A stretch of 63,412 bases of DNA, counting the filler, from Neoconidiobolus thromboides FSU 785 (taxonomy: Eukaryota > Fungi > Entomophthoromycota), in NCBI GenBank assembly GCA_025603075.1. It is 6 parts of 6 records of this genome, joined end to end, with 100 filler letters (N's around TTAATTAATTAA, not from the genome) between each part and the next. Parts side by side here need not be neighbours in the genome. Positions count along the whole stretch, not along the records: positions 1 to 29,460 come from MU626491.1; 5 more parts are not named here. One strand, given 5' to 3'. This document shows positions 1 to 63,412 of this stretch, in pieces. Each line of letters starts with the position of its first letter. Within the stretch, counting starts at the first letter, position 1. A model generated the notes under the pieces. It saw nothing but the letters and a program-made list of their open reading frames with translations, made no database searches and was not told the origin of the DNA. The position numbers were made by a program, and so were the translations under genes.

Positions 1-304
1 ATACTAATGTAAAATCTACGTAAAATACTATTAAGAAAACTTAGTGACTTTATTAAATGTTCGAGATATCAGGGAATAATTCAGTTAAAAAGCCTCGAGC
101 TATTATGTTTTAGAATCTCTTTTATACTCCAGTAAGTATAAATATCAAAACGAGAAGATAATATTCTTTTGGATGGAGCTAGAAATTCTCATAACAAATC
201 AAAATAAGAAGATGGGATTGATTTCCTCTGAACTCGAGAACACAACAGCTTAGGCGATTGTTATGCTATAATTAACCATGGGACTGACAAAGCGATATTT
301 CACA
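1..304 (+). mobile_element. Partial LTR (3' ~300 bp), truncated by the window start; same family as solo LTR 26164-26627
   Basis: 1-304 aligns nearly base for base with 26324-26627 and ends in the same ...GATATTTCACA terminus. Confidence 0.8.
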
Positions 305-480
305 AAACTATCAAAAACAAAATATAACTAATATTATAAATTATAAAAGCTTTTTTAATTAACTGTTTATAATAAGTTAATGTGTTTTTGTTTTAGTAAT
401 TAAGATAAACTTATAAAAAAATAATATACGATAACAAATTACATAACTAACAAAAAATAATATAATCAAAAAATAAAATA

Positions 481-580
481 AGGTGATGTATTTTTTGTTT
501 AAGAATTTTACTAATAAATTTTCCACTTAAATAACACTTAAAAAAATGAAAAAATAATGAAACCAAAAAAAACGCCCCCA
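481..580 (+). mobile_element. MITE copy (orientation A, diverged)
   Basis: TA|AGGTGATGTATTTTTTGTTTAAGAATTTTACTAA...AAACGCCCCCA|TA matches the family consensus. Confidence 0.8.
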
Positions 581-727
581 TAAGTTTATTAAAATTAAGC
601 ATAATAAATTTTAAAACAAAGAGCTTATTATAACTGAAAAGCAATATTTTATACCACTCTGATATATCTTTACAAGAAAACTATAAAAGCAATCAGTTAA
701 CTAACTATTAACTAACATAGTATTATA

Positions 728-824
728 TGGGGATGTTTTCTAGTTTCATTATTTTTTCACTTTTTTAAGCGTTATTTGGGCGAAAAAATTGTTAATAAAA
801 TTGCTAAATAAAAAAATATTCACA
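728..824 (-). mobile_element. MITE copy (orientation B)
   Basis: TA|TGGGGATGTTTT...TTAAGCGTTATTTGGG...AATATTCACA|TA is the reverse complement of the consensus. Confidence 0.8.
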
Positions 825-1557
825 TATGTTAATGTAAAACTCTATTTTAAGTGTTTTTATCAGATGCACTATTTTGTGGAATTAATGAGAACATATTAAA
901 ACAAACTACTACATAGTATACTTTGACCACATGTTAAAGTGTACAGTAGTGACATTATTATAACTAGCATTAGTAATTCTACAATAGTAAATCTCTTTAA
1001 TCTTTAAACTTACTACTACAGCTCTTTTGCATCATCTTTGTATGAATTTTAAATTATTTTTATAATCAATTTTTATTATAATCTGGACCTTATATTCTAA
1101 TTAATTAGCTATAGTTTTTTTTACTTAAATAAGCAGTTAAGTCGTAATAGAGCTGCAGCAGTAATATTTAAACATTGAAAAGGTTTTGATTTCCAGCTAT
1201 TATAGCTCTCTTGGGATTGGGCTAACTGTTCATTTTAGAGCAAAATTTGGCAAAATTAAGGCTAAAATCTGAGGATCGAGCTTCAAATTAGCAATACAAA
1301 CAAACAACTGGATCTAAAAATCATCATAAATTAGGCTACAATAGAGTTGCAACCATTATAACTTGATCGAAATCTAAATCAACATAGTTCTAACAATTCG
1401 AATTATTAAAGTAATCCTCATGATATAGTAAAACTTATCATAAGGAAATATTTGATTTCAGTCAATTAAATATCTTGATCTGTTCTTTGTCATAAGCTAA
1501 TACTTAAAATTTAGTTGAAATTAAAAGTATCATTTTAACGAATTCTATAATATTATA

Positions 1558-1655
1558 TGGGGATGTATTTTTTTATTTATGAATTTTGCTAACGATCTTT
1601 CCACTCAAACAACGCTTAAGAAATGGAAGTAATGAAATCAAAAAAAACATCCCCA
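1558..1655 (+). mobile_element. MITE copy (A), ~220 bp upstream of the tricalbin ATG
   Basis: TA|TGGGGATGTATTTT...AAAAACATCCCCA|TA; intact terminal inverted repeats. Confidence 0.85.
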
Positions 1656-1815
1656 TATGTTAGTTATTTAATAGATTGAATTGTTATACTTTGTACTAAA
1701 AATATCCAAATTTCTCAAAAGCTTCAGTAATTGGTTGGATTTTAAGTTTCTAAACATTGAAACCTTAGAAATGTTTGCCATCATTTCATATGAAACCATC
1801 AAAAACAACCATTTT

Positions 1816-1823
1816 TGACGTCA
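1816..1823. promoter_or_regulatory. CRE/ATF-like palindrome TGACGTCA ~50 bp upstream of the tricalbin start; ATTGG (CCAAT box) at 1730-1734
   Basis: Exact motif read in the sequence; function inferred from its position only. Confidence 0.35.
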
Positions 1824-1872
1824 TAGATCACAAAATTTTCTTTTTATCTTTTACCTTTTTTTTTAAAAATCC

Positions 1873-4800
1873 ATGGAAAAAGAAAACATTGAAAAAGAGG
1901 CTTTATTGCCACAAAGTGTAGTTCCCGAACGCCAAGAATCCTTACAAGATGCACAAGATCAACCACAAGAATTATTATCTCAAATTGATCAAAACTTACC
2001 CCAAACTGCTGAGCCCATCTCGGATATAGCTCAAGTAGAACAAGGTGTTTTAAAAGAAGGTAAATTTACAATTAAAAATTCAATTTTAAGGAAGATTATT
2101 TACAATTAAAAGATTCGATAAGTGAAATAATCGAAGCTGGTCCAAGCGAACTTGTTAATATCATACGTGGTGGTAATGAGCCCACAAAACATATTTTATT
2201 AAAAGATCAACCATATGCATTAAATGCTTTGCCTGGTGAATATAATTCTGAACAAGTAAGTAATATGAAAAAGAATGTACCTTGTTCACCTGATGAAATA
2301 CCTAAGATAGTTATTGGTTGGGAAGAGAGTTTAAATAAAGATTTAGCACACGTTGAACAGGTTCAGGAAGGAGTATCTGAACAAAAAGTAAGCCATTGGA
2401 AAAATGTAACAGTAATTTATGTAGCTATATTTTTAACATGGTTTGGTGTGGTACTTGGTGGTGGTATTACATGGTGTTTAATAGTGGTAGCATGTTGTTC
2501 AAGTTATTATCAAAATACCATTGAACGGTATAGAAAAAGTGCCCGGGATGATGCTATTCGAGAATTGTGGTTACAAAAATTAGACAATGAAACAGAATCG
2601 GTTGCTTGGTTGAATTCGTTTTTAGATCGATTTTGGGTTATCTATGAGCCCGGTTTATCAGCTACTATTAAAAGTATTGTGGATGCAGCATTGGAAATCA
2701 ATAAACCAACCTTTTTGGAAAATTTAAGTTTAACTGAGTTTAGATTAGGAAATAAAGCACCAAGGATTAATTCAGTAAAAACGCATACTAAAACTAAAAA
2801 CAATTCTGTTTTGATGGACTGGGATATTGAATTTCAACCCAATAAAGATTTATCAATGACATTAGAGCAAATTAAAAATCAAATCAATCCCAAAGTAGTA
2901 TTACAAATACGAGTTGGTAAAGGAATGGTAGGTGCAGGTTTACCAGTACTTGTAGAAGATTTTGCTATTCGAGGAGTATTAAGAGTACGAATTAATTTTG
3001 GTGATGTATTTCCACATGTAGATGTAGTTACATTACAATTTTTAGAAAGACCAGATATTGATTATGTGCTTAAACCAGTAGGTGGTGAAACATTTGGATT
3101 TGATATTGGAAATATACCTGGATTAAGCTCATTTATTAGAGATCAAATTCATGGTACTCTAGAAGGTATGATGTATGCACCTAATATCTTTAGTTTATCA
3201 ATTGCTCAAATGATGGCACCAATTGCTAAAGATAAATATAAAGGGATACTAAAAGTTAATGTAAGATATGCTAAAGATTTACAATATCAAGATGGATCTG
3301 GAGATCCATATGTATTAATATCTACATCTAATAAAAGACCAAGTTATCGTACTAAAACTAAAAATCAAACATATAATCCAGAATATAATGAAGTATTCGA
3401 AATGATATTATTAAAAGAAGAAGATAGTATTAAATTTACAATCTTTGATTTTAATTCCTTTCGTAAAGACTTTGAATGTGGTAGTGAATATCTATCAACA
3501 GAAAGTTTTAATGAAAAACCAATTCAAAATAATCTCCAATTACCACTTAAAAGAGGTTCCCTTTATGTAGGTAGTTTAACTATTGATTGTCAATTTTACC
3601 CAACTGATTTTGAATATTTACCAAAAGTTAATAATGATAAAACAGTAACAACATCAACAGAATCTCAATTACCTAAATCAGGTGTGTTACATTTTACATT
3701 ACATCAAATTAAAGAATTAGATGCTTCTAAATCTTTAATTAATAAATTCACACCTTATTGTTTAATATCAATTAATAACATTGAAAAATTACAAACAGCA
3801 AAAAAGAAAAGAAATAATAATCCCATTTATGAAGAATCTATTGAGCATTATATTAAAGATATTAATAATTGTAAACTCAATTTAATTATTAAAGATGACC
3901 GTGGTATGTCAGTTGATCCAATTATAGCTAAATGGTCTCAAGATGCTACTAAATTGATTGAACAAAATGGATGGTATCCCTTAAATAACGTAGCTTCAGG
4001 AAAAGTTAAAGTTACTACAAAATTTTATCCATTAAAAGGACAAACAAATGAATTTAATAACGATAATTTATTAAATTATTTTGGTTTATTAAAATTATTT
4101 ATAATTGAAGCACCAAAATTAAGATTAAATTCAAATAAATCGGAAGTGTATATTAAAGTCAAATATTTAAATAAAGTTATGGGAAATACTAAAATATTAA
4201 GATCAGATTTAATTCCTCGTTGGAATCATCAATTAGAATTCCCTATTCATTTGGAATCTGATCATATTGAATTAGAACTTATTGAAATAATTAATAATGA
4301 AGCTATTATTTTGGGTAGGGTAGAACATTTAATATCGAGTTTAATTTTTCAAAAGGAAAATGGATTTGAATCTAAAGGTTTAATTAATAAGTAAGTTTAT
4401 TATTTATATTAAATGAAATTTATATTAATATATTAATATATTTTATTTTTATTTTATTTCTTAGTTGGACAAGTATTAAATCCAAATCCAATCGAATTGT
4501 TGGTGCATTACATTTTGGTTCTTGTTTATTTATTAAAGATCAAGAATTAGTTTCTCAAGTGGATAATAAATTGATTAATGAAACCAATAATTTAGAATCA
4601 ATTAATGAAAATAAAAAAGACGATAATAATAATAATAACAATAATAATAATAATAAATCAACTAATCTTCCAGCAATTGAATTATATCCAAATATAAACA
4701 ATGGTATATTAGGAATTAATTTTATGAAATTAGAAGGAATTAAATTGAATAACATTTCAATGGGGCTTTATTTAGATGGACCAAATAGTAAAGTTATTAA

Positions 4801-6320
4801 AGATAACATTCAATTTAAAGAAAATAAGAATAATGAAAATAATTTTAATTGTTTTATTCAAGATATTCAACAAGAAAGGTTAATATTTATATTAAAAGAA
4901 AACCAAGATATTTTAGTTAAAAAAGAAGTATCATTTAATGAATTATTAAGTAAACCAATTAAAGATAAAATTGAATTTGAATTAATAGAAAATGTTAAAT
5001 TAAATTTATGTTATAATATCACTCCAATTGAATATCATCAATTAAATGGTATTAATGATGTTTTAGGTAATTTATTAATATTAATAATATTATTATTAAT
5101 TTACTAATTTATTAATTTATTAATATTATTTTTATTAGGTCATGGTAAATTAGATGTTACTATTGTTGAAGCCAAAGATTTGCTTGGAGTTGATAGTTCA
5201 GGTACTAGTGATCCATATGTTAAAGTATATATGAATGATGTTCGTATATTTAAAACACAAACATATAAAAAAAATTTAAATCCAAAAATTAATGAATCAT
5301 TTACTGTACCTTTAGTAAGTAAATTTTTTACTATAATAATAATAATAATTATTTATTTATTTATCTTAATTTTAATTTTAATTATTTTTTATAGCTTGAT
5401 AGTTCCAGTTCAATTTTAGACTTTCGAGTTTATGATTGGAATAAAGTACATTCTTCTGAATCTTTAGGATCTATTCAAATTAATTTAGATGACCCTAAAT
5501 TTTCATTTATGCAAGGGGAAGTATATGATCAATTTTATGACTTAAATGATGTTGGTAAAGGTCAATTACGCTTATTATTAAAATATCAAAAAGCAACTTT
5601 AGCCGATGAGGAAATGAATTTAGCAGTTGAATATTTGAAAAATGCTAAATCTCACATAAGAGCCAACTCCATGATGTCTGAAACTTCTTCAGTTGGACAA
5701 TCTACTCTTGTATCTACTTTACCTAATACAGTAAATAATGTGGTTACTCAAGAGACACTTAATGATCAAAGAAATTCCAATCAATTTACTAGAAAAGAAG
5801 AAGCGAGAGGCAAAGCAGGTAGAATCAAAGTTACTATTATTGGAGCAGATAAATTGATGGCTGCAGATAAAGGAGGTAAGTTGATTAATAAAAAAGAGTT
5901 TTTGTATTAAATAATATAAACTAATATTAACGAATTTTATTAGGCACTAGTGATCCCTATGTTAAAGTTAAAAAAGATGGGGAACAAATTTATCAAACTA
6001 AAAAAGTTAAAAAAACTTTAGAACCTCAATGGTAACTAATTTTGTTTTAATATTTTTAATTATTTATTTTAATTATTTTATTTAGGTATGAATCATTTAA
6101 TTTAGATTTAAAAGATGGAGAACCGTGTTGGTTACATTTATCTGTTATGGATCATAATCGAATTCATTCAGATGTTCCATTAGGTACAACTTCATTTAAC
6201 ATTTGGGAACATCTTTCAAATGATCCAAATGAAGGAGAAAAAATCGAATTTTATACTAACACTTTAGTTGGTGGAGAACATGGTAGAGTTCAAATTTCTT
6301 TAGAATATCTTGGTATTTAA
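1873..6320 (+). CDS. TCB: Tricalbin / extended synaptotagmin (TM hairpin, SMP domain, multiple C2 domains); multi-exon
   Basis: SMP signature ESVAWLNSFLDRFWVIYEP...FRLGNKAPRI and C2 motifs GSGDPYV, SSGTSDPYVKVY, GGTSDPYVKV. GT-AG intron 2060-2112 joins ORFs 1873 and 2229 in frame; further introns near 4393, 5067, 5316, 5877 and 6033; stop TAA 6318-6320. Confidence 0.9.
4625..4654 (+). repeat. (AAT)n tract encoding ~10 Asn inside tricalbin
   Basis: AATAATAAT... in frame with ORF 4559-5107. Confidence 0.85.
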
Positions 6321-6375
6321 ATTATTAAAGATTTCTATTAATAAATTTTATATTTGATAAAAAAAATTCAATATA

Positions 6376-6475
6376 TGAGGATATCTTTTTATGTTTAAGA
6401 ATTTTACTGGTAATTTTTCCACTCAAATAGCGCTTAAAAAATGGAAAAGTAATGAAATCAAAAAAAACATCCCCA
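6376..6475 (+). mobile_element. MITE copy (A) between the convergent 3' ends of tricalbin and the ABC1 kinase
   Basis: TA|TGAGGATATCTTTTT...AAATAGCGCTTAAAAAATGGAAAAG...CATCCCCA|TA. Confidence 0.9.
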
Positions 6476-6686
6476 TATATTTTATACATTTTTTATTTTT
6501 ATTTATTTTTATTTTTTATTTTTTAATATTATATAATATTATAATATTATTAATCATTATTCAAAGAATGAGAAATCAAATTAAAAACGACAATACAATG
6601 AATTGTTGAAAATAAGAGTTATAGAAATCAAATATCCTATTTAATTGTATTGTATTGTATTCATATTTATATATTTATATTTATAC

Positions 6687-8408
6687 TTATTCCACTTTTT
6701 TATTATTATTTAATGGAGAAATCAATATTGATAATTTATAAAACCAATTTAATAATAAAAATTTCAGTCTAAGTAAATAATAGGAATATAATAAATTAAA
6801 ATACTTTGGAGTAATATTAAATAAGTTATCAACCTTCCAATTGAATTCCTTCATTAAATAAAGATGTGAGAAATCACCCAAAATTTTAAATTGAAGATAA
6901 GGATCCTGTTTTAACTCCATTGAAATTAACTTTAATAAATCTTGAATTTTAAATAAATAAACTAAATCATTAGGAATATCTGCTAATAGTTTAGCAATAT
7001 TAGGTAAATGCTGAATTACTTTTTGTTCAAAATTAAAGTCTTTAGAATTTCCTTGGCGTGCTGTTAAAATGGCTTTAATTAATCTATATGTAGTTGAGTT
7101 ACCACCTAATTTAATAGAATATTCTTTGATTTGATCCTCATTTTGTTGTAATATGTTAATCCATAGATGTGCATATAAATTGATAAAGTTACTATTGAGT
7201 TCATGATATAATCCATGATCTAGTAATACAATTTTGAAATTCTTTTTGCTATCTTTTTCATCTTTAATAATCATTAAATTCCCAGGATCTATTTGAAGTT
7301 AATTAGTATTATTTATTTTTTATTTATTATTTATTAAACTTACGTGCATCACAATGTATAAATCTAATATTTAATAAAAATAAATTAATTAGTTAATAAA
7401 TTATATAAGTAAATACAGTAAAATAAAATTTACCTATGTCTATAAAGCATTTCAGAAAATATTTGATTAATTTCAATACTTACTTTTCTTGGATTAATTT
7501 GATTTTCTTTAAAGTATTCTACATCATTTAATTTTTTACCGTCGATAACTAAAGAATTAATTAATTTAATTTTAAAATATAAAATATACTTACATTCCAT
7601 ACAAAGAATTCTTTTTGTTGCCCAATAAACTTTTGGAATTAGAAGTTTATAATTTAATAAATCAAAATTTTGCTTTGCTCTAATACCATTTTCACCTTCA
7701 ATTTCAAAATCTAGTTCTTTAGGTAAATTTCGTTTAATTTCATTAATCAACCAACTAAATTGAAATTGAGGTAATACAAATTGTGCCAAATTAACCATTT
7801 TGTCTAATATTAAAAGATCTAATTTAGAAAATAAACCTACTTTAGGATGTTGCAATTTCACTGCAATTTCCTTTCCTTGATAAATTCCTTTATGAACTTG
7901 AGCAATAGAAGCTACTCCAATTGGCTCAGGTTCAATAAACTCAAAGATTTCATTTAATGATTTTCCAGTATCTAAAAGGACCATTTTATCTAGTACTTCC
8001 AACTTCGTAGCAGGGCAAGCATCATGTAAAGGTCGAAATGTAACACACCATTCCATTGGTAAAAAATAATTTAATGCTGTTAAATGTTGACCTAATTTGA
8101 TATAAAAACCACCATTATACAACATGGCTTTTAATACTCGATTTGCATTACGTTGATGTATTTCTTTTTTTTGTTGTTCAATATACTTTGAATTAGAATT
8201 GTTATCTGATTCAAATGGCCAATTTAATCGATAATCAATGATCACTTCCAATCCCGTTCCTACGGCCATTAAGCCTCGACTTATTCCTTCTATATAGAAT
8301 TGAACATCATCTAAATGAAATGTATAGATTTCTAAACTTATTAAACTGCCTAAGATCAATCCAATATTTCGTTTGTTTGATTGTAACCAATGGGGTTTAT
8401 TATTATTA

Positions 8409-8464
<56 letters not shown>

Positions 8465-8581
8465 GATAGATAATGTTGTTAATGGTCTGTTAATAGGTCG
8501 AAACTTAGGTTGTAATTTAATTGGAGATAAAATAGATCGAGCTAAGATACATCGTTGTTTTAATAGCCCTGTTAATAGCAT
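6687..8581 (-). CDS. ABC1/UbiB/ADCK1-type atypical kinase, probably mitochondrial; multi-exon
   Basis: ABC1 motifs GFYIKLGQHL, ASIAQVH, VAVK-like IAVKLQHP, ELDFEIEGEN. The catalytic loop HCDAHPGNL is rebuilt across a short intron (~7288-7343), followed by LLDHGLY. The basic N-terminus with no acidic residues resembles a presequence. Confidence 0.88.
8399..8464 (-). repeat. (AAT)n microsatellite encoding ~22 Asn in the ABC1 kinase N-terminus
   Basis: In-frame ATT triplets on the + strand with one GTT interruption. Confidence 0.9.
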
Positions 8582-9179
8582 TTATATTGTGTTAATATTT
8601 GGAAATATAAAACAAAAAAGTTTGAGTATTTATCTTTTTATATTTTAAAAGGTAACCAATTAGATTTTTACTCGAACTTAGTAAATAAAATATCGATCTA
8701 TTTTCGATAATTTCGGAAAAACACCAGTCCGTATTTAATAATTTTACAAAATAAATTCATTATTTTTAGATATTTTCATAATTAGCGCATATAATTAATA
8801 ACTCGTAAAGTTTTATTCTATGAAAAAATGAATTACAATCTCCATCTCACTTTAATTTTATTTTGTTTATATTAATTTACATTAATTTTATTTTTTAACT
8901 TTAGTAATACTAGTTTATTTACATTAATTTAAAATCTTAAAATATACTATTTATTTTAATTAAAAAAGTTTAATCATAAAAATTAAAAAACACAAATTTA
9001 GTTTTGACCCGTTAAAATACATGATTACTTTAGTTTATATTAATGATTGACCATAAAATATCATAAATGAACTGTTATTATATTCTGTTTTGCTAATAAA
9101 TAATATTTTTATTTCACTTTAAAATAGTTATACATTTCAACCTATAATCTATTATATAACCTCTAGAGCCCTATTTTTC

Positions 9180-10112
9180 TTAATTATCGATCCCTTCTAA
9201 TGCCAATGCTTGAACAATTCTGGATAGATCAACCTCAGACTCCTTGTTTTCCAGTTCTTTATTATCAAATGCTTCTTGTTCACTTTTAACTTCTAAATTC
9301 TCATATTCATTTCCATTGTTTTTTTCTAAAGCAAGTTTATCTAATTCATTTCCACTTTCATTCTCATCTAGTATAATTTTCATTGGTTGTAATATTAAAT
9401 TACAAGGTATGGTTGGATGAGTGAAATGAGAGTTATTAACTAAATTAATACTTGGCCATAACCAAGAGGGTACAGGTAAATTGATATCGATAGGCGATTT
9501 AAAACCACGAACAAATTCAGTTTCTTCAGATGTAATTACCTCTTCATCATGATATCTAAAAGTATTCTTATATTACTATTTTATATTTTAATGAAATTAT
9601 TATTACAATTACCTTAGAAATTCTTGTAAACAACTAGTTACAGTCCACATTTGTAATTTTCTTAAGCATGCTATTACAATTCCTGTTACTACAGTACCAT
9701 CAATACAATGGATATAAATTGGTGAATTTTCTGGATTGATAATCACCTTGAGAATAAATTAAAATTAGGATTCTTTTTTAATTTAAAATATAGTCAATCT
9801 TACCTGCAAACAACGAATAATTTTTGAATATGATAATGGAACATTTTCTTTTGGTTTACTAACTCTTATCCAAAGATTATTAATTTCATGTAACTTACAA
9901 AACTTCACTAGATCCGGATTTGGTTGTTCAGGTATTAAACTCAATACGGATTTTAATTTTAATCTATTCAATATGAATTTAGTTTTTATATCAAAATTTG
10001 ACTTTAAAATATACCTTTTTAAAAAATTTTGATTACGAACTTTAGGATATGCCCCACGATATACTCCTTCTTCTAATTGTCCATATCGAAAGGGTAGAAA
10101 TAATCCAGTCAT
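9180..10112 (-). CDS. OCA6: Siw14/Oca-family tyrosine-phosphatase-like protein, Oca6-like; multi-exon
   Basis: N-terminal LPFRYGQLEEGVYRGAYP, LKSVLSLIPE, and the exon PIYIHCIDGTVVTGIVIACLRKLQMW (9620-9750). The P-loop lacks the CX5R arginine, as in yeast Oca6. Confidence 0.75.
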
Positions 10113-10451
10113 TAAAGTTTAGAAAAATGGACCTAAGACTATTTTTGCTTGCCTTTTTTGGTAGCTTAATATGAGCTTCAATTTCAAGGCTTAATTTAAT
10201 TGGTTCTATAGAAATTTTGCATTCAAATGATGACATAATTCCGCATTAAAACAAACAAGAGATCTTAAGGAATCAAAGATTCAATAAGGTAATAAACAAA
10301 CGAAGCTAAAGGAGAAGTAAACTATAGCAATATAGCAAGACAACAAAAAAGATAAGATTGAATTAATTTTTAACTTTATATATTAATATCCATTTTTTTA
10401 TTAATCAAAGTTGATCCAATATAAATAAGTTCTAAATTTCATATAAAACTA

Positions 10452-11293
10452 TTACACAATACCACTCCATTCTAAAGTAAATAAATGGGCACTTAGTCGA
10501 ATATTGACTGCTTTTTCATCTTCTTTTTTTACAGTAGCTAAAACACGAGTTTTATTAACACCAGTAGCTAATCGGCCATAACTAACTAATTGATTTAAAG
10601 TGAATAATTGGTTTGGTTCATAAGTATTTACAATATGCCTTGAGTGGCACCTTTCTGGATCGTCTAAAAAAAAGGATCAGTAATCAACTAATATTTCATT
10701 TATATAAAAAAAAGAAAGAACTAATTAAACTTACCATAATACAATAAATAATCACCACCAAATTTGGAACCTGAAGTAATAAAAAATTTTTGTGGAGCTT
10801 GATAAAGATAAAGATAAACTAAATATTTTGAAGAGTTAGATATTCGATTTAATGGTGCCAATAAGGCAGGTGGTGCCTTTGGTAATGCATTATATAATTT
10901 CTCATATTCTTTTAAATGAGATAAATCATTCCCTTTTTTGATGGAAAATTGTTCTAAATGAATGGAAATTGGTGGTTCATTTTTTAAGGGTATATTATCT
11001 AAGTTTAATAAGATTAATAATTGTTCAAATGCTAACAATGCAGGCAATGAATTGTCGTGGTTTTGTAATGGATTACTGGGTAAACAACCAATGAAATTGC
11101 ACACCATTCGATACCTTGAACGAAGTAATTCTACATCTATTTCAAGTTAGTAAAAAATTTCCAATATCGAATTAATAAGGTTGTTGTGTATTCATAGAAT
11201 TAAAATAAATTATATACCTTTTAAATTCCACAATAATAATTGTAAATCCAGGTTACCAACCAAAGTAATTGTAATGTTGGCTGATCCTTCCAT
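10452..11293 (-). CDS. SEN34: tRNA-splicing endonuclease subunit Sen34; 3 exons
   Basis: Spliced N-terminus LLLWNLK|DVELLRSRYRMVCNFIGCLPSNPLQN; catalytic region FFITSGSKFGGDYLLYYG|DPERCHS...YGRLATGVNKTRVL; ends FTLEWSGIV*. Confidence 0.85.
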
Positions 11294-12021
11294 ATTTTTG
11301 ATTCAGTCAAGAATTGTTTTAGTGAAAAATTTTCAAGTTGATTAAAATTTCTTTTCTTTTTACACATCCAAATTTTAGCTTATTTTTTAAGCTACGAATA
11401 AAATGCATTTGCTAATTAATTAAATTACGTTGAAAGTTCAATTTTTTTAAATGTAGCTTAATTTTTAGAGTACATTCAAAATTCTAGTTAGTTATAAAAT
11501 AAATGGAATGCTTATTTTAGAATGTTATATAATCTTTATATATAATTTTATATCAAAATGATATTTTACATATCATTTTATAACACCTTTAATGCTAACA
11601 ATGTCAAACTTGAAGTTCTAAAAATAAATAAGGCTATAAATAGATTTTATTTATAGTCAATATCTTATTCTTATGTAGTAAATTAATCGAGTAAAATGTA
11701 CCCTATAACATTGAAATTAAAACAGTAATTTGATCAAAAAAAATTGAATTTTATTAACTAATTGTATAGTTTAAACAATTATATATTAATTTTAAAATAT
11801 AAAATATAAAACTTGATTATTAAAATATTAGTCGGTTTGAATCTTTAATAATAGTACAAAAAATAGTAACACATGGGTATGAAAAAAAGATACCATAAAG
11901 CAAGTGTGCAAAAGAAAAAGAAAAAAGAAAAATCAAGTATAAAATATTAATTTTTAAAAATAAAGTGGACTATTAGAGGACTTATTTAGTATATCAAAAA
12001 AACTTGATTGATGGATTGAAC

Positions 12022-13605
12022 TTATTCTTGCTCTAATGGAATATCCTATTATAAAACTTATTATTATCAATTCATTATGAAAAATCGTATAAAACCTACC
12101 TTTTCTTTCGCTTGATTTTTAACATGTTCAAAAACTTTTAAAAATTTCCTACGTGCTCCTAAAGCAGCTACTCCTTTCTCTGAAAGTTGTTCATCTGTAA
12201 GTTTAATAACTTCTCTCCAAGTTAAACCTTCAAAGATAGGTGTATATTTATGAAGTCGAAGTGAACGCATCCATGCAGGTACACCTAATTTTTAATTTTT
12301 AATATTATGCAATTTAATAAAACTTAACTTACTTTCTATCATTTCAAAATCAACCGGATCTAATGGTTTAGGTTCTTTTGGACCTTCTTCTGGAACTGGA
12401 GATGGCAAATTAATAGATTTGGAATCGGGTGCTGCTGGTGATTTTACAAAATTTCCATCCGTTGGTGTAGCTGCCCAAGAAATTGGTGAATATCCAGATG
12501 AAAATAAACCTGGTGGTACAGCTGGAGATTTTAATGGTTTATTTCTAGCACTTCCTGGCCAATGAGGAGAATCAATTTTAATTTCAACATTATCTACTTT
12601 TAATGTAAGATTATTTGGATTTCTTCCTTTAGGTGTTCCACTACCACTACCCTCTCTTAAAGATCCCCAATTTGGATCTGCATTATGACTGGCTGAACGT
12701 GGACGCGAAGCTTCAGTAGTGTCTTGTCTATTATTATTCCATGTAGCTGTTTTAGGTCTAGATGCACCATTAGAACCCTCTTCTGATCCCCAACCAGAAG
12801 CTGCACTAACATCAATAGATGGTATCTTTTTTCCTTTAAATGAATCACTAAAACGAGCTGATAGTTTTCCATTACCACGCTCCCAATTAGTTTTATTGCC
12901 TTCTGGAATATCAGAAAGAGAAATACGCTTGGAAAAGTCCTCTTTAATACTAAGACGATTAGCTATACGTGTATTTCCTACAGTAGTGGGGAAACTAGTA
13001 CTATCTGGATTAGGGATTGGCATAGAATGTCTCTCCCCAACTTTTTTTCTATTTGTAGTAGGAATATCTACCAAAGCTTAAAATAAAATTTAAAACTAAG
13101 AATATAAAAAATCTAAAATAAAATTACATTGTAAACCAGATCTTGGTCGTGGGCTTAAAGCTTCATTAATAGGATCTTTCGTCATCTTTTGTAAAACGGT
13201 GATAAAAAATCGAACTTGTACGTTAGTAGCTTGATGGATTAAGCTATAAAGAGCAGCAGTACGCTCTGCTTCAGAAAGAGCAGAGAACCAGTTTTCAACA
13301 GCACCAAGTTCTTCTTTGAAAGAAGGTTCTAAGCTTGCTTTGGCCATCTCTTCAAGAGTCCTTTCATATTGAGTTAAATCTTCAAACCATTTTTCAAGTG
13401 CTTCATCTAAAAAGTAATATTAATCAATGATGTAAATAAAAAAATGCAGTATATTATTACCTTCTGGAGACGATTTTTTAGCATAAATCTCAGAGATGGG
13501 ACGAGCTAAAGGACTTTTAGGATCAACTGGTGGGGTTGCTATTGGGTTGGATTGAGGTTGTTCTGAAGTGGAAATGAATTGCTCAGAAGCAGGACGTTGA
13601 GACAT
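12022..13605 (-). CDS. VTS1: Vts1/Smaug-family SAM-domain RNA-binding protein; multi-exon
   Basis: FKEELGAVENWFSALSEAERTAALYSL...QVRFFITVL domain and C-terminal SAM WMRSLRLHKYTPIFEGLTW...KGVAALGARRKFLKVF; last exon DIPLEQE*. Confidence 0.9.
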
Positions 13606-14905
13606 TATTAAATTTGGCTATTGATTATAAAAGTAGTAGTCAATCTAAGCACAGCTATCTTAAATTTAAAGCACAGCTTAGTGGATGGTATAAATAAAAA
13701 CTTGAATTTTGAATTTCTTTTGATCTTTTTTTTAATCAGGTGCAAATAATTAAAATTGCATAATTAATCGTTAGACTTAACGTTTATTGGTTCTTTTTTT
13801 GTGGTGAATTTTAACACCTATCTTCAAAATATTGTGACGCTTATAGGTGTTAAATATATTATATAAAAATCTTTAGTTTAAACTATTTTATAAAAGTTTA
13901 GCTATATTTATAAGTAATAATATATCATATGAACAAACTATAATGTTTTATATGGCCTAACAGTCCCTTTATTATGTTAAATTTAGAATTAACAATGATA
14001 CTATAAAGGAAATTTTATTACTTTTCTATATTTGAATTATTTATTCTTTAATAGTTTCCTTATTTTCTCAAATTAAGACGTTTATTTTTAATATAATAAT
14101 CTATCAAAGTAATATGTTATATGAATAAATTTAATATTAAATATAGAGGTTTAAAACAAAGCCATTGTATTGTTTCATAAAGTTTAAAAAGTTATTTTTA
14201 TTTCAAAATTTATAATAAGTTAAAATAAGAGTGAAAAATTATGAAAACTATAGTCAAAATATTTAAGATACATTCATCTGATTGACAATATATCGCCTTA
14301 GTAGAAGATATTAAAGCATATGTAGCAGTAATATATTTGGGTATACATAGTTAAGATATTGCGCATTAAAAGCTTATCAGATTGATTATAAAGTTTATAT
14401 AATTGAAAATTTGAGTTTAAAAAAACACAAACTGTTATTGTTCAAAAATATTTAAAACATTATTTTGGTTGTGCTGTTTCAATAGATGAATTTTAAGATG
14501 CTAATAATTGACATCTAAGCTTAATGTAGCTTTCCTTATCATTTATTATTACACTCATACACCAAAAATTATAAACATTTTTTATAATATATATCTATTA
14601 AAAAGTAAAATTAGAGAACAAAATAAATGAATCATTTAGTCTCCTTTAGCTAGTAAAAGTGTAAAAATCAAGATCATAAATAATAATATAAACATATTAG
14701 AAAAATGTGCTTGGAGTATGAACTTTTATTTTAGAATGCTTTAAAACTTTTTTGGTTAGGTAATACGCAATCGAAATTTAAATAAAGTTATATTCAGTTT
14801 ATAATGGAAAGCTTTTAGGACGAACATGCTAAAATAAAAAATCAACTATTTAAAAGTATAAATACACATAAAACCCAATATAAAGGCTTTTTATTAAGCT
14901 TCAAA

Positions 14906-15634
14906 ATGATCTATCTTCTTCCTTCATTATCAATTTTATTTAGTATAATGAATGCAAGTTCAATTATTGATAGTTTTCGTGGTACAAATGATTTATTGAA
15001 AACATCTTGTTCAAACAAAGATAATACGGAGATGTATTTTTGTGTTTAAGAATTTTACTAGCAATTTTTTCGCTCAAATAACGCTTAAAAGGTGGAAAAA
15101 GCAATGAAGTCAAAAAAAAATACCCCCATATCAACAAAAATTTAGTAGGCATTTATAAAGAGGATGATGAAAACTCCAAAGTAGTTGTATAACTACTTTA
15201 GTGAATTGCAATTTGATGGAACTGGAAACTACTGCTTATATAAGAATTTCTATTGTTCAAGTGGAGTACAATGTCCTCAAACCTTTGCTCCTATCCTTGC
15301 TACTATGGATGACTTCTCGATTGAAAACATTAAATGCGAGGGCTCGGGTTTAGCTTTATCCTTTGATTTAAAATTAACAGAAACTGTAAATTCCTTAAAT
15401 AGAAAAGTGGATCTGGTCAATCAAAGTGCATACACCTACGGAGTGAGTTCTAGCATTGTAAAATCGTTTAAATCATTATCATTTTCCCATGGCACTGAAA
15501 GTAAACCAATTTTGAAATCAAATGATAAATGTGCAGCTAACAAATCACACGACCAATGTCAAACCACCACTCACACCCAGAATACAAAATGTTATAGTAA
15601 CAAATGTAAATTTGTTAAAAATATTAATCCATAG
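14906..15634 (+). pseudogene. Small secreted Cys-rich protein gene interrupted by a MITE
   Basis: ATG 14906 gives a signal-peptide-like MIYLLPSLSILFSIMNAS, and the frame hits a stop inside the MITE. Removing the MITE plus one TA restores an open frame (...SNKDN-INKNLVGIYKEDDENSK). It continues into Cys-rich ORF 15185-15634 through either a putative GT-AG intron 15181-15244 or a 1-nt frameshift. Confidence 0.6.
15027..15128 (+). mobile_element. MITE copy (A) inserted in a coding exon
   Basis: TA|CGGAGATGTATTTTTGTGTTTAAG...AAAAATACCCCCA|TA. Confidence 0.88.
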
Positions 15635-16514
15635 CTTTTGATATTCTAATATCACACTTTTTATTAGATATCAATGAAACACTTTAGATATCAATTGAAC
15701 TATCTTTCAAATAGACCTACTGGCTTACCTACTCTCTAATGTTTATATAAATCTCGATTTTGCTAAATCTTAGTTTTTACTTACTACATACTCAACAATT
15801 AATAAATGATTTTTTAATAGCATTTATCTAAAATTATTTGTCCATACATTAATCTTAATTTTAAACATTCTATAATAAAGTGTTATAAACTAAAATAAAC
15901 CCATTACTAATTAGACTAAAACTGATACAAGTATATAAATTATAAAACGTACATTTTTTTTAGATATTGCTATTATTAATGTCAATCAACATAAAAATGA
16001 GATACTAAAAAAATGGTAGTCTGATGAAAAGAGTAGAATTTATTAGAATGATTGGATTATCTGAGTTTAGTAATAGCATTTCAATTACTTAGTATAGTAG
16101 ATTTAACTATCTATTGTTAAATTAAATAGTCTATTGAAGTAATTGCAACATGTTGCACTTATTAAATGAAATTTAATTAAAGTTTTCTCCATGGTTAGGT
16201 GGAGTTGTGGCGTTATTTTATCAGAGTTAAATACTTGAAATACCAAAAATTTGAGCAAATAAAAGAATGATTAAGCTTTTAGGTAACTTTTAATTGGCTT
16301 AATTACAGAAATTTGGAACGAAGGGATACGCAAAATTTAAAATTTTTAAAATTTATTGGCCACTTTTTGAAAACAAACAAATCAATTTAAATAACTGGAA
16401 AATTAAAATAGAATCAACCACCACATTAATGTTTAATCATTTTTGAGTAGTTGAGTTTGTAAAAAGGGAGTAAATAAACGTAATAATCCTTTAAAATAGT
16501 ATATTCGTTTTGAA

Positions 16515-18386
16515 ATGATCAATAAGTATATGTCAACAAGAGAGTTCCAGTTTCGGGCTTCTAGGGCCCCAAAAAGCATCTATATGCGATGTGACAATGA
16601 CGAACTAACTTCAATAGAAAAATTTCGGGAATCAATGGATGAGATGTTAGATGCGCCTGACGATGAATTTCTAACAAAGAATGAATGTAGTGACGAAGGA
16701 TTAATGAAAATCTTCAAATTTGAAAGCTCTGGTCCTGGATTAATCGCATCAAATGACACCAATGATCACGATTCTGAGCCTGAATCGTTCAATTCAGCAG
16801 AAATAAAAAAGCATGAAGAAGCCACTATGCAAAATCTAGCTAGGAGAAGGCGATATTTTACTTCATTTAAATATAAAGAGCATCTTGAGCCTGTTTTTTC
16901 ACAGGGTAGTAACATGTTTGATCCTGATGATAACTCTATGTTTTCCCACTTTAATTTAGGTAGAATGGATGATTATGCGCTATTTGGCGTTACAGAAAAA
17001 GATAAAGAAGAATTCGATTTTAACAAAAATAAGAATAAGCCAGTTTCCATTCTAAGTGAAAAGAATGATTCAATTCTTTCCAATGATAAAAACAAGACAA
17101 CTAATGTTTCTGATGACAAACCAGTACGTGGAAATGACTTTAAAATGCCAGATGATATTCAGGCATACTTCATTAGATATACTAAAGCTCTGGCTGAATG
17201 TGAAGCTAAAGGTATGCCACCAGAAGAAATTGCAATTGTTGTACCAAAAATGTTAGATGAAGAGGATAGACTTAAGGCAATGAAAGAGATACCTGTTACC
17301 AATCGAAACAATGTTGATGGTGAAAAGAGATCTAACCATATGAAGGCTAAATCAATGTCAATTGTAACAAATTTAAATCAAATGACTAATAATGTGGTTT
17401 CTCCAATCCCAATAACATCACTAGCTACAACATCTAATTCTGCTAAGCTTTCGACTCCAACAAAATCACCTACATCAGCTAAATCGCCCAGTAAGCCTTC
17501 TTTGAAATCATCATCAACAGTCAAAGCCATTAAATCAGTAAACATCAATAAAATTGATGACAATAGAAGACACTCAATGATGAATGTGCCTACCGAAGCT
17601 AAAATACCAAATAAAAAAGATGAACGAAGAAAGACTACTATTTTAAGCGGTGGGTCATCAACTTCATCTATTAGACAAAGAGTTCAACCAACTTCAACCA
17701 ATGATAATCGACGTAATGGAGTTATTTATTCAAATATACAACCAGTTGTTTTAAAACAAAGTAACTCAACACCAATTATGAATAAATTGAGGCCAGTTTC
17801 AATGCAGATTAGTAAATCTGATTACAAATCAGCTTATAATTACAACAGTGGATCAGTTGAAAGAGTATCAAGACTTATTGAAAGTTCCGAAGAGAGAAGA
17901 AAGTCATTCAACCAAGCTATTATGCCTAGTTCCCCCAATTCACATTCTAAATCTAAATCCATTTCACTTGCGTCTCCTAACTCCCCTAATTTACATTCCA
18001 AATCTAAATCTATTTCCTTTACGCCACCAGATTATTCTAAATCAAATTACAAAATAGTACCAGCATCAAATGACATAGTCAATGCGCTACCAATTAATTC
18101 AAGTAGTATACAAAGTAGTTTTAAGCCAACTTTAAGTGCTAAATCAATATTAAGTAGTAATTATACTAAAGACGACTTGTTAGAATTAATTAGAGAAAAT
18201 AGAGCACCCAAACCTAATTTTCTACTCAATAGAGCTTTGTTACTTGGTGAAGATAAGGCAAGAAGGGATCCTTTTATCCAAGCGTGTCTTAGAGAAATTA
18301 GACTAAATAGGGAATATATATTTAAAAACAATCCTTCTTTTACTTCTAAAATCCCAAAGCCTGAGCTACCTTATCCGAATGTTTAA
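16515..18386 (+). CDS. Intronless 623-aa orphan; acidic N-terminal half, Ser/Lys/Pro-rich disordered middle, short helical-looking C-terminus
   Basis: Long uninterrupted ORF in a very AT-rich genome with a coding-like GC rise; no family recognised. Confidence 0.75.
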   Translation: MINKYMSTREFQFRASRAPKSIYMRCDNDELTSIEKFRESMDEMLDAPDDEFLTKNECSDEGLMKIFKFESSGPGLIASNDTNDHDSEPESFNSAEIKKHEEATMQNLARRRRYFTSFKYKEHLEPVFSQGSNMFDPDDNSMFSHFNLGRMDDYALFGVTEKDKEEFDFNKNKNKPVSILSEKNDSILSNDKNKTTNVSDDKPVRGNDFKMPDDIQAYFIRYTKALAECEAKGMPPEEIAIVVPKMLDEEDRLKAMKEIPVTNRNNVDGEKRSNHMKAKSMSIVTNLNQMTNNVVSPIPITSLATTSNSAKLSTPTKSPTSAKSPSKPSLKSSSTVKAIKSVNINKIDDNRRHSMMNVPTEAKIPNKKDERRKTTILSGGSSTSSIRQRVQPTSTNDNRRNGVIYSNIQPVVLKQSNSTPIMNKLRPVSMQISKSDYKSAYNYNSGSVERVSRLIESSEERRKSFNQAIMPSSPNSHSKSKSISLASPNSPNLHSKSKSISFTPPDYSKSNYKIVPASNDIVNALPINSSSIQSSFKPTLSAKSILSSNYTKDDLLELIRENRAPKPNFLLNRALLLGEDKARRDPFIQACLREIRLNREYIFKNNPSFTSKIPKPELPYPNV

Positions 18387-18912
18387 CTTCAAGTTTTTAT
18401 ATTAAACTATAATTAATTTATTACAAAATATTTATCTTTATGTACATGATTCTTATCATTCAAGTTTATGCTAGGATTAGCTATTAAGTAGAAAAGGTGC
18501 TGGTTGAAATAAATTATATTTAATAAAATTGTTTTTTAATTCTGCCAAAGATACTAATTGGAATACAGAATTTAATTTTTATATTTTTATATTTTTATAT
18601 TTTTAAAATAATAGTCAAGGAGGTCATTTATACCATTCCTTTAAAGCTTTTGTTTACTATTGTAACTAATATTTAAATATGGAAATAATTCTTCCTGATT
18701 TGATCCTTTGTTATTAAAGAAATGTCCTAATATCCATTTATAATCCTTTCTGAAAATTTGCATTATTATTTAAGGTAAACACGCATTCATATTGTTACAA
18801 AAAAGCTTTAAGATAACCTTTGAATTTATTACAATATAAATTTATACAATTCCATTTAAATAGGTACTAAATCAAAGCTAATCATGCGATCAAAGATTAT
18901 TTGTTTTGGTAA

Positions 18913-21207
18913 TTAACTATCAGTGATGATCTTAAGTGGATGTGCTCCAGGGGACAGAATAAATGCATTTAGATCTAGATGAAAGTCTAAAGAAGGGTCA
19001 TTAATAGATGAAGCTGAGTTGCTTCGATTTGGAACTTGCTCAAGGGGCGAGAACAACAAATATAAATATTTTAAAGTTTTTGACAAAAAGCTGGAAGGCA
19101 TTTCTCCCAGCAACACTTTGTTTGAATTTTGGTACTTACGTTCCGTTAACACATTATCATAAGTGGAATACCCATACTTAACTTTACAATGCTTTTCTAT
19201 TGCCTATATAAATTAATTAAAATTAGTCATTAAAAGGCTGAGTAAAATTACTATAAATATGTCCCATCCCATCTGTTGGTATTTTCTGTTTTTAGTTCTT
19301 CTATATAAATAAAAGAGGGATTCTACTGTTTCACTGGATAATAAAAAATTGGCGTCATAAATTGAAAAATAATTTTCTTCAAAGAAAGTGGAGTTAGTAA
19401 ATGAAGATATTTTCGAGTAATAGTCATTAGGATTAACACCCAAGAAGTATATGTGCTCTGGAGCTAATTGAGTTGGGGCGGATTTGTATAAGTTTAAACA
19501 AGTTGAGGTAATATTTTCAGCAAGTTCAATATCCTTAACTCTGTTTAATACATGTGAACTTAATGCAATTAATCCTGGAAAAAAACAAGAGTAGTGACTC
19601 ATTGCATATTCCAATTGATTATCAGTATTCAAGCCACCCAAAAATGTTTTACCCATATCTGGATGACCAATCACCAATTTACGTTGTATTGCATTAAGAG
19701 ACTTTAAATATTTCTCTTTTAATCTTTGGTCTTTTTTGTTTAATAACAAATATTCTTTAAATAATACATCATAATATCTTCCACCATCTTTATCTAAACT
19801 TGATTTTCCACTTGGTTTAATAACTTCAATATCAAACTGAGTTGGAAAAATGCCTGGTATATCTAATATAGTTAAATCAAATAAGTTTCTTACTAAATTA
19901 GCTTTTTCTATGTATGTTTGATTATCTGTTAGTTTTCCAAGTTTAATAAATTCCAATTGAAAGGAACTTAATTTAGAAATCGTTGTCCACTTTTCGTTAG
20001 TGTTGTCACCATTAAACTTAAAAGTTGATGTAGGTAAACCATGGGAAGTTTCAAACGCTATCATACTTAATTGCGCCACTTCTTCAGCTTTAGCTAACAA
20101 ATCGTCATCATTTGTAAGCTCATATGCCCCCAATAAACCACCCAAACATGAACTAATAAATTTATCGAATTCTATGGTCCCACTCTGAATAATAAATATT
20201 TATTTATCAAAAAATAATTAAAATAGTTTACTAGTTTACTAAAATCTACTGACAAAGCCTGTTTCTTCGCGTTTTCAAACTCTTCTTTTAACCCCATTAT
20301 TATAAGCGTATCTAAGTTATCAAATAATGTCATCCCAAAACTAAGTTTATTTTAAAAATTATTCTTTTCTTGTAATAATTAATTTACCCTTGATAACTAT
20401 GAAATAAATAAATAAATAAATAAATAAAATCTAGAAAACAAGTTACTCATCAGTGTATGTTTTCCTCAAAGGTAATATTTGGTCATGACCAAACGCTAAC
20501 TCTTTATAGCTATTCCAACTATGTAAAAATGATTTCCTAATCTGCAATCTTCTTAACCTATCTAGAGCTTCCCATCGAGCGCCTTGAACCTTATCACTAG
20601 AGCCTTTCAAAAGCTTTGGAACCCATGAAAAAGAACTACTTCTTTCTACATTTTTAGCGTCTCTCATCTGATGTAACAAATTCAGTTTGTGCTGTTCCGA
20701 AGGAGGCAGATCACTAAAATCAATCGCATAATGGCTTAACATTTCATTTAACATCTCGCTTATCCTTTCATCTTGTCTATTGTATTCTTGATCCGCTAAA
20801 CTGGTTAAGTTTCTATTAAACTCAAATTCGGAGTCTTCATAGCTTGCTAAAGTATTTACATAATCGATATAGTGGCTCCAGCCCAAGATAGAGAAAAAGA
20901 TAATGGAAGTTGAGACGATTACAAATATAATAGCTGGCTTTACATAAGGTCTTTTTTCATTCTTTTCATCAATCCAATATTTGATTTCAAAACATATATC
21001 TATTAACTTATTGAATATGTAATATTTGGATAAAAAGTCTAAAACACGTTCAAACGGATGATATATTATTTTGTTCATAAACTTCGACCACCTGCTTTGT
21101 GCCCCTCTTTCTTGTGTTGTATCGTTGAGTTGAATCTCTTCCTCATAGTCTATCCCTCTTACACTTTCATACTCACTTTCACTACTATTCACTCGATTAT
21201 AATACAT
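18913..21207 (-). CDS. GH47 (class I alpha-1,2-mannosidase) fold, type II membrane protein; probably catalytically inactive; 4 exons
   Basis: Scaffold motifs FLHSWNSYKELAFGHD, LDTLIIMGL, LGGLLGAYEL, FQLEF, APEH, ETVESLFYLYRRT, TLKYLYLLFS and AHPL, plus one N-terminal TM segment. Active-site motifs are degenerate (see findings). Confidence 0.88.
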
Positions 21208-21403
21208 GATTTCTAGTTATTTAAGAAAGTAAAAAATAAAATCTTAGATTTTGCATTTAAATTTAGTTTCTCCGCTATAGGAACTTGGATAGAAAGGAGT
21301 GAATTTATAAAAAATTGATCAAGAACCATATTTGGAAGTAACTTTTTCCTTTCAACATTTTGCTCATTTTTGGGCCTAAGATTTAGAAACAAATTATAAT
21401 ATA

Positions 21404-21500
21404 TGGGAATATAGTTTTTTAAGAATTTTACTAACAAATTTTCCACTCAAATAGTGCTTAAAAAATGGAAAAAATAATGAAGCCAAAAAAAACATCCCCA
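21404..21500 (+). mobile_element. MITE copy (A), ~200 bp upstream of the GH47 ATG
   Basis: TA|TGGGAATATAG...AAGAATTTTACTAACAAATTTTCCACTCAAATAGTGC...CATCCCCA|TA. Confidence 0.88.
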
Positions 21501-21864
21501 TATGATTGTTATAAACCCACGTTGTTGTGTAGTTTCCGACTTTTAAATACTTTAAATACGAGTTTTATTATATGAAAAATAAAATCATAATTAATTGTTT
21601 TTTACAGCAATTAATAATTTTAATGAATCAATTTTATGACATTTTATTAATAAATGAGTTTGAAAAAATTAGATAATTGAATTTTAATGTATTTTAATTA
21701 TAACGAGCTCTTAATTCGATAGAATCATGTATTAGAATGTTAGATAATCAACTAAAAGCCCATCAAAAGTTTCAATTTAGTAATTTTAGATATATATTAT
21801 TTGTATTATAAATACAAATAATAATAAAAGTAAAGTACTTTTATATTTCATTCAAAATAATATT

Positions 21865-21962
21865 TGGGAGTGTTTTTTTACTTCATTATTTTTTCCATTT
21901 TTAAGCGCTATTTAAGGCGAAAATTTGCTAGTAAAATTCTTAAGCACAAAAATACATCTCCA
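21865..21962 (-). mobile_element. MITE copy (B)
   Basis: TGGGAGTGTTTTTTT...TTAAGCGCTATTT...AATACATCTCCA; TA flanks degraded to TT. Confidence 0.85.
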
Positions 21963-22002
21963 TTTAATAATAAAAAATGTACATTTTAAATCTACAGTAA
22001 AA

Positions 22003-22100
22003 TGTGGATGTTTTTGGTTTCATTACCTTTTCCATCTTTTAAGTACTATTTAAGTAAAAAAATTGTTAGTAAAATTCTCAAATACAAAAATACGTCCCTA
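22003..22100 (-). mobile_element. MITE copy (B, diverged), ~100 bp downstream of the SulP stop
   Basis: TGTGGATGTTTTTGGTTTCATTAC...TTGTTAGTAAAATTCTC...TACGTCCCTA. Confidence 0.8.
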
Positions 22101-22200
22101 AATAATAATTATAAAAACAATTCAATTTTATTAAAAGATTATAATCTTAAGTTTAGAATAAACATGCTACAAATAAATATTCAGAAAATCAGCTTTGACA

Positions 22201-24450
22201 TTAAGATTGTATCCTCGAGTTTATACTAATGCGCATGCGTTCTACAGCATCGCTAACAGTTAAATGTACATATCTTGATGCATTACTTACAATTGGTTCA
22301 ATCTCATTACTTAAACCATTTACTTTGAGATCGCCTTCTTCAATTAGTTGAACATTAGCTTCGGTAGTTTGGTTATGGAAGCTTCGTGGCAAAATTGGAG
22401 CAACTGGACTTGTAACTCCAGAAAGCTCCAAAACTTTCAATACTTGAGGATTAGTTGAAACAAAATGCATCTCGAAGAATTTGGTATCCTCGTTAAAGTT
22501 TAAAGAAGAAGAAGCAGAATTTTCTCCAGCAGCGCCTCCGATTTCAAATTCCTGATCTATATTCTCTTTGGAATTTACTTCAATTATCGTTTTATTGTCA
22601 TCAACCCCAGCATATCTTGATAACATGTCTCTGATATCAAATAATCCTTGTAGTCCAGAAGAGTCGATTAAATTAACTGAACTAAAGTCAAAAATAACAG
22701 CTTTAAGGTATGTGAGGGACTTAGGATCTGGAGCAGCAATACCAGTTTGTTTTTCTCTTGCTGCTCTAAGCTTATTTCCTCTTACTTCTAAATCATCACA
22801 CCATAATTTATCTTCCGGATTTACAACTACAGATCCAGATCTAGTTACTTCCAAAACAACATCTAAAAGGCTATCTCTGATGTAGTCAATATTTGGAAAT
22901 ATTAATGATTCTTGAGGCTTAAAGATGAGCACTCCTGGAAGAGGAGAGGATGTTTTATACCCTGGATGCTTTTGGTCAATAAATACTCCAGATCTTCCAA
23001 CGACTTGAGCCAATAAATATAGATGTGGGCGTGCAATTTGATATACTAAAATAAGGAAAGCTAAACCTACTGAAGAGGCAATGCCAATTTCTGCCCCTGC
23101 AAAAAACGTGGCTAAAGTTGCTAATAAAAATACTAGACAATCACTTGGTTGAACTTTCCAAAGATCTAAAACAACTTTATAGGAAGAAACAAGGGAAGAA
23201 GCGGAAACTATAATGATAGCGGAAAGGGTAGCACTAGGTATATAGTAGAAAGCAGGGGTAAGGAAACCTAGAGCCATTAATACGACTGTACCTGTCCAAA
23301 TCCCAGCAAAAGGAGTACGTACTCCAGACTGAGATTTTACTGCAGATCTTGAAAAGGAACCAGTTGCTGGAAAAGCACCAAAGAAAGAAGCAAAAAAATT
23401 ACAAATACCCAAAGCAAAGAGTTCTTGAGAAGAAGAAACTTGGTAGCTAGATTGACGAGCAAAAGCTTTACATAAAGCAACATGTTCTAAAACACCAATA
23501 AGAGTAACTGGAATCAACTCCAATGCTACATCCGATAATAACTGTGGGTTAAGGTTAGGCACCCCAATGTAGTTAAATCCTTTTGGTACTTCTTTTACAA
23601 TTTTCAATGTAAATTTTGGGTTGGAATTAAATACTAAGAATGAAATGATAGTGAAGATTAACACAGCAAGGCCATTAGAAGCAATTTTTAAAAATCTAAT
23701 TGATGGATATTTTTTTGAAAATCTTTTAGAAATGAAGTCCAGGATAAGGATGAAAGCTAATGAACTAAGTCCGAACACAAGGTCTCTCCAATTAAGATTT
23801 GGTATGTTTGTAAAAAAATTATAAATAATTGTGATAGTAGGATCGTTAGATGATACATTAGGGATACCTAATAAAGGAGCAGCCTGAGTAAGGATAATCG
23901 TGAATGCAGAGCCCGTAGTAAATCCAATGATAACAGGATTGGGAATTAAATCAAGTAAAATACCAAGCCTAAATATACCCATGATAAAAGTTATCATAGA
24001 TCCTAAAAAGGCCAGAGCAACGGCAATATCTACCGCAGAAAATTGAGACCCATGATTTAACACTCTTGTAACTACAGAGCCCACGAGTAAAGATAATACA
24101 GCAGTAGGGCCAACCGAAATTTCTCTTGAAGTTCCCATAAGAGAATAAAGCATGACGCCCATAAAACCGGTATATAACCCATAGACTACAGGTAAATTAG
24201 CTAGTTTTGCATATGCTAAAGATTGAGGCACAACCATAACGCCAACAGTTACACCAGCGATAAAGTCGCCTAAGAGCCATTTTCTATTATACTTGGTTGC
24301 CCATGAAAATATTGGAAAAAAAGATTTAAAGTAGGCTGGAGAGGCTTCTTTTACACGGTGAAGAGTACGGGATGTTTTTTCTTTAAAATTTAGTTCACCA
24401 AAGTAATTTCGTGCTTCAATATCATCTTTTAATTTTAACTGCTCGTTCAT
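22201..24450 (-). CDS. SulP/SLC26 sulfate (anion) permease with STAS domain, intronless, 749 aa
   Basis: GDFIAGVTVGVMVVPQSLAYA, GLYT, VGPTAVLSL, NQE-like SQELFALG, ATGSFSRSAV; STAS motifs FPNIDYIRD and DFSSVNLIDSSGLQGL. Confidence 0.95.
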   Translation of the reverse strand: MNEQLKLKDDIEARNYFGELNFKEKTSRTLHRVKEASPAYFKSFFPIFSWATKYNRKWLLGDFIAGVTVGVMVVPQSLAYAKLANLPVVYGLYTGFMGVMLYSLMGTSREISVGPTAVLSLLVGSVVTRVLNHGSQFSAVDIAVALAFLGSMITFIMGIFRLGILLDLIPNPVIIGFTTGSAFTIILTQAAPLLGIPNVSSNDPTITIIYNFFTNIPNLNWRDLVFGLSSLAFILILDFISKRFSKKYPSIRFLKIASNGLAVLIFTIISFLVFNSNPKFTLKIVKEVPKGFNYIGVPNLNPQLLSDVALELIPVTLIGVLEHVALCKAFARQSSYQVSSSQELFALGICNFFASFFGAFPATGSFSRSAVKSQSGVRTPFAGIWTGTVVLMALGFLTPAFYYIPSATLSAIIIVSASSLVSSYKVVLDLWKVQPSDCLVFLLATLATFFAGAEIGIASSVGLAFLILVYQIARPHLYLLAQVVGRSGVFIDQKHPGYKTSSPLPGVLIFKPQESLIFPNIDYIRDSLLDVVLEVTRSGSVVVNPEDKLWCDDLEVRGNKLRAAREKQTGIAAPDPKSLTYLKAVIFDFSSVNLIDSSGLQGLFDIRDMLSRYAGVDDNKTIIEVNSKENIDQEFEIGGAAGENSASSSLNFNEDTKFFEMHFVSTNPQVLKVLELSGVTSPVAPILPRSFHNQTTEANVQLIEEGDLKVNGLSNEIEPIVSNASRYVHLTVSDAVERMRISINSRIQS

Positions 24451-25324
24451 CGTTCGTTATAGATTATTAATTATTAATCAATAAAAAATATTGTTGTTAA
24501 TATTCCAATTATTGATTTTTATAGTATAATTTTATTTCTCCTTATTTTTAACTAATGGTAGGGTCATAATATGAAAAGATTGTGCCATTTTATGTTTGAA
24601 TTAGAACAAACAAATTGAAACAAAAGTTATAGATTATAAATTTTTATTAAGAGTTGTTTTTATTTCTATTTAAAGGCAAAACTTGCTTAAAATCTAAATG
24701 AATTTGCTATTCTTGTGAATGATAAAGATCATTAAGCTTTCTAATTTAATAATGATAATCAAATGTCCAAATAAAAATCACAAATGGTTCTAGATTAACT
24801 GTTATTTTTGTATATTTTATATGAGGTACAACAATTTATTTGAGTCAACTTTGGGACAAAACAAAGAGATAATTAAAAATAAGATCTAGGATTAATGCTG
24901 TATACCAGTAGAAAAAACCTAACAAAAAGCTAAAGCCAATGTAAAATTAGCCCAATATCATCATTTTGTACTAATAGCACGTCATTTAACAGAATATAAC
25001 CACCATCTTAGTGTTTTAACATCAAAACCTTAATCAGGTGTATTAGAATAACCTATTCTGATTAATATATATATGTATTAAATGCATTCGGACATTTATC
25101 GGTTCATTAACCATGGTTTATTGCCTACCACAATACACTATACGCCATATACTGTTAAAGTGTTTAATAGATATGATTAGGTAATAGTTCCAAATAAATA
25201 TCAAATTAAGTTATTATTATAGCGCATTTATATCATTTTACCATTTGTAGTTAGTTTGAGTTATCTGTGTAAAAAGAAGCTGTTCTTCTATTATTGTATT
25301 TCAGATTATATTTTTGTATTAATA

Positions 25325-25421
25325 TGTGTATGTACTTTTTTAAGAATTTTACTGACAATCTTTGTACTTAAAGAGTGCTTAAAAAATAGAAAAAGTGACG
25401 AAATCAAAAAAAACATCCGCA
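25325..25421 (+). mobile_element. MITE copy (A, old and diverged)
   Basis: TA|TGTGTATGTAC...AAGAATTTTACTGACAA...GAAATCAAAAAAAACATCCGCA. Confidence 0.7.
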
Positions 25422-25722
25422 TTAGTGGTTAGGGCACTTATTGAATATTGTATTAGTTAAACTATATAACATTCATCAGAGCATGCTTAGTATACTATAT
25501 TATTTATTAAATTACTATCATTTAATATTAAGGTTCACTTAATAGTTTAGACAATAAGTTATAGGGTGACCTAGAGACTTATCTTAACAGAGATATCTAA
25601 AACTGTTTAAAGCAATTATTATATATAAAGTATAATGAAATGACTTTTAGCACTTTGATTTTTTTATGTATTTTTGAGAACCGCAAATGCAAATACTAAT
25701 AGTAGAAATCATACATAATATA

Positions 25723-25822
25723 TGGGGATGTATTTTTGTGTTTAAGAATTTCACTAATAATTTTTCCGCTTAAATAGCGCTTAAAAATGGAAAAAATAAC
25801 GAAGTCAAAAAAAACACTCCCA
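25723..25822 (+). mobile_element. MITE copy (A)
   Basis: TA|TGGGGATGTATTTTTGTGTTTAAG...AAATAGCGCTTAAAAATGG...CACTCCCA|TA. Confidence 0.9.
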
Positions 25823-25900
25823 TATCATTAATAAAGAATTATTATTAATCAATTTTTTAGCATAATTAAACTCCATTTCTTTCTTTCTAAATAAAATAAT

Positions 25901-26000
25901 TGGAGGATGTTTTTTTTTATTTCATTACTTTTTCCATTTTTAAGCGCTATTTGGGTGGAAACATTGTTAGTAAATTCTTAAATACAAAAATACATCCCCA
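25901..26000 (-). mobile_element. MITE copy (B)
   Basis: TGGAGGATGTTTTTTTT...TAAGCGCTATTTGGGTGGAAACATTGTTAG...TACATCCCCA. Confidence 0.88.
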
Positions 26001-26163
26001 TTTATTAAATACATTTATAAATAGAAAATATTTAATAAAATATTAAAAAAGTTTTTTATGAAATAATTTTCAAAATCAGCTAAAACTTTAATTTTATTCT
26101 TAATTAATAGTTTTTTAGTCAATTTTAAATTATTATTAAAGTTTAAATAGTTTTTAAATAAAG

Positions 26164-26627
26164 TGTGAAATCTGGTACTCAAGGTTTGGAGTCAAGGACA
26201 GCTATTGCTGGGTTGACTACACTATAAGTCGAAAGGTCTTAGTTTATGTGACTAAGATAGACTTGGATTATGAGGAATAGCATGTAATAGGTTACAAGCT
26301 ATATAAGACAGATAGAATAGACAATACTAATGTAAAATCTACGTAAAATACTATTAAAAAAACTTAGTGGCTTTATTAAATGTTCGGGATATCAGGGAAT
26401 AATTCAGTTAAAAAGCCTCGAGCTATTATGTTTTAGAATCTCTTTTATACTCCAGTAAGTATAAATATCAAAACGAGGGGAGAATATTCCTTGAGATGAA
26501 GATAGAAATTCTCATAGCAAATCAAAATAAGAACGTGGAATTGATTTTCTCTGAACTCAAGAACATAACAGCTTAGGCGATTGTTATGCTATAATTAACC
26601 ATGGGACTGACAAAGCGATATTTCACA
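26164..26627 (+). mobile_element. Solo LTR, 464 bp
   Basis: Starts TGTGAAAT and ends ATTTCACA (TG...CA with an 8-bp terminal inverted repeat). Flanked by a 4-bp direct repeat AAAG (26160-26163, 26628-26631); internal TATATAA near 26300; homologous copies at 1-304 and 54237-54331. Confidence 0.85.
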
Positions 26628-26688
26628 AAAGTAATACAATTTAACGATAGCCTAGAAAGTTTAAAATCACTAATATAACTTGGTAATA

Positions 26689-26788
26689 TGGGGATGTATT
26701 TTTGTGTTTAAGAATTTACTAACAATGTTTCCACCCAAATAGCGCTTAAAAAGTGGAAAAAATAATGAAGTCAAAAAAAACACTCCCA
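26689..26788 (+). mobile_element. MITE copy (A)
   Basis: TA|TGGGGATGTATTTTTGTG...ATAGCGCTTAAAAAGTGG...CACTCCCA|TA. Confidence 0.9.
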
Positions 26789-26979
26789 TATAGTTAATTT
26801 TTAGTTAATATTTTTTTTAACTATTTCTTTTTATAGATATAGTTTTGAAAAAGCTTATTAAGCTTTCAAATACCTTGTAGTTTATAAGTTTATTTATAAT
26901 ATTTTTTATTAATGTTGTATTATATTAATACTGAATTTTACTGATAATATTTAGTATAATATTTATTTTGTATATTATA

Positions 26980-27077
26980 TGGCAGTATTTTTTTTGACTT
27001 TCATCACTTTTTCTATTTTTTAAGTCCTATTTGGGTGGGAAAGCTATTGATAAAATTCTTAAAAAAATACATCCCTA
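26980..27077 (-). mobile_element. MITE copy (B, diverged)
   Basis: TA|TGGCAGTATTTTTTTTGACTT...TAAAATTCTTAAAAAAATACATCCCTA|TA. Confidence 0.75.
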
Positions 27078-27966
27078 TATTAAGTTTTTTATTTAAAACT
27101 TTAATAAAATAAAAATTAAACAAATATAAATTGATAATTTATTACTTAGATAAAAAATTTATTTATTGTTTTTAATAAATATGATTTTGACAAAAATTCT
27201 ATTGTATGTTATAGAAAATTTACACAGGTTATTTTTAGTATATTAAAGACTAACTTTACAAGCCATAAAACTTGAATAATCTCTATAAAATACACTATAG
27301 TTGTATAAAGTATAAGTTTGATAGTTTATACAATTTAACTATTAGAGTGCATTTCAACTTATCCTTATACTGTTTTTCCACTCTATTATTTTTATAATTT
27401 ACTACACATCTACTAGTTTTCTCATAAAGCTACCAATTGTTTAGCTAATATCCAGTATTTTGCTAGTGGAGTAAAATATAACTTTAAATTTAATCATTTA
27501 ATAGTAAAAGCGCTGAGCTTAATAATACAAGTTCTCAGTTTTCTTTAGAAATATAACGTAAAATCAACAACAATCTTTAATTTAAAAGCATTTCTATGTT
27601 TGTAAGCAAAATTACACACATCTATGAGTCCTTTAACCATGTGTTAGAAAAAAAGGAACACAACCTGGATATTAAAACAACTAACTTTATTGAGTAATAA
27701 TTTAAATAATTATTTTTATTTCTTGAATTATGAATTTATGATACTTCGGGGTAAAATTAACATTTAAAACTGCTATGATAGAATTTCTATATTTAAAATT
27801 TTAAAGCATAGCAAATGAATATGTTTAGTACAAAACTCATTTATCAAATTCAGTAATACAAATTAGTGGAGAAAGAAAGGGAATTAAAAGACAACTCATA
27901 AGTAAATAAAGAAATACAAATAGGCATATATATAAACAGAAGATGGCAAGAATACATGATTAGAAA

Positions 27967-29460
27967 ATGTTGACAACTTTAAAATTTACCGATGACATAC
28001 AAGAAAGAAAATACCATGGTGATTTAACAGCCAAAGAAAACGTTTATTTAATTATAAAACAAGCGAAGCGTGAAATACCAGACTATTTTAAATCTTTCTT
28101 CCCTATATTTAGTTGGCTTCCAAATTACAATCGTAAATGGATATTACAAGATATGATAGCTGGAATCACTGTAGGAATCATGCTTGTTCCTCAATCTTTA
28201 GCTTATGCAAAACTAGCTAATTTACCATTAGCTTATGGCTTATACACCTCTTTCATATGTCCAATTTTATATCCGCTGATGGGCACCTCTAGGGAAGTCT
28301 CTGTTGGCTCTACAGCCATGTTGTCTCTAATAATAGGCTCTACTATTACTAGAGTAACAAAAATTAATCCTGATTTTTCACCAGTAGATATTGCAGTTGC
28401 TTTGACTTTCTTAAGCTCTATTATTACGGCTATTTTGGGAATATTTAAGTTAGGAATCATTTTAGATTTAATACCAAAACCAGTAATTATGGGCTTTACT
28501 TCGGGTGCTGCTTTAACAATTATTTTAACTCAAGTGCCTACCCTCCTTGGAATTCCAAATGTATCTTCAAGTGATTCAACTACAACTGTTATTTATAACT
28601 TATTTTCGAATATTCCTAAACTTGACTGGGTAGATTTAGTGTTTGGTTTGTGTTCTTTATCATTTATATTTACTTTGAATTTTGTATCTAAAACTCTAAG
28701 TCCAAAGTACCCAGTTATGAGATTCTTAAAAGGGCTTTCAATTGGTTTAACTGTGTTGATATTTACAATCATTTCGTTTGTGGTGTTTAAAACTCGACCC
28801 GATTTTGATTTGAAAATCGTTAAAACGGTACCCCAAGGCTTTGGTTATATAGGAACGCCCAACCTTGACCCCAAGCTGTTAGCTGAAGTTTCTCTTGATT
28901 TATTGCCTGTGATTTTAATTGGGGTTTTAGAACATGTAGCTTTATGTAAAGCTTTTGCAAGACAAGCTAGTTATCAAATCTCATCTTCTCAGGAGTTATT
29001 TGCCTTAGGAGTCAGCAATTTATGCGCTTCATTCTTTTCAGCCTATCCTGCCACCGGCTCTTTTACAGGATCTGCCATAGTCGCACAATCAGGAGTTCAT
29101 ACCCCATTGGCTAGCTCTTTTACAGGAATAGTTGTATTAATGGCAATAAGCTTCCTTACACCAGCCTTTTTTTATATCCCAAATGCTACTTTGGCTGCAA
29201 TTATTGTTGTTTCGGCTTCTTCATTAATATCTTCCTATAAGACTGTTTTTCATTTATGGAAAATTCAGCCTATGGATTGTTTAGTTTTTCTATTAGCAGC
29301 ATTCGCTACATTCTTTGCAGGAACTGAGATCGGTATTGGATCTTCCTTAGGCTTAGCTTTTTTAGTATTAATCTATCGCATTGCACGTCCACACCTTTAT
29401 TTATTATCTCAAGTTATTAATCGAACCAATGTATTTATTGACCATAAACATCCAGCTTAT
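27967..29460 (+). CDS. SulP/SLC26 permease paralog, 3' end lost in an assembly gap
   Basis: Colinear with the 22201-24450 protein (FKSFFPIFSW, VPQSLAYAKLANLP, LEHVALCKAFARQASYQ, IARPHLYLL); runs into the Ns at 29461 before the STAS domain. Confidence 0.92.
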
Positions 29461-29560
29461 NNNNNNNNNNNNNNNNNNNNNNNNNNNNNNNNNNNNNNNN
29501 NNNNTTAATTAATTAANNNNNNNNNNNNNNNNNNNNNNNNNNNNNNNNNNNNNNNNNNNN
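29461..29560. other. Artificial contig linker (N44-TTAATTAATTAA-N44)
   Basis: Six-frame stop linker, identical at five places. Confidence 0.95.
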
Positions 29561-30056
29561 AAAATAAAGTCAAATAAAGTCAAATAACTGTGTTTATATA
29601 ATTATGTATTTATATAATTATATAATCATATAGTTATATATTATATATCTGTTAAATATCTAACAGAACTAACATAAAATATATAGTTAGGAAAATTAGC
29701 TATTTAAGAAAAGGAAACAATTAAAATAAGTTTTAAATAGAGACATTTAATTTTAGGCTTTTTAGATTTAACCGTTATATTGAACACAAACTTGGAATTT
29801 TAAATTTGGATTAATTTCTAAGTAGATTCTGAAACCAATTAGGACAGCCCCATATTACTTTTTAAATGTAATGGTTAAATGAAATGGTTTGCATAGTAAA
29901 ATTTAAATATTTCTAACTATTAATAATCATACGATATCCTTATAATATAATTTGATAGTTTAAAAAATTGTATAAGCTATTATAAAAAAGTAGAAGGTAT
30001 TCAAAAGTAACAAGTTCAACAAAGATTGTCAGTGTTTGTGGATAAATGTCAGGATA

Positions 30057-30205
30057 TGTGAGTGTTTTTTTAGCTTCATCACTTTTTCCATTTTTAAGCG
30101 CTATTGAGCGGAAAGATAATAAATTCTTTAAAAAAATCTTACTAATAGTTATTCCGCTCAAACAGTGCTTAAAAATGGAAAAAGTGAAGTTAAAAAAACA
30201 CCTCA
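30057..30205. mobile_element. Head-to-head fusion of two MITE copies (palindromic composite)
   Basis: Left arm is orientation B and right arm orientation A; both inner termini are deleted; outer ends TA|TGTGAGTG...CACCTCA|TA. Confidence 0.8.
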
Positions 30206-30254
30206 TATATTATTTAATAACAATCAAAGAATAAACATGAGTTGACATTATATA

Positions 30255-30349
30255 TGAGGGTATTTTTGTATTTAAGAATTTTACTAACAATTTTTTCGCT
30301 CAAATAGCGGTTAAGATGGAAAAAATGATGAAACTAAGAAACATCTCCA
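30255..30349 (+). mobile_element. MITE copy (A)
   Basis: TA|TGAGGGTATTTTTGTATTTAAGAATTTTACTAAC...ACATCTCCA|TA. Confidence 0.85.
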
Positions 30350-30527
30350 TAAAGATAGATTGTTAATAACTTTCGAAATGCAGAAAAATTTATGAACTAT
30401 TCTACTCATTTAATTAGTTTACTAACTTTTATTGAAATTGATAAAAAATCAACTTATAAACAACTAATATTTACACTCATAAGTACTTCTACTGGATCAT
30501 CTTTAGCTATAAATTATAACCCAATCC

Positions 30528-31565
30528 TTATTTTCTAAATTTTAAAAGATTATTGAACTCTCTCCGAATAGTTGTATGTAATGACAAAGCCAACAAAGGG
30601 TTAACCAACTGAGCCATATTGAAGGTACAAATAATGACAATATCTAAAACCAGAGACCATGGCTTAAAAGTTATTGTTGATAACCACCAACTCAGAAGGT
30701 TGGGTATAAAACAAGTGACATAAATTGAAATAAATAAAAAGCCTCTTAAAATTACCTTCAATTTCATTTTTTTGGGATAAATTTGAAAATCTGGTTCTAC
30801 ATTCGTACTAGTAGTAAACTGCGTGTTATTACTATTGACACATGTACTGGCAGAGGTTGATGTACTAAAAATACTTCTTTCCCCTCTAGATTGATATTTA
30901 GCTCGTAATGGCTCTAAAGTCACTCTAGGGACCCCTATTTCTCTGGTTAACCTACCAACATATTTTTTACCAGTGAGGATGATATTAAGGTAGCAAAAAG
31001 TGACTGACAACAAAGACATATTGAAACTAACAAATAAGTAGTAAAAGTAAGGGATACCTAAAGGATTTTCAACTGGCGAAACAGTACAATAACCTCCAGA
31101 AGTGGTAGTCTTGAAACAATAGGTGGAGGCTGCCATAATTCCAAAAATAAGGCCAACAATGATATAGATCATACCTAAAGTCAAACTCCATTGGCAAGCA
31201 TTGGCTTTACTTTTACATATTAAAAAGTAGCGCTCAAAGCTCAATAGTGTGATAAATACTAAGGAGCATACATCCATTAAGGTCACAGAAATACCTGCAA
31301 TCTGACACCAGATAGGACTGATTTTATTGAAATCAATATTTAAGTAATATTTAGCTAATGATACTGTTAGGATGATTATGCATAATAATGAGTCAACAAT
31401 GGATAAATAAAGAACTAATTTTATATCAATAGACCATGTCCATTTTTTTCTGGTTAGTACAGCGATAAGTAAAATATTTAGTAGTAAGCCTAAGACGCTC
31501 ACTACTACTATCCACCAGATTGTTAGTTTGCTGATAAAGTCTTGGTCAATTTCGATATCTCCCAT
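30528..31565 (-). CDS. Rhodopsin-family (class A)-like 7TM receptor, intronless, 345 aa
   Basis: Seven hydrophobic segments; TM1 Asn (GLLLN), TM2 LSIVD, TM3 Cys (WCQ) and ERY, ECL2 Cys (SGGYC), TM6 FIP, TM7 VNPLL. Confidence 0.85.
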   Translation of the reverse strand: MGDIEIDQDFISKLTIWWIVVVSVLGLLLNILLIAVLTRKKWTWSIDIKLVLYLSIVDSLLCIIILTVSLAKYYLNIDFNKISPIWCQIAGISVTLMDVCSLVFITLLSFERYFLICKSKANACQWSLTLGMIYIIVGLIFGIMAASTYCFKTTTSGGYCTVSPVENPLGIPYFYYLFVSFNMSLLSVTFCYLNIILTGKKYVGRLTREIGVPRVTLEPLRAKYQSRGERSIFSTSTSASTCVNSNNTQFTTSTNVEPDFQIYPKKMKLKVILRGFLFISIYVTCFIPNLLSWWLSTITFKPWSLVLDIVIICTFNMAQLVNPLLALSLHTTIRREFNNLLKFRK

Positions 31566-32802
31566 CTTTAATTTTCAAAGTTTCAACTTAATAAAGAGAA
31601 AGTGGTATTTATAGTAGAGATGATTTTTAAAGAATTGTTTTGGAAATTTAGTATAGCATTAACAAACTACTGCTTAATTTTGTTTAAGTTAATCTTTGTA
31701 GATTTATTACAGTGTGTATTTTTCTGCATAAAAATAAACTTATTTTTATAGTTTATTAAACTTTGTAGCCAAGTTATTTCGTCAAGCTTTAAATTATATA
31801 TAGTTAACTCTATAACCTGTTATAAAAATAATTAATTAAGCACTAACAAAGAAAAGACTCAAGATTGTATTAAGGCTTTCATTAATAAGGTGACTAGTAT
31901 ACAAAACCACATAAAACCTATCAAAAACAAGCTAAACATTCAAATTCGTAGCTAAATTTGCTTTAATTTCACAATAAAAATAACTTTAACTATTTTTAGT
32001 ATAAATTCTGGCTATAGTGAATCAATTTATAGTCAGCGGTGTTGCTATAGTTTATTTTTCCACTGTTCTATTACAAATAAGTTTGCTATTTCCTGACTAT
32101 TTATTGTAGCGAGGATTTGATTTAGTCACCTAGTTTAAAGTATAAACGTTTGATGGAAGTTTATGAGTTGTATTAAATAAGTGGACTTAAATTTTGGATC
32201 ATTATTGGTGAATTTTCGTATTAAAAAGTATAACCTAAATAACTATGGTAGCCAGCGATAGCAATTCTATTGTATGTCTTTACTCATGTTATCAATGTTT
32301 GTTTTCAAACTGTTAGTTGATGGAGTTCAAAGAATTAGGATATAAGTACTAAACTCTCCTTTCTCAAAAGAAGTGCTAGTTTTTATATCATTTATAACAA
32401 AATAACTTGTTTATCAAACAGCCGCTAAAAGTTTGTTTTTTAAACCGAATTAAGCTGTATTCTTATTTTTGCTTTAGCGGCACATAGTAATATTTAAAAA
32501 AATCAAATTTTACAGCTGTTATAGCTCTATCGCGGCTTAATTAAGTGTCCATTTAAGAATAGAATTTTAAAATCAGGCGAAAACAATAAAGCAAGGCGTT
32601 AAAAAAATCAAATAAGCAAATAACTGACTGCAAAAATTATAGCAAATTAAGTCGCAATAAGGCTGCAACAGTTATATACAATTAAAGATAAAATCATTTT
32701 GGAACAAATTGCTTTAAATTCTAATTCTAATATTCTTTTTAACAAAGTACAAGTCGATTTTAAATTATGAATTAATAAATTAGATATTATGTTTTAACAA
32801 AT

Positions 32803-34011
32803 TTATTTAAAATACTTCTTAGCAAATTCTTCAAACTTAGCTAAAGCTATAGGAAAATTAGTACGGCCAAAGCCCAGTCTAACATAATGATCGTAAAGAG
32901 CAGATTTTGAAGGATCAAAATTAGTTCCTGGTGCCAAAAGAACACCGAATTCATTTAATAAAATATCACAAAAGTTATTAGTAATAGTATTCTCCTTAGT
33001 AACATTCTGTTTAAACACTGATGGTAAATTCTCCCAATTTAACTTCAAAAACCCAACAATCCCAGAATTAGGTTGAACCCATTCAAGATACTTGGAATAT
33101 TTGTTTAAAAACTGCTCAAATAGATTTAAATTTGTTTGATAAATTTGTAAATTACGTTTCAAAATTTTTTCCTTGTTTCTTAATGCTACTTTAGCTAAAA
33201 ACTCGGATGGTGCTGGGTTGGTAATTGTTGTGTAATCTTTACATTGTACTAAGGCCTCCAATAGTTTTAAATTTTGGGAAGCTGCCCAACCTAGACGTAT
33301 TCCTGGTAAGCTAAAAGATTTTGATAATACGCTTATTGAAATACAATTGTTATAAATCTGAGCAAATGAAGGTAATAGTAAGCCATCCTTATGTTCTGAA
33401 AATCGATTAACTTCATCTGCTAATAGAATGGTATCATATGGCTTAATGATATCAATAAGCTTCTTTTGTTGTTGTAAAGTAAAATGAAATCCGGTGGGAT
33501 TATGGGGCGTATTAATCAATAGCATTTTGACGCTTTCATCAATATTTTGTTCAATCTTTTTGAAGTCCAAGTCCCATTTCCCTTCTTCGTTAATAGTGGT
33601 AGGAATTTCAATAATCTCGCACCCTAAAGATCTAGGCAACTCATAATGTGATTGATAGCATGGTGTTTGTATCATTACTTTATCTCCCTCTTTTAATATC
33701 CCTTTACAGCTAGTAAAGATGACTTCTTGTGCACCAGTATGAATCAAAATATTCTCCTGATTGAAGTTGACGTTGGAGCCTTGTCCATTGTAGAGTAAGT
33801 CTGCTACTAACTCACGTAGCTCTGGATCTCCTGAACTCTCAGTGTAACCTAAGTGAAGGGACTCAAATTCCTCTCTTACTTTAGCTGGATCTTCACTAAG
33901 ATCAATCAACTCTCTGATAGTGTAGGATTGTGGATCAGAGCAACACAATAAGTATTTACTAGTAAACTCATGCTTGGCAAAAAAACGTTCTAACTCAAAG
34001 GGGTAAAACAT
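32803..34011 (-). CDS. PLP-dependent class I/II aminotransferase, bacterial-looking subfamily, intronless, 402 aa
   Basis: NTPHNPTG, LADEV and the PLP-lysine motif SVLSKSFSLPGIRLGW; N-terminus FELERFFAKHEFTSKYLLCCSD. Confidence 0.9.
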   Translation of the reverse strand: MFYPFELERFFAKHEFTSKYLLCCSDPQSYTIRELIDLSEDPAKVREEFESLHLGYTESSGDPELRELVADLLYNGQGSNVNFNQENILIHTGAQEVIFTSCKGILKEGDKVMIQTPCYQSHYELPRSLGCEIIEIPTTINEEGKWDLDFKKIEQNIDESVKMLLINTPHNPTGFHFTLQQQKKLIDIIKPYDTILLADEVNRFSEHKDGLLLPSFAQIYNNCISISVLSKSFSLPGIRLGWAASQNLKLLEALVQCKDYTTITNPAPSEFLAKVALRNKEKILKRNLQIYQTNLNLFEQFLNKYSKYLEWVQPNSGIVGFLKLNWENLPSVFKQNVTKENTITNNFCDILLNEFGVLLAPGTNFDPSKSALYDHYVRLGFGRTNFPIALAKFEEFAKKYFK

Positions 34012-34051
34012 CCTTGATAATTTATGTTAAGAAATGCAAAAAAATGCGAGT

Positions 34052-34078
34052 TATTTATACTATTTTTTCGTTACGTCA
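34052..34078 (-). promoter_or_regulatory. TATA box (TATAAATA on the minus strand) and TGACGTAA motif upstream of the aminotransferase
   Basis: Motifs read at 34052-34059 and 34071-34078, about 40-70 bp from the ATG. Confidence 0.4.
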
Positions 34079-35569
34079 TAAGGACCAAGTATCAATAACT
34101 TACTTAAAGAATAGTTTAATTAAATTTTATAACTTGACAAAAGTTTTAAAAATAGCCAGCAATGTCATAGCCTCATTTTGATATTTTGATAAAAAAATCA
34201 TTAGTTTATTAAGTTTGATAAAACTCATGTTATCTGGAATAATCTAGTTCTAATTTACAATAAAAAGATGTTCATTATCAAAAATGTTGTCGCCTATTTC
34301 TTATTAGCATCAATAATTCGAATTTAAATGGGAAATTACAATCAAAAATCTAAAGCAACGTTATCACAGCACTTGTTAACAACCAATTTCTTTTCTTGAT
34401 TGTGTAAATAGGACTTTGGATTTAAAATTATAGCACGATAGCGGTATACAATGCCTATCTAATACAAACCTTACAGACTAGAGAAGATAAGTCGTGCGCA
34501 TTATAATTCTTTAATTTAATGTAACAGCTGATGAATGCATTTTGTAAAATGGATAGTTTAGATTTTTACGCAGTAAATTTATTCTTGTATCCACTTCAAG
34601 CAACAAAAAGAAACTCAGAAATTGAAGGTGATTGATTTTGGTAGATGTTAACCAGCTAGATAGTCGCTTTTTTGGTAAAGAATAAATCTTAATGAAACAA
34701 ATTGTTGATTAATTTCGGTAAAAATCCTTGACCCTTAACTCTAACAATAACCATAACCATAACCTTCCTAATCTAGTCTCATTAAATGTTAATATTAGAT
34801 ATCTTTTAAATCCGCTTAATGATTTTTTTGATTGGAATAGAACAACATCTAAAATCGGAAATTTTTTCAATGAAAAAACTACCTATCTGGTTAGTACTTC
34901 CTATCTGGGGCTTAATGAGATGCGAGATTAATAAATTGAAGTGGGAATTAGTTTTATATAGCTTGGGAATAAAACCATTTTTGGTCACATTGCTAATTTT
35001 CAAGCTTTAATTTTATTTTGCTTTCCTAGTACTTGTAATATGATACCAATTGAAGTTGTATGGTTAATAGTAGTTAATTTTAATAAATTGATTAAAACAA
35101 GTAAAAACAGAGCATGTTTTGTAAAATCATTATGTCCATATATATGTATATTTTTAACCGGAGTGATACTATGTATTAAATTCACATTGATAAAGGTAAG
35201 GTAGTATTAAAAAGCTTGCTTAATGATTTTACTTCTATTTAGTTGATTTTTTCATTTTTACTATTATGAATCTACAATTTAAATAAAGTTTATGCTAAAT
35301 ATATATACCATCATATGTTTAAACTTTTACTGAAGGCTATTTACGTCAATCCCATTAAAACTACTGTTTGTTGTAGCATAGCTTTTCTATACGGTCTACC
35401 AATAACCCTCACTATATCTTTAATATAACTCCTATTTTTCCTAGATTATGAAAAAACCTAGCCAATTTACCAAAAAAGGATATCTTGCTTTGACTTTCTA
35501 CTGCAAAAAAGCAAACACAAATTAAATCACATCATTCACTTTCTATCAAAAAACAACTATTCGATCAAT

Positions 35570-38500
35570 ATGTACATCGAAGAGCTAATCATTGATGGTT
35601 TTAAATCGTATGCTACACGTACGCATATCACAGGATGGGATCGTCAATTCAACGCTATTACAGGTTTAAATGGATCCGGGAAAAGCAATATCTTAGACGC
35701 CATTTGTTTTGTTTTAGGAATCACTAACTTGTCACATGTAAGATCAAAACATTGAAAAATCTGATAAAGAAATAATTAGTTTTTAAAAAAAGGTACGTGC
35801 CAATAGTCTTCAAGATTTGGTTTACAAGAGAGGGCAAGCAGGCATTTCAAAAGCCTCAGTTACGATTGTGTTTAATAATAGTGATACAAAGAATAGCCCA
35901 GTAGGATATGAAGAGTATCAGCAGATTACTGTGACTCGACAGGTAATTTTAATCGAAACCAAGTTTAATAAATCAAAATTTAAAGTTTACAATCAGATTC
36001 TAATTGGCGGTAGAAACAAATATTTGATCAATGGCCACAATGCACAGCAACAAACATTAGCCAATTTATTTCAATCTGTTCAACTGAATGTTAATAATCC
36101 TCATTTTTTAATCATGCAAGGGAAGATCACCAAGGTGTTGAATATGAAACCTCCAGAGATATTAGCAATGATACAAGAAGCAGCTGGTACTAGAATGTTT
36201 GAAGAGAAAAAAGAGAAAGCTCTAAAAACCATTGCTAAAAAAGAAGTCAAATTAGCTGAGATTCAGACGGTAAAATATAATGTATATAAAACATATATGA
36301 CATTAATATGTTGTTTAGTTATTAGATGAAGAGATAACGCCCAAGTTAAATCAACTTCGACAAGAAAAAGCGACTTATTTGCAATATCAAACGGTGCAAA
36401 TCGAAATGGACCAGAAAAATAAACTTATGGTAGCATTCAAGTATCATAAAAATGAAGTAAAAGAATAGCTAAAAAAGCCAAGTTAAAGTATTTATCGTTT
36501 TTTTTAGATGAAGATGAAATCAAGTGGGATGGATTTCGATGATAAAAAAGGCAAGATTATACAAATTGAAAATAGAATTGAACAAACTCAGAGGGAGATC
36601 TCTACCATTGAAGAAGAAATTTCTCGTATTCAGGAAACCAGGGTAAGGTAGATATGATTGTATAAGTATTAATAAATTGAGCTTTCGTAGGTCAAAGGAG
36701 AAAACGTAGAAAAATTAGAAAAAGTAATAAAAGAGAAAACAAAGTCCATAACTATTCATAAAGCTGAGTTAGATAATGTATCAAAAAATTTAAATGAAGA
36801 GATGGACAATTTGAAATCTAACAAAAGAAATCAAGAAGAGGTAATAAAATTGATACATCTTTTAATAGTGGTATTGAACTCCTTTTAGCTTATAAAAAGC
36901 ATTGAAAAGCATATCGAAAGCAATAAAGAATTACAAAAAAGGTTTAAAATGAAAGAAGAGGAATTCCGTCGAGAAGAAAATGAACTACAAAGATCAGAGG
37001 AGCTTTTACAATCCTTAACCACCGGTATCTCAGCCAAAGAAGGCCATAAATTGGACTATCATACTCAAATACAGAGTAAGTTATTACACAAAGATAAGTA
37101 CAAGTTTACTAGATGATACTTTAATTTAGCTACAAAAAAAGAAAAGGCAAAGTATAGTACAGAAATAGAAAAGTTAAGGCTTCAAATAGAGCACTTAGCG
37201 AAAGAAAATAAAAGGTTAAAGCAGAGGAGGAATGATATGATCGATGAAAATCATGAGCAAAATAGTACAAGAAATAAGGCACAGCAAGAGTTAACAGTTT
37301 TGGAAGTAAGTCAATATAAAAATTATATCGCGTTAAAACATTAATGTAATAATTTTTCAGGATAAAATTGAACAATTAGGTTACGATCCTCAAAAGCAGC
37401 ATGAGTATAGTCAATTAGCCAGTGAACTTTCCAAAAAGATCAAAGAAGCCAATGAAAGCAAGCAGATCAAAATAGCAGAACGTGGGAATTTAGAGTTTAA
37501 ATATAGTGATCCTTATCCCAATTTTGATCGTAGCAAAGTTAAAGGATTGGTAGCTGAATTGTTTAGTTTAGATGATAAACAGTATGCTACCGCTTTAGAA
37601 ATTTGTGCGGGTGGTAAGTTGTATAACGTAAGTGGATAAGTTGATTACTTTAACATGTAAATTAATAGTATTAGGTTATTGTAGATGATTCTTCAACCGG
37701 GGCTGATTTACTTAAGAATGGCAATTTGAGATCTAGAGTTACCATTATTCCTCTTAATAAGATTTCAACTTTTAAACTTTCTGCTGAGGTAAATAACTAC
37801 AACAATAATACCAAGCTGCGCCTAAATTGATTTATATAATTAGAAAATTGCTACTTCAAATAGAATAGCTCCAGGTCAAGTGAATCTAGCATTAAGCTTA
37901 GTAGGGTATAAGAATGAACTAGAAAAGGCCATGGAGTACGTTTTTGGATCCACTTTGATTTGTGATAGTAATTTAATATATACACAATTAAATATAATAA
38001 TAATAATAATGGATAGCACCAAATGTCTCACGCGAAATCTCTTCAGTAAAAAGGATAGCGAAATCAGTGACCATTGAAGGAGATGTTTATGATCCTTCAG
38101 GCACTTTACAGGGTGGAGCTAAACCTACAGTATCTGGGATTATTGAATCATTTGCAGCAATCCAAGAAATCAATAAACAATTAAGTAGTTTAACAGAGAA
38201 TCGATTTAAGATTATGAAAAAAGTGGAATCGATGGCTCATTTAGCTAACGAGTATCATCAACTTAAAAAAAAGGTTGATTTGAAGAAACATGAAATTGAG
38301 TTGTTGGATCAAAGATTGGCCAATAGTTCTTATAATCAAGTACAAATCGAATTGGAAGCGAATGAAAAGAACTTAATAGAAGCTGAAGGACAAATTGGCA
38401 AATGTGAAGCAAAGGTTAAGGAGTTAGATGATCATCTTTTATCATTAGAAAAGGAAATGAGCGACTTTAAAGATAACAAGAGTTTAAAGTTGGAAGAGTT

Positions 38501-40065
38501 GGAGGTAAATATTGATAATATAATATATCAACATTATTTATATTCGTTATTGCCATTATTGTTTTAGAGCAAAATCAAACAACTAAAAAAAGGAATAGCA
38601 GCTAAAAAAACAACTTTTAAATCCATTCAATTTGAAGTTAATTCTAAAGAAAAAGAATTGGGTAATTGTAAGATTAATCACATAAAATAAGCTAAAGTAT
38701 TTTTTTAGAATTAATGAAAGCGGATTTAGAAAATGTTCAAGAGAGCTTCGAAAGTATTGAAAAGAACATAAAGAAATTAAAGAACAGCCATGAAGTTATA
38801 AAAAATGAATACATTTCTGATAAGGTAATTATTAAATAGCAATTGGATAATAACCCAACAATAATCAAATAACAATTGAATCATAATAAATTAATAATTA
38901 AAATAGAATGAATTAGCAACCCTTAAAGAAAGTATGGATATATTAATTTTAGAACAAAGGAAAGAAGATAAAGAAATCAATGATCTGATCAAGGTGAAAC
39001 AGAATAAAAATAAGGATTGCAACGAGAACAAATTACAATTGCAAAAGCTACAGCATGAGATTGAAAGATTTGAAAAGGACATTATTGAGGCTGAACGTAT
39101 TGTTAAAGCATTAGAAAGAGAACATGAGTGGATTAGTGAGTATAAAAGGTAGATTATTGATATCGATATTGATAATTGAACGTAATCAACTTTATTATAA
39201 TTATTGTTTTTTAGTACTTTTGGACAAAGCGGAACTGATTTTGATTTTCAAAAACATGATATTCGACAGGTTGAAATACGATTACAAAGTTTGGAAAAAG
39301 AACACGAGGTTTTAAGGAGAAAAATTAATCTTAAAGTTATGACTTTAATTGACAGGTAAATATATGTTATCTATAATTTTAATGAAATAAGTTAATATTA
39401 AAAATTATTTTAGTCAAGAAAAGAAAGAAAGTGAGCTCAAAAGTATGTTAAATCGAGTCAAAAAAGATAAAATTACAATAGAAAATTCGATTCAAACGTT
39501 AGATAATTTTAAAAAGGAAGCTTTATCCAGAACTTGGGAAAAGGTGGATAAGTAAGTTTTACAACTAAAAGGTTATATTTTTTATTTAATTTTATTTATT
39601 TAATAAGTGATTTCGGGCTTATATTCTCCGATTTATTACCAGGAAATGGAGCCAAACTTATACCACCAGAAGGAAAGGAATTAAAAGATGGATTAGAAGT
39701 AAGAGTAAATTTGGGAGGTGTATGGAAACACTCATTAACTGAATTATCTGGGGGGCAAAGGTCTCTTATTGCCTTATCTCTTATTTTAGCTCTATTGCAG
39801 TTCAAACCAGCCCCAATGTATATCTTAGATGAGATTGATGCTGCTTTGGATTTATCTCATACTCAAAACATTGGTCAGTTATTGAGGACTAGATTTAAGG
39901 CTTCCCAATTTATCATTGTTTCTCTGAAGGATGGCATGTTTAACAATGCCAATGTACTATTCAAGGCTAAGTTTAGGGATGGAATTTCATTAGTTGAGGT
40001 AAGATTATTGTTATTTTGTATTGGCTAAAGTTTAACTTTTTTAGAGAGTGGCTGCTCGCAGATAA
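35570..40065 (+). CDS. SMC2: Condensin subunit SMC2; more than a dozen short introns
   Basis: [18 protein letters not shown], Walker [22 protein letters not shown], hinge [11 protein letters not shown]...[13 protein letters not shown], signature LSGGQRSL, Walker [10 protein letters not shown]; last exon RVAARR*. Confidence 0.95.
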
Positions 40066-40398
40066 TTATATTAGAGTGGGGCTATAGCGCAGCTTTATGG
40101 CGTCACAAAGGCTGCTTGTTTAAAAAATTAGCATGGTTTTTAATTCAAATTAAATACTATAATGCATTGTATGATCATCCAAAATTATGAATTTAACTAT
40201 TGTCTTTTAATTTCTTGTTAATTTATCAATAATGACCCATATACTAGTTTATCGTTTACAATATTTAATAAATGAAATAAGCTGTTTAAAAGATGTTGTA
40301 TAAGTACTTACTTTAGTAGTTGTTATTTTATTTCTATCACTTTAATAAACGTATGTGACGCAAACTAAATCCAACACAATCTTTTTCAAAATTTTATT

Positions 40399-41310
40399 TT
40401 AAACCTTGCTAGCAATATAAATTGCTGCCTTACAACCTGTTTGAATTACAGCAGTTAATACTGAATGTAAAGGAGCCTAATAAAAAAAGGCAAAAGTCAA
40501 AAAATACAATATAATCGTTAAAATTATTTTACCTTCTGAGCATCATGATCAATTGCTGTTTCCAAGTGCTCTAACTCATCGTCTCTAAATTGTTTAATTG
40601 TCTATTTTAAAAAACTTAATAAAAACTCATAACTCGTATTCAATTTTAGTCCTTACCTTCCTCATTTCTTTCATCTCTTCTGTTTTAATTTCCGCCAAGT
40701 CTCTTAACTGACTATGGTTTAAAAAATGTTAACCTCTTATAAATTTAAAATAGATCAATGTTTCTGTAATCCACTTACTCATTATAATGCTCTCCAATCA
40801 CTGTTTCCACTGCTTCGGTACAAGCCATTGCTGCCTCTTTGCCCATACTTGCGGTTACATAACCAAGGGTAAAGCCTGCCAACTCCCATAATGGGGTAAG
40901 TGCGGTAGGACGTACTTTATAGTCACCAATTAAAGAGTTGAATTTAGATAAATGAAGCTTCTCTTGGTCCCACATGTGCTGTTATGAACAAGAAAAGTTA
41001 GCCTTAGGTATAATTATTTAAATTAGTTAATTAGAATTACCTTTATCAAAGGCTCTAATTTTGGGTCATTTTTAAAAACTTGATATTGACCCATATATAT
41101 ATAATTAGCTCCGATTTCTCCTGCTTGGTTGACTCTTAACATAGGTTTTAACATCTCTAGTTCTGCTGGAGTTAAGGATCTCTTTTCAATGGTCTCAGAG
41201 TTGGCTTGGTTTAAATTTCTGTATGTTGTAGATAAACTTTGTCTTATACACGTTGAATGAGTGAGCTTCTTTAGTATGACTTGAGTGCTTTTTGGTTTCG
41301 ATATTGTCAT
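40399..41310 (-). CDS. COQ7: 5-demethoxyubiquinone hydroxylase; multi-exon
   Basis: [60 protein letters not shown]; last exon [25 protein letters not shown]. Confidence 0.93.
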
Positions 41311-41870
41311 TTTGCAGTTTGATTTTTTTATAAGATATTGATAATAATGATTTTTCGATTTTTATAAATTTTCTATGATTTCATCTGATAAAATAATTTT
41401 ACTAAACAATTGAGATTGATCAAAAAGAACGATAAAATCACTACGAATTTTTTTTGGTTTTAGAAAGTTTAACCATAAGCTAAGGAGAAATTTACTATGG
41501 CGTTTTATGCTGGTTTTTATGGCGTATTAGAGACTCATGTGGCTATAAAGTGAGCATTTTATAAATAATCATAGTAAAAATTATAAAATCTTGTAAATTA
41601 TTATATTATATTATATAGCAATAAAGACAATGTTTTATCAATGAAAATAAATAAAAAGTATAAATTATATTTATAATGTTCAAGTTTTTGATGTTTAATT
41701 TTATTTCATTGCAAGCATTGATATTTCCTATTTTATTTTATAAAAAGCAACGGAAAAAACACTTGACATCATTGGTTCAAAAATAGCTCCTCGCTTGGCG
41801 TACCAATTTAGTTTCAAAAAACAAACAAAAAGGAGCATCATTCTTTTGATTTTTTAAACATATAACAACA

Positions 41871-44362
41871 ATGAACGATCCACTACAATCTACAACCAAT
41901 GATACATTATACGATGAAAGCCGTCTCAGTTATGCAGACGTAACCAAACTAAACTCAACATTAGAGCCTGAACTAGACATTTCATTTAACATCAACGCTA
42001 ATATATCACCTGAAATCAATCAACAAATTTTAGGAGAGGATCCTTGGAACACGGAAGATAATAACGCTGTAAATATTAATGGCATATTTGGTAATTAATT
42101 AAAAATCATTAATTGATTGATTGGTTTATTAACTTTATTTCAGCCAATGTTAATCTACCGCTTTCTTTTGAGCGTACATTTAAGATGGCTTTACCTGATG
42201 AAGAAAACCAGATTACGGTAGCTGCCCTGGATAAGATCATTTCCTCTTGTGGGTTGCCGAAAGTTGTTTCTAACAAGGTAAAAATTGAATGGAGATTATT
42301 GAAGTTAATTTATAGTAATTATGTTTTATTAGATCTTGTTTTTGGTTTTAGGAATGAATCAAACACATATTTCTAAAACTGAGTTATTTGTGATTTTGGG
42401 GTTAATTGGTTTAGCACAAAAAAATATGGGTATTTAATCATAGCTACGTTAAGTTTTTTGACTTATCTTTTAATTAGATGTTACGATTGAGAACCTTGAG
42501 TTGTATAAAAACGGTATTTTATGTTTAAGTCAGTAAGTTCAAAACTAAATAATGTTATACCTAGATTTACCTGAACCATCTCTATCAGGTCTTGAAAATA
42601 TCAATTTCCATTCTTTACGTAAGCAGAGACAGAAAAGTGATAATATGAATGATCCATGGAGAACAAGTCAAAGAGTTAGTAAAATAAAAGCGGAAGAAAA
42701 AGGAGGATCTATATCGTCTGTTGGGACATCAACTAAAGTAGGTACCAATAAATCAAAGTTGGGTGTGGATGATATACCTACCATAGGTGAAGATAGTGTA
42801 ACTATTAAAGAAAGTAAGGAGATGGGAGGAATAATTTTTAAGTTTGTGAATTACATTGTCACATCAAAGGTAATAATATTAATATATAACAGTATAATCA
42901 TTGGTTTAATTACATATTTTTAATTAGGTACGGAATTGCTCAGTGATAAGAAGGTATTCTGATTTTTATTGGCTGAATGAGTTATTGTATAAAAGGTACC
43001 CTTATCGTATGTTGCCCATCTTGCCGCCTAAGAAATTCGGAGGTAATGAAATTTGAGAAAATTAAGCGTAAAGATAGTAATATATGTTTAGGAAATAAAG
43101 CGTTTTTTGATGAAAGGAAGATTGGTTTGAATAGATACATTAATTTTTTGGTGGTCCACCCAGTGTTAAAAGATGATTCTATGCTAAACGTATTTTTAAC
43201 AGAGCCCGTGGTAATATTGTCTAGGGATATATAAACGTTTGCTAATACTATCTAGGAAATCACTACATATCGAGCTGAGAATACAGTACACACCTTTGAA
43301 GAGTTTAAATTTACAAGATTCAATTTTGATACTTACAATCTAGATGATCAACTGATTTTGCAACGTAAAGAAAGGGCAAAGAAAGAATTGGAGTTAGCTA
43401 TTAAGCAGTATGATAAAATTTGCTTAGCGCTTAAAAGAATTACTCTTAGGCAGCAAGGTATTTATTGATGGTATTAAATTAATAATTATTAAGATTACTG
43501 TTTTTACTAGCATCTGGAAAGGACTATGTTTTGTTAAGTCAGGCTTTAAGGTAAAAATTTAAGTTACAAATTAAACAAATATTAAAATAAGAATCAGTTC
43601 ATTAGCAGATTATGAATCTAGATCTTTTGAGAATGATCCACTAAATTTAGTCCCTATCTTTAATCAATACAATGAAGTAGCTACTTATTTTGATAAGGCT
43701 GGGATAATATTGATCAATGACGTAATTTAATATATTTTATTTTATTAGTTAGTTTATAATTTATTTTAGGCAGAAACGTTAGATAATGAAGCATTAGAAG
43801 GATTTAGAATACATCATTTGCATTTAATTGCATTAAAAGTAATATTAGCTACTGAAGTTTGACTTATATCAAGTATTTATATTAAATCTTAGGAACTGAT
43901 TGAGAGAGTTGATAGTAAGAGAGAAGTAACAATTGAAGAAATTAAGGAGCGTATTCATACTCAACAAATAGTAGTAGATTCTTTACCAAATGATCCAACT
44001 CACCAAATTGAAGCACAAAGAATTCAAAATTTAATAAATTCAGTAAGAAAATATACTAGTATTAAATGAATTAATAATAATAATCAAAATAGGATGAAAA
44101 GGAATTACAAGAACAGGAGAAAAGAGTAGTGTTTATAAATTATTGTTTGATAAGTGAATTTGATTATTTTCACAGCAAACATTCACAGATGCTAGCTAAT
44201 TATCAACAATTAGCAAATCTAGAATTGACTCATCATACTCAATTGTCTAGGGTTTGGAAGAACGTGGCTAATATTGTGGATTTATTACCTAATTGCATTC
44301 CACCTAAACAAAATGAAGAATCTCCTAAATCAAAAAATTCGATTTTAAATGATGGGGAGTAA
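41871..44362 (+). CDS. MVP1: Sorting nexin Mvp1/SNX8 (PX-BAR); multi-exon
   Basis: [12 protein letters not shown], spliced [52 protein letters not shown], then a coiled-coil BAR-like C-terminus. Confidence 0.82.
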
Positions 44363-44652
44363 TTTATACTACATTACTTTAATTTTGAGCTTAAGCTTAG
44401 TTTGTTGATTCAATTTTATTAATTTATCCTTATCTTTGCAATTTGATTGTTATAAATTAAATTTATTTTATATTTTATAATTATGTTGTCTATCTTTTAT
44501 ATTATTATTTTATATTTAGTTGTATTTTGATATCATCAAAGTATAAATTATTAAGTATAAATTATTTAAAAATTTGTTTGAAATTTATTTAAAATCATAA
44601 ATTAGAAATATAAAATGTAAGAATAAGATATAAAGCACTTTTTTAAAAGTGA

Positions 44653-47600
44653 TTATTTATGTTGAGACAATGAGGCAATATTTTCAGCACCGACCATAGT
44701 ACGTTCTGAATTGACTGATTGTTCAGGTCCAGAAGTATAAGAAGCGGGATCAATATAAGAGATATCATCCCAAGGATGACGATAAAGACCTTGTTTCAAT
44801 CTCTTTTGATCTAAGAAATGACCAATGAAACCAATAGATCTACCAAGTACAAATAAGCCATTAAGGGCTCCAATTTTAATATATTCATCTGCTTCATTGG
44901 CTGTGAAAGCACCTGAAAATCTTAAAAGGTCTACAAAAGTAGCTGCTACTGCACCATCCACATTTAAGATCAAATTATCTTTTTTAGCAGTGGTAACTTG
45001 CTCAACGGCTAATGCAAAATCTAAGATAGGAGTAGATGGGAAGTGCTCTTTAGCAAACCTCTTAACAATTTCTACACGAAGATCGGGGTTATTACGGGAT
45101 TTGATACGATGTCCAATACCCATAATCAACTTGTTTTGTTTACGCATGGAACTTACAAATTCTCTAGCTGAAAGTCCTTGATCATAAGCTTCAGCGAACA
45201 TTTCAGCTGATGCATCCAAAGCACCTCCGAAACGTGGACCAATGGTAAGAAGACCTGTGCAAAGAGAAGAGACTAAATCTTTACCTGCACGTGCAGTAAC
45301 AATAGTATTATGGGCACCGGATACAGCTGGCCCATGATCGGCAGTAAGCATTAATACCATTTCAATAAATTGACAAGCATAAGCTGGTAAGCGACGCTTA
45401 AACCAAAGTAAACTTAAAACACCACCAATACCAATCTCTTCTTTAAATACATCACTGATCCTCATACCAGCATAAAGAAGTTCTTGGCCACGATCATCTG
45501 AGATAGTAGATACAAAAGCAGCTGGTTTACGGACGAGACCAAGCTCTACAGCCCATGAATAATCAATTGGAATCTTTGGAGTTTCTGGTTCTGGACGTGG
45601 TTTAATGACACCTCCTTGAACTAATAAACGATAAGTTTCATCTAAAGATTTTGGTAATTCTTCAAAGGTTTGAGGTACAATAGCCCCAGCTTCACGTAAT
45701 GCTCTGTTCTTAGCATCAGCTGTTTCTAAATCGGAGTTGGCCATTGAACCAGCATGTCCAAATTGTACATCAGTTTGGAACATCTTGGCACAAGTGCCAA
45801 TACACCATGCAATTACTGGCTTGGTAATACGTCCATCTTTAATAGCTTCACATACTTTGTATTCTTCTACACCACCAACTTCACCAAGTAAAACTAACAT
45901 TTTACATTCTGGGTCTTGTTGGTAACGAAGTAAATGATCAATGAAGGTAGTACCAGGATAACGATCACCTCCAATAGCGATACCTTCATACACACCATCA
46001 GTAGTAAGAGAAATAATATTATTAAGTTCATTGGACATACCGCCGGATTTAGAAACATAAGCTACTGAGCCAGCGCGATGTAATTTGGAGCTAACAATGT
46101 TGTCCATCATACCACCAGTATTTCCAATCTTGAAACAGCCCGGCTTAATACCACCTACGGTTGCTGGACCAATGATTAAAACATCTTCTTGTTTTGCTTT
46201 CCATAAAATTTCTCTTGCTCTTCTCTCTGGTACACCTTCTGCAATGATTGCAATTGATTTAATATTCTTTGCATTTTCAAGGATATCCATAGTAGATTCA
46301 TGTACTGAACGACAAGAAGCAAAGTTTACAATGGTATCAACATTGGGGAATTGAGTAGTAGCCTCTTTGAGTGACTTAAAGACTGGGATCATAATCTCTT
46401 TGGTTCCCCAATAAAATTTTTGCATATGATTACCACCGAAAGTGTAGATCATAGCAGCAACTGATGGCTCTTCACGTTTACAAATGAAATCAAAGTCTAG
46501 CATACCTTGAACTGCACGTGGCTGCATACCATAAACAAATGAAGCAGTTTTGTTTGAGAAGGGACGGAAAGCTGAAGCTGAAGCATCTGATGAATTATCA
46601 GTGCTTGATTCAGCTGTAGATTGAGTATTAGTTGCCTCTGTAGTTTTAGAAACATTACCTACAGACTCTTTAATTGGTTGAGTATTTTGTTGAAGTAATT
46701 GAGGGGCAAAATTTTTAATTTCTTGACCTTTAAGTGCTAAAGGAACAATAGCAGTTATATGTGTTTCAGGTCCAAAAACTTGAATATCTAAGCTTAATTC
46801 TTCAGCTAATTGACGAATAGAGCGTAAACCTTCTTGATAATTTGGACCAGCACGACGAACAAAGATACGCACATTATGTTTAATCAATTGATGTTTATAC
46901 TCTTTAAGGGAACGGGAGATTCCTTTAAAGGTAGCTGCTACGTTTGTAAAGTTAGCAATACCACCACCAATAAATAAGATTTTGCCTTCTGGATGAACTC
47001 TATCGGATCTGGTCATTAAATCAAGGATTGTTTTGGAATATTCATAAGTTTGGGTTTCAGAAGGAGCTCCGGAATATTCACCATAATTGGCAAGCTCATT
47101 AGCGTACCCTAAAGCAGCGATAGCATCACTATAAACAACGGAAGCACCACCACCAGCTACCATGGTCCAAATACGACCTTCACGGTTTAAGATGGTAAGT
47201 TTCAAACTTGCACCAGTTTTAGCGTCGAGATCAGCGATATAAGCTTCTTCAGCAGTAAGATCACGACCAAATGGAGCAGGGAATTCCATAGGTGGCCCTT
47301 GGTCAACTCCTTTTACACTACTTGTATGAGCACGAGCAATAGACCATTTTGAACCAGCTTCAAACTCAGCTGTTTGATCAAGCTTAGCAGCAAGATCAAG
47401 ATAATAAACTTGAGGGTGAGCAGTAGGATCAGAAGCTGGCGGGTCGAGTACAACCAAAGGATTGATCTCAAGATAAGTGAAATGGAGATCAACATATACG
47501 GAATAAAGACGTGTAATAAAATTGATAAGCACGTCTTTTTTGGATGAGCTGATATTACCTAAAAGAGCGGCTTCAACTTTTTCTTTGGTTGGAAAGTCTT

Positions 47601-48181
47601 GACCTACAGGAATCATTAAGCGATGAGCTTTTGCGTCCACATCACCAACATCAATACCACCCTCATGGGTGAATAGAATTTCATCACCTTCACGAACAGA
47701 TTGGATACATATATAGTGTTCTGTATCTGCAGCGTGAGGAACAAAAGGTTCTACAACAAATGATTTAAGTGTACCGGTTACAGTATCCACCTTAATTTGA
47801 GGTTAATAAATTAGCTATAAAAATAAATAAAAAATTTACCTTAACTTCTTTACCGGCATATTGAGTAAGCCACTCTTTAACTTGGGCCCAATCGGCATTT
47901 AATAAAAGTAACCCAGACTTACCACGACGTTTAATCAATTGATCTGGTTTTGCTACCAATTTGGTGGTCAAAAGCCATGGATTTTCAGTTTCCATTTCAT
48001 TTAACTTTTGGGCAACAACTGTTGGTAGAGTATCATTGACTTCCTCAATCTTAAATTGGGCAATATGGGTAGGTGGAGGTACAAAGGTAGTATCTAAATC
48101 TTTTATCACTGGAGGAGAGTTTAATAGCCAGTGAGCTAATATTAGTTTGCCATCAAATTCACGGATTGCTTTAGCAGACAT
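44653..48181 (-). CDS. ACL1: ATP-citrate lyase, single fused polypeptide (~1160 aa); one intron 47791-47839
   Basis: [55 protein letters not shown], phospho-His motif [27 protein letters not shown]. Confidence 0.97.
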
Positions 48182-48249
48182 TTTATTTTACAATTAATAA
48201 TAAGTTAGTGTAGGGTAAATCAATTTTTGTCAAAACTTAAACTATTCTG

Positions 48250-48365
48250 TTTATATAGTTATGTGCTTATCTCTATTTTTTGTTGACGTAGAACTTTTTT
48301 GCTTAGGGGAGTAGTGGTGAGCATTAGATTTGTTTTTTATTGGTTACGTTCGTTTTTCGACCAAT
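48250..48365 (-). promoter_or_regulatory. ACL promoter: TATATAAA (48250-48257), TGACGTA (48284-48290), two CCAAT boxes (48339-48343, 48361-48365)
   Basis: Motifs read 70-185 bp upstream of the ATG; function inferred. Confidence 0.4.
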
Positions 48366-49573
48366 GGCTTGAACCTCTTAAACTAACTTTTATTAGGATT
48401 AAGTTGTAAGTGACTACTTCTTAAACGGATGCTTTTAATCCTAAGCTAATAGTTGAAAATGGTACGATTGAATTGATTTGTTATATCCCTAGATCGTGGG
48501 AAAATAGTTGATAACTAAAGTTTAATTCAAAACTTGACCAATCAAATCTAATGAGAGGATGACTCAAAAGTTAATATTATATAATTTTATTATCACAAAA
48601 TAGTATGATGTGTAAGTTATAATCTAAAGGATTTTATTTAAGGATAACATCTAATCGTTTTATCAATTAAGTTTTATCATTTTATTAAGGTGGATAATTG
48701 AATTGAGAATATTTTTAATTTTTTAATTTTAATTTAATCATCTTTAAACCCTCGGATAAATTCTAGCAATTTTAAATTTATTAATAGATAAAATTGCTAA
48801 GATATCATATACATTTTTATAACATATTTCAATTAGTAATTGTAATCCTAACACAATTCAACAAAAAGTATAGCCTAGAGAATTTCTAAGTTTTATCAAT
48901 AATATATTGATTCTATTAAAAAGATATAGCACTGACTACACTTAGGTGTCTTCCTACTTTTGAATTTGTTGTTGATTTCTTATGCAAATTTATTGATTAT
49001 AATGTTTTAATCCTTAAATTTATAAGAAATTAGCAGTAAATTAAAAAGCATAAAAGGTGTCCAAATACAACCAGTGTACTAACAATTAATCAAAATATAA
49101 AGCGAATTTAAACAAGAAAATAAAGATTAAAACAGTTGCTTTAATGAAAGCAGGGAAAGTCAATACTTGGCAATGTATTTGCACAGTTTTATATTCTCAA
49201 TAAAATCCTATTACTTTTTAATAATATTATGCAATAACTTTTGCCCAGTGGAAACACTTTAAAAATATTAACATGAGAAGAAAAGTTAAAATAAATAATA
49301 CAAATGACCTAAGCTTAATAATATAGTGTTACTACATTTAAGTTTTTAATATTGTGAAAATCAAAGTTATTATTATTTAAGATAAGATTGTAAAATTCAC
49401 TTTCATGAATTTTTTTAAAATTTTAACTATAGAATTTATTATCATGCTTTTATTTTCTTTATGAATTTTTATTATAGTATTTTGTAACTACTTGTTTTAA
49501 ACAAACTCTAAATTTTAAAAGAGCTAAAATATATTTCTTACAAAAATCCATAAATATATTCTTACAATAAATG

Positions 49574-49613
49574 ATATTTATATTTATATTTATATTTATA
49601 TTTATATTTATAT
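49574..49613. repeat. (ATATTT)6 microsatellite
   Basis: Six perfect hexamer units plus a partial unit. Confidence 0.85.
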
Positions 49614-49847
49614 GATTTTTGTTTTATCTAAAAGTTATGAAGAAATCTTATAAAAGCACTAATCTGTAGTTTTGTTAAATGTTTTACTATTTAAAAAATA
49701 AAAATTTTGGTGTTGAAAATATGTCAATATAAAACTAAAATCTAAATTTAGTTTTTGGTATTAATTTTAATCAAGATTTTGTTTATTATTAAAAGAATTA
49801 ATTTTTATGCTTATTATATACATTAAGATTCAAACTAGTATAACATA

Positions 49848-49943
49848 TGGGGATGTATTTTTGTATTTAAGAATTTTACTAACAATTTTTCCACGAAATA
49901 GCACAAAGATGGAAAAAGTAATGAAGCCAAAAAAACATAATCA
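49848..49943 (+). mobile_element. MITE copy (A), left arm of the inverted twin
   Basis: TA|TGGGGATGTATTTTTG...GAAATAGCACAAAGATGG...CATAATCA|TA. Confidence 0.9.
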
Positions 49944-49999
49944 TATTCTTTAGTTACTTTTTTATGTCATGTTTAATCTAATTTAAAAAAAAATTCATA

Positions 50000-50096
50000 T
50001 GGTGATGTTTTTTTTGGCTTCATTACTTTTTCCATCTTTGTGCTATTTCGTGGAAAAATTGTTAGTAAAATTCTTAAATACAAAAATACATCCCCA
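50000..50096 (-). mobile_element. MITE copy (B), right arm of the inverted twin
   Basis: Near-exact reverse complement of 49848-49943, including its private internal deletion. Confidence 0.9.
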
Positions 50097-50746
50097 TATG
50101 CTGATATTTCACTGCCAACAATTTTAATTCTTTGTATTATAAATGTGAAAAAAGATGAGGATATTATAATACTTGTTCAATTACTGTGTTGTTTTATCTG
50201 CTTTTGATATTTTTATAGCAATTTTTAAAGTGGTTTATATAACTAATAATGTTTTATAAAATCTAACTTCAATTTTATCCTGCTTCCAGGATGTTTATAA
50301 GGGCTAACTTGATTGCTAAGCAGCAATTAAAAGAAAAAAGAACATTTTTATTATGTAGTTGATATAAAAGCTATAAAAGATAACCTTTTCTCTGGTAGAG
50401 CCAACTATTATTAAAACTTTAAACATAAATATAAACATGAAGTTAATAATATAGCACCTTTCAATTTTTATTTTCATTATTAAAAGCTACCTTTTATTTA
50501 AAAAGTGATCTTGCATTTTTAAACTTATCTATTTACTAAGATATATCAGCCATATTTAATTTTAATAAAGATATCACATTTACTGATCTTGTACACATAT
50601 TTTAAAATTCATTAAAAGTTATCATCTATAACCATTATATCTAATATCTGATTTGTACAATTAAATTAAACAATATGAAATTATTTAAAAAACCAATAAA
50701 TAAGATACCAAATTAATATAAACAGTTTTTATTTTAACATCTGAAT

Positions 50747-51361
50747 TTAAGAAATAAAATGCACAAAAGTAGCTATTATAAAGGCGACATAGGAAATAGC
50801 ATTGAAACGCGAATCAGATGAGTCATCATCGCCGCCACTTCCCCCAGCAGATTTTTTCTGTTTACTACTACCAGAAGGGGCCTTACCAGAAGCTACTAAT
50901 GTAGGCTCTGAATATGTAGAAGAAGGCTTCATGATGGAACTTTTATCTGAATCCGATAATTTGTTACAATAGCTTTGCATTTCACTTTGTAATTGATCTT
51001 TTTGTCCTGCATTTGCTGATTTACATTGATCAAAGCAAAGGGTTTTTTCTCTAGTAAATTTGCATAAACAAGCATTGTCTCCCAAACATGTGTTGATATT
51101 AAGCTGTGCTCGATCCATACATGCTGTAAAAATTGTTGGTGCTCTACAATCTCCTCCAGCTGATGCAGTAGTTGAGCCAGTAGGACTTATTGCCACACTA
51201 GTTGGACTAGTTGGGCCGTTATTTTTACTTTCTGGTGCTGAACTTTGAGCATTGTTATTATCATTTATTGGAGTCACCGAATTTGCTCCAGCGTTGGTTT
51301 GGGCAAGTATAAAATTGATAGAGAAATATAATATTATGTAAATGGTATTTAACGTTTTCAT
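50747..51361 (-). CDS. Secreted, probably GPI-anchored Cys-rich surface protein (CFEM-like 8-Cys domain), 204 aa
   Basis: Hydrophobic signal peptide, Ser/Thr/Asn spacer, 8 Cys including a CxC pair (DNACLCK), Ser/Gly-rich stalk, hydrophobic C-terminal tail. Confidence 0.8.
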   Translation of the reverse strand: MKTLNTIYIILYFSINFILAQTNAGANSVTPINDNNNAQSSAPESKNNGPTSPTSVAISPTGSTTASAGGDCRAPTIFTACMDRAQLNINTCLGDNACLCKFTREKTLCFDQCKSANAGQKDQLQSEMQSYCNKLSDSDKSSIMKPSSTYSEPTLVASGKAPSGSSKQKKSAGGSGGDDDSSDSRFNAISYVAFIIATFVHFIS

Positions 51362-52447
51362 TTTTTTAAATTCTTATCATTTTCTTTAATTTTTTATTGC
51401 TTTTATATACTACACTTTATATTTTAGTTTGAACTAATTGTTTAATTGTTCACCTTTTCTCGTGGGTTTGATTACAAGTTAATTTCAGTTGGCTTAATCT
51501 CAACAAAATAAAAAAAGTGCTATAATTTCATATATAGATTTTGATTCAGATTATATAATTGTTTATAAACTAAATAGTCATAAACAATCCAAATAATTAT
51601 GGTATTATTATTTATATTATAAAATGTTCCAAAAAAATAGAAAATAATTGAAAAAATTTAGTTTTCAATTTAAAGTTTGCACCCCCATATGAAGAATAGT
51701 TTCATTTAACCATAAAGGTTGGCTTGAATGGATACTTCCGATTTAATCAAAAATTAATTTCTTATTTCATTCAAGAATTGAATCAAATTATTATCGAATA
51801 TATTTAATTACATAATAAAATACATATATATATATAATAATATATTATGAGATAATATTTAAGTGTACCAAATGGAGCCACTAAAACAGAGTTACTTTTA
51901 TTCTAGATTTATTTGCGCGACTATACATATATGCTATTTTATTTATATATTTTTTAAAAATAAGGGAGACTATTTAACCATACTTTGCTTTCATAATCGA
52001 ACCTACATGCTGAACTGTGGTAATGTACCATAATTGATCGGAAAGTTTATATTTGACATATTTTAATATACATTGAATAATTAATGACTTGTCTTTATTA
52101 TATTTTGAAAATTAAAATAATGTTATATTATAGCTAGTTTAAATCTACAAATACAAAATTCAAGTTATTTAAACTTCAAACATCTATTAACAAATAATAT
52201 TAATCCATTTTGAGATGAGATAAAAAAGTATTTGAGCCGAAATAAGGGGATATTATTTATAAAAGAATAAGTATCAAATGAAGCAGAAATATGCACTCTC
52301 ATTTTATTTCTGTAATGCTAATTGAATCATTGGCTAATAGAAAATTGGTTAGGTATCATAAAATAAATAATGAACAGTGTATAAATAATGTAGCTAAATT
52401 GACTATAAATAAAGAAAGAATATCAAAAACAGATATTAATTTCATGA

Positions 52448-53401
52448 ATGAATTCAAATATTGATTTACTTTTATTTATATGGGTCACAATAGCTCATGG
52501 GAGTTCAATTATAATTAATACATTTTTAATATTAATAATATTATTTAATAAATTAAATTATACTTTAGATATTCAATTAATTTTGTTTATATCTGTAAGT
52601 GATTTATTAACAAGTACAATCAATCTATCATATACTATTTTAAAATACATATTTGAATTCGATTTTAACTATATCCCTATTTTTTATTGTCAATTGAGTG
52701 GAATTTTAATTAGTCTAGTTGACAACCTTAGCAGTATTTCAATCTTTTTACTAGCCTTTGAACGCTATCAAGTGTTATGTAATCAAAAGAATTACAAGCG
52801 TCACTTCTATTTAGTTATTTTATTTATATTGTTTTCGCTAGCTGTTATCTTAGCTGCACTCTCAGGGATAGGAAACCAATTTGAGCCTTCACCTTCTGGT
52901 GGTTTTTGCACTTTAAAGCCTTCCACTTCAAACCATTATCTTTATTTCCAATTTTTACTCTTTAACCTCAGTTTGTTTTTTGTCCTTTTCTTTTATATCT
53001 CTATCACAATATCTACTATCTCAAAAACAAACAAACTGAAAAATAGAAAGCGATTCCGAGTGATTACTAGAGACCTTACCAGTTTAGAAACTGGTCAAGC
53101 AGATGTGATAAATTTCTATCATCAATCCATCCCAGATGATGAAGTTGAGGCTTTGTTTAATATTAAAGTTAAAGTCATATTTAAAAGTATGACCTTTTGT
53201 TTGGTTTATATTTCTTTATTTATCCCTAACTTAATTGAATGGTGGATGATAATTGTCTCAACTCAACTTTGGTCAACTACTTTAGATTTAGTGACTATCC
53301 TTACCTATTCTTGGGTTCAAGCTGCTAACCCCTTACTTGCCATCTGTCTTCATTCTCAAATTCGTTCCGTTTTAGTCGATTTTTTTAAAGTTAATAAATA
53401 A
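52448..53401 (+). CDS. Rhodopsin-family (class A)-like 7TM receptor, intronless, 317 aa; paralog of 30528-31565
   Basis: SIIIN (TM1), ISVSD (TM2), YCQ and ERY (TM3), SGGFC (ECL2), FIPNL (TM6), ANPLL (TM7). Confidence 0.85.
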   Translation: MNSNIDLLLFIWVTIAHGSSIIINTFLILIILFNKLNYTLDIQLILFISVSDLLTSTINLSYTILKYIFEFDFNYIPIFYCQLSGILISLVDNLSSISIFLLAFERYQVLCNQKNYKRHFYLVILFILFSLAVILAALSGIGNQFEPSPSGGFCTLKPSTSNHYLYFQFLLFNLSLFFVLFFYISITISTISKTNKLKNRKRFRVITRDLTSLETGQADVINFYHQSIPDDEVEALFNIKVKVIFKSMTFCLVYISLFIPNLIEWWMIIVSTQLWSTTLDLVTILTYSWVQAANPLLAICLHSQIRSVLVDFFKVNK

Positions 53402-53816
53402 ATAAATTATATAGTAATTAATGAAGTTCATAGACCCTAAAAGCTATTTTATCTAAATTAGTTTAATATCTAATTTCTATCGAAGTAATGCATATCATTC
53501 ATCAAAGTCTGGATTGAATCTTTTCATAGAAAAGCCAAATCAACTATAGATTTAAGGTTCAAGTTGAATAAAAGGTAGTTTCAAAAGTATTTGGCTTTTA
53601 ACAGTAAAATTAATAAAAGTTATTGATTGCAACAGTAGCTATTTTTACAACTAAGGACTGTGTTTCCCTCAAAAAAGTAAATTATAGTAATTATATATCC
53701 TAATCAGAACGGATTTCTCCAAAAAATTAGACTGTTTTAACAATTATCTTATAATTATGACTAATTAACACTTTTTAAATGTAATGAAAATATGAAACTT
53801 ATGAAAAAACTACATA

Positions 53817-53917
53817 TGAGGATATATTTTTGTGTTTAAGAATTTTACTAACAAATTTTCCGCTTAAATAGCGCTTAAAAAATGGAAAAAATAATGAAGT
53901 CAAAAAAAACACTCCCA
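53817..53917 (+). mobile_element. MITE copy (A, near consensus)
   Basis: TA|TGAGGATATATTTTTGTGTTTAAG...ATAGCGCTTAAAAAATGG...CACTCCCA|TA. Confidence 0.9.
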
Positions 53918-54068
53918 TATCATAGCTTAAATTTATTAACCCTTAAATGAAAAGGCAACGCTAAAAAAATACTTGATAATTATAAAAATACTATAAGATT
54001 GAAGCAACCAAGTTTTAAAGGTAACTATGTTTATCAATCCATTATAAAAGATATCAATCAATCATATG

Positions 54069-54136
54069 TTACATATCATCATCGGTATCAACGAAGGGAT
54101 CCTTTTTTCTAAAAGAAAGTCGATTAAATAATTTCT
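54069..54136 (-). CDS. Possible 3' tail of a gene cut by the gap (KLFNRLSFRKKDPFVDTDDDM*)
   Basis: Short stop-terminated frame with coding-like composition that abuts the Ns; too short to assign. Confidence 0.25.
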
Positions 54137-54236
54137 NNNNNNNNNNNNNNNNNNNNNNNNNNNNNNNNNNNNNNNNNNNNTTAATTAATTAANNNNNNNN
54201 NNNNNNNNNNNNNNNNNNNNNNNNNNNNNNNNNNNN
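54137..54236. other. Artificial contig linker
   Basis: N44-TTAATTAATTAA-N44. Confidence 0.95.
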
Positions 54237-54331
54237 ACATGGGATTGATTGTCTCTGAACTTGAGAACACAATAGCTTAGGCGATTGTTATGCTATAATT
54301 AACCATGGGACTGACAAACCGATATTTCACA
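54237..54331 (+). mobile_element. 3' 95 bp of an LTR of the same family, at a contig start
   Basis: GCTTAGGCGATTGTTATGCTATAATTAACCATGGGACTGACAAA...ATTTCACA is shared with 1-304 and 26164-26627. Confidence 0.8.
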
Positions 54332-56309
54332 ATACTATCGAGAACAGCTTTCTGTTTTTCTGAGACCTGCTCTCCTTTGATTTTTCACTGCCTTAATCTT
54401 CCTTTAGCATTCATAAATGCTAAAGAAACAAAATATAGAGGCTTTATGTATTTGAAACTAATGAATATAGTGATTAGTAGTTTTGTCTTAGATAATACAA
54501 TATTAAAATAAAATAAGATAAAGATAATTAACACCATTTAAGTATTGTATATTAGATCAATCATATCATCAAAAACATTTTAGCTCTTTAAAAACCAAAA
54601 GTATATTATTAAATTAGGACTTTTAAAACTAAATTAAATAATTCCTATACATAGTATAAATATTAATCAAAAATAAAAGACAGCATACTCAATATTTTAG
54701 CATTGAAGCAATTTGATATGGTATAAAATAATATTTTTAGATACTTTAAGGAATAAAATATTGCCATATGTGTTTAAAGATCTGCTCCATAGCAGCATAA
54801 ATCCTAATTAAAACCTCTATCATGATTCCATTTTAAACCTCCCTCATATATTTGACAAGAGATACGACAATTGCCACAATAGAAACATCAGTCATTTGTA
54901 TCAGTGCACCTTTTAAAAACACTTGGAATTTAATTTTTTTTGGAAATTCCAAGTATTTTAACTATCTATAAACGAGTGGTAATTAACGCTTGCATTGAAT
55001 ATGCATTTGAATGTATATTTTCTATAATAACATAAGCGTCAGTAAGCTCTATATATACTTTTGCAAACCATACATACTATTTTTTCCAAGGATAAACCAA
55101 ATATCACTAGTAATACTAGTGGTCAAAGGTAAGTCATGCATGACATACTATAGCTCATGATTTTTTATTGTAAAGTCAACTTTTATTATATAAGAAAATT
55201 CGAAATACCTTATGTCCCAACATTTTATGTTATAATCACCTTTTATCAAATGCACTTTGGGAAAAGTAAAAGAAACAGAGACATCCCTGGTATACTGAAA
55301 GCTAGTAATAATATTCCTCACTATTTGATTATTTATATACAAATATTAACTCATTTTGTCCTAATAGTCAAAACTAAATAGCCCAATATGGTTAAAAGCG
55401 GAAGGATAAGTCATTATTTTCATAACCTGCTCCCTGACAGTTTTTATAAATATTTTCAAGTTTAAACATTTTACATAAATAATGATAAAGGGATAACTGA
55501 TATGCTAAATATATAATAGTAGTGAATATATTATAAATAATTTTCTAAATCTTAAAATTATTTTAAATTATGAAATAAACGCATTTGATTTTGAAACTCA
55601 TATGTATAAATCTTTTCTATTTTATTATAATTTTCACCTATAGTCAACTCAATTCATATATCAGTACTTTAATATTATTGAATGATATAAGTTATATCAT
55701 CAAATTTGTGTTCTTAAATGATAGTGTTATAAAGAATTATATTGAATGAAATAAAAATAATATACTATTCAATTAAAAATTTATTTATTGGAATTCTTCG
55801 TTTTTAATTAAAATACTGGGGATGTTCAAATCAGTTTTAGAATTTACTTAGAAATTGATACAAATTTTAAGTAAATTTGTAAGTCCTTAATGTGATCGGT
55901 TAAATCTAAAAACTTTAAGATTAAATCTTCTTTACTTAAAAAGCTTGTTTTAATTAGTTCATTTTTTTAAATAGCTGATTTTTTTATGTTTATATTATTT
56001 TTGTTAGATATTTAATAGATATATAAATACAGTTATTTGACTTTATTTTTTGTTGAAATAAAAATAAAATGTAAATTTTCACAACTAAACTTCGAAATGA
56101 GATTTTTGAAAATTTCAATACAATAGGGAGGAGTATACAATATAAATATTGTAATTTATTTACATCAATTTTAATAACTACTTATAATAACCTAGGGTTT
56201 ATAGAATTTTATAGCAAAACAAAAAAAGAAAAGATATATTATCAAAGTTTACTATCGATAATAATAAACTTAATCAAGTGATATGTAAAATTAATACTTT
56301 GAGAGGAAT

Positions 56310-56409
56310 NNNNNNNNNNNNNNNNNNNNNNNNNNNNNNNNNNNNNNNNNNNNTTAATTAATTAANNNNNNNNNNNNNNNNNNNNNNNNNNNNNNNNNNN
56401 NNNNNNNNN
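56310..56409. other. Artificial contig linker
   Basis: N44-TTAATTAATTAA-N44. Confidence 0.95.
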
Positions 56410-56599
56410 TCTTGGTAACGCACAATGTTATTAGGCTATTTAGTTGAATTATTTTAATTTGATATATCTGTGATTATCAAATTCCTCAAAATTAATAAAG
56501 TTTAATTTAATCTATACTGCATTTTTATTTTATTAATTTTTCTACATTAAATTTTGTAGACAAGTGTAAGGGCTGTTTTTATTGTATTATATTTACATT

Positions 56600-58700
56600 T
56601 TTTAATTCATAATGGCTAAAAGTAAGCATACCAAATTAGATAAGAGATCACCATATTGCACTACAGGGCAGCTAGAAGTTTCATGGATTTTTTTAAAATA
56701 AGTATAACTACAAGAAAGAAGACAAGATGGTTAAACAAAATGATGCAAATGATCATAAAATAGCTATATATTATCATAGTTTAGATTTATTCGTATGTTT
56801 TAAAATACTGAAGTTATTATCCTGAAAGTTGAAAAACTTATTTCACAAAATTAATGTAAGAATACCCATAAAAAAACAAAAGATTATATTAGAAAAACCT
56901 TAGTGAAAGTATGTGATAAATCTATAGGTATGAATATTCAATATCAATATGAAAGATCATGTTTACATTGAAGCAACTAAAATTTTAAGTATTCAAAGTG
57001 GTCAGATAAACAACCTCATTTTCAAAAAAAAAAAATCAAAAAAATTATTAGAAGGTTTAGCAAAAAAATGTCCACAATTATAAATAAATATAATAAATAT
57101 TTAGTAGTATCTTTTAAACAACGTCTGTCAAAGTATTACATAATTAAAGCATTAACTTTATAACTTATTTTTTACCTTATTAAAAAGCACTGCTACCAAG
57201 TATCTTAATAATATAAATAAAAGTGCAAAAACGTACGTGGATAAAACTAGAGGGATATTTTTAGTATATATAAATTAAATTAATTTTTTAATGTAAAAAT
57301 TTGATATAAATTAGTCTTTATCATCATAAATTTAAATTCAGGTAACTATTCTTTTAAAATTCAAGGCAGATCTTGTTTATTTAAAAATTAAGTAATGAAT
57401 GTATACTAACTGTTAGGGTAACGTGAATTGAAAAGGGGATAAGTACTTAAGGGGAGAAAGTAGATGGTTGGAAGTTAAGACTGGGATGTTAGAAGAGAGA
57501 GTTTGGGTGAAAGAAAGATTCGGTGACTTTGATCTGGACAGTTTTCGGTGGACAAAAATTTGAGTGAATTTTATTGTTATGGTTTTATTAGGCTTGGAAT
57601 TATTTAATACATCATTAAAATTAAGATACTAAAAAAGTTGATTTTTCATAACAATATTAAAACATTTAAGAATATGAATAGCTATGAGGTTAATTTTGTC
57701 TATTATCGGATTTTGACATTTTGTAATTCCATAGCTAGAGCTGCTCAAAAACAATCGTGAAACTCTCAGCCCCCTATAGTTGAGTCTGAGAGTGAACAAA
57801 AAGTAAATACTATAATAAAATCAATTAAGTTATCCTTGAGGCTGTATTTATTTTTATTATAGTATCGTAATTCCTATTCACTTTCAAATCAATTACTGTC
57901 AAGGGAATTTTACTTCGGTTCGGATAAATATCCTTTTGAGACAGCTATGAAGGGTTGTATATTCTGTAATGGTTACCTTAAATAAATTTAACTGTGGTAG
58001 TTTTTTCTTTCTATTTCATATCAAAAGTCTAGTTTAAATAATCTCAACAATAAAAACAAAGTAGATGATCATTCTACTATTAGGCGATTTAAATACAATA
58101 AAGAAAGTTAAGAGATACTATAAATCAATAAATTAGCTAGGGCTATTTTAGATTCAGTTATCAAATATGAAATTTGATGGGTTTTAGAAGTCTCAAAAAT
58201 TTTGACTGCCTGTTGTGTTGTCTTTGATAATGATCTAATACTTATCTTTACGCCATTAATTTACTATAGTAATAAAGGACTCAGTTGAAATCTAGGTAAA
58301 TGGTATGCAATGACTATTCATAAAATATCAATGCTGAAATATACGCGTTTGGTTGTCCTTTAGACTAAATATAATGAGCTTGCTAGAATTTTTAGGATGT
58401 ATTTAGAAATCAACTTAGGGTGGATAGTTTTGAACTGGGCCTTAAAGTGAATATTTGATTTAATCTTAAATTTGATTTTAGTAAAAATATTAAGATTAGG
58501 TGTAGCTAAGATTTAATTTACTTAATGAGCTACAATTGAATGTTAAATACTAAATTCAACAATAACATATATAGTTGTTTATTTCACTTTAACTAAAGCA
58601 TTAGTACAGCTTTTATCTAAACTAATAAAATACTACCTTAAACTTGTTTTATTATACTGCCGTTAACTAAAATTTAATAGAACAAGTAATCTAGAAAGAA
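56600..58700. pseudogene. Decayed coding-like sequence (TE or gene-family remnants), unassigned
   Basis: Several frames of 40-70 codons broken by stops (for example ~56610-56890 on + and ~57420-57630 on -), with strand-biased composition; no motif recognised. Confidence 0.25.
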
Positions 58701-58930
58701 TAATTTATTCCAACATGAATATTTTAATCACCCAAATATATTTTAGTTATTAGAGTTAATTATCAACACTATAACTATGGTACAGCAAGGTACTTAACGA
58801 AATACTATATAAAGTGATGAAAAAGAGTGTTTAATCATTATCAAAGTTCAATTTCTGTTTCTCTGTGAGAATTAAAACCAATACAACTTTAATCATGCAA
58901 CTTATAAATTCTATCATTGCTTTAGCCTCT

Positions 58931-59030
58931 NNNNNNNNNNNNNNNNNNNNNNNNNNNNNNNNNNNNNNNNNNNNTTAATTAATTAANNNNNNNNNNNNNN
59001 NNNNNNNNNNNNNNNNNNNNNNNNNNNNNN
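58931..59030. other. Artificial contig linker
   Basis: N44-TTAATTAATTAA-N44. Confidence 0.95.
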
Positions 59031-61119
59031 AATATTGCTTTCAATTGGACTTTTATACCCTTTTTTATTGTTTTATTTGATACCATTTATTTGAAATAAA
59101 ATTTTACAAATTAATAATTTATCTTGTTTTTATATGATCAAAGCTAAGTATTATAACTACTTTTATACTAATAAGAATAAGAGTAAAAAAAGGCATCAAA
59201 ATTATGGTGCAGACTAAAAAAGTCTTCAATTTCGTACCCTTACGGCGCATGAAAAAAGCTATCCATAAATTCTAAGGATTTGGCTTTAAATGTTAATATC
59301 GCTAAAATTAGTGATTGGAAATCAGCTATTACATTGTATTTATATTCAATGTATGTAGTTAATATATATATAACATTATTTTATTAATTAAACATCTAAA
59401 GCTACATCTTCGGAATTTGTAGACACTTTTCTCATACATGGTAACGTATGCATATTTAAACTGAAAAGTCCAATTCTTTACGGTTCTGTTTTGTAAAAGT
59501 AGTAAACAGAGCATAAATACCGAAAAAATAAAGGTCATGGTGATTGTTTATAATTTTGAAAGGTTAAGAACCCCAGATGTTTTACAATAAAAAAACAAAT
59601 TGAAAGCTTAGAGAGAAACAAGAGGATAAAATTTACGTTTACCTGAATTAGATTCAAAAGATAAATAGTAATAAGTTTACAAATAATTTATGATGAGCTC
59701 TACTTATCAATAAAAGATTAAAAAACTACAAATAGAGCCTTTGTTAATTAAAATAGTGTTTTTCCTTTTTTAACAAACTAAATATTATTAAATTATAAAA
59801 TATTTAAATAATAGGAAAGACAACGAAAAATTACATTCTGTAATTACTTTTTTGCATAGTTCTAAAATGAGTCATATAAAATTTATATTTAAATTTAGAT
59901 CAAACTGAAAAAAATTATATACATTTGTATATTTTTATGAAATGCATATCATTTATTGACCCCTATAATCTTAAATACTTGATATTCTGAATTTCTTCAC
60001 TTAATTTAGATAAAGATCAAAAACCATAATATTTATTTAAATTTATACTTCAAAATTCATAAAGCAGAATTAAGCTATTCAATAGGTTCGTTATTTAAGA
60101 ATATACAAAATTCTATACTTTTCAGGATTTTTTCAAAAAAGAGTAGGACCTTTTATTATTATCGTAAGCATTTAACAAAGAAATTGTTTATTAGATGTTT
60201 GACCATAATCTTTAACATTTTCTTGATCCTCAGATATGTTTAAAAGATAATCCCTTAAGTTCTAAGTAACTCCTGGCCTAAAATAAAGGGGAAATATTAT
60301 TCCGTAGATCATCATTTTATTATCAGGGGAAAAACGGGGTTTTTAATCAAATTTTATAGAGTAAAAATGCTGCAATATAAAATGCAAAAACCGAAAGGCA
60401 CATACATTTTACCTAATTACTATTTCTTGGGAGTTAAAATTACAAGCGTCCAGAAGTATAGTTGAATTTTGATGAATGAAAGGTGATTAAGCATGAAAAT
60501 AATTTCTTAGGTAAAATATTGCATCTCACAACTTGGTTGTGAGTAAAATATATCACTTCAAATACTACAGTTTTTAAAATTAAAACTTGAGCTTAATTAA
60601 ATTTGTAACGTTAGTGTTTAAATTTTAAATATACTGCATGATATATTAATAAACGAATACCCAGTATAACTTTGTATTTAAACAAAATCACATTGGAAAT
60701 ATGAAAATATGTAAGGAAAATTTGTAAAATAAATATGATGTTATTAGCTCACTATATATTACTTACAAGCTGTCCAGAAGTGTGGTAAGAAAAGTTATTA
60801 TGAAATCATGAAGTTATATTTTATTTAAACTTTTGCATGTGCAACAATTATTGCTTTAATAAATATTTAATCCTAATAAGGTAATTAACAAAAACAATAC
60901 CTATTCTTGTGCTATTGATTTAATAGATACTACCTCAGATATAGACTCTCTAAAAAAATATTCCTGCTAATAAAGCAACACAGATAAAACTGTTTAGGAC
61001 TACCTTTTTAAGATAACAAATACATTTATAATATCATTTAATAAAATATTTTAAATATAGTTGTTACCAAAAAAGAATACATGTATAACCCTATACACTT
61101 TATTAAAATTAAATATTGT

Positions 61120-61290
61120 TTATTTAGATTCATCAGAGTTGTGTGAGCTAGACTTACTTGGACTTTTCCTCAAATATTTTGATTTAACAATGAAAGATGA
61201 GGGAACATCGTCCTCAATATCGTTTTCATCAGCACCAATTACTTGGCATATTTCTTTAATACAAGGAAATAAAGCAAGTTTGTTTGGTTT
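61120..61290 (-). CDS. 3' end of an unidentified gene cut by the gap (KPNKLALFPCIKEICQVIGADENDIEDDVPSSFIVKSKYLRKSPSKSSSHNSDESK*)
   Basis: A 57-codon frame, stop included, runs from the gap edge to TAA, with higher GC than its flanks. It is absent from the ORF track. Confidence 0.4.
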   Translation of the reverse strand, partial: KPNKLALFPCIKEICQVIGADENDIEDDVPSSFIVKSKYLRKSPSKSSSHNSDESK

Positions 61291-61390
61291 NNNNNNNNNN
61301 NNNNNNNNNNNNNNNNNNNNNNNNNNNNNNNNNNTTAATTAATTAANNNNNNNNNNNNNNNNNNNNNNNNNNNNNNNNNNNNNNNNNNNN
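61291..61390. other. Artificial contig linker
   Basis: N44-TTAATTAATTAA-N44. Confidence 0.95.
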
Positions 61391-61485
61391 TGCAGTGAGG
61401 ATTTTTTAAAAGCTACCCTCCAGCTAAGATATTCCTCGAATCAACTTTAGTATTTTAATTTGAATCAAGTTATTTTCAATAGTTA
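61391..61485 (+). repeat. Left arm of a perfect 95-bp inverted repeat bounding the last contig
   Basis: TGCAGTGAGG...CAATAGTTA is the exact reverse complement of 63318-63412. Confidence 0.95.
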
Positions 61486-63317
61486 TACTTGCTAAATTTA
61501 TTTAGTATAATAAGTTGAAATTATAAAAAATGATTGGCTTTTAGTTAAAAAAACAATATTATAATTATCTTTTAATTATAATATAAGATAGAAGGTTATT
61601 TTACCAAAAAAAAGTTGATAAAATAAACCCCGGCTACTTGAATGGAAATCATAATGGAATAGACATCACAATTGAATCAGATGATACTTATACTTGAAGG
61701 AAATGAAACTAATAAAAGTATTTTCAAGATGGGAGGGGGTATTAAAGCAATTAAACTATTTTCACATAAGTTAATTTTTAGACGAGTTAGCCAAAAAACA
61801 GGGTTTAAAAAGGTAAAAAAGGAAAGGCTTTTTAGAGGTGTTCGTTTTTTACTCTGTTAGCCCGCCCCGGTGGTATATTGAATAAATCAATAACTATAAC
61901 TTTTATTGCTTTAATTTCTAATTCTTAAAGAAAAGTTTATCAAAAAAGTATGGAAAGACATAAAGATAATGAGTTACTTGGTATTCTCCAAGGGGGGTTT
62001 AATATTGAAAAGCAAAACTAATGTTGTAATAAGACCCAATCACAGAACTCAAAAGCCAAATCAAATCATTGGAAAAGAAGATTAAAAGCGAAACTATTGT
62101 AGACAAAATATAAATAGTATGATAAGTATTAAAAGAGTTGGCCACAATCCTGGGGTATCAAACATCATAATATATATAATGGCTTCAAAAAGCTTTATTG
62201 TAAAAAAAGTGTAAAATAAAGTGAAGATTATAAACTGTAAAGATTCAAGCCACAAAACAAAAGGTAAACATAAAAAACAAGATAAAGAAAGGGCTGTTAA
62301 AGATTATAGTTATGAGTGCATTACTGACAAAATGCTATTTAATTTAGTCTTGAACAATTAAAGATAAATTGGATAAACAATGGGAGAAAATTATTAACGT
62401 CAATACAGCAAGAATAGATCAAATTAAAAATCGAATAGATTAGTTTGTAAATAGCTGTACTGAAGGCACTAAAATAAAGTGTCTAAAAATTGGAATAATA
62501 AAGATACTATTTATTAGAACGTTGGCTTTATGTAGACAAGAGGAAAAAGTTAATTTCTGATAAGTTTTAGTTAATTTTTGTAGATGGGAGGAGTCATATG
62601 CTTTAAGAACATACTATAATGGATTTTTGTATCTATAAAAAGATATAAAAAGGATAATTTTAGTTTCTAAATCTACAAAACAAATACTAGTGTAAATCAA
62701 TATTGTAGTACTTTCGGAATCAAAAATAAGAGAGCATAGTAAATTAATTGATGAATCGAAATTATATCAGATCAGATAAAGATAAATAATTTCATGATTT
62801 CATGAATTGATTACTAAAAACAAAGAAAAATGTGTTACATTTTTGACAATGCTAGACTAGAACACTTATTTTAGATGAAGGGGAGGGAGGGAATTGGGTT
62901 AGGAGAAGAAAAAATGAATATCACATGGTGGAGCTTACAGTATTATAATTAATTGCCTCGGGTATAGTAGTCGTCCCTTTTTAAATTTCGTGGAATTATA
63001 TTTTAATGGATTTAAAGCCAAGATAGTAAAATAGCTGTAGGTTGGGTTGTAGCCCAAAATAAAAGGTAATTAAAAACACTCTTACAAGCCGAAAAAGTTA
63101 GGAGAACATTGCTCATATTATTTTAAGCATACAAAAAAGTTTATTTCCTCGTGTAGTAGTGATATTGATGCATATGTTTATAGTAATATTTATGATCCAA
63201 CAGAATCGAATCAAAAAAATAGACTTGAATTAAACTACTAAAGAATATTCGTATGATGATGAATAAAATAAATGTAAAAAAATATTACTTTAAGTTTTTT
63301 TACATTAATAGTAGCAT

Positions 63318-63412
63318 TAACTATTGAAAATAACTTGATTCAAATTAAAATACTAAAGTTGATTCGAGGAATATCTTAGCTGGAGGGTAGCTTTTAAAAA
63401 ATCCTCACTGCA
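63318..63412 (-). repeat. Right arm of the perfect 95-bp inverted repeat
   Basis: TAACTATTG...CCTCACTGCA ends exactly at the window end. Confidence 0.95.

Follow-up and report, generated by a model that had tools for sequence, protein, structure and literature searches.

The gene at 18913–21207 (minus strand) in the 63,412-nucleotide stretch of Neoconidiobolus thromboides FSU 785 DNA analysed here, which we call the window, encodes a GH47 barrel whose catalytic and Ca2+ sites have been dismantled, as an earlier note made from the sequence had proposed. The gene is that of a selected pseudoenzyme and is no pseudogene. Judging from sequence and from analogy to other GH47 proteins, the product is probably a pseudo-mannosidase derived from a class I ER alpha-1,2-mannosidase and working non-enzymatically as an adaptor or regulator.

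Gene Structure and Transcripts

The gene has five exons and a 700-aa product. Its four introns are 47–50 nt long and run GT..AG in the sequence. All the splice junctions are confirmed by intron-less contigs from three RNA-like runs (4/4 introns absent), the RNA label being a guess backed solely by that absence of introns. The TM anchor, splice sites and open reading frame described in the earlier note all stand, and the frame is 700 codons long. Its count of four exons becomes five owing to a micro-exon at 20388–20396. The features are as follows, all on the minus strand; L001 denotes another AT-rich relative that carries an ortholog.

20447..21207, exon 1: ATG at 21207; ~90-aa cytosolic tail, TM anchor, lumenal stem and start of the GH47 domain
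21001..21075, cytosolic motif, residues 45–69: common to the L001 ortholog; other compared GH47 proteins are unaligned there
20878..20934, single predicted transmembrane segment, residues 92–110: basic residues before it
20479–20490, GHDQ motif, in exon 1
20388..20396, micro-exon of 9 nt, TTATCAAGG: completes residues D-Y-Q-G; flanked by AG and GT
20232..20340, exon 2: DNLDTLIIMG region
19252..20184, exon 3: barrel core
19378..19440, 21-aa loop with N-x-T sequon: directly before the ex-catalytic-base motif
18913..19203, exon 4: stop codon 18913–18915

Exon 1 is an open reading frame spanned by RNA-like contigs over 20447–21195; it matches the Pfam GH47 profile at 2–27, and the N-terminal part it encodes is conserved in the ortholog from L001. 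The contigs have joints at 20341 and 20232 for exon 2 (profile 33–67). Between 20341 and 20447 the spliced contigs carry 8 extra letters, which match the micro-exon site 20388..20396. Exon 3 (profile 83–387, E 2.5e-61) aligns to the ERManI PDB chains, and exon 4 (profile 389–455) shows the joint 19203/19252 in RNA-like contigs. The 21-aa loop is retained in RNA-like contig X9 record 23, which is unbroken over 19246–19491, and it is partly kept, at the [YF]YS and TN-x-TFF stretches, in the alignment with the L001 ortholog. The deposited model (P0001) has neither the N-terminal anchor nor the 9-nt micro-exon and wrongly splices out the 21-aa loop; all three are restored here, which corrects the public gene model. 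Searches were made with single exons or P0001 as the query, and the joined 700-aa model was used for neither search nor folding. tRNA and Rfam scans around the gene gave no match. A segment of high depth at 21418–21498 is a repeat, and the Rfam scan found no RNA family in it.

The transmembrane segment has a Kyte–Doolittle maximum of 2.37 at residue 92, is the sole hydrophobic stretch in the protein and recurs in the L001 ortholog. This gives a predicted type II membrane protein with the GH47 domain lumenal. Conservation of the cytosolic motif was judged from pairwise and six-sequence alignments.

Fold and Subfamily

PF01532 (GH47) matches the four large exons collinearly, with exon 3 scoring 208 bits against a cut-off of 22.9. 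AlphaFold returns a confident barrel of the (alpha/alpha)7 fold (pLDDT 91.8, pTM 0.91), and the best structural match by Foldseek is human ERManI, 5kij (TM 0.90, rmsd 2.5 Å). ERManI is also the top PDB match by sequence (exon 3, E 5e-31). With a predicted type II anchor, the cysteine pair described below and ERManI as its nearest match in sequence and modelled fold, the protein belongs to the class I ERManI/Mns1 subfamily.

The EDEM/Htm1-type structures rank below all the class I enzymes (8zpw, TMq 0.75, E 2.5e-20; 8pko), and the match of exon 4 to EDEM1 falls short of significance (E 0.52). EDEMs retain E330, D463 and E599 (PMC5035969). The Neoconidiobolus protein does not keep that triad, its similarity to EDEM/Htm1/Mnl1 is lower, and it ends 10 residues past the barrel, where members of that subfamily have a C-terminal extension. 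The statement that this is not an ordinary EDEM is thus borne out, Htm1 and CtEDEM falling far below class I ERManI in sequence and predicted fold.

The Active Site

Residue numbering follows human ERManI, and substitutions were read from a HMMER alignment to ERManI chains and from a 259-sequence alignment. Three of the 16 active-site positions are canonical (H524, E599 and E602), and 13 are replaced. The altered motifs, all on the minus strand, are as follows.

20149–20169, FDKFISS: E330D, R334S
19972–19986, TTISK: E397K
19765–19794, DKDGGRYYDV: R461D, D463G, E467D
19591–19602, MSHY: D523S; H524 kept
19318–19341, LSSETVES: R597S; E599 and E602 kept
19066–19101, MPSSFLSKTLKY: F659S, E663K
18937–18954, SPGAHP: T688P, E689G

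Among the residues present in the 257 nearest GH47 relatives, these same positions are ~95–100% invariant, the more variable ones being R461, D523, H524, E397 and the Glu of GHDE. R461, which we take to be an ER-type specificity determinant, is Asp in the Neoconidiobolus protein. The residues proposed as catalytic in ERManI are E330, D463 and E599 (PMC5035969); here E330 is Asp (Lys if ungapped), D463 is Gly and E599 is kept. The Ca2+ site has lost T688, E663 and E689 (T688P, E663K, E689G), and the substrate-binding residues R334, R597 and F659 are each Ser. D463G, R597S, E663K, T688P and E689G together take away the Ca2+ ligand and one member of the proposed catalytic trio. R334C and E397K are loss-of-function disease mutations of human MAN1B1 (PMC5035969), and compared with these the Neoconidiobolus protein has R334S and E397K. 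From the sequence we infer that catalytic activity has been lost, the set of residues needed for Ca2+-dependent mannose hydrolysis being no longer complete.

The framework is retained by comparison: outside the active site, 62 GH47 columns are near-invariant, and 53 of them (85%) are kept, versus 3/16 within it (Fisher p 8e-7). The conserved cysteine pair equivalent to C527/C556 survives as C310 and C339 of P0001 and is invariant in alignment A1.

The motif substitutions that the earlier note listed are present, at coordinates that differ from its own by no more than a few bases, with some adjustments. At the E663 site, it is the Glu of GETLKY that becomes Lys, and not the Glu of MESFF, which corresponds to E657 and becomes Pro. 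The change of FESTIR to FDKFISS is seen, but the gene product has a one-residue insertion after the FE motif relative to ERManI, and E330 reads as Asp only if the insertion is placed after it. The change of GHDE to GHDQ has no diagnostic value: in this fungus the canonical paralogues carry Asn there. Finally, E599 and E602 do survive, but they are not alone, since H524 and the equivalents of cysteines C527/C556 are kept too.

Selection and the Ortholog

An intact ortholog (P0003, 709 aa, 41% identity) is found in L001, answering the call for a search in related fungi. It has the same four intron positions and an identical micro-exon (L001 2555–2563). At this protein identity the synonymous sites between the two genes are saturated. 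In a HMMER search with exon 3 against all the sequences searched, this gene is the only similarly degenerate close relative, and a word-based protein search with P0001, over the length range 273–868 aa, gave no ortholog above 36% identity.

The gene is not simply decaying because it is spliced and expressed, has pN/pS of ~0.11, has an intact ortholog with identical intron positions, and has losses focused on the active site. This upholds the view of an intact gene taken in the earlier note. The pN/pS value comes from 22 synonymous and 10 non-synonymous differences from a 4–9% divergent variant, these being the 32 coding differences among 40 listed of 119. Many radical substitutions at invariant sites and an imperfect deposited model might suggest that the locus is a young pseudogene or an error of assembly or annotation and that its open frame is due to chance, but a stop-free 700-codon frame has a chance of ~4e-27 in DNA of 27% GC. 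A young pseudogene should also show dN/dS near 1 and no expression, and we see neither that ratio nor that silence, four introns being correctly spliced in the RNA-like contigs. The ortholog with its shared micro-exon, the retention of non-catalytic invariant residues and the confident AlphaFold model argue in the same direction. This reading is scarcely credible and has already been largely refuted.

The active site of the L001 ortholog is also degenerate, partly at other residues. It has E599N, E602K and D463I while E330 is kept, and at the Ca2+ site T688 is Pro, E663 is Lys and E689 is Asn. There is no catalytic pair common to both orthologs. That both are degenerate fits a loss of catalysis already before the Neoconidiobolus and L001 lineages split. 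The pocket is identical at 3/16 positions versus 47% domain-wide (p ~0.02). Since K663, P688 and D467 are common to both proteins, part of the old pocket may still matter.

Paralogues and Origin

Two canonical GH47 paralogues are found in the same genome, KAI9299139.1 (P0020) and KAI9299125.1 (P0029). Unlike the degenerate protein, to which they are ~32–33% identical, both retain every catalytic and Ca2+ residue. P0020 has three intron positions in common with the degenerate gene (columns 280 phase 2, 320 phase 0 and 657 phase 0). A common clade with the canonical paralogues is not rejected by the AU test (p 0.24), and an origin by recent duplication from them is weakly supported by the sequences (72/79). 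The paralogue grouping is possibly helped by a shared AT-driven amino-acid composition.

Divergent GH47s also occur in Basidiobolus: P0162 and ORX95840.1 (P0007) of B. meristosporus and a B. ranarum fragment (P0017). E663K and E689G occur in them as in the degenerate gene, and D463, R597, F659 and T688 are likewise lost, but they keep E330, R334, E397, E599 and E602. They share only one intron position with it. The intron sharing, three with P0020 and one with Basidiobolus, is suggestive, and the positions may be ancestral. Grouping with the Basidiobolus proteins has an SH-aLRT of 97 in a 72-row tree. That clade is not starred with 46 rows and is gone after removal of 23 active-site columns, and we do not claim it. 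Should the Basidiobolus proteins prove not to be orthologous, E663K, E689G and the disappearance of D463 and R597 would have come about twice, which would argue for directed re-wiring and not decay.

Proposed Function

The reading we favour is that the protein descended from an Mns1/MAN1B1-type class I ER alpha-1,2-mannosidase, with its type II anchor and lumenal seven-hairpin GH47 barrel, and would be a pseudo-mannosidase retained by selection beside the two canonical GH47 enzymes. Its predicted site is the ER or early Golgi, where it might act as an adaptor, as a retention factor, or by regulating either glycoprotein quality control or the active mannosidases. In that case most of the function would reside not in the old -1 sugar pocket but in the barrel surface and the cytosolic tail, both of them conserved, and in the lineage-specific loop. 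Since so few pocket positions are common to the two orthologs compared with the domain as a whole, the old pocket looks released from constraint and not re-specified.

The same data bear on a non-catalytic lectin, in which a remodelled pocket would bind oligomannose or a new, possibly anionic, ligand and deliver or retain ER/Golgi glycoproteins. The fold and the cleft-forming framework are intact in the predicted model, E663K, T688P and E467D occur in both orthologs, E663K recurs in the divergent Basidiobolus GH47s, and Lys663 could occupy the place of Ca2+. However, pocket conservation between the orthologs is below the domain average, and position 461, presumably one of ER-type specificity, is Asp. 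The alignment puts the net charge over the 16 pocket positions at ~-3 in Neoconidiobolus and ~+1 in the L001 ortholog, compared with -7 in canonical enzymes. The neutral or basic pocket for an anionic ligand that the earlier note had envisaged finds no support in these values or in the divergence of the pocket. The EDEM-as-lectin idea is an established concept in the field, but direct support for a lectin in any GH47 has been called extremely weak (PMC7835635). We regard a lectin as rather unlikely, if still a serious competitor. An active glycosidase with a shifted constellation (Asp330, E599, E602, D467), maybe Ca2+-independent or acting on another substrate, is more doubtful again, and we consider it very improbable. 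Since Asp at 330, E599 and E602 remain, weak or altered hydrolysis is formally conceivable; H524 is kept, an Asp could plausibly fill the acid position, and purifying selection is compatible with an enzyme. Against this, D463, R334, R597, E663, T688 and E689, each nearly invariant in the 257 relatives, are replaced, the ortholog lost E599/E602 while keeping E330 and so has no catalytic pair in common with it, and substitutions at R334 and E397 inactivate or destabilise human MAN1B1 (PMC5035969).

More speculatively, and in our estimate unlikely, an entomophthoralean lineage comprising Neoconidiobolus and the L001 species, and perhaps also Basidiobolus, may have converted an ER mannosidase to a metal-free non-hydrolytic receptor in which Lys663 replaces Ca2+ and the cytosolic tail couples recognition of glycoproteins in the lumen to the machinery of sorting or degradation. 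If true, such a receptor would embody, in a natural and dedicated form, the disputed non-enzymatic "gatekeeper" function of MAN1B1 and the old EDEM-lectin idea.

Significance

Glycoprotein quality control relies on a mannose timer, which GH47 proteins set. Catalysis-independent action by them has been debated for two decades, with EDEM lectins, the MAN1B1 gatekeeper and yeast Mnl2 as the cases. To our knowledge, all the well-studied GH47 members retain their catalytic residues, which makes it difficult to tell enzymatic roles from non-enzymatic ones. A literature search for GH47 pseudoenzymes or non-catalytic members found none among the papers covered. A natural GH47 protein in which the catalytic and Ca2+ sites are dismantled, and which is under purifying selection beside two normal paralogues, can serve both as a clean reagent for the non-enzymatic roles and as an evolutionary test of them. 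The practical impact is limited by a little-studied fungal host and a function that is predicted only.

Comparison with Known Systems

The protein shares with ERManI (MAN1B1; 5kij/1x9d/1fmi; yeast Mns1 1dl2) the type II topology, the (alpha/alpha)7 barrel, the cysteine pair and most framework residues. It differs in the 13/16 active-site replacements, including D463, R334, R597, E663 and the Ca2+ ligand T688, and adds a long conserved cytosolic tail, the one-residue FE insertion and its own 21-aa loop. EDEM/Htm1/Mnl1 are GH47 homologues and lumenal, but they are without the N-terminal anchor of the Neoconidiobolus protein and give much weaker matches. The earlier consensus, for which direct support was very weak, saw EDEMs as ERAD lectins that lack catalysis, and Htm1/EDEMs are described as removing mannose from N-glycans (PMC7835635). 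GH18 chitinase-like lectins have glycoside-hydrolase folds that lost catalytic residues and were retained as binding proteins (PMC3662789). They are an analogy only, with an unrelated fold and substrate, and binding is demonstrated for the GH18 lectins and not for the Neoconidiobolus protein.

There are functional precedents within GH47. ERManI degrades NHK without need for catalysis (PMC5035969). S. cerevisiae Mnl2 (YLR057W), a GH47-like protein, showed no mannosidase activity in vitro, and microsomal trimming increases when it is deleted, a hint of a regulatory, non-enzymatic role (PMC9547274). The likeness to Mnl2 is a possible non-enzymatic role, compared by functional description. By analogy, the role proposed for the Neoconidiobolus pseudo-mannosidase would resemble the catalysis-independent role reported for MAN1B1, and also the way yeast Mnl2 behaves.

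Gene model, transcripts and membrane topology

The gene belongs to Neoconidiobolus thromboides FSU 785, a member of the Entomophthoromycotina, and sits on a contig of 29,460 nt with about 27% GC. From 18913 to 21207 on the minus strand, four open stretches give collinear matches to the Pfam GH47 profile (PF01532), covering profile segments 2-27, 33-67, 83-387 (E 2.5e-61) and 389-455. Contigs of four sequencing runs were placed on 18600-21500, three of which (X6, X7 and X9) are from one study. The X6, X7 and X9 contigs cover only the exons of the gene, and it is from this absence of introns that we guess these runs to be RNA. The joints in the contigs fall exactly at predicted GT..AG introns, at 19204-19251, 20185-20231 and 20341-20446; at the last of these there are eight additional letters, matching a 9-nt micro-exon at 20388-20396 with AG and GT flanks. 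The five-exon model is as follows.

Exons of the GH47 gene
21207-20447, minus strand, exon 1
20396-20388, minus strand, micro-exon of 9 nt
20340-20232, minus strand, exon 2
20184-19252, minus strand, exon 3
19203-18913, minus strand, exon 4

The introns are 50, 47, 47 and 48 nt, and the joined frame is open over 700 codons. Basic residues precede the only hydrophobic segment of the protein, at residues 92-110, which gives a type II topology in which some 90 residues form the cytosolic tail. The deposited protein P0001 (KAI9291922.1, "seven-hairpin glycosidase", 496 aa) departs from this model at three points. It starts at an internal methionine, losing the tail and transmembrane anchor; it misses the micro-exon; and it wrongly treats 19378-19440 as an intron and so drops 21 residues, which are present in an RNA-like contig and partly conserved in the ortholog described below. 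The 700-aa joined model was confined to scripts; the input for searches and folding was either a single exon or P0001.

In the annotated canonical paralogue P0020, three residues that other GH47s have immediately ahead of the WG motif are missing. They would lie where a 159-nt intron (1854-2012 of its locus, L003) interrupts the gene, at the same position as the micro-exon of the studied gene, and this annotation may also have missed a micro-exon.

Other genes in the window
2229-4391, C2/SMP lipid-transfer protein
6690-8581, ABC1 atypical kinase
16515-18383, Ser/Asn/Lys-rich 623-aa ORF with no Pfam match
22204-24450, minus strand, sulfate permease (Sulfate_transp and STAS domains)
27967-29457, plus strand, sulfate permease (Sulfate_transp and STAS domains)

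The two sulfate permease genes are less than 6 kb apart. A short element, some 80-100 nt long and with inverted ends ATATGGGGATGT...ACATCCCCATAT, occupies 21418-21498, and further copies lie near 725, 1555-1658, 6465, 25720-25825, 26686-26791 and 27067. On the contig there are 13 occurrences of its terminal motif, where 0.3 would be expected, with several arranged as inverted pairs about 90 nt apart. It looks like a MITE; no Rfam or tRNA match to it was found. All four runs show very high contig depth over the 21418-21498 copy.

State of the active site

Residue numbers are those of human ERManI, checked by HMMER alignment to human chains (R334 is index 90 of 5kij and D463 index 219). Sixteen active-site positions were read from an alignment of two gene models and the 257 nearest GH47 proteins. 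The studied protein carries E330D, R334S, E397K, R461D, D463G, E467D, D523S, R597S, F659S, E663K, T688P and E689G, and the Glu of GHDE is Gln. Several of the 16 positions are otherwise nearly invariant, while R461, D523, H524, E397 and the GHDE Glu vary more: D463 is Asp in 253 of the 257 relatives and E330 is Glu in 249 of the 252 with a residue there, as is the retained E599 in 251 of 253, with similar near-invariance at R597, E602, E663, T688 and E689. The motif substitutions reported in the earlier note are borne out, and it had placed them correctly to within a few bases. Some details change. The residue at 663 is indeed Lys, but the Glu that it replaces is that of GETLKY. E330 becomes Asp only if a one-residue insertion is placed after it; another alignment gives Lys. 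The change of GHDE to GHDQ loses its diagnostic value, as both canonical paralogues of N. thromboides carry Asn there. E599 and E602 do survive, but not as the only canonical residues, since H524 is retained as well.

Hydrolysis by GH47 enzymes requires Ca2+, bound by T688 and surrounding acids, plus the three carboxylates proposed to be catalytic. With D463, T688, E663, E689, R334 and R597 all replaced, Ca2+-dependent alpha-1,2-mannosidase activity appears very unlikely, and the protein is predicted, with high probability, to be non-catalytic. In ERManI, the proposed catalytic residues are E330, D463 and E599, C527-C556 is a conserved disulfide, and disease mutations in humans include R334C and E397K (PMC5035969). 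The studied protein keeps the cysteine pair and has both R334 and E397 replaced.

Decay or selection

An exon 3 HMMER search of the whole library turned up a single relative with similar degeneration, P0003, whose 5.8-kb contig was assembled from a public run (locus L001). The L001 gene encodes 709 aa in an intact frame, with 41% identity overall to the studied protein; it has all four intron positions and phases in common with the studied gene, an identical micro-exon (TTATCAAGG), and a conserved transmembrane segment and cytosolic motif. Both orthologs have lost D463 and carry E467D, E663K and T688P. L001 keeps E330 but has E599N, E602K and H524I. Such different catalytic remnants are expected if catalysis was lost already in the common ancestor.

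The loss is focused. The canonical residue is kept at 3 of the 16 active-site positions versus 53 of 62 further columns whose invariance among canonical GH47s is 90% or more (Fisher p 8e-7); P0020 keeps a comparable 56 of the same 62. AlphaFold on P0001 (64-row alignment) gives a confident GH47 barrel (pLDDT 91.8, pTM 0.91), and in Foldseek this model matches human ERManI structures best (TM 0.90, rmsd 2.5 A); Golgi ManIA and GH47s of fungi and bacteria come next. Given the base composition, stops should occur once in 12 codons, and a run of 700 open codons by chance has a probability of about 4e-27.

Over 18834-21195, X6, X7 and X9 each contain the transcript in two forms: one almost matches the contig, and the other differs by 4-9%, mostly by transitions. 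Two strains or species may be present in the sample, or the isolate may be highly heterozygous. The best-supported 40 of 119 differences comprise 22 synonymous, 10 non-synonymous, 7 in the 3' UTR and 1 synonymous stop-codon change, from which pN/pS is estimated at about 0.11 (410 synonymous and 1690 non-synonymous sites), not near 1. Together with splicing, the focused loss, the fold, the open frame and the ortholog, this argues for selection and agrees with the earlier view that simple decay is not the explanation.

The old pocket and a possible role

Summed over the 16 positions, charge is -7 in canonical enzymes, about -3 in the studied protein and about +1 in L001, so the pocket of the studied protein is less acidic, not basic. 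The orthologs agree at only 3 of the 16 positions versus 47% of the domain (resampling p ~0.02); the old -1 pocket therefore evolves faster than the remainder of the protein. On both counts, the proposal of a neutral or basic pocket tuned to a new ligand is not supported. A lectin role is less likely but possible, since K663, P688 and D467 are common to both orthologs. What these two orthologs otherwise conserve is the barrel framework, the stem, the transmembrane segment, a motif in the cytosolic tail (residues 45-69) and part of a loop peculiar to them that precedes the old base motif. This, combined with the faster evolving pocket, favors a non-enzymatic role, in which the protein would act as an adaptor, retention or regulatory factor in the early secretory pathway. 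There are supporting precedents: both catalytic activity and the catalytic domain are dispensable for degradation of the NHK variant via ERManI (PMC5035969), and yeast Mnl2 has shown no activity in vitro, while its deletion raises microsomal trimming (PMC9547274).

Family and origin

N. thromboides has at least two canonical GH47 proteins, P0020 (KAI9299139.1) and P0029 (KAI9299125.1), encoded on one 414-kb contig and with every key residue intact. The studied gene is therefore an extra paralogue and not the sole ER mannosidase. A 72-row tree places it with L001 (support 100) as sister to P0162 and P0007 of Basidiobolus meristosporus (SH-aLRT 97), and nine canonical-invariant columns, all within active-site motif blocks, differ in all four proteins. 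P0162, P0007 and the B. ranarum fragment P0017 have D463H, R597W, F659Q, E663K, T688S and E689G and retain E330, R334, E599 and E602. These partly remodelled Basidiobolus paralogues are possibly an intermediate or a parallel case.

The sister grouping is not robust. It loses support in a 46-row tree, and a clade with the canonical paralogues of N. thromboides is not rejected in an AU test (p 0.24). Without 23 active-site columns, the pair shifts to a weakly supported position (72/79) beside P0008 and P0020/P0029. Intron positions favor a local paralogue, three being common to the studied gene and P0020 and one to the studied gene and the Basidiobolus genes; these may be ancestral positions, and the N. 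thromboides proteins may also be drawn together by their AT-driven amino-acid composition. The origin would be either an old remodelled clade in Entomophthoromycotina or two parallel remodellings, both including E663K and E689G.

Comparison with known GH47 proteins

The literature searched yielded no description of a GH47 protein whose active site is dismantled, which is no proof of novelty. By homology and fold, the studied protein is a GH47 member, with the class I ERManI/Mns1 enzymes as its nearest type. In agreement with the earlier note, it does not belong to the EDEMs; Htm1 and CtEDEM rank clearly below ERManI among the fold matches. It fails the defining catalytic features of the GH47 enzymes, so annotation as an alpha-1,2-mannosidase is inappropriate; judged from its sequence, it is a putative glycosidase-derived pseudoenzyme, here in GH47.
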